Shown here piece by piece: positions 1 to 64,000 of a DNA stretch of 64,000 nucleotides (the first letter of the stretch is position 1; each line of letters starts with the position of its first letter). The DNA comes from Iphione sp. A-MEVVRFRX5 (taxonomy: Eukaryota). Both the position numbers and the translations under genes were made by a program. Under the pieces are notes generated by a model, which saw nothing but the letters and a program-made list of their open reading frames with translations, was not told where the DNA came from and did no database searches. The stretch spans positions 73,470,001-73,534,000 of the forward strand of contig OZ320318.1 of assembly GCA_976226885.1 (NCBI GenBank), read 5' to 3'.

Positions 1-11466: not shown

Positions 11467-14400
11467 GTGACCCGTCCTGGTGAAATGAGTCAGAGGTTGG
11501 AAAAAAATCAAATTTGAGTTATAAATTCCATCAAAAAATGCTGTTTCTTACTTTTCTAATGAGGTATAGGATGTCTTCCTACCATAATAATATAGTGATG
11601 CAACAAAGTTGTGGTAGTGATGTGGTTACATACCTTATATAAAAAAGTATCATTTCGGAACAACATCAGGTTCAGTTTCAGTGAGTTCTGGGAGATTGGT
11701 TGCCATATGGGAGTTCTCATGTTTTTCTTTTAATTTCATTTTTAGTGGGCAAATTTTGATAAAACCAGTGTGCTGTCAAAGTATAAAAAATGGAAAATTG
11801 TGTGAAGCACACTGGTGAAACATAAATGAGAAACTGAGATATTGGCCTTTGAAGTTTTGGTCGGCATACTCTACCACAGTCTTCCTTAAGCTACAAAATA
11901 CCAATGAATCATGCATTTTGAGACATTATATTTTATTCATGCCGGCCTCTGATAATGTGACAAAATCTCGCTCTGGAATGGAAACTTAACCTACAAAGGC
12001 AAGCACAATGTGTCGCAGTACCTCCATCTAGAAGCTTAAAAAGGGCTGTAGCTTGTTCCTGGTCTTGAAAAATAGTCTTTGTAGGTGCTCATGGTTGTCT
12101 TGGGTTGACTAAAAGCATAGTCTTGGAGGTTTCAATAAAAAAATAATTAAAAAAATGAACTGTCTTGAACCGAGTCTTTGTACAAATTATTAGTAAGCAT
12201 CTACTTGTTGTTTTTTATTCTAGTCAAGTAGACAATCAGACATTCAAACACAAACAGCAGAATAAGTTCATCTGGTCTTTTTTTGTTGACCATGACTCCT
12301 TTAGCAGGCTTAGGTTGTGGCTGTAGCTGTGGCTCTGGTTCAAAGTCAGAGTCCTGGTCCAAGCAGAAGCTCTCCATTTGTCTGAACATCTCCTCCTCCT
12401 CCTCTGAAATGTCTGGAGTTTGGGCATGCCCATGGCGCCTACCTCTACCTCTAACTCTGCCTCATGCAGGCCCTCCCCTGGAGGTCCTGGAGCTGCTCCT
12501 GGCTCTGTGTCCGACTCTGCTTCTGTCACAGGGGCTCAGAAACATAGGGCTTTGGGCACATGATGTCCTTGGTCTCCTCTGTGCAGAAGTCTCTGCTGTT
12601 CTTGAAGAGACACCACTGTCTCTTGGTAGATAAACCAGGGGGGAGGGAACAGGTGGAGGAAGGTCTCTGGGGACATCTTTGGGGTTAACACATAGCATTT
12701 TGAAAGTGTTTGGCTGGCTGTCTACATACTGACGGAAGGAGATAACCCCAGGGTTCTGGTTTTAGGACTCAAAATGGTAAAGTTACTTGATACCTTGCAA
12801 ACATTGGGCAAAAGGTGAAAGGAAAGCTTGCCAGGATGGCACATGAACATTCCCCAACTCATCACCAACAAGTTTTGGAACATTGACCTCATCCTGTGTA
12901 CTCTAAAGTACTGTGACAACTGGGATAGGCAGGAGACAGATTCATGGTGAAACTTCTGTTTCAGCAAACCGAAGCACCACTCTGGGACAAACTTTGTGTG
13001 CCCAGTAATAACAAAGTGAAGAGTAATTGTTTGGTGGTGACCAGTCAGGACCCTCCACATGAGATATGCTAGCACCCAATTGTTCTTGTTCTGGCCACTA
13101 CAGTTGTCACAGTACAGATCAATAGAGCATGACCCCAGATCAAACATCTTGAAATAGTGGTGTATATACAAGATTACAGCATTGGCTCCCTTACTCCCAC
13201 AGTGTCCCTCATCCATAAGACAGTTGACCTGTTTGGGAATAGCCTCATTACACAGCCCAAAGATACCCACCTTCCATGGTACTAGAAAATAAAGTGGCCC
13301 AGGCTGCATGGGGGAAGAAGGGAGATGGACCTGCTGGGCATAGTCAAAACTAATGTGAGTAGCTACGTCAACAACACAGGGTGGGTGTGGACCAAGGGCT
13401 GGGGCATAGGCTTCCTGATATATGGCCTTGGCATTCTTCACCACATTCTGATAAAACGTTCATTCTGCTGTTACTACCTCCAGATGTTTCTGCTGCTTCT
13501 TAGGTTTTGCTGCCTTGACTACCTCAGGGAGATTACTAGATGAGGAAATGCCCCTGTAGTTATGTTCACATTCCCAACATAGGTCAATTCTGGGATGGGG
13601 ACAAACTATACTGGGAAGAAGTTGCAGCCACAGATTCTGGAATGTAGAGCCTGCTACACACCTGCACTGAGACTCCTCCATAGCTTGATGATACAGTTTG
13701 TAAATGTCCGCCTTAGTGGCAGATAAGGGGAGGAAGAGGATATCATCATGCTTGCGGGTAGCTACAAGGCCATGTAGGACAAGGGCATTGGTTTCTGCAA
13801 ACGAGGTGATGAACCCTGCAACTCTCTGGATGTCAGTGAGGTGGAGGATCTTGGTTTTGGACTGTCTGCCACCAGCCCTCTTGACACGGGGGACAATGCC
13901 ATTGTCCTTATACCATTGAATGATGTTGGTGAGTTTGTTTTAGCTGATGCTGGGAGGTAAAGTGAAACAACCTTAATATCTAACCAAAACAGAAGGCCAT
14001 TAATGCAAGTGGGTTGTACCATCTAATTGGTGGGTGGTTGCATACTCCAAATCCATGACTCTCTGACATACTTATCTATTAATTAGAAATACTACTATTA
14101 CTACTATAAATACATGGAAATTATATTTTATCATTATGGTATCTGGAAGGAAAAAAGTACAAGGATAAGGTATACTCACGCCTACATAAACTTAAAGGTG
14201 TCCCTACAAATGACTTTGGAACAAATGATGTAGTGGCTGCGCAGAGCCCATTTCTCATGCTACACCCCTTTTCGCCCTTCTTCCACATTGATGTCATGGC
14301 AGTTATGTTTGTAATTGTGTTTATTATGTCTTGGAGTAGCAGGTCCTTTTCCCCTAGAAGAGATGGGTATTCATCAAGGTGAATAGGATTGTTATGGTTT

Positions 14401-15669
14401 TTTTTCTGGTAAGGTAAGGTTGACAAGTTAATAATAATGAATTAATAATTTTGACAAATGTCAAATTGAAGTGATCTTTAGAAAATGGTCACTGATGGTC
14501 TCAATAAGTTTTACAAGTTCGGGAAACAATAAGTCCCCAAAGAAAGCTGGAAAACTTTCTTGTCTCTCTGCCAACTCAGTTGCCGTGAACTGTTTGCTAC
14601 ACTTGTCATCATTATAGTGTTTGCAAGAACACCTACAGGATATATTCACAGTCATATGGTCAGTTTCCCATAGTTTAAAAATTTGTAGAATGACCCTTAA
14701 TACAACAGTAAAAACTAATTCTAACATATTCACAAGATACTTCAGAACCTGCAAGGCAATTTGCAATGACAGAGACAATGTTTTTGGTTTTTCCTTAGAA
14801 TGATGAGATCTACCGCAAGTCATCATTAATATGGATTAGAAATGGCCCTAAATATAATTGTAACAGTAGAAACCTATTCTGACAAGTTTAGAAAATACTT
14901 CAGAATCTGCAAGGGGATTTACCACTACAGAGAAAGTGTTTTAATAGGTTTTCGCTGTGAGCAACTGCAAGTCACCATTATGGCGGGTTCAAAAAACTCA
15001 CCTGAAGTTTATGCAGCATGTCCACTCATCTTTCAGGATCTCTTCTGCAGGATCAGGGACTACCAGTGGATCATCGACCTCCACTAAGGGTTCCTCCTCT
15101 TCCTCAAATTGTTCTTCCACCTCCTTGACATCCTCTTCCTCCTTCAAGCCTTCCGCTTCCTCTTCCTAAGAGAGTACTCATCAACAAGATTCCGCCATTG
15201 TGTTTCTACAGCCACCCCATCCACCAAGGCTTAAGCCCAATCCGTGGCCATGCTTGGTTATTGGCAGACACTTCACCATCTAAATGCTCACTGTGAAGCT
15301 AGATATTTAAAATGACCCAAACAAATGCATGCAGGAGGCTCTCGACAAATCAGCACACTGCATTCACTACACATAATCCCCATAGCAATGATTGCTTACC
15401 TCACAGCTCTCTTTAAAATGCCTGGTCATTGGTCTGAAAGAATGCACTTTCAAAATCTGAAGATGTCATTGGCTAAAGAACTATGTACCCTTTCAGCACA
15501 TACCTGGGAAGTATGTCATCGTAGGAGTCTAATATTTAAACACAGCAAACGTCAGATATGATAGACATGAAAACATTCAAAACCCCATTTTCAATCATTT
15601 GACCGACATCTGACTTTATCTCAGTTTCAGCCCCTGCGACTCCCAACTCATTTCACCAGAACAGGTCGC
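11467..15669 (-). mobile_element. Sola-superfamily DNA transposon (Sola1-type), 4.2 kb
   Basis: 24-bp TIRs (11467-11490 and 15646-15669, 21/24 match), a 4-bp ATTT duplication on both sides (fits the AWWT TSD of Sola1), and internal transposase motifs. Confidence 0.85.
12201..15198 (-). pseudogene. Sola-type DDD transposase, fragmented by stops and frameshifts
   Basis: Acidic N-terminus from ATG at 15198, P.IDLCWEC (13460-13681), and a catalytic region in ORF 12722-13444: SFDYAQQ, GSKGAN, YCDNCSGQNKN, GHTKFVPEWCFG (third acidic residue is E). Confidence 0.8.
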
Positions 15670-17009
15670 ATTTACACTGAGAGGTTATGGCCCCACGCCC
15701 ACTACAATACACATTTTTAGGGCTAAGCTCATGCAATCTGCTTCAAAGAAAAATAAAGGCCATTAAATATGCCGATAACTGAAGTTTCATGGACAACTGC
15801 ATCACTGGCAGCAATACAAAGGTCCCAGCATCATAGGCGTTGTTCTCATGTGAGAGTCAGGTAGCTCCACACAAATGAATGGCACGGACGGTGTAATTTT
15901 TACATATATCTATGCATTTGATTAGCACATATCACAGTGAAGCTTAAATCTTTAGCCATGTTCTACTTTTTTGTGAGCAAATATCGCAGCCCTCATGCGC
16001 ACCAATTGGAGTAAGGATATACGGTACACAGCACTTTGAGAGGGACCGCACTATTATTCGAACATAACACACTGTTTTAAAAATGGTTTTATATGGTTCG
16101 CATAATATGTTCTATTGATGAATACACTAATATTTGATGAAAAATATTTTGAATGGTCTTCAGAACATGAAAATATTATGAAAATAGGCTGTCCTTGAAA
16201 TTTTATCAAATATGAATATTTTTATTGACAAAATGATTTATTGTTTAAAACAAGTTTCCACATATCTCTGACATATTTGTGTTTGTGTTTTCGTTACCTG
16301 TGTGCATTAAATTGAAGCGTAGCGACATCTAGAAACTGGTATCTCTTGTGGATAAATGTGCGCTGAATTGACCTAAAATTAAAGCTTTGTGTAGGACTGG
16401 CCATTATGCTCGTAGTTCGCAGGTTTACGAGTCCGTTCTACAGAGGATGACTTGACCTCTTCATGGAAAATGTATGGTCTCTACTTGCCCATATAGGTCT
16501 ACATACCGTGGAAAAGTCACACAAATAGAGCTCACTGTAAGGTAGGCGCCATTAGACAACAACCTTTCTTTTTGGAGAGACAAGTACAACAGTGCATATC
16601 CTTTGACCTTGGATTTCTGAATAATATCATACTCCAGCTCCTGAGATTGTATAGGTCCAGGGACATTCGACTATATTTTCCTCACCAACAAAACTATCAA
16701 TAATATATGGTTATCAACTTACTTTTCATCATTTTGCTTTGGCACGCGTCATCCACAGTAGTTTTGTTCCACGTCATCGCCTCATGGAAAGCCACATTGA
16801 TTGTGGGGTATTCGCTTTCATCCCTCACGGAGAGACTCAACAGTTCCATTTAGAGTAGTTTACATACACGCATCCTGCTTTAGCTTATAATTTATTAGCA
16901 CTATATTCAGTTGAAAGCTAAAGGTTGGACAATAATGTGACCTCAACTCTGATGCTTGCCTACATTACCTCCTGTATATATATGTATATATGTATATATA
17001 TACTTGGCA

Positions 17010-17530
17010 CAAAACAGACATGCAATTGTTTGATCTATGTTGATCCGTGTGAGATTTGAACACTGGCCAAGTAGGAAGAACCACCTCTAGGCGCCAGATG
17101 AAGGGCGGCGCAGACATCAGGTTACTCCTCTGGACGTCTTCCAAACTATGCGACGCCCGAAGTATCGTTACAGTCTGTGACCATGTCTGTTTGTTTCCAC
17201 AGTGAAGCCCGTCATTTAATGATCTGTTGGAGCTTATCAAGATATATCCTAATACTAAAGTTACGCTTGTATATCTGCTGACTTGATGTGAGGAACACTC
17301 CACAATAACTCTTTGATGTAAGTTTCCCTAAAAGGACACCAACGAGATTCAGTAGGCAAATGAACTGATATTCAAACAAACATCTTTCACTACTCACTAC
17401 GTGGCTTTGCCTGTCACACCTATGTCGGTGGGGTATTTGTACTGTTACGCTGTTTTTTTTAAATGATGAAGACTGGTGAAGATCACCTTTTGGTCGAAAC
17501 GCCTGGACAATTGAAGCCGACGTATCAGAC
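17010..17530 (+). mobile_element. Penelope-like element remnant (GIY-YIG endonuclease end plus 3' terminal region)
   Basis: NCLIYVDPCE then TGQVGRT..R......ADIR across a frameshift resemble the PLE GIY-YIG motifs VIY.IPC and YIGQTGR. A TGATGAAGAC...GTCGAAAC motif lies downstream. Confidence 0.5.
17463..17524 (+). ncRNA. hammerhead-ribozyme-like motif (core probably mutated)
   Basis: ATGATGA-A-[GACT GGTGA AGA TCACC TTTT GGTC]-GAAAC. The canonical core is CUGANGA...GAAA; C3 is replaced by A and stem I is not evident. Confidence 0.35.
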
Positions 17531-19698
17531 TGTATGCTGTTGTGTTGGTATGTCTACACACTTATTTCGTATTCTATAAAAAGTAAATGTTAAAAAGGTT
17601 ATGTGGTTGAATATCACAACTAATATATTACCCATATTTTCCCCGAAGAAATTGTCAAATATCGCAAAAATGTATGATTTTAATTTGGATAGCCACATTC
17701 TCACAAATTCTAATTGTGAAGGATATACGTGTATCCTGCTTATTATTTCAGCTAACATAGTGTAAAGTGATGTTATAACGGCTTTATCTAGAGATGACTC
17801 GAATAATATCCACAGAGTACATTACACATGTGTTTTAATGTTGAAAAATAGATGTTTGACTTCAGAATACACTGACGTTGTACGACATATGTAACTTTTG
17901 ACTGATTTGAACTTGAATGCACACTATTTTGCTTTAATGTTACAAAGTATCTTATTTGCTTAATCTTATGTAGTTGGTAATTTACCGAGCCACGCATCGG
18001 TATAAATTACACAAATGGTGTAATAACCTGTTGATGTAGTAGATAGGATGGACGATTACGTGATATAATTTTGAGTGTAACGGACATTTTAAAGAGAGTG
18101 ATCATCCATACGAGGAGTTTATGTTGTTTAAAACACCCCCTCCCTCAGCTGTACAATACGTCAATAGGGCGCCGTAGCTCTCGTGAGTTCCACTTCCTGT
18201 CGTTGACGGGCTGGGCACAGGCAGTCATTTCTCACAATGCATTATGTATGGGACCAGATCTATGAATATCTCTAGAAGCTGAACCATTGTTCTGTTTTCT
18301 TCAAAATTTTCACTGATTATACACCTACCCCATATCTATGAGCATGCAAAAGCATTTTACTGTAATCCTATATTTTATTTTTTAATAAATTATTTTCAGA
18401 TCAAAATATTCTTTATCCTTAAACCTATACACATTTCAAATTTTAGGCAAAATCAATCAAAACTTATTGCTGTATAAATTGAAAATAATTATGGTATAGG
18501 CATTTCCCATAGCACTGTTTGGAGGCATGTGACCAGCTGTTTGAGTTTCCTGGGAATTCCCCACTTCTTGCACAGAGAACATGACTTACTCTGGGGCCCT
18601 ATTATGACAGAATGGTTTGGTGGTGCACGTGGCCTTCCACTTGAGAGAAAATCAAGGTCTTAAATGTAAGCAGTGTGTTTTAACCAAAAATATATGAAGT
18701 TATAAACACTGGAAATCTTGGAAAAAGGAGAAACGCAGTGTGGGAGGGGGTCTCCCTCATTAATTAATATCCAAAAGGATTTTTAAAATGCTAAAAGTGC
18801 TGTGAATTGAATGAAAGAATGAATGCAAGAATGAAACTCTAACCATTGTGCAGTCTCTCTTGCCAAGTGGATAAGAGCACTGGACTACAGTGTTATGCAA
18901 GAGAGAAGCCAATGTTAGTTTGAGATCCCAGGAGAATAGGGCAAGTTTTAAGTAACATATGAGAGTGAAAAGATGAAGACATACACACAAATAAAGTATT
19001 TGGGAGGATAGTAGGAACATAAAACAGCAACAGGTAGCAGGGATGCTTTACTAATGAAATAAGCTAAGGTCTTTGGCACCAGTCCTTCTTCTTAATGGCA
19101 ATCTTGCATAAAAGAATTGTCATCGGTAAAATAGGTCTCGCATTATTCGGTAAATTTTAACACATAAACTTGTCGACAGTAGAAAAGCTGACTTATTTTA
19201 GAGCTACCTAACGATATCCAAAATATTGAACAAATTCCACCCAAAATTTAATGCTTGATGTGAATAGACACAGGTACTAACCTACCCTCCTTCGATTCAA
19301 ATTACAAATTTCTCCGATCATATTGAAAATCCACTTTAGTAAAGCACATCCATTATGTTATAAAAGCAACACTATTGGCGCTAAAATTACTAAACACATT
19401 AAAGGCCCTTATAATCTAACCATGATTTTATAATATTCAATTGTTATAATCATATATTGTTATATATTGCGGAAATGTTGTTTATTCTTGAAATAGTAAA
19501 AATAGTAAAAAAAAGTTGTCCTCTACCTTATATGTCCATACAAGCATTTTATGTATGAGAGGAATTCAGGTTAGTTTAGTACTAATCATTTAGCTTGGTA
19601 CCAAACATTGGTTGATATTTTGCATGCCACGGTAACGAGATTGAAAAAAAATACCTGGGATTTTCTCTGCTGTGTCAATTTTGTCATAAAATTAAGAG

Positions 19699-19884
19699 TA
19701 ATTTTATAATATTAATTATAATAAATTATTATAATTATTATATTAATTATTATATCATAATATTAATTAATATCAATATTATAAATAATATTATAAATAT
19801 TATAATATTATTATAATTAATATTATAATATTAATTATAATATTAATTTTATTTTATTTTTGAATTATTTATTATAATTTTTTT
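19699..19884. repeat. near-pure A/T low-complexity block
   Basis: ~185 bp of ATTA/TATAA-type units with only 3 G/C bases, abutting the truncated end of the Gypsy array. Confidence 0.9.
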
Positions 19885-20146
19885 AAGCCGATTCCCCCTC
19901 GGTACCTTCGCCCCCTCCCCATAGCCTCGAAGGGGTGCGTACTGGGCGCGGCCTCCCAGTGGGCAGTTGTGCTGCTTCTCCCCCGTCAGTGTCCTCCGCA
20001 GTTGCCCTGCGGGTAACCCTCCGCGTCCCGGCTGCCGTGGCTGCTTTCAGCGGAGGGGGTGTTTGTTCCCTTTCAGGGCCTCGATTCGTCGGCCCCGAGG
20101 TTCCCCTCCGCATCCCACTTCTGACACTAATGTTGGCCTCCGCCAT
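19885..20146 (-). pseudogene. third, further truncated gag N-terminus
   Basis: Matches Gag up to EGESA, then runs into the A/T block. Confidence 0.8.
20112..20129 (-). other. 18-nt tRNA-Leu PBS with one substitution
   Basis: TAGTGTCAGAAGTGGGAT (TGG changed to TAG). Confidence 0.88.
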
Positions 20147-20344
20147 AATGAAGACGACATAAGTTGAGGAGAATGATGTTTATTGCTGAAGAGCTTCGAC
20201 ACAACTGACAGCGAATCCAACACACAACGCATTTATATATCAAATTGAAACCCTCCGCAGTATAAATAATACCCTCCGTGGTGCACCCTCCGCACCCTCC
20301 CCACCCTCCGCTAAATGGTCCTCCGCTTCCCCCCCTTCGCTACA
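20131..20344 (-). repeat. third LTR copy (214 bp)
   Basis: Near-identical LTR, preceded by a PPT and followed by a mutated PBS. Confidence 0.95.
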
Positions 20345-20360
20345 CTATCCCCTCCTTATT
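20345..20360 (-). other. polypurine tract of the miniature unit
   Basis: Identical AATAAGGAGGGGATAG before the third LTR. Confidence 0.9.
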
Positions 20361-20808
20361 AGTCCTCTCCTGTTTCCTCTTCCTCCTCCTCCTCCTCTTC
20401 TGACTCCTGGTGGGGGTCTTCCCCTTCGGGGAGTTCCTCCTCTCTTCCGGCTGGCTGTCCCTCCCCCAAGCCGGGGGCCCCCGCCGCCCCGGGGTCCTCC
20501 GCAGGGTGGGCCCCTGCCGAGCCATCTTCACCGCTCCTTGGGGGGGAAGCCAATTCCCCCTCGGTACCTTCGCCCCCTCCCCATAGCCTCGAAGGGGTGC
20601 GTACTGGGCGCGGCCTCCCAGTGGGCAGTTGCGCTGCTTCTCCCCCGTCGGCGTCCTCCGCAGTTGCCCTGCGGGTAACCCTCCGCGTCCCGGCTGCCGT
20701 GGCTACTTTCTGCGGAGGGGGTGTTTGTTCCCTTTCAGGGCCTCGATTCGTCGGCCCCGAGGTTCCCCTCCACATCCCACTTCTGACACCAATGTTGGCC
20801 TCCGCCAT
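20359..20808 (-). pseudogene. truncated gag N-terminus (149 aa) within the miniature unit
   Basis: Matches Gag up to EEETGED, then stops at the PPT junction. Confidence 0.85.
20774..20791 (-). other. 18-nt tRNA-Leu PBS
   Basis: TGGTGTCAGAAGTGGGAT, 1 nt after the LTR end. Confidence 0.92.
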
Positions 20809-20996
20809 AATGAAGACGACATAAGTTGAGGAGAATGATGTTTATTGCTGAAGAGCTTCGACACAACTGACAGCGAATCCAACACACAACGCATTTATAT
20901 AGCAAATTGAAACCCTTCGCAGTATAAATAATAGCCTCCGCGGTGCACCTCCGCACCCTCCGCTAAATGGTCCTCCGCTTCCCCCCCGTCGCTACA
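20793..20996 (-). repeat. 3' LTR of the full-length unit, shared with the first miniature unit (204 bp)
   Basis: Near-identical to 29209-29431 with fewer 9-bp repeats. Preceded by a PPT and followed by a PBS on the minus strand. Confidence 0.95.
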
Positions 20997-21012
20997 CTAT
21001 CCCCTCCTTATT
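20997..21012 (-). other. polypurine tract
   Basis: AATAAGGAGGGGATAG immediately before the LTR TG. Confidence 0.9.
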
Positions 21013-23518
21013 TTAATCCTGACCCAGGATACTGTAACATTCATGAACCTCAAATTCAACATCACCGGCGGTAAGAAACTCTAAACGAATGTCAAATTCA
21101 TCAATCTGGAGGCCTAGGGGCACCGGCCGCACCCCTCTATACCAGTCAGAGAAGAGAAACTCGGTCTCTCCCTCCGGGAAGCCGTCCTCCTCCCTCCTCT
21201 GTAAGCGGACACGGCTTTCAATTACTACACACATTCTACCCCGCCTCCGCGCCACTCGGCTCTTACCCACCGATATCAGAATTGTCCACCCCCGGGGGGG
21301 GTTGGGTTAATGAATTTACCGGCCTCCGGGAGGCCCACCGCAACCAGTCCGAGAGGGTAAGTGTTCGAGAATGACTGCCTTGATGGCCCCCGTTCGGAGC
21401 TGGCAACCGCGGGAGCCCGGTCTCCCCAGCGCAGGAGTTGGATTCTTCTTCCAAGCCTGTCGTCATGGGTTGGCTCGTTCGGGGAAGGGCGGCGCTGCCC
21501 CCTGCCCGACCGTTGGGGCCCGGTTCGGCGTGGGAGGAGGTCCCGTTACCACCCTTCCCGTGTTCGTCACCCTCCGCCGATTGGAGGGGCACCTTCCTTC
21601 CACCATGGCTAGGGCCCGGTTCGACCTGGGAGGTGGGCCCGCCACCGACCCTCCCGTGTTCGTCACCCTCCGCCGTTTGGAGGGGTACCTTCCTTCTAGG
21701 CTGGTCCGGATTTGGTGCGGCAGGAGGGGAGGTTTCGGTCCCTCCCCTCCCTTGTTCGTCACCCTCCGCCGATTGGAGGGGCACCTTCCTTCCGACGTGG
21801 GAGGTGGGCCCATCACCGACCCTCCCGTGTTCGTCACCCTCCGCCGTTTGGAGGGGTACCTTCCTTCTAGGCTGATCGGGATTTGGCGTGGCAGGAGGGG
21901 AGGTTTCGATTCCTCCCCCCCCTTGTTCGTCACCCTCCGCCGATTGGAGGGGCACCTTCCTTCTAGGCTGGTCAGGACCTGGCATGGCGGGAGGGGAGGC
22001 TTCGGTTCCTCCCCCCCTTTGTTCGTCACCCTACGCCGATTGGAGGGGCACCTTCCTTCCGACATGGGAGGTGGGCCCGTCACCACCCCTCCCGTTTTCA
22101 TCACCCTCCGCCGATTGGAGGGGCACCTTCCTTCCCGTTGGGCCGGGGGCTGAGGTGGTTTGCCCCCCAACCTTGCGGGGGGAGGGCTCGGCCTCCCCGC
22201 TTCTGGACCCGTCGCCTCTCACCGATGTCGGAGGCGCGCCAGGCTGACTCAAGGGGTGTTGATGCCTCGCCTCCCAATCCAAGACCTGGCGCGCAATTGG
22301 CCTCGACTTCTCCGCCTCCTCATGACCAATGGGAGTGAGGGGTTCGACCATGGGGTCTGCCTCCGCTTTCGCACCCTCCGTGTAGCACAGTTCTTGAGAC
22401 GGTTTCTCAGGGGTGGGCCCGTCCTCGCTGGACGGAATGGGGTGACCAACGAGGGAGCCAAAGGAAGACTCGCCCCCCTCCGCAGCCCCCAGCGGTTCAG
22501 CGCCCTCGGCGATTCCTCCCGGCTTCTCTGGGATCGTGGCGGGTAGGGCCACTGATGGAGGGTTCGCTGCGGCCAAGAGGGTGTCCATGTCTACAGCCCC
22601 GAATAAATCCTCCAGAACTTGGGCGGCTTGGTCGACCTCAGCTTGTGGCGCCTTCGGCGCCTTGCGTGCGGAGGAGACCAATGTCTGAATTGCAATACTC
22701 AGTTCATCTGGGGTTGGAGGCATCGTTGGAGTGCGGAGGAGTGGTGACGGTACCGACCTTGAATGGGTGGGAGTCTTGAGGAGCGGGGACATGGCCTTGT
22801 CTGGGAGTCCTCCGCTCTTGTCTGCGGCGAGCCCGGCTCGGGCAACCATCGGCCGACCAGAGGGGGCTTCCGTTCGCTGCCCCCCTTCCAGTAACTCCGG
22901 CGTGCGGAGGGCTGGCTTGGCGGGGGTCAGCCCCAGGCCTTTCCCCGGGGTGACCGGGCTGGACTCCGACCGACTGGGCTGGAGATCCGCAGTTCGTATG
23001 GCGGCCTCCAGGTCTCCCGCGGCGGACAGCAGCTTCTCCAGGGCGGTAGGTGTCACGGGAGGGTCAGCGGTCTCGGTGGCGTCGAGGCGGTTGATGGCCT
23101 CTTGGAGTCTGGCCTTCATCCCCTGGGGCGAGGTGGGGGAGGCGGGTGGCTCACCCTCCCCCTCCTCCTGGACAAGCTGGCGGACGCGAGGGTGCGTGGG
23201 GGGGTCGACCGCTGCCTCCGCCTCCCCAAGCTTCCTCTTCTTCGTCAAGGAGCTAGTCGCCGATGCCTTGGTGGTAGCGCTCCCCTCCGCGCTCGCCCCC
23301 TCCGTCTTCTTGGTGGGCATCAAGCTTTTAATCGTCACCTCCCCCGCTGGAGCGGCCTTGACAGGGGTAGACCTCGTCACCCTCTTCTCAGGTTCGACCT
23401 CCTTTTTCCGTCGGGCAGTCGTCTTGTGCACCCGGACCCGAGCCGCCGAGGGAGACCGGGAAGCGGGAGCACTCTCCTCCGACGAAGTCAGGATAGCCGG
23501 TCTCCGCCTCGGGCTCTC
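21013..23518 (-). pseudogene. long accessory ORF of unknown function (disordered region, 7 repeats, short C-terminal putative domain)
   Basis: ORFs 22031-23431 and 21263-21985 share one frame, split by GAG>TAG at 22031-22033. Removing one base of the G8 run 21294-21301 joins ORF 21013-21270, which ends next to the PPT. Confidence 0.65.
21562..22133 (-). repeat. 7 coding tandem repeats (RKVPLQ[S/T]AEGDE)
   Basis: CCCTCC-GCCG(A/T)TT-GGAGGG cores at 21570, 21666, 21762, 21837, 21933, 22029 and 22104, with spacings 96, 96, 75, 96, 96, 75. Confidence 0.93.
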
Positions 23519-23521
23519 TCA

Positions 23522-24352
23522 TCACCCTGTCGAGGTGGACGCCTGCGGTGAAGTTGGTGGCTGGCGTGGGGGTCCCAATGACGGAGTGGGTAGCGGTGGT
23601 GCAGAGGGCTCACTGTCCCACGAGGAGGGAAGTCTGGCTTTCTTTCTCTTGGGTGGAGTGGGGGTACTGTCCCGGTGGCGTGACCTCCGGTGTTCGTGCG
23701 ACCCCTCAACCCGCTCTCGGCTCCTCTTCTTGTCCTTGTGGCGGCCACCATGGCGAGATCTGGCTGAGTCGGACGTCCCGCTTCCCGTCTCCCCCTCGGC
23801 CTCTTTGGGGCGGCGGAGCCGCCCCCGCAAGGTGGTGGACCCTGGCTTCTTGTAGAATTCGTAATATTCTTCCTTCATTCGAGGTAGCAGTTTCTGTGCC
23901 CCTCCCTCGGCCAGGTGGGTCTTCGAATCCAGGTGCCGCCTCAGATTGTCCTTGCGCATAAAGATCTTCCCATCGCACTTCTCTCCTCCACATCCCCACG
24001 CAAAGCCCTCAGAGCTATGGGTCTGCACGTGTCTCTTAAGATTGTCCTTGCGGTCGCAGACCTTCTCGCAGAGTGGGCAGGGATATTCGTCTTTCTGGCT
24101 CTTCCTCATGGTGTCGAATGATGAGCATCCCCTGGGGCGAGTGTCACTTATATTCGAATCTGGCGCCGCAGCATCCTCCGCTCGATTTTCATTGGTTGGT
24201 AGCTTCCCTCCGCATCGCAGCCCCCTCCGCATTCCTCGTCCGCCCCTTTGATTGGCCACTTCGTTTTGAACTCCAACGGCTTTAGGTTTGCGGAGGTCCT
24301 CTGCCCTCTCCTCAGTTCTCCCTCCGCTTTTCTCGATGCGGAGGGTGGCCAC
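23522..24352 (-). CDS. two-C2H2-zinc-finger segment, in frame with and contiguous to the integrase C-terminus
   Basis: CPLCEKVCDRKDNLKRHVQTH and CGGEKCDGKIFMRKDNLRRHLDSKTH (23915-24079), followed by a basic/Ser-rich region. No stop lies between VVHADLLKP and this ORF. Confidence 0.85.
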   Translation of the reverse strand: MATLRIEKSGGRTEERAEDLRKPKAVGVQNEVANQRGGRGMRRGLRCGGKLPTNENRAEDAAAPDSNISDTRPRGCSSFDTMRKSQKDEYPCPLCEKVCDRKDNLKRHVQTHSSEGFAWGCGGEKCDGKIFMRKDNLRRHLDSKTHLAEGGAQKLLPRMKEEYYEFYKKPGSTTLRGRLRRPKEAEGETGSGTSDSARSRHGGRHKDKKRSRERVEGSHEHRRSRHRDSTPTPPKRKKARLPSSWDSEPSAPPLPTPSLGPPRQPPTSPQASTSTG

Positions 24353-24379
24353 GACAGCGCTATCTTCCCCCCGGGCCCC

Positions 24380-25420
24380 TGGCTTCAGGAGGTCGGCGTG
24401 TACTACTCTTTCTCACCGCCCCTTCTTGATGCGATAGACGGCGGCCGAGAGCTGCTTGCTGACCGGTATTTGCCTTGCCAGTATCGCTGTAACTTAGGGG
24501 ATAGCCCCGGCTTTTTCAACGGCAGGAAAAGGTACACCTCCTCCCCTACCGCGAAGTTTCGGGGCCGCACTCGGTGGTTGTACCAGTCGGTCTGGCGCTG
24601 GATTCCCTCCCCTAACCACTGGTTGGCCAGTTGATGGGCTTGTTTCATGCGTTCCATCTGCTCCTGGACATACGGTCCAACCTCCGCTCCTCCCTCCTGT
24701 GGGGGGGCCTCCGTAAGCTGCCTCGACGGGGAGTGTAGTCTCCCGATTCAGGATGAGGAAGTTTGGGGAGAATCGAGTGGTTCGGTGGGGGGTTGCCCGA
24801 TACGCAGCCGTTACAAACGGTAGCCGAAGATCCCAATCACGTTGATCTTCCTGGACCATCATTGCGAGCATATGCTCTAGCATTCGGTTGAACCTCTCCA
24901 CCACTCCATCGGCTTGGGGATGGTAGGGGGTGGTCCTGGTCTTCTGAAATCCGCAACCACTGAGCAGCTGGGCCACTAGTTCTGCCTCAAAGTTCCGGCC
25001 TTGATCGCTGTGGATTACTCGGGGAGGCCCAAACCGACAAATCACCTCCCTCATCAACACCTCCGCAGTAGCCTCCGCGGTTTGTTCCTTGAGCGGGAAG
25101 GCCTCCGCCCATTTACTAAAATGATCCCCTACCACCAGGATGTACTTGTTGGCCTGGGGCGTCCTCGGAAATGGTCCGGCGATGTCCACGGCTACCAACT
25201 CCCAAGGTCCCGGACTCTGGCGATGCTGTAGTAGAGTTCGTTTCCTCCGACTGGGCCCCTTCGCCTCCAGACAACGCGGGCAGGCCGTTCCCCACACAAT
25301 CAAGTCCCGAGTCATTCCCGGCCAGAAATACTTCCCCCGGAGGAGACCAGCCATTTTCTGAGGGCCAAGATGGCCACCCATGACTCCCTGGTGAATTATC
25401 GTCCAGCACTCCTTTCGTAG
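24380..25420 (-). pseudogene. pol: Pol part 2: integrase, disrupted by two compensating frameshifts and a TGA
   Basis: HHCC (H...GGHLG...CPRC), VAVDIAGP, IHSDQG, GVVERFN, then SPKLQRYWQGKY and VYRIKKGR*ERVVHADLLKP. Lesions: +1 at 24701-24707, -1 near 24463, TGA at 24413-24415. Confidence 0.92.
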
Positions 25421-28049
25421 GGGGGGGGACCCAGGCTTGCCACCAGGCCCTTCCGTCTTCATGTTCCCACCTCCGCACGATCAGTCCTCCGCGAGCCTGT
25501 AGTCGTTTCCACTCCCCTACCAGCCGTCGCTCTTCCCAGCTGGTCTCTGTCTTGACCTCGGGGGGGCCTTCCCCCCGCTCCAGCCGTCCTAGTAACTCGC
25601 CCCCAATCGGGTCCGCTAGGGTGTCTCTAGCCATGGCGGATGATGAAGGAGCCTCCGCCCTCACTTCCGCAGTCAGAATAGCAGTCGTCTCCTCGGGCTC
25701 TCGTTGGCCGCACTGTTTACATGGCCGCCTTGACAACCCGTCGGCATTGTTGTGTACCCTCCCTGGCCAATGTATCACTTCCACCTCTCGACAGGCCAAT
25801 TCTTCTAGCCAGCGCGCCATTTGGCCCTCCGGCTCTTTGAAGTTCATGAGCCACCGGAGGCTCCCATGGTCTGTGCGAACCACTACCTTCCTTCCGCTAA
25901 CGTAGGTCTTGAATTTCCGGAGGGCGAAGATCACAGCTAGCAGCTCCTTCCGAGTTACGCAATAGCGTTGCTCGGGCTTGGTGAGGGCTCGACTAGCATA
26001 CATCAGCACTCTCTCCCGGCCGTCCTGCTCCTGGGAGAGGACTGCACCCACTCCTTCGCCGGAAGCGTCAGTGTCCACGATTAGGCGCCCTTCTGGCTGA
26101 GGGTATCCCAGGATGGGTGCGGAAGTTAGGCAATGCTTAAGATCTTCAAAGGCGGCTTCCTCTTCACTTCCCCACCAGAACTCCGCTTCTTTGTCCAACA
26201 GTCGATGAAGGGGGGCGGCTCGCCGCGCAAAGTCTCGGATAAATGAGCGGTAATAAGAGGCTAAACCCAGGAAGGCACGGAGACTGGCCAAGGTCACCGG
26301 AACTGGCCACTCTGCTACGGCTTGAACCTTCTCCGGGTCAGGACGGACCCCACCTGCACTAACGATATGGCCGAGGTACTGTACCTGTTCTCGGAGGAGC
26401 TGGCACTTGCTAGGTTTCACTTTGAGACCGGCGGCCTCCAGCCGTTGGAGCACCTCCGCCAGGCGGTCACACATCTCCCCCACCGTCTTGGCCATGATGA
26501 TGACATCGTCCAAGTACACAAGGCAGGAGTCCCCGATCAGACCGCGGAGGACGACATCCATCAATCGTTCGAATGTGGAGGGGGCGTTACAGAGACCGAA
26601 GGGCATGACCCGGAACTGGTAGAGTCCGGATGGAGTGCAAACGGCCGTCTTCGGGCGGTCCTCTGACCGGACCGCTACTTGCCAATACCCAGAAGCCAGG
26701 TCGATCACCGTGAAATACCTGGCTCCGGCCAGCGCATCCAGGGTGTTATCCACGCGTGGTAGGGGGTAAGCATCCTTGCGCGTTCGTTCGTTGAGCTGTC
26801 GGAAGTCTATATGAAACCGGCATTCCCCACTCCGCTTCTTGACCAGTACCACCGGTGAGGCCCACGGGCTGCTGGAGGGTTCCAACACCCCTTGTCGTAC
26901 CATTTTTTTGATCTCCGCCTCCGCGATGCGCATTTTATGGGGTGGAAGATGTCGGAACCTCTGTCGCACCGGGGCGGCCTCCCCTGTATGAATTTCATGC
27001 TCAACGAGAGTGGTGCGCCCTAGATCGGTACCCTCCCTCTGGAAGGCGCGGCGGTGAGTCCAAAGCACCTGCCTCAGTCGCTCCCGCTCTTTCACCGTGC
27101 TTCCCGAGGGCAGCTCGGACATTAGCTCTTTGATTAGCCGTGCGTAGAGGGACTCCTCTGCCTCACCCTCCTCCTTAGCTGGTACCTCACCTAATGCCCT
27201 AGGTTCGCCTGGATCGTCTTCCCTCCACAGTTCCTCCTCGACCTCCTCCGCCTCCGCTACCTGCGTCCCCCTCCGTAGCCAGACCTCCCCCTCCGCCACA
27301 TTCAGACAGAGGAGTTGGGCCCGTCCATTGTCCACGTTAGCCACTGCATGTGGCACTCGCACCCCCGCTCGCTGTTCCAGCGCGGGGACCGGTCCTACAA
27401 TCCATTCGCCCCCTTGGGCCTGACCGATGGTCACCGAGATAAGGGTCTTGGCCCGGGCTTCCAAACAGGTGTCCTGTGCCAGCTGTACTCGTTCTGGTCG
27501 CGCTCTGTTCTTCCTGATGGTGATTGTCCCGGTGGCTGTGTCCACTACAGCCCTCCTCCGGCGGAGGGCGTCCATCCCCAGGATGGCAGCTTGCTCCACC
27601 TCTGCAACCAGGGCTTCCAACGTCCAGGGTGTCTCCCCGAAGACCACCGTCACCTCGGTCCTCCCCACACAGGGGAAGGGCGCCCCGTTGGCGGCAATGA
27701 TGCGTCGCCCTGGTAGGACCGTGACAGGCAGGCAGAGGGCCTCCGCCGTTCGCACCGCGAGGATGGTGGTTGAGGCTCCTGTGTCCACCAGCCAGGTCAT
27801 TTCTTGGCCTCCGACCTTCCCTCGTAGCCCTAGCGCCCGCCCCCTTAGGACTGTGAGGGCTTCGTCTTCCTCCTTCGGCGGCATGGCCGCCCTCTTCTGG
27901 AGCCAGTCATTGAGCTGTTCCTTGGGGATGGACTCCTCCGCCGCCTCTCCCTGTCCCCTTACAGGGAGGGCGGCACGTCGTTTTCCGCCGGCTTCGGCCG
28001 AGAAGGGCAATCCCGTTTGAAATGCCCCTCCTTCCCACAGCGGAAGCAC
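25420..28049 (-). CDS. pol: Pol part 1: aspartic protease, reverse transcriptase, RNase H (in -1 frame to gag)
   Basis: LVDTGAS (PR); WASPVVLV, DAYPLP, MPFGLCNAP, YLDD (RT); VDTDAS, ELLAV, ADGLSR (RH). The frame switches at the G9 run 25420-25428. Confidence 0.95.
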
Positions 28050-29224
28050 CCGGTTCGACTGCCCGTTGCTGGACCTTGTTCCAACCGCCTCTCTAGCTGG
28101 TCTAGCTTCTTAGCGAGTCGGTCCAAGAAGTCGTCTTCTCGCTTGGCCCGGGCGTCTCCCTCCACCGTCGACAGCGAGTGGCAGCCAGCCCTTCCGCCAT
28201 AGGCTTTCCCGGTCGGTTCCCTTTCCCTCCGGCCCTGGAAATAGGCCTCCCCAAAGAGGGCCTCCGATACTGCCGCGCGGAAGTTGGCCACCCTCTGCTG
28301 CACCACCCACTTCCTCACCTTCTCATCCACAATCGCCTGGATGAAGCTATCCCGGCAGAGCTCATCTGCCCATTGCCCTCGTACCCCCGGGTATGCCCGT
28401 TTCACCAGGTTCTCCACTTCGTCGGCCAGTTGGGATAAGTCGGCCTCGCCTTGCTTGTGGGTCTTTAACTGCTGTTTAAATAGGTCCACCTGATCTGGCG
28501 ACCGGAAGCGACTGCGGAGGGCCTCCACGAACTTCTGGTAGGCCCGTGGATCGTGGACCCGCACGCCGGAGTTCCGCATGGTGGTCCGTGCCGGACCACG
28601 GAGACTGATTCCGAGATGAATGGCCTTCTCCTTGGTTGTCCATCGATTGGCGGCGGCGACGAGGCCGAAGTGGTGAAGGTAATCGTCAAGGTCCGTCGAG
28701 CCATCGTATGGCTCGGGCTTAGCTCTACCCTTCCGGGGCCGCTCATCTGAGTCCTCTCCTGTTTCCTCTTCCTCCTCCTCCTCCTCTTCTGACTCCTGGT
28801 GGGGGTCTTCCCCTTCGGGGAGTTCCTCCTCTCTTCCGGCTGGCTGTCCCTCCCCCAAGCCGGGGGCCCCTGCCGCCCCGGGGTCCTCCGCAGGGTGGGC
28901 CCCTGCCGAGCCGTCTTCACCGCTCCTTGGGGGGGAAGCCGATTCCCCCTCGGTACCTTCGCCCCCTCCCCATAGCCTCGAAGGGGTGCGTACTGGGCGC
29001 GGCCTCCCAGTGGGCAGTTGCGCTGCTTCTCCCCCGTCGGCGTCCTCCGCAGTTGCCCTGCGGGTAACCCTCCGCGTCCCGGCTGCCGTGGCTGCTTTCT
29101 CCGGAGGGGGTGTTTGTTCCCTTTCAGGGCCTCGATTCATCGGCCCCGAGGTTCCCCTTCGCAGTCCACTTCTGTGGGCGTGGGTTCGAATCCCACTTCT
29201 GACACCAATGTTGGCCTCTGCCAT
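27959..29224 (-). CDS. gag: Gag (421 aa)
   Basis: Capsid-type PEPYDGSTDLDDYLHHFGLVAAANRW...LGISLRGPA and a C-terminal CFRCGKEGHFKRDC zinc knuckle. The ATG lies inside the LTR. Confidence 0.93.
   Translation of the reverse strand: MAEANIGVRSGIRTHAHRSGLRRGTSGPMNRGPEREQTPPPEKAATAAGTRRVTRRATAEDADGGEAAQLPTGRPRPVRTPSRLWGGGEGTEGESASPPRSGEDGSAGAHPAEDPGAAGAPGLGEGQPAGREEELPEGEDPHQESEEEEEEEEETGEDSDERPRKGRAKPEPYDGSTDLDDYLHHFGLVAAANRWTTKEKAIHLGISLRGPARTTMRNSGVRVHDPRAYQKFVEALRSRFRSPDQVDLFKQQLKTHKQGEADLSQLADEVENLVKRAYPGVRGQWADELCRDSFIQAIVDEKVRKWVVQQRVANFRAAVSEALFGEAYFQGRREREPTGKAYGGRAGCHSLSTVEGDARAKREDDFLDRLAKKLDQLERRLEQGPATGSRTGCFRCGKEGHFKRDCPSRPKPAENDVPPSL
27980..27986 (-). promoter_or_regulatory. candidate -1 ribosomal frameshift heptamer G_GAA_AAC
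   Basis: It lies in the gag/pol overlap after the zinc knuckle, pol is in the -1 frame, and no in-frame ATG precedes it within the open pol frame. Confidence 0.55.
29159..29207 (-). other. extended primer-binding site: complement of 49 nt of mature tRNA-Leu 3' half including CCA
   Basis: Plus strand reads T CGCAG T CCAC-TTCT-GTGG GC GTGGG-TTCGAAT-CCCAC TTCTGAC A CCA. This is the anticodon-stem 3' side, variable arm, T arm, acceptor strand and CCA of a class II tRNA-Leu (CAG-type by CGCAG). Confidence 0.9.
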
Positions 29225-29431
29225 AATGAAGACGACATAAGTTGAGGAGAATGATGTTTATTGCTGAAGAGCTTCGACACAACTGACAGCGAATCCAACA
29301 CACAACGCATTTATATAGCAAATTGAAACCCTCCGCAGTATAAATAATACCCTCCGCGGTGCACCCTCCGCACCCTCCGCACCCTCCGCACCCTCCGCTA
29401 AATGGTCCTCCGCTTCCCCCCCGTCGCTACA
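29209..29431 (-). repeat. 5' LTR (223 bp)
   Basis: Minus strand reads TGTAGCGAC...GGCCAACA. It contains GCGGAGGG repeats, a TATA (plus 29311-29318) and AATAAA (plus 29257-29262). Confidence 0.95.
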
Positions 29432-29789
29432 ATATATTGGGCTTATTTACAGAGAAAGTTTCATTGAAAAAATGTAAAGAAAGTGATTTGAAATCTGCTG
29501 ATGTTTTCTATTCTTAAAGCTCCCCGCCTTATCTATAGCGGTAACATCATCTGATAATTTTTTCTGAAGTATATGCTATGTTTACCTTCAATGCCTTTAT
29601 GAGGATTCACCGAGAGCAGGGTTGAATCATCTAGTAGCTGGCCCATTCTCGTGTCTGCACACACGAAGCCTGGTGACTGTTTACATGACTGCCAGCTATA
29701 GCCACCATCCACACTGAGTAAGGATTTGCGAGAGTATCTTGATTTTGGCGCTACTTGCCAGGTCAGCCAGTAAAGATAAGATTATCTTC

Positions 29790-29960
29790 GTTTTATGTCT
29801 CGATCCATTGGCTCGCTGTCCAACAGCTACCTTCATCTTCCAAAGCCAGGGGGCTGCGCTGTTATCCGGGCGTAATATGAACTCTTGTTCATAGAAGTAA
29901 CGTTGCCACTCTATTAAACTAGCACTACTTGCAACACCTTCTTCCTTGATACGTGAGACA
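29790..29960 (-). pseudogene. old Gypsy RNase H remnant
   Basis: EWQRYFYEQEFILRPDNSAAPWLWKMK..VGQRA resembles the Gypsy RH motif FR.YLYG.EF.LRTDH.AL.WL..MK...GQ.ARW. Confidence 0.65.
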
Positions 29961-30507
29961 CCTGCAAGCCTCAAAGAAGACAGATTATATTACGCTCCCT
30001 CTTTTTCATTTATCTCAGATAAAACCATGGCCTCCTAGTCATTAGGAACACTTTCATTCTTTAGGCCTGGGCATATGAAGTCTTTATCAAGACTATGCTA
30101 AATAGGCTTTGATACTGTCCAAATTGATTATTGCATAATGTTTCATTACATTTGCGTCGTATGAACAAAGACCAAGGAAAATCAAGTAGCGCGGGAGACT
30201 GTTGTGGTCTTTTCTACATTGGTACATCTATGTTTCTTGGAGACACAATGCCTCAAAAATTGGTATTTAGAAACAATTAATTACAACAGAGCTTTAATGC
30301 TAACACTGTCGTTGTGCCCCTTAGGGCCAGTTTCCTTACCTGCATTGAGTTGTATTTCCCTGCATTTGCTAACAACGTGTATTAACATTCATTTTACACG
30401 TGTTTTACCTTAATACAGCCTGATGGAGAGTGCTGTCTATTGGTGTTCATTATGAACATTGCATTTGTGTAGGTAAAGGAAGATAAAAATCATGAATAAG
30501 TAGGAAA

Positions 30508-30686
30508 ATGATGCTTAAAGCCATGAAAATTTGCAAGAATCACCGGAAATATAATGCAAAGGACATAATTATATGATGCTTAATCTAACAAGGCGGATGA
30601 TGGCTCAAGGCATTCCTAGGCAAAAGCTTAATGATGCCTAAAGGCATTCCGATGTAAGGGGCAAATGATGTCTTCTAGGCATCATT
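30508..30686. repeat. cluster of 5 imperfect palindromic ATGATGCCTAAAGGCAT-like motifs
   Basis: Copies at about 30508, 30573, 30597, 30631 and 30665. Confidence 0.7.
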
Positions 30687-33239
30687 GATTAGGGCATATT
30701 TGTGAAGAGTTCCTGTAATTTCTTTTCCCATAAAGGGCATACGTAAATCAGTTAAGATAAGCTCATTTTCCTTATCAACTACGAGAAATTATTGTTATTT
30801 TATAATTTTTTATGTATCAGGCCTACAAGAGCATTGTCATGTGAACCCCCTTGCCCTCTCGGAGGTTGTTCATTTAAATATCCTTGCCCTGTAGTGACAT
30901 TATCTTATATTTGGTCCAGCCTTGAATGGGTTTAAGCCACACGAAACGGTGAAAATGACTCAAATTTTAGAAAAGGATGTATTTGGGCATTAATGTGCAT
31001 AAATGTGTGTGAATGATGCTTATAAGTGAGTAAAAGTGGGTAAAAATGAGGAAATGTGAAGAAATATACATGTTTTCCTTGCATTTGTGTGTTTGTGCAT
31101 TGCTTTATCAGGCAGTGACCATTAACTCTAGATTGATAATGTTAATATCAGAGGTTAAGATTATTGATATTAGTGGAGTTTTCTTGATTTTTGACATGAC
31201 TATTATTTTTTGTAAGCTATCCACTATCACCCGAAATTTTGCAAAATACACTGGGTTACCATGGAAAACCAGTCACATGGCCAGTCAGGATAGCATACAT
31301 CTTTCTTATTTGTATATATTTGCATACATTTTCATAGATATAAGCCTTAGAAATGATCTAAAATGATGAATCGTAGGAATATGATCGCAACTCATGATAA
31401 TGTGTTGGAGACTTTATCTTAGCAGTGAAACTGAAGTACTTCATGGTTGTTCACTGAGGAAATTAGTGTAGATGAAAGCCATATAACATACATTAGGATA
31501 CATTTCCAAATATAAATATTATTTATTAGTTTATAATTCTTAAATTTAATTAAAATATGATAAAAACTGGTCTCTGTTTCTTTTCTTCATAACAATTCTT
31601 AAGAAAATCACAGTTTCTTCCATGTGAAGTTATTTGTGGCTAAAATTTTCCAATGAATGATAATTATATCCATTTTAGTACCTTCCCATGATGCATCGAA
31701 TCTGCATCAGTGATGCTAATGCACATGGTGATGCATTATTTTTGCATGAGACATCTAAAATCACAGGTCATGATCAAATGTGTTCCAGATTACTTACAGA
31801 GATAAATAAGGTATCAGAATACTGGAAATTACCTGCTGCACAAATTCTTAACATTTCTTGAACATTTTCTCCTAGGAACAATTTTTTTGAATGGTTGCCT
31901 CCCAGTATTGGAAATTAGAGTAAATTACATGTAATTTTCCTCAATTATATCATACTTCGAATGCTGTCTTTTTGTCATGGTAACCAACAAAATGGCAATG
32001 ATTTTAAAAAACATGTAATTCAAGAGCTTTCACATGATACAGAGCATTGCCAAGCATCTCCTGTATTAAACCCTGAAGCTAAAGATAAAATATCAAAGCA
32101 CAGTTATCTATTCAGAATACTTTATTTTGCATGATCTGAACCTATCACAGCTCCATGCACAGAAATGCACATGCACCCATTAGGCAGCCTCCATTAGAAT
32201 CAATATGATCTATAAAAATGGACCGTAATGGACTAAAAATGGACCGAAAACAGACCGAAAATGCACAGACACCAACAGAGGTAAGGAAAGCCGCCCTTAG
32301 TAAACCCTTCTCCAAGCATTTCGCTGTATTGTTAGAGTTTTGAATATCGAAACACATTTTTTTGTTTCATTTATGGAGTCCCTTAACATAAACAAGCACT
32401 GGCTGGTGTATTTACCCGACCATAAGTCACCATTTGGCCTCTTATCGTCATTACATTGGTATAAGGCTTACCAATTTGGTTATTATTTCTGGGTCGTGTA
32501 GCAGAGTACAACTCAGAAGATAAGGCAATTGTGATTTTATGGAGAACAGAGACAACATGTGCCAGGGTGATGTCTCTTTAGGGTACAGACTAGTACTACT
32601 ATACACAGACACACACATATATAAATATATATATATATATATAAACCTAAGATTGGAGTTCAGATACGCCATAGAAATTAGAAGTATGAACTGCAACATA
32701 GTGATACAATTTCTATCGATCGACCGTTAGCTTTGGTCAAAACATTTCCCTGTACTGAAGTTACAGATCGTTTGTGTTCCAATCCATCTAAGAGACATCC
32801 TGTTGACCATAAGGAATACTCATTGTGATGGGGCAATGCCTATCTAAACTGATGAAGGCGTGTGACTGATACAAATCCATAGAATTTCCTATATGCACAA
32901 TTTAGAAAACCTTTGAAATACAGAAAATTATACACATGCGTCTGGGAAACTGAACGCAGACAAACAAAAAAGGTGATAAATGGCAAATATATATTCAGAG
33001 CACATGTTCAGTCATGACCTTTCAAACGGGTAACCGTCCTTCCCACCAATATGGTCCTGTTACCAGATAATACTGCTGTTGAATCGAGCACACTAGCATA
33101 TCCTGGTGCGAAAATCTTGTATAATAGTATAGATGAATTATTATAATGAAAATATTCATATATATAATGAACACAAGGGAGTCAGATCAATTCCAATTGG
33201 TATATAAGTCATTTATTATGGTCAAATCACTGTACATGT

Positions 33240-34022
33240 ATGCTTATCGTAATCTTCTACTTATATTTTAAAGAAATCATTGATTAGAGTTTGCTTTCAT
33301 GTCCCTTGGGTTGTCTGGGCCTTGTGGAGTAGGCCTCGGAGGAAATGCACACTGGAGCTATCCTGTTGGTCCTCACAGACCGTTACCAGAAGATTGATTG
33401 ATTTGGTGACAACCTTGATGGTGATGGGAGGTAGGTCCACATTGGCATCCTTGGTCACCGGAAGCCCAGCAACTTCAAGCTGTTCCTATGATATTTCAGC
33501 CCCTGAGTTGATATCTGCATGCTCCTGGGCTGACGTCAGTCTGTGTTCACCATCAGGTGGCAGGGACTGGAGGAGGGTCTGCACTTCTGATAGAGGCATA
33601 TCATCCTCATCAGAGGTTGTATGTGGGAGGTGCTGTTAGGAGGAAGGTACTTCAGGGTGATGTTGCTGTAGGTCTGAGATGTCCTATGACTCCTAACGTT
33701 GTCACACAGGATGATGAAGTGATGACCCTATGACATGGCCCTTCCAGAGAAGGAAAGTCATCCATGCCTTGGTATTATGCCTATGGCGCCCATACACTCC
33801 AGGATAAAAAATCTTTCAAAATACCCTGGGTCTAAGTGGTTAATTATGGCATGGAGTGACAGGTGAAGACCAATCGCGAAAGCCGATTGCCTGGACGAAT
33901 AACGAGTAACGAACTGCAGATGTCCGGGACAATAATTAACCCAAACAGCTCCGCTCCCTTGATTCTAGTCCGGTTGTCGTAGTTATCTGGATGGCGGGAC
34001 TCTGGTTGTCAAGGTTCGACTG
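33240..34022 (-). mobile_element. internally deleted pogo/Tigger element: 5' TIR plus DDE fragment
   Basis: TA|CAGTCGAACCTTGACAACC TIR at 34022 on the minus strand. RHNTKAWMT and IILCDNVRSH....SNITLKYLPPNSTSHIQPL are pogo DDE motifs. Confidence 0.85.
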
Positions 34023-37000
34023 TATATAACTTTGGTGGAAAGTCATGGTTGTGCTTTTCATTGGGAAAATGGAATTCCACTCCGTTTGTTATAACCAATA
34101 GTCTGCTCCGTCTTCATGTCAGACTGTCAGAGTAAATGGTCGGGCCTCCGCCTAGCCTGTTGCTGCAAACTATGCTATAAGAAATGCGGTGTCAATCTAC
34201 TTGATAATTATCACTAAAGAACTCTCTTCAAAAGGCAAAAAATCATGATTTCCACAATAATCATCGGGAAAAAATGGAGAACTATGTATGCATCTAAACT
34301 TCAGTCGATATGTGTTTTAAATGATGCCCTGAAGAATGGAAATACGCTTGCTTCTACTTTTCTTCAGCCAACAAAATTATCTTTACTATGCAACTCAAGG
34401 TACTAGATTGGTAATAGCTGATTTTTGACAAAACCAGAGGAAAGGAGACAAATTTAAACAAATCCAGTACATCGGTATTAGTTTTTATCTGTACACTGAG
34501 CTAAATATAAAAATATGAAGTATAGCGTACAAGCAATTCCAATTGTGAATGAATGACATTGCTACGTGATGTCTAATAAGATCTGCTAAACGTTTATTAT
34601 TTTTGTCCTATGATTTTCCGTGCGTTCAGTCTTGTATCATACATTATACATGTATTATGTTACACGACAATGACACGAATTGTGAATCGTTTCATTTCAT
34701 CTCAAATGATTTCTGCACTCTGATAATACCGACATTCGATTCAGGTAGCCACTCCGCCACTCCGCCACTAGAGTAACAAAATATCTTTGACACCTACTAC
34801 GTTTCGTATGATTCCAACACTATAAAGCTTCTGACCTACACATCTCCATCCAATGCGATCATACACACATAGTTCTGGCTAGTTTGGAGAGGCTTTGCTT
34901 CCCCCCATTCGTTATATGGTCATAGAAAGGATGCAGCGTTCCCTTAAATGTCGAGCAGCTCCGAAAAACTAATTTCCGAATAATTACCGAATGCAATGCT
35001 CATTGCCGGAATTAATTACCAGTACCTGCTAACCGCCAAATCCTAAGATATCATCTGCTTGAACGCATTTATAACTGTCACAGAAGCACGTAACTCGTGA
35101 CCTCCTTTTCTTGAATATCTCCTAGTAGGAACTGCCAACACAGCTGTCACCCTAGATTTCCCGAACGCCTACTCAACGTGTACCAATTTCTCAACTCTGA
35201 GCGAGGGATTACCATAGTATAGTTTTATAGGAACCTCATGTGACGTCCTAAGATTACCAGCTTTTCAAGTGCTAAAATGACCGTATTGATAATGCCAATT
35301 AAGGACACGTCATTCTTAAGCTGATCTAGACCTGGAGATAGTGCGGAGATGTCGAGTGGTTGAGACTCAATGATTACTCAAGGGAGAATGGTTTATCCCA
35401 ATAGGAGGATCATCGACACTATTTCATAAAAATCATCAATGGCTGCTTTATAGGGAACTTAAATTTATCCAACTCTTTAAACATTATAACGTGTGTCTGT
35501 TCTGGCGTCCAGTGTTTTCGGAGATAGTAATTCTTGTCCACACAGAGAGGTCCACACAGGTATCAGACTCAAGATAGAAAATACATCATTATACAGTTTT
35601 GTTGCTTCTTTTATACACGTGTGTCCTAGTGACAAAGAGGCATTACACTTCACATTCAACGTGCACAATACACTTAACAGACGCTGGGCTGTTGGATTGG
35701 AAAGACAACAACTCTGTCCTGAAGAGACGTAGAAGTAGCAAAATTATTTTATCGGAAGTGTATTCAAATATTTTGATATCAATTCCAGCAATTTTAGTCC
35801 CAGTTTGAAAGCATACATCATACAAGAAAATGCATTTAAATGAAAACAAATGTTAGTCTTCAAAAATTCAAAATTTAGATAACAAACAGAAGGAAACGTG
35901 CAATTTCACAAATGGTAGTAATTCTGCAGGATTAATGAAGCAACTAACAAAATGTTATGTCTCAGGAAGAGGACTTTAGGTAGGCCTCGGTAAGCCTGTT
36001 AGGAATTCTTTTGCCAGATAGCAGGATATATGGGCGATTTTCCAAGGTTGTTATCAAGGAACCCTGCAATAGCCAGTCAACTTCGGCCATGGCTGGATTT
36101 GTCGAAACCATGACTGATGCCTAAAATCAGTGCTCCAGCATCGTTTGCTGCCGACTAACTGGCAGTCAGTAAATAGAACTTTGCACCAACTGGCATGCAT
36201 TCAACGATCACACAGCTCTTACGTATGGTGCAACAGCCCCCTGTGCGATAGACCCAACCCATGCTAGTCTTCTCGGGAAGTGGAGGTGGTTCTTCTGCCA
36301 TCTCACCTCCAGTCTGCGAACGAGGTAGTTCGTGAGTATTGACATGGGGTGTTCCAGAAGTCAGTCCAGATATGACATGACCTGTCTTCAGGGTGGCGGG
36401 GTCAGGCAGGGTTGACATCGGGTAACCAAATTGGCACCTATAGTACCTCTGAGGTACCAGAAAGCTGTTTCTAAGCCAACACTCCTGGAGTAGCCAGCTC
36501 TGTGCATGACAGACACATACTCAACAGAGTCAGTTAATATGAAAGGAGCTTATTTCAGTGTGTCCAGTGTCAAACAAAAATTGTTTTGCAAAAGTAATTG
36601 TGATGAGCATACAACTCAAAATGTGCTGTGTGCCCTTCTGTTTTTCACTCAAGGATTTAATCGGGGACACCCTTTTATTTGCTGTCATTATTATATGTCT
36701 GACTCTTATTGGTTACAGTTCTCCCTCTGACAATTCTATCGGCTGATTTAAAAGTACATCTGTAGTCATCCTTCATTTTGTTTGGCATGTCTCATCTGTG
36801 TTGTAGATTATCATTATAGATATTATTAAAACTCTATAGCAAGTCAATTCTGAAGTGTTCTGATTTTAATGTGCTCTCTTCGGTTTTATCTTATGATGTG
36901 GTGGTGCAATGGTCTTGCCCTATGTGTGTGATTCCACTACTACAGATTCTTTCTGAATAGATTTATTTATTCAATGTTTTTGTGTATAACTCCACATTCG

Positions 37001-40000
37001 TTCTTCTCTGGGTAAATTTAAGTCTTATGTACTCTTTCCAAATATTATACAAGTCATTATGATGGGAAGAGGTTCCCTATGACCTTTGAATATGTACGTT
37101 TCAATCACTGACTGATTTTTCAGAATTATTTTCGATTTATTTTGGTGTGTATGTGTTTGCATTTAGATTAACATAGCTATTTTTTTCATTTTGGTAAAGC
37201 ATAGCTATTGATACGCCACACCAAGTTGGTTCCTCAGAGCATTGGTTAATTCAGAATGGTGCACAAGTTGGAAAACAGGTGAGTCTGCGGAGAGAGCGCC
37301 AGTGACCATTAACAATGACTAGGATCTGATCCTAGAGGTCATCCATTTAACCCCAAGTGTGACACAATGGATTCAGGCCTGATAATAGAACAAGCATTAA
37401 CAGTGTAATTAGGGTATTATCACAATCATCATAGTGTAATTACCAGCAATCACACCTGTATTTGGGTTGCGGACCGTAAGAGGTCGATTGTTGATATGAG
37501 ATGCATTGGATATTACAGCATCCACATGTACCACATATGCCCCTCTGATAATATCACAGATACAGGCATTTGTATTTATAATTATACTGTCTACCCCGTA
37601 TAATATTACGCTAAAGACTTACGTTCAAACCCCATACACTTTTTAATTTTCATCATAGACAAAACTATTTAACTGTTTTATGCAGGTCTAAGGAATGGTC
37701 TGCATCCATAAGAAGTGCCGGGGCTGTCCAAAAATGCCATGGACCTAGACCCTTTACAAGGTAATGCTGTTTCAAAATATGATGAAATCCAAATCAGCAG
37801 GTTTCTGCATTTGTAATTTACCCCTCGAGACCTCTTGTCATAAATGCCACTTACAGGACTGTCCACTGCATTAGTTTCCCTTTCATGCTTCCCGAAAGGT
37901 GTAAAATCGAATTGAGGTGCGGGAGTACGACTGCTCAGGTCTTCATGATTCAAGTTTTGGACATTTATGTGATACAACAAATGCGCAATGCAAAGCACTC
38001 TACTTTCTCACACTATTCTAAAGTTTCCTTAACATTACATAAGATTCTTTAGCATGCTGGTTATCGAGTAGCTTGACGTACCTTGCTGTGCTCTCCCAGC
38101 AAGTGGTTAGATTTTGTGGAAGAGGAGTAGGAGGAGAGCGTCTTTGGACAGATCCAGAGGTGTGATTGGGACACTGATACTATGCTCGATATCGACAAGT
38201 ACACCGATGGATAAACATCTAAAAATAAGCAGTCAATCCAGGATCAGAAAATGGATGCCAGTGATAATGGATGAGTTAAGAAGGGCACCACTGGCGGACC
38301 ATCACATAAACAATACGCCAACTGAAGTAACACTACTGCCAACTACTGTTGCTACTATGGTTGTAAAATCCGTTTTGACATCAAATCTATTCCTAAAGAA
38401 TAGGGCCACTTTGTCAAGGTTGGACAGGTACAACTCTGTTTACATTGAAGGATATGCTCCCCCAAGTGCAATGGACATCCACAAATGCCAGTTGGCTGTT
38501 TTTCTGAAATAATTTAGTAGGGGGTCAACTATGAAAGGATAGTCCCTTTCTACCTCTCTCTCTATGAATAAATAAGACAAGACATCTCAAGTAAAATGAT
38601 ATGCACATTTATTATCACAGGAAATAAAAACAAATAGGAAGAACATGACACAGCTGATTAACAATTGACCAAAAAGTTTCACAAACATAATGTACATTGA
38701 CATGCAGAATCAATCAAGGTTATCAGATTCCGTGAAAGAATCAATGAAGGGTTGTTTGAAAAGTGCAACTCTCTTAAATATTCAATTTGCTTTGACCCGA
38801 CTATGTAACACATCTCGTGAGCTGGACATAGTCATTAATTATATGTCAACTACACAAAAGACACTTAAGTCTTAGATGTCATGATATCACAAATGCTTAG
38901 GATCCAGGGTCTCGTAAGGGCTCACTGATAACATCTTTGTTGTTCACAAAGTGACTTGACATGATATACAATGGCTTCACACTGTTTTATAGGAGTATTT
39001 CTGTTCAGTACTGATACAAAGAACACGAGCACTCTTAACAAAAATGTTGTTTATGCAGCTTACAGTACTTAGTATTCTGGCTTTACTTCATGTATTTCTA
39101 TCTATACACTATACATGAACCAATAAACCGTATGATATAACATTTTTTCACTACTGCTTACTACTGATAAATGTGGCTATCGAATCAGCCCACCGTAGAC
39201 CGTCTGAGCGTAGTTCATCGGTATTTATTATCATTATACCATGTACGACCTTATCTGTGGGCAGATTCAGGTAGGGCCACTGTGATCGTGCCTTGCTCCG
39301 GACCTTACAGCTGCAGTGTTATGGGTCATCACGGCTGTGTTTAGCAAGAGTTGTTAAAACAATATCTTCGTGATCTGTCCCAAGTAAATCCAACCTTACC
39401 GGGGACACTGTAAATAATACCAGCCTCGGTCCACGTCCTGGTGGGCCCCTATAGAAGCTTGCTAGCATTCCTATATCACGTTCCAATAGGGCTGTGTACG
39501 CAGGTAGAGTGCACAATTTCTTGTCCACTGGCCGTTTTTCCTTCGAATCAGGTCGAATTTACCCAGCAGGAGCAGGACCAGGTCGTTATAGGCTGATCCT
39601 GCGAGTAAAAGGCAACCAAGCAGCTGTCCGTAACTTATACGTCTCACTCAATTTACTTCAATGTACACAGCCAGCAATGCACGGTATGGCGGTAAACCCT
39701 CTCCCAACACGCCCGTTTATGGTCTGTTTGATGGTATTGGGCCTCGTGCCGGCATGGGGATGGCGGCAAACCATCTCCTGATAAGCCTAGACATTACGGA
39801 TTAGTTTATTGTACATAAAATACCAAAGGTTTGCATCTGCCGTGAGCATGGGGATGGTGGCAAACACTCTCCCAACATGCCCTGTCATGGTCTGTTTGAT
39901 ACTGTCGGGCATACCCAAAACCCCAAGCATATAAAATAGGGTAGGGGGATGTATGTTCCATACAACACCTCTCCTAAGCAGACTAGACACCTCCTCCAGG

Positions 40001-40011
40001 GATCTACAGAC

Positions 40012-40320
40012 ATGACCTCTCCCAAGAAAACTAAACTTAGTCTTGAAGGCAAGGTCAAGTTGATCAAGGCATCCTGTGTGAAGTTGCAGAGACAACTGGC
40101 ACAAGACTTTGTAACAGGCAAAACTCAAGTCTATTCCATTCTGAAGAGAAACACCAGCATCCTGGATGACTATGAATAGTCATACAAACAACAAGCCATG
40201 AGGAAGTGCATCACTCCTGAGTGTGAGAGACTTGACAATGCCATGTTCTCTTGGTTCTCCAAGATCAGGGCTCAGGGGATCCCTGTGTCAGGTCCCATCA
40301 TACAGGCTAGGGCAGCATTC
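40012..40320 (+). pseudogene. pogo/Tigger transposase N-terminal HTH fragment (CENP-B-like)
   Basis: KLSLEGKVKLI...QRQLAQDFVTGKTQVYSILK (psq-type HTH), an in-frame stop at 40177, then LDNAMFSWFSKIRAQGIPVSGPIIQARA (Tc5-type HTH). Confidence 0.85.
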
Positions 40321-41155
40321 TGTGGTACTGCCCCTGTTGGACTCTATCATTGCTATCTCACTAGAGATATTGGCCTAGAACAAGCGGGATAAATGATACT
40401 TACAGAATTCAATAACTCGATTTATTTTAAATGTCTCTGACCGTCTAACACCACCTGGGTTTGGAATCAGAAGTGTTGTGAGGAAGCACTTTCAGTCAAT
40501 GCAAGTACAAAAATCTGCACACAGTGGTCTTGAAAATTTGAATTGTCAAGTTTTGCAGAAATTAACCCGTCAAGGAAATTGATATATAAGTGTCACAAAT
40601 GAACAAATTGTCGAATAATCTTCTCAATGTGTTATGAAATATTTATAATCGTTTGCACTTGAACATCTCGGTTGATAAAGACAAACCGAAACTGCAGGTA
40701 CCTTACACCTCATTAAATCGTTCCTATTGAGTTAAAAAAATGATTAACGTATTTAATTGGCCTACATTGTTTCCAGGTAAGTTATAATCAGTACAAGTAC
40801 ATCTTTTCCTTTACTTTTCTTGGACAGTTAAGCAAGTGGTACATCAAAAAACATTGATTACCGCCTGTAGTAGAGTACTGTGCAAGTATGCTTACTCGGG
40901 GACTGCAACATCAGCCACCCTCGCACTGGCAGCTGAGGGTGTTATATAAAGACAATAATCTAGACAGCAATCCACTCAGGTCTCGATCAACTGGTACCTT
41001 ATGAAACTCACTCTGCTGTATATACGTTAAGTGAGATCACTGTAGTGCTAAGTACCTACATATACATCATTAACAAATTCGAAAGAAAAATGGCGACCGA
41101 GTAGGACGTGCGTGAAAGTGGCTCCCGCAAAACCAGCTGAACAATCGTTGCCAAA

Positions 41156-43045
41156 ATGGGAAAGAAATCACTCTTACCTGATAGACGCCGTGATAGCAGT
41201 CTAGAGATCCCGAATCTTCGATCCAGAAGTCGACAAAAAAGACTTACGGACGTCACTGCTAACAACTCTGATCAGGTGGGCGATATTGGGAACAAGGTCA
41301 GTGCAACTGGTCAGCCAACGGTCAATGCCGGTGGTCATCGTGAGCCGCCTCTAGGCGTTGGCGGTGCCATAGGCGCAGGCTCGATTCCTAAGCAGCCACT
41401 GGCCGACCAGGCATCTCATCAAGAAACACTAGATCGTCCTTCAGATTCGACTACCTGCAATAAGGCAGGAGCTTCGGCTGGTGATGACACTCGACCGATT
41501 GAGGGGTCGACAGACAACAACAACAATCCAACGGGAGGCATGGACGAAGACAACCGGGGCGGTTGCGACTCCTGCAGATGTCTAGCATCTGCCTTCGATG
41601 ACCTCCGTGCAGAGATGGTGTCGTTGAAGCAACAATTGCTACCAAGAATTTGTACCCTAATATCAACAGTTGCTCAACTGCGTGACAGCAAGATTGAATC
41701 CTGGGTAGATTACGTCGACAGCTGTGCTGACAGCATACGGAAGGATATCGAGGTGGCCAAAACCGAGCTCTCCTCTCTGGGTTCGACCTCACTGGGAGAG
41801 AGAAACAAGTTGAAAGAAGATATTGACGCCCTCGATACATCTGTCAAGCAGTGGTGCGAGAGCAAGCTAGCCTCATGGGAGGAAGATGTCAACAACCACG
41901 TTGACAGCGTGCGGAAGGAGGTTGAGGGAGTCAGGTCCGAGCTAGCCACTCTCTCATCAACCTCGCTGGTGGATACCACTAAGCTTAAGGACGACATCGG
42001 CAATCTCTCTAGCAAGGTTGAAGCATGTGGCGGTGGGGGCTGCCCTGATGTCCGTCTTGATTCTATCGAAGCAAGGATGTCAAGTGTGGAAGTCCGCTGT
42101 GCACGTGTTGATGAAGACCTCTCGCGCAAGGAGATTGCGGATAGGTCAAACAGAATCATCTTGGAGGGGGTTAGCAGCCGCGACATACAGGAACCCCGCA
42201 AATTTGTTCACAGATTTATCTGGGAGCTTGCTGGCCTTAGGCGCGACTGCGTCGGGGAGGTGGAGGTGTGGGGCGATCCAAGTGTCAACCCCCGTTTAGC
42301 AGTCACCTTCACCTCTCCCCGTGCCAGGAACGACTTACTACGAAAGCGTTCCAAGCTTGCCGGGATGAAGAGTTATGCCACTGTCTTCCTCCGGGAGGAT
42401 ATTCCGCGCAGAGCCCTCGACATGCACCAACGTCAAGCACGTATTGCCACTTTGGCGAAGAAAAGGGGGAGGCGAGCGACCGTCCGCGGAATTGACGCCG
42501 TCATCGATGGAGTTGTTTACGGTCCGTCGGAGGACGACTTCCTGCCCGATGACATCAACCCGAGTAGAATCTCCACATCTGAAAGCGACAATATTTTCGC
42601 TTTCAACAATGACACTCCTGCTCTTTCGCCAATGGAATACCTTCCTATGGTTTTTCAAGGTGTTGTTTACGACAATATTGAGATGGCCTTTCAATGTATT
42701 AAATCTCGCGAATGCGAGAACGGGGAAAAGGTCAAGGTCATTGAGCGGAGCAGGAGCGGTCAGGAAGCACAAACGCTAGGAAAAGGAATCGAAACTAACT
42801 CGACATGGGAACAGAATTCAGAGGTATTGGTAGAGAAATTGTATAGATCAAAGTTCACTCTTTCACCAGCATGCCTATCTATACTGTCTAATACAGGCAA
42901 TCGCACTCTATATTATGCCGACATGGAGCAAACTCTGGGCACCGGCTGTGCGCTAGACGCTGACTGGTCTCAACCGGTCAGCCTGCTGGGCCGGAATGTG
43001 ATTGGTAATGCCCTAATGAAAATTAGGGCAGACCTGTGCCAATAA
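41156..43045 (+). CDS. LINE ORF1p: disordered N-terminus, duplicated coiled coil, RRM-like domain, CTD, C-terminal NADAR (YbiA-like) domain
   Basis: 629-aa open ORF. RRM-like ADRSNRIILEGV...LAVTF...VFLREDI, CTD-like IDGVVY. NADAR region ~42590-43035: NIEMAFQCIK, AQTLGK, W, SKF, ILSNTG, GTG, GRNVIGNALMKIR. Confidence 0.88.
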   Translation: MGKKSLLPDRRRDSSLEIPNLRSRSRQKRLTDVTANNSDQVGDIGNKVSATGQPTVNAGGHREPPLGVGGAIGAGSIPKQPLADQASHQETLDRPSDSTTCNKAGASAGDDTRPIEGSTDNNNNPTGGMDEDNRGGCDSCRCLASAFDDLRAEMVSLKQQLLPRICTLISTVAQLRDSKIESWVDYVDSCADSIRKDIEVAKTELSSLGSTSLGERNKLKEDIDALDTSVKQWCESKLASWEEDVNNHVDSVRKEVEGVRSELATLSSTSLVDTTKLKDDIGNLSSKVEACGGGGCPDVRLDSIEARMSSVEVRCARVDEDLSRKEIADRSNRIILEGVSSRDIQEPRKFVHRFIWELAGLRRDCVGEVEVWGDPSVNPRLAVTFTSPRARNDLLRKRSKLAGMKSYATVFLREDIPRRALDMHQRQARIATLAKKRGRRATVRGIDAVIDGVVYGPSEDDFLPDDINPSRISTSESDNIFAFNNDTPALSPMEYLPMVFQGVVYDNIEMAFQCIKSRECENGEKVKVIERSRSGQEAQTLGKGIETNSTWEQNSEVLVEKLYRSKFTLSPACLSILSNTGNRTLYYADMEQTLGTGCALDADWSQPVSLLGRNVIGNALMKIRADLCQ

Positions 43046-43400
43046 TTGGTGGTAGATTGCCTTAGGGTTGACATGTGGCTCTCTAATACTCCTCATGCTT
43101 ATTCTAATAATGTTCTCTTAGTCGCTTATCCATGATGTTCAGAAAACCGGACAGATAACGCCATCTTTTCTTTGCTTGTTGTGTATATGATGATGTTACT
43201 CCACTGGTAATGCACTTCATACAAAGGTGTTACTCGTTGTTTAATTATGGTATTCTTTTTCGACGTGGTGTACAGTGACATGTGGTGCATAATATATTGA
43301 CTGGCGTACATGTGTTTTACGCAGGTTCAACATGCAATAGGTCCAAACCCCCAACATAGGCATATGAGTAAAGGCGACAGCAGCTGTTATATGGGCAATT

Positions 43401-44195
43401 GTGTGTTTATATGTCATACAGCAGTGTTTTTCTATTTATCACATTAAATTGTTTTCTCTATTAACTCCAGAATGGTCATTCGTGTCAGACACGGATAGTA
43501 CTGGCGTACGACCCCTACATATTCTTCTGGTGGTCGATACTCGCGTGGTGGAGGCGGTAAAATCTCTGCCAACCGACACCATGGAGGGAATACGGGTCCA
43601 TGTCCTGCACGTGAAGAAAGGCACCTATAAGAGGGCATGGAAGCAACGCCTCTATATAGATGTCACCTGCTACGATCTTGTGCTCCTCGCTTGTGGCCAC
43701 CGTGAGTTCCTCAAATATGAAACGGGTCAATGGTCAGCTAGGTACAGACGCCCGACTCAGTATTTGGAGTCGCTACAATTTTATATCACCAAACTACGTA
43801 ACTGAGCAAAGGGGCCCATGGGTACTGGCCCAGCTCTGCTCTGCTGCCCCATCGCGGGTATTGATATTGATAGGGTGGAGCCAGACATTGTGGACCCAGA
43901 GGATTCAATGATCATCAACTCCCTTGTCTCTACTCACAACATGTACTGCAATATGGTTGGCTTATGGCAGGGGCTACATCCGCCTAGGCTCGACCTGCCA
44001 ATGAACACCTATGTGAATAATTCAACTGTGGTCAGAGACGAGCTTCTGAAGGACTGCGGCATTCATGTTGTCCCTGGTGTCATTGCAATCTGGAGGGATG
44101 CTATCTCTCATTTTCTTGTGTGTTTTAGTATGTTCATCAAAGCCACCAGACACCTCCAGTGGGACGGCCCTGTAAATAGGCCGTATAGTGCTTAA
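43401..44195 (+). CDS. extra SGNH/GDSL-hydrolase-like ORF with one in-frame TGA (43803-43805)
   Basis: ORFs 43401-43805 and 43818-44195 are in the same frame. Block I-like ILLVVDTR, block III-like YDLVLLACG, LLCCPIAGIDI, and block V-like LLKDCGIH.....IW. Confidence 0.65.
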
Positions 44196-45041
44196 TGCGT
44201 GCAAACGCTTTCGCCCAGCGTCTTGAACGGCGCTTGTAACATGTATGCGATGTTCTCTCACCTGACTTTTCCCAGATTATTCTTCTATGATGATCCGTTG
44301 TACTGTATGGCCGTATTTTTGCCAGTCGGAGGTGTGGTGAACTGGCTACTGAACTTTCGATTCATCACTTGATAACGTACGTTTCAAAATTATCACTTGA
44401 TAAGAATCTGCCTCTGACTTGTAGATGATGTGACAGAAGATGTTTATTGTTTAATTGTCTTTATCCTAGTGGTTGTCAAATCATCTCTTTATAATTACAT
44501 ATTGCCCACTTATTTCATAGACTGATCCCTCTCATAACCGCAGCTGGGATACATCCATTAAGCGGATCCTACAGTGACCCACCAATTCTATCATGAGTCG
44601 ACATGTACTGTTGTGCGCTGCTCGCGCACTGTTTAGGAGATGGTCCTGAAGACTCAAGTTGCGAGCTTGTGACTGATGTCGCTCTTGATCCACCTAAATA
44701 ATCTGATGATTCAGTACGGACTGTCAATTTGAAACTCAGGCATCGTAATATTGCGCTCCACGCAACCATAGTAGTTTTGACATGTGATCTTTTACCCCGG
44801 ATGGTTACATTTTTTACACACATTGAATAAAGGTGCATTATTTTAACAAGCCTTTGTCTGTCACCGTGCTGAGGTTATTTCTCTCCCATTTTTGCTTAAG
44901 GTTTAACTACTTGTAATGCGGGTGTCCAATACACCTTTCCACAGTGTTCTTCCCTGATTAACAAGACCGCATTTCAGTAATTTGCCAATACCAGAATGTA
45001 AAGGTTCACTCATTTCGAAAGTGTTTCGTTGATTTGCCAAT

Positions 45042-47835
45042 ATGGGCTGGTTTCGTTACCTCACTTACAACGTACGCAGCCTATATAAGAAGATACCAGA
45101 GTTGAGTAACATCCTACACTCTCGTAATATCGATGTTGCAGCCATCACTGAGACTTGGTTGAATAATAGCTACAGTGATGGTGAGGTATCTATTCAAGGT
45201 TACCACTGTGTTAGGGCTGACCGCACATCCACAGATACCAAAAGGGGGGGGGGGTCTTATCTTCTTCATCAAAGATGGTATCAAGCTGCTTTCTCAACAA
45301 GTATGGACCACAAGTGACAGTTTATGTGAGATGTTGGGAGTCAAGGTGAAAGCGGGGATGCGCCGGCCCCATTACTTTTTGGCTCTGTACAGGCCGCCAC
45401 ATGACAAGCTTTCTGCCTCACAGAAGGCTCTTGGTGCGGTCTTGGATGAACTATCCAAAATCAAAAGATGTGATCTGACGTTACTTGGCGATTTCAACTT
45501 CGATTTCTCGTCCAAGGGCAAAGTGTGCCAATCGCTCACTGAACTCTTGTCTGGCCATGGCTTGACTCAGGTCGTCAGGTCGCCTACGATGCTCTCATCC
45601 GAGCATTGCCTAGACCAGGTCTGGATTAACTTCTGCGGCCACCTGAAAGTTGAGATGCCTGAGTACTTTCTGAGTGATCACTTTCCAGTGTCAGTGAGCA
45701 CCAAGAAGGGAATCTCTACAGGATGCGTGGCAGAGTACTCAACCAGAAACTATCATGAGGTTGATGTCATGGCCATAGACGCTACCCTAAAGGCAGAAGG
45801 TCTGCCTAGCGTATCGGAGGACCCTGGTGAATCTTGGTCAAGCTTCTCCAATCGCGTCAGGTCCCTGGTAGAGAGTGCTGCTCCGGAGGTACGAAAGAAA
45901 AAGCGTACGCGACGGGAGGGTGCACCCATGGATAACGGGACGCTTGAGCTAATCGCTGACAGGCGGTACTTCTTTAAAAAATGGAAGACCTCAGGATGTG
46001 AGGATGCCAAGCGCATCTTCAAATTCCTTAACTCTGCCGTGAAGAAGGTGACTAGGCTGGCCAACAAACTACACTGGGCAAAAAAGATCAAAGCTACAGA
46101 GGGAGACCCAGGAAAAATGTGGGGGGTATTCAACGAAGTGTTGGGTCGGATGCGGAAGGAGGAAACCCTGCCGGCCGACGATGGTATTTTGAACCCGGAC
46201 GGTGTTCATGTACCTCTTGCTGACGCATTCAACAACTTCTTTATTGACGAGGTTGAGAAGCTGGCTACAGAAAACCCCCCCAAGCACAGAATCCCATTAA
46301 GAGGGAGGCAGAATTTTGACTTAGGGGATCCTACCCCGATCAGCCTCCGGCCTTACATTAACAAGATCAAGACCTGCAAAGCATCGGGCGTTACTGGAAT
46401 TCCTACTCGAATTCTCAAGCCTCTGCTTCTGTGTAACCTGGATTTTGTGTCGTTGCTCTTCTCTGCTATCATTCGGCTGGGTGTTTATCCTTCCGAATGG
46501 AAAATAGCGCGGGTCACTCCGGTTTACAAGAAAGGTGACCGCAATAACCTTTCTAACTACAGACCGGTATCCATCCTGCCCTTACCGGGCAAGATTTTTG
46601 AATCATGGATGGTTGACCGGCTGGTTGGGTGCTTGGAGGAGCGTGAATTTCTCCGCCCTGCCCAGCATGGATTTCGCAGCGGCAGAAGCACCGAGACGGC
46701 TGTGGTATGTTTGGTCAATCGGGTTAGAGAGGTGCTCAATGCAGGCATGTATTGCTGCCTGCTTGCGTTCGACCTACGCAAGGCGTTCGATTTGGTGCCC
46801 TCTGCAATTGTCTTGAGAAGACTTGAGGAAGCTGGAGCCAGCCTGTCAGTAAGAAAGCTGATAGCCAGCTACTTCGACAACAGACAACAGTTTGTCAGAT
46901 GTCGGGGAATAGAGTCAAGCAAGAGGCTCGTCGAGCATGGTGTCCCACAGGGCTCTGTGCTCGGCCCAACGGCCTTCACGCTCGTCGCGGACGAGGTAAT
47001 TGGGAGGTTATCCTACCACAGCGAGCCTATTCTGTATGCGGACGACTTGAGTATAGTCGTACGCGCCCCAGATCTCCTCCGTCTCCGCTCATTTGCCCAA
47101 AAGTCTGTGAACGATGTGGCAAACTGGTGTGAGGATGTCGGGCTAGTACTGAGTAAGAACAAATGTGGGTACATGTGCCTCGGCAATGCCGCTACAATTC
47201 CGCTGGACATCAACATTGGCTCATCACCGCTTGTTCGGTGGGATAGCTTCCGTCTGCTGGGCTACATGCTAGATGAGAAGCTGAAGCTCAAGAGTCTTCT
47301 CCGTGATGTCAAGGCCAAGATGTGGTTTGCGTCCATTAAACTTGGGAGAGTCAAACCTCTACTCCCGCTCCATCTACGGGTAAGGCTGTTCAAAGCACTT
47401 GTGATGCTGCACCTCTGCTTTGCTTTACCCCTAATGTATTCATGTACGCGTGGCGACCTGGCCAGAATGCAAATTCATCTGAATCGCTGCATCAGAGTTG
47501 CTACCATTCAGCACAGGCAGATGTCAGCAAAAAGCCTCTCGGACAAGTTTGGTATTGGGAGAGTAGCTGAGCTGGTCGAGGATTGGGCTGTTATTGCAGT
47601 CCATCGACAGGTACACCTCGGCTTAATCACCCAGGCCAAAGAGTCCAGGACTAGGGGAGGTCAAGGCCTGCGGGCTAGTGTCCCGAAACCGAAGAGCCGG
47701 AAGTTCCTTGACTCCATTCGCTACGGGGCTGTCTCGGCCTGGAACAGCCTCCCTCTAGCCATCAGGCAGGACCCAACAGTTGGTCCTCTCAAGCGGCTCC
47801 TTCGGATGCGCAAGAACACGCACGCACTGGGCTAG
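45042..47835 (+). CDS. LINE ORF2p: APE endonuclease plus reverse transcriptase (~930 aa once a +1 frameshift in the G11 run 45244-45254 is removed)
   Basis: APE: NVRSL, ITETWL, RADR, YRPP, GDFN, LDQVW, SDH. RT: NYRPVSIL, QHGFR, DLRKAFD, GVPQGSVLGP, YADD. Confidence 0.95.
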
Positions 47836-48645
47836 TTCCCTCTTACTATTAGGAACCCTAAGAATCCGATCTGGTGGCTCACTGCCACCTCTGCCATCTG
47901 GTCCTAATAGAGGGGGATTCGCAAATTAAACAGCTCATTACAGCACAGCTGGTGAAGTCTTACCCATTGGATGGGCCCACGGGCATTTATTTATTCAGTC
48001 AAATCAACACTAATGTCATTTTTTCAGACATTGACCTTTAATGGATTTTATTAACTAAGTAGTTAGGAGACCTGCTTCCCCTTAGGATATTTAGGGTAGT
48101 TGCTATATAGTTCTCCTCAACCGCGGCATGGTCCAAAAATTCAGCCCCTAGTATAAGGGGGGGTGTCTACTGTAGTTCTTCGTGCAAGAGGGGGTATTGT
48201 GAAAGTGTCTTTCTGAACTGCGTGATCGGATGGGCATCTGATGTTATACTAAGCTCGCAATATAGTGCTACCCCTAAAACAGTAACCATCCTATTGTAAC
48301 TGCTGTCGCCACCCAGTTTAATTAACAAGCTCGCTTGCCTCATACTCTGCCTGCTTTAACCGGCCAGACCTTGACATCAACTTAATCTGCACCTGTCACT
48401 TCTCTGCATTACACTGTATGCTTGCAAACCACCGAACGTGTTTTTCACCATTGTAACTGTCGTGCCTGCCCTGTACACTTGTCCTTGTGTTCTGTTTCAT
48501 GTATTGTAACTCATCTATGTATTGTCCACTACGTCGTGTTGTCATGCACCCCTGTGTTCAATGTTCAATGTTCGCACTTCCATCTGTTATGTTGTTACTA
48601 TAATGTTAACCGAGGAGAACTTTGTGGACTCACGAAGAATTGGTT

Positions 48646-48678
48646 AATAAACGAATAAACGAAACGAATAAACGAATA
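48646..48678 (+). repeat. LINE 3' tail (AATAAACG)n
   Basis: AATAAACG AATAAACG AAACG AATAAACG AATA. Short-repeat tails are characteristic of CR1/L2-group LINEs. Confidence 0.8.
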
Positions 48679-49660
48679 TATGATACCGTAATTATGGCAT
48701 ATCGTCTCGCCGAAGCTGGTTTGTAATTATGGACTCACGTAGGCCTATGTGGTGCTTTGCTTTCAGCGGACATGTCCCTCTTGCAGAATTGCCGGCTTAC
48801 CGGTAGAAACCGGCTGATATGGCTAATCAGCACGTGCATATCGTGGACTACGGCAATTTAGATAATAGCAACTGAAGCTTAGTCCTGAGTGAAAGAGAAT
48901 GCCTTCAGGCCACGCGGCTACTTCTGGTTGACTAGAAGCAGTTTCATGTTAGTCTTCATTGTCAGTTCCTTATATTACAGGATGTTTATCTTAATGTCGT
49001 GGAGCACCGAGTCGCAGGTAGGCCTACATAATTCTGTCAGTGCCAGCGGGGGCCTTTGTTAAGATGCTCTAGTAATATATACATTGTTTTCTCATGGAAA
49101 ATTTTATTTCCCTGTATAAATCACTGTGTAATTCAATATACCATAAACCGAAAAATTTCCAAAATCAATATTAGGTTATAGATTTACAGCAAAGTTGTGT
49201 TTACTGTACTCGTGGCAATGCTTAAACAGTTTGACGTAGGTGTTCCTTTTTAGCGTGTGTCACAAGGAACTGATCTATGGGCACTCAAAGGTCACCTGGA
49301 GCTAGTAATTTAAGCTATACATATATATATTAAGCTATAGCCTACAAAGGTATTACAGTGCCAGCAATCAAACAGTTATAGCTTAATAGTTCCCAGTCAG
49401 CTGAAGCTTTCGGCACTAATTCATTATAGAGCTTACGTACGCGAATTGTCAGTTGACATTATTTGCATCAATAATGTTTCAGACAAAGTGGATAACATAG
49501 TCTGTAGTAGATCGACAAAAGGTACATGATATGAAAGCGAAAAAACAGTCCTTGTTTAATTCTCTCTGATCTTCCTATCTGTTCTATGTAAACCATAATA
49601 AGTCGCATAATAAGTTGCTTTGTATAATGATGACAAAGCTACAGCAACACTGGCCCGATT

Positions 49661-49829
49661 CAGGTCCGTAACCAAGGGGATAACGGGGGTATCGTCCAAC
49701 TCCCCCCGCCACCCCCCACAGACTTTAATGCCTAAATGCCTTTACAGGTATGAACAAACTTAGCTCCACCTGTGGGGTATTGGGGGTATCATCTGATACC
49801 CCACACACAACTCCCTGGCTATGGGCCTG
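49661..49829. mobile_element. MITE, same family as 8081-8400
   Basis: Ends CAGGTCCGTAACCAAGG and CCTGGCTATGGGCCTG, with shared internal GGGTATC/GATACCCC motifs. Confidence 0.7.
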
Positions 49830-51659
49830 TCATATGGCATTCTGTTGATCAATACGTACAGTTACGTAGTAATGATGTCTTATGCATACTACGCTTAAAG
49901 TATTTTTTGTGATCTTTGTGTATTGCATTTTGCAACTGGAGTCATCACTACATAAAAGATGTAGTTAAAGCCAAGTTTAACATCTGCTTAAACGTTATTT
50001 GCATATGTGCTACAATAATGAGTTTTAGGGAAAGATTCTGCACACATGATGTAAAGAAAACACGCACTGTAACATCGGCACTGCTTTGGAATAGTTTTCA
50101 TCTTATAAAAATCTAGGTATTAGTACAAAGTTCACAGTACAGAGTTGAGCATTATCAACTTAAGTTTCTCTCTTACCCCTTAGGCATTCAAAAATTCTCA
50201 CCCAAAATGATTCTCACCCAAATGGACCCATCACCAAAGCCCGTTATAATGAGGCGTGTTTTATCATTCTGGATTGGGCGTGGTCTCTTCCCTTAGTAAC
50301 ATCCAACCAGGGCATGGGGTGGAAAATGGTCCCTCAACAAATAACCTGCATGTAGTAAAAATGAAAAGACTGGAAGAAAGAGGTGAGCTTTCTCAGGCAA
50401 CTACTGAACAAATGTAGAGGGTAGGAGTAAACGGTTTGGTACATATTATTGAGTCAAAGTTTGATTATTGCTGACTGCCACTGGAATATAGAGGGTCCTG
50501 AAAGTAGGTCATCTTTGGGGTAACATCTAGTGTGAGGCGGTTGGTCCGTTAGGTAATGTGATGTCCTGTCTTATTCCTCTGCCTTATTTATAGGCTGCCA
50601 AAACATTGATATAGGGCGATAAGAATACTCTTCAACTAATTTCAGAATGCAGATATACCACTTATAATACAAATTGTATAAAATCAAATATCATGTGTTG
50701 AATACCTGTGGCCATATTTTCATCAATGGCATATTGTAATGCGTCTCTGTCTAAAAGAACACTGGCAATTATTAGATTTGAACATAACTGAATCGGGTTT
50801 TTCAGGGTAGGGTAATCTCACTAACAGAATAGGATGACTATTGGGCTAAGCGTTATTTGCTTTAGCGTTATGAGTTTGTGGATGAAAATGACTGACTACA
50901 AATTCATCAGGTTGGATAGATATGGGACTAATGACATTGAAGAAGGAGGGGTTTATTGCCTATTATAGAGAGAATTACCAGCTGCTAAGTCATATAGGTT
51001 ATGTCCCATATTGGTCGAAGTGCAAACTGTTGTCTGTAAGGCTCAAATGTAGACGACATAGGCCACAGCAAGTACTATCTGTCTATAGGTTTCCTGGTTT
51101 TAGGGTCAAAGGCTCTGCCTTAAACTGTCATTGATGAAGTTTGTGCTGTTAAAAGCTGACTTTATTTTCAGTGTCAGTGATCACTCTACATTTGCGTTCA
51201 GCTCAGTGATCTCCTAGCTAGAAGGGGTTTCTGCCAATCAATTAACGGTAGGACAATGATAATGATGCAATTAACACTGCTTAGAACAATGGATGCAAGT
51301 GGCAAGGATTTGAATGTATAGATAATTTATTATAAGTTTATTTTCAAAGACATCTTTTACAATAATGGCAAAAGTTATCCTCTATGTGACATGTAATGTG
51401 ATGTGCTCAGGTTACATATTTGTGCAATAATAAATATAGTGTTATAGTTACTGGATAGAATAAGGTAATTTCTAATATGCATGATATACTTTGAAAGTTA
51501 ATACTTAACACTTACCTGTAAACAATCTGGTGTGGTCAAAATCAACGTAATCTTTTCCTAAATGATGCAATACGAGCAACTTTCTTTTGTGCCTCCTAGC
51601 AAATCATTCTAAGCCATTATACCCTGATATATCATTGACCTCATTACAAAAGCTGATCT

Positions 51660-52700
51660 TGTGGTTGGTAATACCAAACTGGTCATTTTTTCCAAGCGAG
51701 TTCAACCATAATCTATAGTCGGTAATACATCCCTTAGGTAGCTTCTATAGATTTCAATTAACATTAAGTCTTTACGTCATTTATGTACATCATTGATGTC
51801 TTGATGTTTTTAACTTTTTGTATGCGTTTTTGTCTTTCATTATTCGTTTTACACATCGATTGTATGTTTTCTGGAGGCTGTTTATTCTACCTTTGTGCAA
51901 ACTGCTTATCAAAGCACTAATGTACTCTATGTGTGGTTTGATGAATGCATACACCAAGTTATACCTTGTTTTGAAGGGCATCAACATGCATAATTAGGTT
52001 TCTTTTTAACTGATTCAATGGTGTCTGCCAATGTTAGTTTTCACCTTTAATTGTGTAGGGAGGCTCATTGCACCACTGTAACATGTTCTTGATCAATGTT
52101 CTGATCAGGTACCTTAGTGAGTTAGCATCATCACCTTGTATGACTATAGAGTGGAACCTCTCTACTATGGACAGAAAAGGGACTGGCCAAGAACTGACCA
52201 TAAAGAGGGGTGTCCTTTATAGCAGGGATATTTAAACATGATTGTATAGAGTTTGTTCCTCTCTATTCTGTCCATAGTGAGGGGTGTCCTTTATAGAGGG
52301 TGTCCTTGATAGAGGGGTTCCACTGTACTTAGATAATAAGCATACATTGTTACTTTACAATCGCTAGGAAATATATTCATTACACTAGTAGCCACTATAT
52401 TGAAGCCTAATGGCCTAAATATGGACCCCTGTGCCATCCCACGATCCTGCTGTAAAATAGACATCGATTTGTAAAGTAGTTCTCAAAGAGACTAACGAAC
52501 AGCTTGTCTATCCCTGTATCATCCGTTATTCTGCGTAAAATATGTCTGTTTATTAAGTCGAATGTTTTTTTCGTGTCTAGAACAACTACTGCAACTTTTT
52601 TCTCTTAGCAATTCCATCATAGACATTCATAATGATCTCAAATTTGACTGTCGCAGTACTTTTTCCACTTACAAACCCATGCCGATGGGATTACCAAAAT
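51660..52700 (-). pseudogene. decayed LINE RT fragment interrupted by a MITE
   Basis: Minus strand: HGFVSGKSTA, VVLDTKKTFDL, GMAQGSIF.P, MYA, and C-terminal PFKTRYNLVYAFIKPHIEY. Confidence 0.7.
52149..52325. mobile_element. Tc1/pogo-type MITE (177 bp) with TA TSD
   Basis: TA|GAGTGGAACCTCTCTA ... TAGAGGGGTTCCACTG|TA. Confidence 0.85.
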
Positions 52701-53569
52701 GAGATTGTATCTAAGTGCCTTTGAATTTGATTATATATTACATTTTCAAATATTTTTCTTATGTATGACAAGGTTGTTACCAGTCGATAATTATTCAACT
52801 CATATATTGGATTCTCTGAACATATTCAGATACCTGGACAAGAAGGTCAAAGCTGAGCTCAGGCATGAAAGATATATATTCGTGTCAAGCAATGGTAAGG
52901 ATTTTAGGAAGGACGACAGGAAACTGTAGAATGTCTACATTAAAATTATGGGTAGAGGGGTGAACAAGGGGATCGCCCAGATCTGGCTAAGCTTCGTGAC
53001 GATGTTACTTACCTTGCTACACAGTTCAAATATCCTTACAGAAGTTGAAAACGTACTGACCTATGTTCCACCTGCTCCTAGACAGACGTATCTGGCAGAC
53101 GATGGCTTTGAGTTAGGGAAATTCTCAAGAGTCAAAGTGTCAAGTGTCGAGGCTCGCATACCCCCCAAAAATACAAAAGCAGGTTGTCCTCCATTTCTCT
53201 AAGCTGGGTATTCTTCAGCATCTACCAAATTAACCGATCGCCGTTTTACGTCATTTTGCGATAAAAAGAAGTTTATACTTGCAGTGAAATTTATGTCATT
53301 TACATTGTGAGATCGCGGGAAAACTTAACAGGGTTGTTTCTTCTCTGTAAATTAGGCTAGAGAAACATATTTCCTTCCTTAGGTCCTCAGCTTTAATTTG
53401 ATATAAATTTGATTAAGATCAGACAAGTAGAACTGTGTCTTTTTGTTTGGAAATACATCTCCTATCTAGATTATTTACAAGCAGCATGTTATAGCTGTCA
53501 TAATCTGATCTGTTGCTGTCGTAGCCTCTCTACCAGTTACAATGGTTGTTGTGCATTATAAAGACGTAA

Positions 53570-54900
53570 TTCGGCGATCGGTCAATTGGACACTACCCAT
53601 CAGTTTGGAAAATTGCACGCATGACTCCTGTGCATAAAAAGGTGACCCTAACGTGATCGGCAATTATCCCCTAGTCTCAATACTACCACCTCCTGGCAAG
53701 ATCAGTGAACAATGGAATGCTAGAGATATTGCAAAACAACTTCAAAATCAGGGACGCTTGAGTTAGCCCCCATATTGCTTCAGGAGCAGGCATAGTACTG
53801 AGATGGTCATAGTTCAACTTGTGGGCACGGCGCAGGTGTTATGCAATAGAGTGATTATGTATGCACACTGGCATTCTATCTAATATTAACTTTGACTTGG
53901 CCCGACATGACAAAGTCATCAGTAGGCATGTTGAAGTGGGCGTTGTGAACCATCTGGTCATGATGGTTACAGGGTAGCTCTCTGACAGGGGTCATTATGT
54001 AAAGTGCCAATGGACTGAATCAGGTCAGTTGAGCATACATAAGGGGGTGCCGCAAGGGTCAGTTTTCAGCCCTGAAGCCTTCAGTATGGTTCCTGACACG
54101 GTGGTAAGTGTTCTTTCACCAGGTACAACTGCTTTTATGTATGTGGACAACCTGACTATTCTGGCTCTTGCAAGGCATCTCCTGCATCTGAGGGGTGTTG
54201 TCATCCATACCCCGCATGCTGCCTCTAGATGGTGTGACTCAGTGAGTTTGAGGGTCAGTGGGAATAAATGTGGGTTACATGTCCATTAGCAGGGCACGTG
54301 GGCTCAATCTTGACCTACACCTGAATGTGGAACATGCTATCCTGAACAACCAGAGGGAAATAAAGATTCTGGGTTTTGTGGTGTATGACCGGCTATCATT
54401 CTTTAACAGCATCAAAAGGTCCAAAAAGGAATGTGATTGACTTCCCTGTGACTATCACCCATGAGAGGCTCCTTCCACTGAAAGCCAAGGTTGATCTCCT
54501 CAAATCCAGGGTGTTTACCCACTTGAATTATTAAGCAGTGAACTACTTTGGCCTTTTGGCAACAGATATGGTAAGGCTGCAGATACACCGGACCAGGTGT
54601 ATTAGACTGTTTCTGCTGATGAACACCAACATTTGGAGCTTCATTCCTAAGGTGAGATACAGGATTGACAATGTGGAGGACCTTATTAAGTTCAAAGTAT
54701 TACAGGCTATTCATAGGTAGATGCCTCTATCCCTCTTGCCATTTGAAAAAAACACCCACACAACTAATAGTGCCTTATGGAGGGATTGTATCAGTAAGCC
54801 CAATTCCAGGCTGTATTCTAGATGTCAGGGTTATCATGGCATTGCAAGATAGAATGATCTTCCCTCAAGGCAAAAGGAGTCAGCGAAGCTGCTCTTGACC
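53570..54900 (+). pseudogene. decayed 5'-truncated LINE RT, related to the 41-48 kb element
   Basis: PSVWKIARMTPVHKKGD..NY..VSILP.PGKI, GVPQGSVF.P, MYVDNLTI and NKCG are collinear with ORF2 of the intact element. Confidence 0.8.
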
Positions 54901-57900
54901 AATGTCAGATCGAGTGAATGGTCTCTGTGCTGCATTCTTTACATGACATACCTATTACAAACCAATGGAAAGGGATTTCACCTTATCGCTGCATACTGGA
55001 ATTCAAGTGTGTGAAACTGTTAAGGCCATGACTATCTCTGTATATGACTAGATCTTATAGGACCCTTGATAAGTATTGCTCTGTAGGTAACAATGCTGCA
55101 CCTGAGAGAGGTGACACTAGATGCCTCTCCACTTCTGCCCCTAAACATCAGAAATCAGAGATCTAACAGGGTATATTCAGTTAGGCAGTGTATCACCATT
55201 GGTTCATGGTCAAGGTGTACCATAAACTGGTGTCCAAATACTACCTGAGCCTTAACAACACTTATGTTTGACTGCCTACCCATGTATGTATGTTACTCTA
55301 TTGTGCTATGTTAATCTAGTGATAAGTTCATGAGTCATGTACTGTTTGTCTTACTCCAGTCTGGTGTGATTAGTTTAAGGGAAGCTGGGTGGTTAATATC
55401 TAACTTTTACCTCCAGAGAATATGAAAAACTGATCTGATTCTCATAGTGATAGGACACACCAACATAGGGGAAATTATCAGGAAACGTATGAAAAAGAAA
55501 GGATAGGGTGTAGGGGGTCATGTATGACTTGTGTTTATCATTTTACAACGGGTAGGGAGTAATATTCTATTATTTGTCAGAAGAAAACATTAAAATATAT
55601 ATATAAAAAAAGCCATTTTCAAAAGGACCTGACATACTCCCATCATGAAGTTTAATGGTAAGACACGAGGGAAGGAAGGAGTTAGAAATGGTGAATTGAG
55701 GTTGTAAGGAGAAGAGATAATAAAGGACAAAGGACAAATCTATATTTTCAAAACATGGATCCCATGTCAATTTAAGGTAAAGTATCGAAAAGCCGGTTTT
55801 TCCACATTCTTTCAGTTTGACAACCATACGGTGTATTTGCTGGGTTGTTACAAAAATTAGAAACAATCTAAATGCACGTACGACAAGTTTGAATGATAAA
55901 ATAAGAGTTCACTTTTGTCATATTATATGATCGTTACAATTATTATTTTTGCTTTCTATTGTCTATTTCAACAATACGAATACCCACTGGTTAGGGGGGG
56001 CAGTTTGAAGGCAGGAAAAGTTTTGGAATTGAATGAACTGCATATGGCTTAGTGCTTTTTATGAGCTGTGATCAACCTATAATGGTTACAAGTCAACACA
56101 TCCTTGTGAAAAAAATGTCAACCTGTTACAGGCTAGGATCAATTCATTCCAACTGCGCCCACTTTCTGTGTGTCCTTTACTTCCTGAAGAGATATTTTCA
56201 ATCATATATTCACTGAACACTTTTTGTTAATGACAGTTGGCTCTAGTCAACCACAGTGCACCCTCAAAAAAGTGCAGGAATATGATACCTCGGACAAACA
56301 AAAGCTGTCTATTATTGCAGTCAATGAGAAGATTAAAATGCTCCGTTAATGTGACAGATAGAATTATTTGCTTTTGTATGAATAAAGGGTATATATTAAC
56401 AGTGATTCATGGCAGATTTTGTGATTTTCCATCAAATGAGTGTTGTAGCATCGGAAAGGCCTATGGAGCTTGCGGAATCTTGCCAGATGTAAGTATCAGT
56501 GCTGCTTTTTGGGTGGACTGAACAATCAGTTGAATAGCAATCAGTGGATTAGCGTCATTGAACTAGATGAGCTGCTTATGTGAAGCTTTCATCCATCTTT
56601 ATCAAAACATCAAACTCTTACTCTGACATTGGCGACTAAACTCTTTCATACAGCATTTCATTATCACGATAGACACCGGCGGTGTGGTACAATTTTGCCC
56701 CAAGTATTGTTTGATACCTTAAGGAAAACATTTACATTACGAATGATACAATGAACATTATAGGATACACAGCTAAAGCCATGGATAATATAAGCAAGGA
56801 AAAGTTTGCATGCTACGCAGCGTAGTGTTGTTGAAATAGAACTATCTCCCTAGCGCAAAACGGAGCCATTCTAACGGATCAACAGGAAAGCCATATCGCA
56901 TCCACTATAAATCAAATGAAGGCAAGGAGGCCTACCGACCAGAATCAATCAAGTCTTGCAGCATTGTGTTTTGTAGGGGAGCCGGACATAACATGCACGC
57001 ATAAGTTTGGTGACACACGATTATTAGCTAAGGAATTTGACAGATCACTAATAACGTGATAAAATGTCTCGCCTCTGTGCTCGTTGGTTCCTGATGAATC
57101 TTTCATAATGAATGTCAGTGGTAATAAAACTAGTCGAGCAAAAGAAAGCAAGTGATTCTACTAGGTGGCTAGTCTCATAGGCGCTGTATTCCAGTGGCAC
57201 CGGTCTGGTTTCACTCTTGTGGTAGATTATTCGAAAATATGCCCTTCAATGACAGTGTATATAGGTCTTCTTTATCACAATGTAGCTTCCATTCATCCAA
57301 TCACTGTGATTAACTCTTGTAGCAATGTTTCAACCTGGATTACAATACGTCATCCTAAAGGTCACCCGTTGCCCCCAGATTCAGCCATGGCGGTATGGCA
57401 TTTTTTACATGAAATGTGTTGAGTGAGGGGATAACGTGATATTGAATCTCTCATCTTGCAGTATCATCCTTCTAGCCTTTACCAAATTGATGCTTGCCTC
57501 GTTACCGGCATTTATATTTACTGAAACTGTCCTTTACTTTACATGTCTCTCTTCTTTTGGTATTTGGCAACGTAATTCTCTGCATTAATGTACATTGTAA
57601 TCCATGTAGTTGACTTATTTCTGATCATTCTGTTAGCCTCCACCATGATAAAGATGAATTGACTGTAAATAAAGTTGACTTGTTTAGTCCAAAATAAACG
57701 TAACATGACTGACATAGAAGCCTTTGCCTACAACTCCTTATATACTAAAAAGATCTGACCTTTGATTAATTACGCTTTCCATCCAACTAACTCGCAACCC
57801 CCAAACCCCTATCTTGAAAGCCATCTGCCTTCACTCAACCTTCCCTCTTTCCACTATGCTTCCCTCTGCCTTCCGTCCTCAATACCCGTAGTTCTTTTTT

Positions 57901-58584
57901 TATTCTAGTGTTAATGTAATGGTTGTATCAACTGAAGAAGTCCGTTTTGTATTTATGAAATCATTATTTCCACTGGGAATGCATAAAAACGTATGCTCCA
58001 GTACATTACAGGGTCTTAGTTTCTCTTAGATACTACAACAGGTGCCTCACATGCTGTGAGGACAATCTGGTGAAATGCAATGAAATGCGAGCCATTGTAT
58101 CAACCCACGGTCCTGTTTCTGTCCATCGAGATATCCGATCACACAAAGCACCAAGGAAACACCCAGTGCATTGTCTGGTAAACCCTCCGAAGACAGTAAA
58201 TCTAAAAAGGTAGTAGCCTGATTCAATTCTGAATTTAGTGCTCTTTTGGATTACAGGTTTGAGAAAGAAACCAGATTGAGGACAATACCTCGGTTAAACC
58301 TGGCTGATAGGATTTCCAAAAATAAATCAATGCTGAGGGGAGAACTCCTCTAAATATATAAAGACTCAACCCCTAAGAAGAGGCGAATTAGGCTGACATG
58401 CTGTGAATTCGAAGATCCCTTGGAGAAGTCTGGCTTCAGACCTAATTGAAAGAAGTACGTAACAACAGGATAGAAGTGGATGGGATATGGTACAGTGTTA
58501 AACCGTTACACCATTTGCCGCTCAAATTCACTATTAAGTTCTCTAGCCACATTGAGAACGGTGGTAGGCTATTTTTTGCTTGCT

Positions 58585-59015
58585 CAACCTCTCCACTTTC
58601 CAGTCTCTCGTCTTTACAAAAGTGATGCATGGTGAGACATTTGGTTCTTCAGAGCAGGCCAATATCAATAAACTCTTGGACACACAAGTTAAACATTCTA
58701 TGTCACACCAAATTGAAGTGCTGAAACTATAGATGAGGTGTTGAGGGTCAAGAATGGGGAACGTACTAACCTGCCATTCAAGCCAAGAGAAGATGTGATG
58801 CTGAATGTTCTACAGGAGAAATTCTACCAGAATGGGACGTTTAGGGATTTTCTTCTGGAAATTGGCGGGAAAATACTGGTGGAAGCGTTCCGGTCCTTGG
58901 AATGGAGAGCTGGTCACATAATTGGTTCCAGAGGGTTAATTGGTCCTGGGGATATTTTCAAGTAAGAATCAGTATTAGTAAAATTGCTGAGGCAAGTAAG
59001 GTGAGAACTGTGGTT
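58585..59015 (+). pseudogene. decayed NADAR domain
   Basis: LSTF...HGETFGSSEQA...K, EDVMLNVLQEKFYQNGTFRDFLLEIGGKILVEA...W..G, and KNQ..KLLRQVR across frameshifts. Confidence 0.75.
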
Positions 59016-59159
59016 CGGTATGGATCAGTGAGTGTACGAATGCACCCGCCGCTTACACAGTTACCGTGTCTATGGGTCACTGGTGGTGACCCCCTGATCT
59101 CATAAGGTGTGAGAGTAGGTTCACGCTACGCCTATAGCGTGCTTGGGCTCCAGCGACCC

Positions 59160-59530
59160 CTTTGTCTTCGCCTCTAGCCATCTCCATACTATAGTCATTT
59201 CACCTATTTTGGAGGGAACATAGAAGTCAGATATTTCCCTGGAGCTACCATTGAAGGGTTAACAGAGCCGTTGGCTTACCTACCTACCCTTGTCTAGTTG
59301 TTATCTTCCTCTATGGCAATAATCTGATCAGGCGATACTGGCATTGCAGGGAGGACGGCAGTATATAGTGCATTACTGCCTGTCGGAAAGCTGCGGACAA
59401 GCCGGATCTGCGTTACCGGTGTTGTAGTTGTGGTATGCAACAAAAGTACATTTACTTGCAGATCATGATATCTTCACTTTTCTCTAGAGATCCTGCCACC
59501 ATGAACCTTTACCTAAACGGGTAACTCTCC
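59160..59530 (+). pseudogene. decayed SGNH esterase-like domain
   Basis: FVFASSH (block I-like), VRYFPGATIEGL (block II), LVVIFLYGNNL (block III), and a possible RD..H.N remnant near 59485. Confidence 0.6.
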
Positions 59531-61679
59531 TCGGAGTAGTACATTTCGAAATGAGGAGGTACTCAATTCTAAGGTTGTCATTATTAATAGGAGAAGAACT
59601 ATGCTGATCGGGTCTTATGGAGTGCCATAGAGCCTGAAGGCACAGGGTAGGGAGACTGAGTGATGGCTGCCATCGTCATGACTGCTCGCTCCCGTACATG
59701 GGTAGGTACACAGTGAAGGCTATTGTGACGCTTCTACATCGATATCCATTATTGATGGGATATCAGTAACTTTGGAGGGTGACGAAGATGCCCATGATAC
59801 AGTCTGTTTGTATATGTTATTGCAACTAGTATAGTGGCAATCCAGACTAACAGCATGACTGTGGAATTTGTTGGACTAATGATTAGACGATAGACACTGG
59901 ACAGTTGCTGGTAATCCTGTTGGTATGACCAATGACCCCAGGGTCAATGTCTGTTTCTTTGTAACTGTCATTGTTGTTACTTTTACTGCGTCAATATTAT
60001 CACGATCCGTTAAGTCATTGAAATTTAGTGCCACCCATAGTATGTAGATTACTTTTATCTAGAATTAACATGGATTTCTGTTCGCTTTAACAAAGGATCG
60101 TTGGTAAGGGCCTTGAAATCACCCAACAACCCTTAGCATACTGCAAATCGAATTTGATGTGTTTTGTTCATTAGCTGTGCTATATTTAATGTTTTGTTAG
60201 TTGGATATTGTTGCTTGCTACTTCATTGGGAAAGAGTCTCAAAATATGATTGTGAGTTAAATTTCAGCCAACTTAGTAATTGACTAAAGCACTGCATTTT
60301 GTGAAGCCTGTAAAATATCTCAGAGGTTGGTTGGATTATTTGCAAATAGGTATGTTCATATCCATTTTGTATTTATAATGCGGATGGCTGTCTACCATAC
60401 TCCTATCCAATGTTGGACTAGACATTGGCATTAACTTCATTATTGATTACGTTGAATGCTGGTAAGCCTTGTATCATAACCTAGGGCTGCTGTTATTTTG
60501 TTATGCACATATCAATGGGGGAAATATTATTGAATTCTATTAAAGTGAAGGAATTGTTGAGTGTCGGTGATAAACATGTTTAACCTAGATGTATGTCCTA
60601 TACATTAATCAAGAAACTGGATACAGTATCCATACTGCTATTCGAAAGTTGCCCAGATTGACTTTTTCTGTCTGAAGCCTGGCTTGAAAGTCGTCCCTGT
60701 ACATAATGCTATGTTGCAGAAGAGGGGTTATGTTATGTCAAGACAGGATAAAACATGTGGCGACGGGATCTTGGTATATTAAGGAAAATGTGAGAGAATT
60801 ATTCGTCAATATTGGCTCAATGAGTGTGTCTGACGTGAATCTTGAGAAGCTTTGGTTGCGCTCTCATATTTGCAAGGGAAATAAAGTTTATTTGTGTATA
60901 CTATACAGTCCCCCAAAAGGTCCGTTGCATGTGTGCCTGCAAGCATTATCTAAAGATATATCCTTATTAAATCGAAACTCTCCAGGAGATATCAATGATA
61001 TACTATGGCTTGAGATCTAGTTAAAGGGATACGTTTCAGAAGTTTTTAGACTACAAATCTACAAAGGACTGGACCAGGGTAACAGTTAGCTCGAAAACCT
61101 GACCTGGTTATGACGGATATGGCCCCGGGATGATAAGCTGTGCCATACTGGACTACACTACCGGTGATCATAATCTAATAAAAGCTAGCCTGACACATGG
61201 CGGAACCCCATACATAGAATTGAAATGAGTCATTGGACCAATGTACAGTTGTTGACACGAGTTGTGGACAAGGTAGCCCCATTAAAGAATAGGGTCCAGA
61301 AAATTAATATTCATCCTCTCAGTATAACGATTTTTACAAGTCTGTATAGAGGGATAGAGATCTAGCGAGAAAGCGGCATCTGAAATCAGCTGGTCCATAT
61401 GACAGGTTGGTTATTAAGCTAGTATAGACGAAAGTCAAGAGAGAGGTGAGAAGGGCTAAAATAGTTTCATAGTAAGTAAAGCAAAAGATGGTGCTAAGGT
61501 CCCCCACCACTTTTGGAGACACATAGGGGAACAATTAGGTTTCAGAGATAGGGGTGATGATCCTAGACTAGTGAAGGATGGTATTGAGAAATTAACACCA
61601 CTAAAAATGGTTGAGAAATTTAATGACTACTATATCAATATTGTATGTAATATTGTACCCAACTCTGATGGGGTGGTAA

Positions 61680-62540
61680 CTGGTACGGGTTGGTGTATTG
61701 ATGACACCGGGGCTTCGCCTGTTCGGCAGCCCAATTATGTGGTGTGCAGCATGTGACAGGCACATGAAGTACTAGTCACTCACCCCCTCATGCCAGGGTT
61801 ACAGTAGGTTGGGATACCCAATGGTGTGCTGCACACTTGCTCTGCTGACCAAGGTGGGCATGTGGGACCAAGGTCCCGAGAAGAGGGGGAAGCTCACTCC
61901 ACCGGACGCTGGCGAGGATGACTGGCTTTGATCTAAACTTCTTTCACCCACCACAAACGGGACGTCCTCAGGGCCCCCCCGGAACTATATTTAGCATCGG
62001 GCCGGGGGAAAACGATGGCAGGCAATCATGGAAGTGGCTCAGGCATCCGTGATGATGATTGACAGGTGTCAGTGAGTATTGAATGGGTGGTGCTCAGTCA
62101 AGCATGACGTCAGAACAGGGTCTAAGCCCTAGCAGGCAAACCGGTTCCAGCCCCTCTCACCCCAGTCTAACCAGGCTACAGTGGCTCAGTGACCGCCGGT
62201 GCTACTATGACGTCATGATGTAAACCAGGCGTGACAGGTTGCCCATATGTCACCCGTGCCACTCACCCCCTGGCAACAAGGCTACAGTGGTTTGCCAAGA
62301 CCACCGGTGGTCTGGTCTACACAGTAACAAACGTACATGTCCACAGAAATAAAGGTTCCCACACCAATATAACTGAGGACTAGCACCACAAAGGGTTACA
62401 GGCTGGTCATACCAACCGCCCTGCTTTGTACGTGTTACACTATAACTGAGTCCTGCCCACTCTCTCTGCTGAACACCTACCTCTCAAAGCACGTCCGCTC
62501 AGCTCCACTCCTGAGAGAGTCCTCGAGTGATGGGCAGATA
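61680..62540. mobile_element. GC-richer LTR-like insertion inside the decayed LINE
   Basis: It interrupts ORF2. It carries two TGACGTCA palindromes (62105, 62208), internal repeats CACTCACCCCCT and AGGCTACAGTGG, and AATAAA at ~62348. Boundaries are approximate. Confidence 0.35.
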
Positions 62541-64000
62541 CTGCAGTAGATCTGATACCTCAAAGGTTGCAGATGGTGCTGATGCCATTTATACTAGAAT
62601 GTACTGCACAGTTGAACTGACCTCGAACAATTCATCAAATCTGTATGTGGAGCTGCACTGCTGCTCTAAGCTGACAATATCGTTTTGGTGGTCAGGGGTA
62701 AATCTGACAACAATTGTACTGATAGGTTGAAAGATGCTTTGTCGGATGTGATCAACTGGTCCAGAAAAAAGAACCAAATGCAGATAAATTTTAGTAAGAC
62801 TAAGTATCTAAGGCCATTATGCAAAGTTTGGCAAGCAATTACAGCCTCTGTCTATCAGGAGTGTCTAAATAGCTAAGGTAAACCGTCTTCGTTATCTGGG
62901 GGTCTTACTCGACAATAGGTTAAATTTTAAGCCATATCTGCTAGAATGCTCAGAAAGAGGCATCATAAGTTGAGGCTTCTAATGGATGATAAAAGGTAAG
63001 TTGATGGTAATATTATTAAGAACCTGGCGCTAACGTTGGATATGCCAGTGCTTGACTATGCTTTGTATGTCCTGGCTGAGGTCAGGGTGGGTTATATGAT
63101 AGGATGGTAACATTGAGAAAGAGATTATATTAGTCATATCTGAAGACCCACGGTGTGACCCGTGAAGTGATGGGAGGAGGAGTTAAGAGTTAATGCTGAG
63201 GTAGGATCTCTCTGGATAGTACACGATATTATCACTTCTGTGCAAAGCTCTAACCCTGCCTCATTAGCACGTGTGATTAGGAGGAGGAAGAGATTAGTAT
63301 CTGACAGGCCAAAGTTTAATAAGTCAAAGAAATAACTGTATTATCAGTCACACATGTTTTGGTTAATGTTGAGTCCAGAAATAACTAATTATAATCAGGA
63401 GCATTTTAGGAGTTACATGAGCTGTAGAAAGAGAAGCAGTCAGGTCATTAACACTTTTTTAATTGGAAAGGATCAATGAATTTTGACCTAGCACGCATAG
63501 ACACCGGGAGGTGGTCTTGCATGTAGGATGTGATGCTAGGAGTTCCCCCTATTTTGTAGCCATAGATGTGAGGATGCCAAATACGACGTTGTTCTGAGGG
63601 AAAGGTAAGTGTATCTAATATGTATGTATGGTAGATTATTGAATTGCTCGTGCACATATTGAAAGTTAATAACATGCCTGTCAGATAGCAGTGAAATAAG
63701 AAATATGTACATCCAGTAATAAGGTGAGTTCCGCATATCGTTACACTGGAAATGTAATATATGTACCCAACTAATGCATATTAGGCAGGTTGGATAGTTA
63801 GAAAGGAAGACTAGAAAGACTATAGCTAGCAATTGCGCAGTTATTATTTGTGGGATTCGGGAAGATGGAGGAATTGGCAAAAAAGGATACACGTGAAGCT
63901 GCCAATATGGCCCATTCCATCATTATATCATGCAAATCTGTATAATTTGTCTGATTATTGGCCAACAATATCACGGAAGTGAATCAGAAGGATGGAATTC

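Follow-up and report, generated by a model that had tools for sequence, protein, structure and literature searches.

Foamy viruses encode a DNA-binding regulator, Tas (Bel-1), behind an internal promoter, and its target sites lie both in the LTR and in that same promoter (PMC7390438, from the part of the source available to us). In Arabidopsis, the VANC protein of the VANDAL transposons is an anti-silencing factor associated with a short, dense, often tandem and family-specific word that changes with the protein (PMC5735166, likewise available in part), and in the LTR retrotransposons Tor3b and Tor4b of Oikopleura an internal promoter located in or after pol drives a downstream frame (PMC4402516, in the excerpt at hand). 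C2H2 zinc fingers, for their part, are usually viewed as a weapon of the host against transposons, whereas the retrotransposon described here appears to recognise itself by means of them. It lies on the minus strand at 29431-20793 of the window, i.e. the whole stretch of 64,000 nucleotides of DNA from Iphione sp. A-MEVVRFRX5 that was analysed, and belongs to a young Ty3/Gypsy family, referred to below as family A, of which it is a decayed member (Table 1).

Table 1. Features of the family A copy, with positions in the window
Feature	Positions	Strand	Evidence or remark
5' LTR, TG...CA ends, 223 bp	29209..29431	(-)	
Seven GCGGAGG words within U3, immediately 5' of the LTR TATA box	29330..29413	(-)	7 vs shuffle mean 0.14, max 2
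LTR TATA box (29317-29310) and initiator-like TCAGTT (29286-29281)	29281..29317	(-)	sequence
tRNA-Leu(CAG) primer-binding site	29159..29207	(-)	~49 nt of tRNA complement in the window copy
gag, CCHC knuckle	27959..29224	(-)	first ATG inside U5
pol: protease, reverse transcriptase, RNase H	25116..28109	(-)	frame break near 25415 in the window copy
Integrase: H2C2, rve core, C-terminal tail ending VVHADLLKP	24380..25480	(-)	
Integrase breaks in the window copy	near 24710, 24463, 24413	(-)	
90-codon linker, open in Pol, also putative internal promoter	24110..24379	(-)	
Linker contents: six GCGGAGG words, both strands; CCAAT; TATAAG; TCATTC	24344-24175; 24255, 24195; 24152-24147; 24121-24116		
ATG ten codons 5' of finger 1	24107..24109	(-)	Met in 62/63 copies
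C2H2 finger 1, helix RKDNLKR	24017..24079	(-)	predicted GAG + 3' G/T
Atypical C2H2 finger 2 (C-x4-C, H-x5-H)	23915..23992	(-)	helix position 3: Asp 61/63, Asn in the window
Basic, then Pro/Glu/Ser/Gly-rich tail with tandem repeats	21371..23914	(-)	frame kept in the family
Conserved C-terminal domain, ~115 residues	21013..21370	(-)	frame break inside in the window copy
Polypurine tract	20997..21012	(-)	
3' LTR	20793..20996	(-)	

The element has LTRs with TG...CA ends, a tRNA primer site, a polypurine tract and gag followed by protease, reverse transcriptase, RNase H and integrase in that order, as expected of Ty3/Gypsy. No chromodomain was found by Pfam, either in the frames of the window or in the C-terminal halves of Pol from four families, so that the element does not class as a chromovirus; no env frame was seen in the element, and no Rfam family matched. 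Initiator, CCAAT and TATA sequences are named here by their generally known consensus forms. The first ATG of gag is placed 16 nt before the end of the LTR (29224-29209) and the gag frame crosses the primer-binding site, as it also does in copies L162 and L181; families A, B and C (see below) share the conserved protein start MAEANIG. The primer-binding site (29207-29159) is lengthened, in copy L033 as well, by 27 bases of further tRNA-Leu(CAG) complement that keep the gag frame, as though reverse transcription had overrun its usual stop in the primer. Beyond the 3' LTR (19885-20792), the sequence goes on with a primer site, then a gag stub of 430 bp that is joined to a polypurine tract, another LTR (20344-20131) and a second truncated stub, i.e. 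a tandem of deleted copies with an AT-rich end. Near 25415, ahead of the integrase H2C2, the frame is broken at a homopolymer run, and 20/62 other copies share this break; it may represent either a slippage hotspot or a non-autonomous sub-lineage.

A search of the same genome gave 252 candidates, 40 of them scored, at 93-100% identity. The 63 copies compared below comprise the window copy, 39 other matches (as 10-kb stretches) and 23 LTR pairs, the last being drawn from the first 100 of 241 matches to the LTR ends and ascertained independently of the fingers. Both fingers (Pfam zf-C2H2, E 4e-08) are present in 63/63. In the window, the frame that contains VVHADLLKP (24406-24380) is open from 24412 to 23525, is bounded by a stop at 24415-24413 and is the same as that of the integrase core (1110 nt). 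The preliminary description of this DNA had reported a Gypsy integrase continuing in frame into two C2H2 fingers, and the family upholds it: 39/63 copies are open from the integrase core to finger 2 and 45/63 from the tail motif to finger 2, the breaks in the 24 copies that are closed between core and finger 2 being scattered and mostly private. A conserved stop between VVHADLLKP and the fingers was looked for in the 63 copies and is absent. The stop at 24413, interpreted from the outset as decay, is indeed present in just 4 of the 62 copies covering that column, and the frame break near 24463 in 1/62 other copies. Repair of a single base near 24463 had been proposed to recover the integrase tail in frame, but the breaks between core and tail number two, near 24710 and 24463. 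Nor does the frame end at 23522, as it had been drawn: the stops at 23524-23519 and 22033 are lesions of the window copy, the two at 23522 occurring in 6/63 and 2/63 copies, and Pol goes on to the polypurine tract, about 1,000 residues beyond the fingers, with 2,295 codons in copy L056 and 2,395 in 8/23 of the LTR-ascertained copies. It is confirmed that integrase and fingers form one genuine in-frame fusion in the family. The fingers are, moreover, under strong purifying selection. For variants shared by at least three copies, the finger region has an omega of 0.04 (35 synonymous and 6 non-synonymous variants), compared with 0.09 for integrase, 0.10 for reverse transcriptase, 0.08-0.32 for segments of the tail and 0.54 for the linker; for singleton variants omega is 0.4-0.7 in all regions.

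The same genome contains further young families, B, C and G, with subfamilies, whose Pol cores are 49-70% identical to one another and to that of A. In A, B, C and G alike, integrase and fingers share one frame, and all four keep Arg/Asn/Arg and Arg/Asp/Arg at helix positions -1, 3 and 6 of the two fingers while the other helix positions vary. In family G (L232 after 8084) the 3' untranslated region is ~400 nt long; the Pol stop of A, B and C falls within ~40 nt of the 3' LTR.

In canonical C2H2 arrays the Cys and His residues of each finger are regularly spaced, and TGEKP-type linkers join the fingers. Finger 1 has the classical form (C-x2-C-x12-H-x3-H, with Arg/Asp/Asn at helix positions -1, 2, 3 and 6), but the spacing of finger 2 (C-x4-C, H-x5-H) and the 8-residue linker between the fingers are non-canonical, so that the recognition code may misread the pair. 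At helix position 3, finger 1 has Asn in 63/63 copies and finger 2 has Asp in 61/63, Asn in one (the window, a private substitution) and Gly in one; the recognition residues are thus conserved in the family. The helices RKDNLKR and RKDDLRR match, at -1, 3 and 6, the modules RSDNLVR and RSDDLVR tabulated for GAG and GCG respectively (PMC5260015, in the part of the table accessible to us), and Asp at helix position 2 contacts A or C of the opposite strand (PMC7293014, from an extract). The finger pair of the family is predicted from these residues to read GCG-GAG-(G/T). A GAG-GAG site had previously been assigned because finger 2 of the window copy carries the private Asn; for the family, with Asp in finger 2, this assignment does not hold. 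A model of the fingers built from the single sequence was of poor quality (pLDDT 53) and was set aside; fingers of EGR1, WT1 and KLF5 are among the matches to solved structures. The DNA of the two helices is 73% identical (23930-23969 vs 24026-24065), which suggests that they may descend from an old duplication of one finger.

In the window, GCGGAGG is found at seven places in U3 5' of the TATA box and, counting both strands, at six in the 170 bp that precede the finger region; the other 54.3 kb contain a single one. Nine LTRs from families A-C and their subfamilies contain 5-11 words each, against shuffle maxima of 2-3, and U3 of family A has no alignment to that of B, C or E, yet the words are present. 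Around CGGAG (n=40, five LTRs) only the 5' G (37/40) and the 3' G/T (35 G, 5 T) are fixed, and the site therefore has seven bases, as two fingers would give. The word is not confined to the LTRs: in a comparison of Pol with 200 synonymous shuffles, GCGGAG came top of the 4,096 hexamers (35 vs 10.9 in A, 44 vs 14.4 in B and 37 vs 9.9 in C), and its reverse complement was also enriched (9 vs 3.4, 15 vs 3.7 and 17 vs 4.3, respectively), which points to double-stranded DNA. Ala before Glu is encoded by GCG in 26/41, 33/40 and 27/32 cases (A, B, C), compared with 24-38% before other codons starting with G. Overall, the density of the word is 6.8 per kb in the element and 0.095 in random genome sequence, the CpG observed/expected ratio of the genome being 0.52. 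Loss of CpG is merely slightly lower inside the word (8.1%) than elsewhere (10.6%), so that there is little sign of protection from methylation. Among 19 other loci with the same primer site, most are decayed relatives with decayed words. Two finger-less controls, L205 and L210, have no word in the LTR region, and the Pol of L205 lacks it as well, these being decayed copies in which fingers may have been missed.

Family G, with Ala at position 2 of finger 1, departs from the other families in the last base of the word. Its Pol is enriched in GCGGAGA (12 vs 2.6) and not in GCGGAGG (4 vs 4.2), whereas the latter is enriched in A (36 vs 9.1), B (49 vs 11.9) and C (41 vs 9.3; contrast with G, Fisher P 4e-6), and in LTRs of G the seventh base varies, five related copies giving T 8, A 6, C 4 and G 3. 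The pattern fits a loss of the G/T rule; G is sister to A, B and C in a quick tree, and the covariation of finger and word therefore amounts to one evolutionary contrast. It bears nonetheless on the idea that a host GC-box factor (Sp/KLF/EGR type) uses the word, the element's fingers mimicking it, competing with it or doing something else. The word resembles, and overlaps with, known host GC-box variants, and the structure matches to EGR1, WT1 and KLF5 would suit such a factor, but the bases 5' of GCG, which a three-finger host factor would need, are not fixed, the seventh base changes with the finger residue of the element itself and the finger-less controls are without the word; we consider this explanation very unlikely. 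Binding of GCGGAG(G/T) by the element's own fingers, as predicted from helices and word together, is by comparison very probable.

We turn now to integration. The target duplication is 4 bp long; among the 61 copies for which both flanks are available it is exact in 51 and has one mismatch in 9 and two in 1. The target is a symmetric ATAT-type palindrome, with a TA core in 71/73 and 73/75 junctions (6.6% in a background of 200 kb from 20 arbitrary genome places) and A/T three bases out in 71/73 and 74/75. All 11 of the mismatches in the duplications adjoin the LTR (G at the U3 end in 7, T at the U5 end in 4) and match the nucleotides next to the LTRs on their inner side, which suggests that one-base donor overhangs are sometimes retained in repair. 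Preferential nesting in relatives was rejected, as no element relative was matched in 148 flanks.

From the fusion it had been inferred that the fingers steer the integrase to sequence-specific genomic targets, and an enrichment of GAG-rich motifs at a fixed distance from insertions was named as a test. The fingers do follow the integrase tail, the place of the chromodomain in chromoviruses (PMC2774666, in the portion available), and the frame is kept open. However, the count of GAGGAG within 200 bp was 6 for 148 junctions and 27 for controls with a matching AT site, and that of GCGGAG within 400 bp was 2 for 147 junctions, compared with 8.6; both words are depleted, and no k-mer recurs at a fixed offset from the junctions beyond the AT core. 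Targeting by GAG-GAG or GCG-GAG words was thus rejected up to 400 bp, the reach of the flank analysis, in which old copies mirror selection as well as insertion. ATAT motifs are, furthermore, shared with Drosophila 412-clade elements, where they have been put down to symmetric action of the integrase (PMC3276498, from the passages available to us). Because the targets are AT palindromes and the predicted words are depleted in the flanks, the fingers do not choose the site within 400 bp, and a zinc-finger-targeted integrase strikes us as extremely improbable.

A different role is indicated by the linker between integrase and fingers. Met precedes finger 1 by 7-12 codons in 11/11 copies tabulated across families. 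TATAA is rare in Pol (1-3 per 7 kb), and one such sequence is located at -43 (A), -58 (B), -55 (C) and -276 (G) from the finger ATG, under different amino acids; the TATAAG of family A is kept in 63/63 copies. An initiator-like TCA follows the TATA by 30-31 nt in A, B and C, with CCAAT and words upstream, while in G, where the TATA is 276 nt from the ATG, no initiator-like TCA was found by the pattern used. The relaxed omega of the linker fits constraint at the DNA level. As protein-coding sequence, the linker is open in A, B, C and G over 90, 66, 64 and 414 codons, and none of 2,000 base shuffles left the 414 codons of G open. Since the linker is never closed and also bears promoter-like signs, both a stand-alone and a Pol-fused form of the finger protein appear to be selected. 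We think it likely that a capped RNA from the putative internal promoter would give rise to a stand-alone protein of about 750-1,200 residues. Translation of a regulator from the ATG at 24109, mentioned at first as a side alternative, thereby appears the better-supported function, given the conserved spacing of TATA, initiator and ATG.

Our favoured reading, which we hold to be fairly probable, is that the fingers belong to a regulator through which the element would recognise its own copies and turn them on or protect them. We lean slightly towards a version with feedback, in which the stand-alone protein would activate or shield both its own promoter and the LTR. According to this model, the finger protein would be supplied by basal transcription from the internal promoter and, by binding the word clusters of that promoter and of the LTR, would activate or shield both; the words along the body would extend the effect, and the Pol-fused form would travel with the integrase and bind the new DNA copy. 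The last step has a counterpart in a rather unlikely alternative, in which the fingers, integrase-fused or cleaved, serve in the particle or integration complex by coating the element's own cDNA, promoter signs being secondary; compaction, protection from self-integration or sensing, nuclear import and end capture are candidate tasks. A linker open in four families (up to 414 codons), a word spread along the whole body on both strands and the lack of element relatives in the 148 flanks would all suit this alternative, as would the position of words near LTR ends, 4-5 bases from the U3 end in B, E, F and G and near the U5 end in A. These end positions differ among families, however, and coating leaves unexplained the conserved spacing of TATA, CCAAT and initiator, the Met before the fingers and the dense clusters just 5' of the LTR TATA box.

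The finger protein could also be a self-repressor that binds LTR and body and shuts them down, limiting copy number. Words between TATA and initiator in the LTRs of B, C and G would be well placed for repression, and seeding of the whole body would suit its spreading, but the LTR of family A is without a downstream word, the upstream tandem clusters expand and contract (5-11 copies) like activator sites, the Pro/Glu/Ser-rich tail is presumably like activation regions and all four families have spread recently; repression is in our judgement distinctly unlikely. A self-recognising activator or shield could be taken one step further, as a tentative proposal of self-tagging. Under this proposal, which we regard as possible rather than probable, a seven-base tag would run across the whole element, partly by way of synonymous codons, and its reader would be encoded twice from one frame: the integrase-fused reader might license new copies against silencing at integration, the internal-promoter form might act as a Tas-like activator, and tag and finger would change together.

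Beyond the fingers, Pol continues with a basic stretch, a long Pro/Glu/Ser/Gly-rich region of tandem repeats and a domain of ~115 residues that families A, B, C and G have in common. This conserved domain gave a confident alpha/beta model (pLDDT 86) and matched no Pfam family, no sequence of solved structure and, at E 0.001, no structure by Foldseek; the highest Z given by VIA, 7.4 with an rmsd of 3.3 over 99 residues, is of the size that common arrangements give. No homologue of the finger region scored among 1,047 longer or 386 near-length candidates, and in a representative search the multi-stretch matches were confined to the fingers at 29-49% identity, with nothing specific. Two metagenome loci and one genome locus proved unrelated or finger-less, and in Atlas the fingers matched generic C2H2 clusters while the C-terminal domain had no match.

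A search for further Gypsy polyproteins in which C2H2 fingers follow the integrase had been suggested in the preliminary description. Pfam zf-C2H2 occurs in 0 of the 120 integrase relatives listed, but of the 103 listed relatives in which the tail motif was found, seven (P0187, P0188, P0190, P0216, P0226, P0232 and P0237, the last named Mercenaria mercenaria LOC123529264) continue in frame into Cys/His fingers of other types, each with a Met before the fingers at the usual end of Pol. The seven form a separate branch in a quick tree, their neighbours stopping at the usual Pol end, and the nearest database integrases, P0151 and P0152, end 13-15 residues past the tail motif; the fusion is therefore not needed in close relatives. 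Read-through from integrase into fingers seems, from these sequences, to have had several origins or to be easily lost. A finger of the P0237 type, searched against the genome from which the window comes, gave one match, a host-like finger gene. In the group of seven, the Met opens a Lys/Thr-rich start such as M-A-K-T-K-K-T-E-R-K, which we take to resemble the tail of histone H3; a histone mimic requiring a free N-terminus is possible.

In the open literature, as far as it was accessible to us and with subscription journals, Repbase and GyDB outside its scope, no Gypsy element with C2H2 fingers that read its own DNA was found, and the described systems that come closest each share part of the present arrangement. 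Chromoviruses likewise have an extra domain C-terminal to integrase in Pol (PMC2774666, same portion), whereas the element described here is without a chromodomain, extends for ~1,000 residues after the fingers and gives no sign of site selection by its extra domain. With the 412/mdg1-type Gypsy clade it shares an ATAT-type palindromic target, and the likeness is that of the target motif (PMC3276498, same passages). The clade of P0237 and the six others, a separate Gypsy branch by the quick tree and known from proteins alone, also has Cys/His fingers in frame after the integrase tail with a Met before them, but the finger types and helices are different. In Tor3b and Tor4b the downstream frame is env, coding for a membrane glycoprotein, and here it codes for a predicted DNA-binding protein. 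With foamy-virus Tas the layout would be the same, i.e. a predicted DNA-binding regulator encoded by the element behind a putative internal promoter; the regulator is here, however, a C2H2 pair that shares the Pol frame, the putative promoter is located in the integrase tail and not in env, and one word marks both promoters and the whole body, regulation being predicted from sequence. The short, dense, tandem word of the element's own family is VANC-like, although VANDALs are plant DNA transposons with words mainly in non-coding DNA, while this is an animal LTR retrotransposon with the word throughout Pol by codon choice. The readable finger code makes the pairing of protein and DNA directly testable, and the four young families provide a natural specificity series. 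If our reading is correct, regulatory selection shapes synonymous codons across a whole retroelement, and the element would be the LTR-retrotransposon counterpart, in a CpG-depleted animal genome, of foamy-virus Tas and plant VANC.

Follow-up and report, generated by a model that had tools for sequence, protein, structure and literature searches.

The window analysed here is a 64,000-nt stretch of contig OZ320318.1 (positions 73,470,001 to 73,534,000, forward strand; assembly GCA_976226885.1) from Iphione sp. A-MEVVRFRX5. It contains a GC-rich block (about 60% GC, against a host background of about 40%) from roughly 19885 to 29431, which is a Ty3/gypsy (Metaviridae) LTR retrotransposon on the minus strand, primed by tRNA-Leu and followed by two small units that share its LTRs. 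Pfam hits to gag (CCHC), protease, RT, RNase H, and integrase lie in that order on the minus strand, and the same order holds in a second copy described below. In window coordinates, the features are as follows.

29209..29431 (minus strand), 5′ LTR of 223 nt (TG...CA), with a TATA box, AATAAA, and the first in-frame ATG of the gag ORF at 29224
29208 (minus strand), single-nucleotide spacer (T)
29190..29207 (minus strand), canonical 18-nt PBS, complementary to tRNA-Leu positions 59-76
29159..29189 (minus strand), 31 further bases complementary to tRNA-Leu-CAG positions 58 down to 38, covering the T loop, T stem, variable-arm hairpin, and 3′ strand of the anticodon stem
27959..29224 (minus strand), gag ORF of 421 codons (capsid-like region and CCHC knuckle), reading through the LTR end, the PBS, and the tRNA tract
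25116..28049 (minus strand), pol ORF encoding protease, RT, and RNase H
24494..25462 (minus strand), integrase ORF, in another frame from the RT ORF in this copy
21263..24352 (minus strand), 3′ region with a C2H2 zinc-finger ORF and two ORFs without Pfam hits
20793..20996 (minus strand), second LTR of 204 nt, preceded by the polypurine tract at 20997-21013; it is the 3′ LTR of the full unit and the 5′ LTR of small unit 1
20345..20791 (minus strand), small unit 1, with an exact 18-nt PBS (20774-20791), the first ~413 nt of gag, and a direct join to the polypurine tract
20131..20344 (minus strand), third LTR of 214 nt
19885..20129 (minus strand), small unit 2, with a PBS (20112-20129) and 227 nt of gag, truncated at 19885 against AT-rich DNA

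The three LTRs run from TGTAGCG to GGCCAACA, and AAGGAGGGGA precedes the second and third. Their U3 part holds a 9-nt repeat, GGAGGGTGC (window 29340-29400, 20930-20960, and 20280-20310), whose copy number differs among the three LTRs of the array. The join of gag position ~430 to the polypurine tract in the 447-nt small unit 1 occurs nowhere else in the genome, indicating that the small units are a local rearrangement and not a mobile miniature (TRIM-like) family. The initial annotation had described an exact 18-nt PBS in both small units; this is correct for the first, whereas the second has one mismatch (TAG instead of TGG).

A tRNA-Leu-CAG tract adjoining the PBS

The host genome (1.18 Gb, 89 contigs) has 11 identical tRNA-Leu-CAG genes and one variant, with the variable arm CCACTTCTGTGG. 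Window positions 29159-29207 match the last 46 gene bases plus CCA without a mismatch (49/49, positions 38-76; E = 3e-15), whereas the 18-mer alone is expected 0.02 times per window by chance. The T loop is read here as T54 T55 C56 G57 A58 A59 T60, which places the canonical PBS at positions 59-76. The tRNA-Leu-CAA genes of this genome carry introns after position 37 and share the last 18 bases with Leu-CAG but differ in the T loop and variable arm; an 18-nt PBS cannot tell the two primers apart, and the longer tract therefore names Leu-CAG as the primer that was copied. ARAGORN found no tRNA in the window, only positions 38-76 are present, and no tRNA gene flank accompanies them, so the tract does not have the features of a tRNA gene, a tRNA pseudogene, or a tRNA-derived SINE.

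Relative to the short form, the net insertion is 27 nt (29163-29189), with an additional G-to-A change at 29159 that converts GCGG to GCGA; in effect, 31 tRNA-derived bases replaced 4 element bases. Because 27 is a multiple of three, the ORF that opens at the U5 ATG (29224) stays open for 421 codons, and its translation is as initially annotated, GVRSG IRTHAHRSGL RRG in place of GVRSG M RRG/WRG. In short copies, a second in-frame ATG straddles the PBS end (GGGAT|G, codon 12), and the insertion destroys it, such that one Met codon becomes ten codons. The U5 ATG has A at -3 and G at +4 and is the second AUG after the presumed transcription start. Placing the tract in frame within gag nevertheless assumes that translation starts at this ATG, and in some related families the same short ORF closes right after the PBS, so conservation of the ATG may also reflect LTR-end function.

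Distribution of short and long forms in the genome

A BLAST search with 341 nt around the PBS scored 40 of 487 candidate family copies, of which 38 span 314 nt, the short form, and two span 341 nt, namely the window copy and a copy on contig C19 (C19:24880880-24881220; contigs and individual sequences are given by our own C and L labels). Within this sample, the short PBS is not a feature of the small units only, as eight short copies examined from contig C1 all continue at least 1.5 kb into gag-pol, collinear with the full element. The most divergent copy (L040, 83-86% identical) and related families with similar LTR ends are also short. All short copies read GAT followed by GCGG, GCAG, or GTGG, whereas both long copies read GCGA, whose A corresponds to tRNA T38. 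The tract is therefore a gain within the family and not an ancestral state lost by the small units, which keep GCGG/GTGG and cannot be deletion derivatives of the long form. The small units belong to the same young subgroup as the long copies (98.1% identical to the window copy) but are short-form siblings.

The C19 copy is a full-length LTR-internal-LTR element, 97.3% identical to the window copy over 7.5 kb. Homology starts exactly at the LTR start, the flanks are unrelated, and the C19 copy has its own LTR pair with four CpG-type differences, indicating a separate insertion and not a segmental duplication; it is flanked by ATAT on both sides, although in AT-repeat DNA. Its two LTRs also differ in the copy number of the U3 repeat. 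Both long copies keep the 421-codon gag ORF, whereas four of eight short copies have earlier stops, and both are broken elsewhere, in different places. Downstream of integrase, the family has a long extra ORF of 773 codons in the C19 copy (L083 2983-5304, minus strand), broken into 466 and 240 codons in the window (21263-23431), with 96-nt tandem repeats at window 21553-22134; neither Pfam nor a protein atlas search gave a lead to its identity. The integrase ORF of the C19 copy continues into a C-terminal C2H2 zinc finger (L083 5751-7316, minus strand), which lies in a separate ORF in the window copy (23522-24352).

Similar tracts are found elsewhere in the genome. Exact 18-nt PBS sites with CCA number 698 for Leu-CAG/CAA and 4,696 for Leu-AAG, of which about 6 and about 13, respectively, continue into the T arm (0.3-0.9%), or about 19 of roughly 5,400 sites in all. 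These tracts derive from three isoacceptors (CAG, CAA, and AAG), lie in several element families, and have different junctions. In L004, which is 99.3% identical to a normal copy of its family, 17 tRNA bases replace 21 element bases, including the ATG that opens its gag-like ORF, at a CCACA microhomology. In L011, an element of another family (L011/L054, C17:42542428), the Leu-CAG tract runs to T38 and is joined directly to the RT coding region, with 1,785 nt (gag and protease) missing relative to a normal copy (L088); it is 99.5% identical to that copy downstream, so the event looks recent. L064 carries an older tract derived from Leu-CAA that also ends at T38, and L059 (C10:39265279) carries a Leu-CAA-type tract of about 35 nt and has a 21-nt inverted repeat flanking the PBS region that could form a stem around the primer site. 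For Leu-AAG, whose host gene reads ...TTAAGGC ACCAG..., tracts end at C38 in L061/L084 (one event, two copies), L069, L070, L078, and L087; L085 and L058 end there or one base further, L081 and L073 end 2-3 bases further, and L076 and L086 end earlier. L061 (C15:39163847) and L084 (C22:9197452) lie on different contigs and share the same junction, followed by a second partial PBS-like TGGTGGCAGC, making them a second candidate for a propagated long-form element. L060 and L069 have different LTR subfamilies, yet both carry a Leu-AAG tract followed by homologous gag-like coding sequence (LKCMRADVKTLE...), either because the event is old and inherited across subfamilies or because of a junction hot spot. 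A further BLAST hit of the tRNA at C10:35509033 is a truncated tRNA-Leu pseudogene with a T-run terminator and no CCA, and not a PBS tract.

In total, about 9 of about 15 independent events end at position 38, one base before G37, in three isoacceptors whose anticodon loops differ but which all have G37. By our rough estimate, and not a formal test, this would be vanishingly unlikely if endpoints were spread evenly over some 40 positions. The clustering is not complete, however, as two or three Leu-AAG tracts run 1-3 bases past position 38 and four end earlier, at 30-36 nt.

Inferred mechanism and its relation to known read-through products

Only plus-strand synthesis on the primer tRNA gives the observed orientation and contiguity with the PBS. 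In published work, m1A58 makes the normal stop after 18 nt, synthesis continues without it, and m1G37 is general for tRNAs that read codons beginning with C other than CAN. We therefore infer that reverse transcriptase passed A58, copied the T arm, the variable arm, and the 3′ strand of the anticodon stem, and halted at m1G37, which was followed by an aberrant second strand transfer. We consider this explanation likely, and it supports and extends the initial annotation, which had proposed read-through of an unmodified or bypassed A58. The modification states in this organism rest on general knowledge of tRNA and on position only. The base opposite position 58 is the correct T in every tract except that of the C19 copy, which has A. 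Because bypass of m1A appears usually to be error-prone, this favors primers that lacked the methyl group, and the single A may be a bypass scar or a later mutation.

The 31-nt tail had no partner on the minus strand. Its last 16 bases match the PBS end plus the next four element bases (TGCG) at 13 of 16 positions, because the tRNA carries the 9-mer CAGAAGTGG twice, 27 nt apart, a spacing that equals the net insertion. The tail could therefore have primed in a slipped register, as the initial annotation had suggested in proposing that the transfer annealed by the internal repeat. This remains an inference and would require extension from a terminal A:C mismatch. In other families, the tail found other microhomologies, which produced the replacement in L004 and the deletion in L011.

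A primer already cut in the anticodon loop would also account for a common endpoint, as run-off at the 5′ end of a 3′ tRNA half, although passage of A58 would still be required. The endpoint does lie where tRNA halves are made, and for the intron-bearing Leu-CAA, position 38 is also the first base of exon 2. We consider this unlikely, however, since three isoacceptors with different loop sequences share the endpoint next to the one base they have in common, G37, and the few tracts that run 1-3 bases further fit incomplete modification better than a fixed cut; loop nucleases that cut after pyrimidines would probably give other ends, such as C34/A35. Entry of the tract at the DNA level, by gene conversion or recombination with a tRNA-Leu gene or pseudogene, is very unlikely. 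Although 15 of the 18 PBS bases are identical to the gene and could seed pairing, the homology is very short, and this route gives no reason for tracts from three isoacceptors to end at position 38 or for junctions that delete element sequence. Likewise, direct repeats 27 nt apart could in principle mediate deletion of an ancestral long form, but such a deletion, whether repeat-mediated or exact, would leave ACT-GCGA or GCGA and would not restore what the short copies have. Given also the predominance of short copies in the sample and the short form of the outgroup and sister families, this reading is contradicted by the data.

Whether the two long copies descend from one long-form element is less certain. 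They are each other's nearest relatives among the ten copies compared (98.4% against at most 97.7%) and both keep the gag ORF, but outside the event they share only one exclusive substitution in 1.7 kb, and the tree does not resolve them as a clade. The observed event rate, applied to several hundred family copies, predicts one to a few events in this family, and a fixed stop plus the adjacent slipped register would repeat the same junction. We thus favor inheritance, although common descent is not demonstrated and two independent identical events remain a real, if less probable, alternative, in which case there is no evidence that the long form can transpose. We speculate, tentatively, that read-through tracts form a genome-wide fossil record of the modification state of primer tRNAs in germ-line cells, their start recording primers that lacked m1A58 and their end mapping the next hard stop, m1G37, and that at least one such product, with 49 nt of complementarity that fixes the primer to Leu-CAG and adds nine Gag codons, stayed able to transpose and founded a small lineage.

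The tracts identify the actual primer, which otherwise needs an experiment such as the one done for HTLV-1, and their shared endpoint gives a sequence-only readout of where reverse transcriptase is blocked on native tRNA. They also show a simple route by which tRNA sequence becomes part of an element and possibly of its Gag protein, and the pattern can be looked for in any genome with many LTR elements. In our literature searches, we found no report of chromosomal tracts, of their common endpoint, or of a full-length element carrying one, although this is not proof that none exists. The process itself is known from plus-strand strong-stop products of HIV-1 on tRNA-Lys3, which stop at m1A58, psi55, m5Um54, and ms2t6A37. 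There, the 18-nt boundary is set by m1A58 and the next hard stop is the modified base 37, but those are in vitro or cell-culture products described as failing plus-strand transfer or integration, whereas here the products were integrated in a germ line, in a Ty3/gypsy element, on tRNA-Leu, and with m1G37 as the presumed second stop. The present tracts are in chromosomal copies, one kind of which is full-length with an open gag. Finally, conserved retroviral complementarity to tRNA-Lys3 up to position 55 (Fukuda et al. 2021, PMC8599865) likewise extends beyond the 18-nt PBS, but that extension is 4 nt, conserved, and thought to be functional, whereas the extension described here is 31 nt, rare, and derived within the family.
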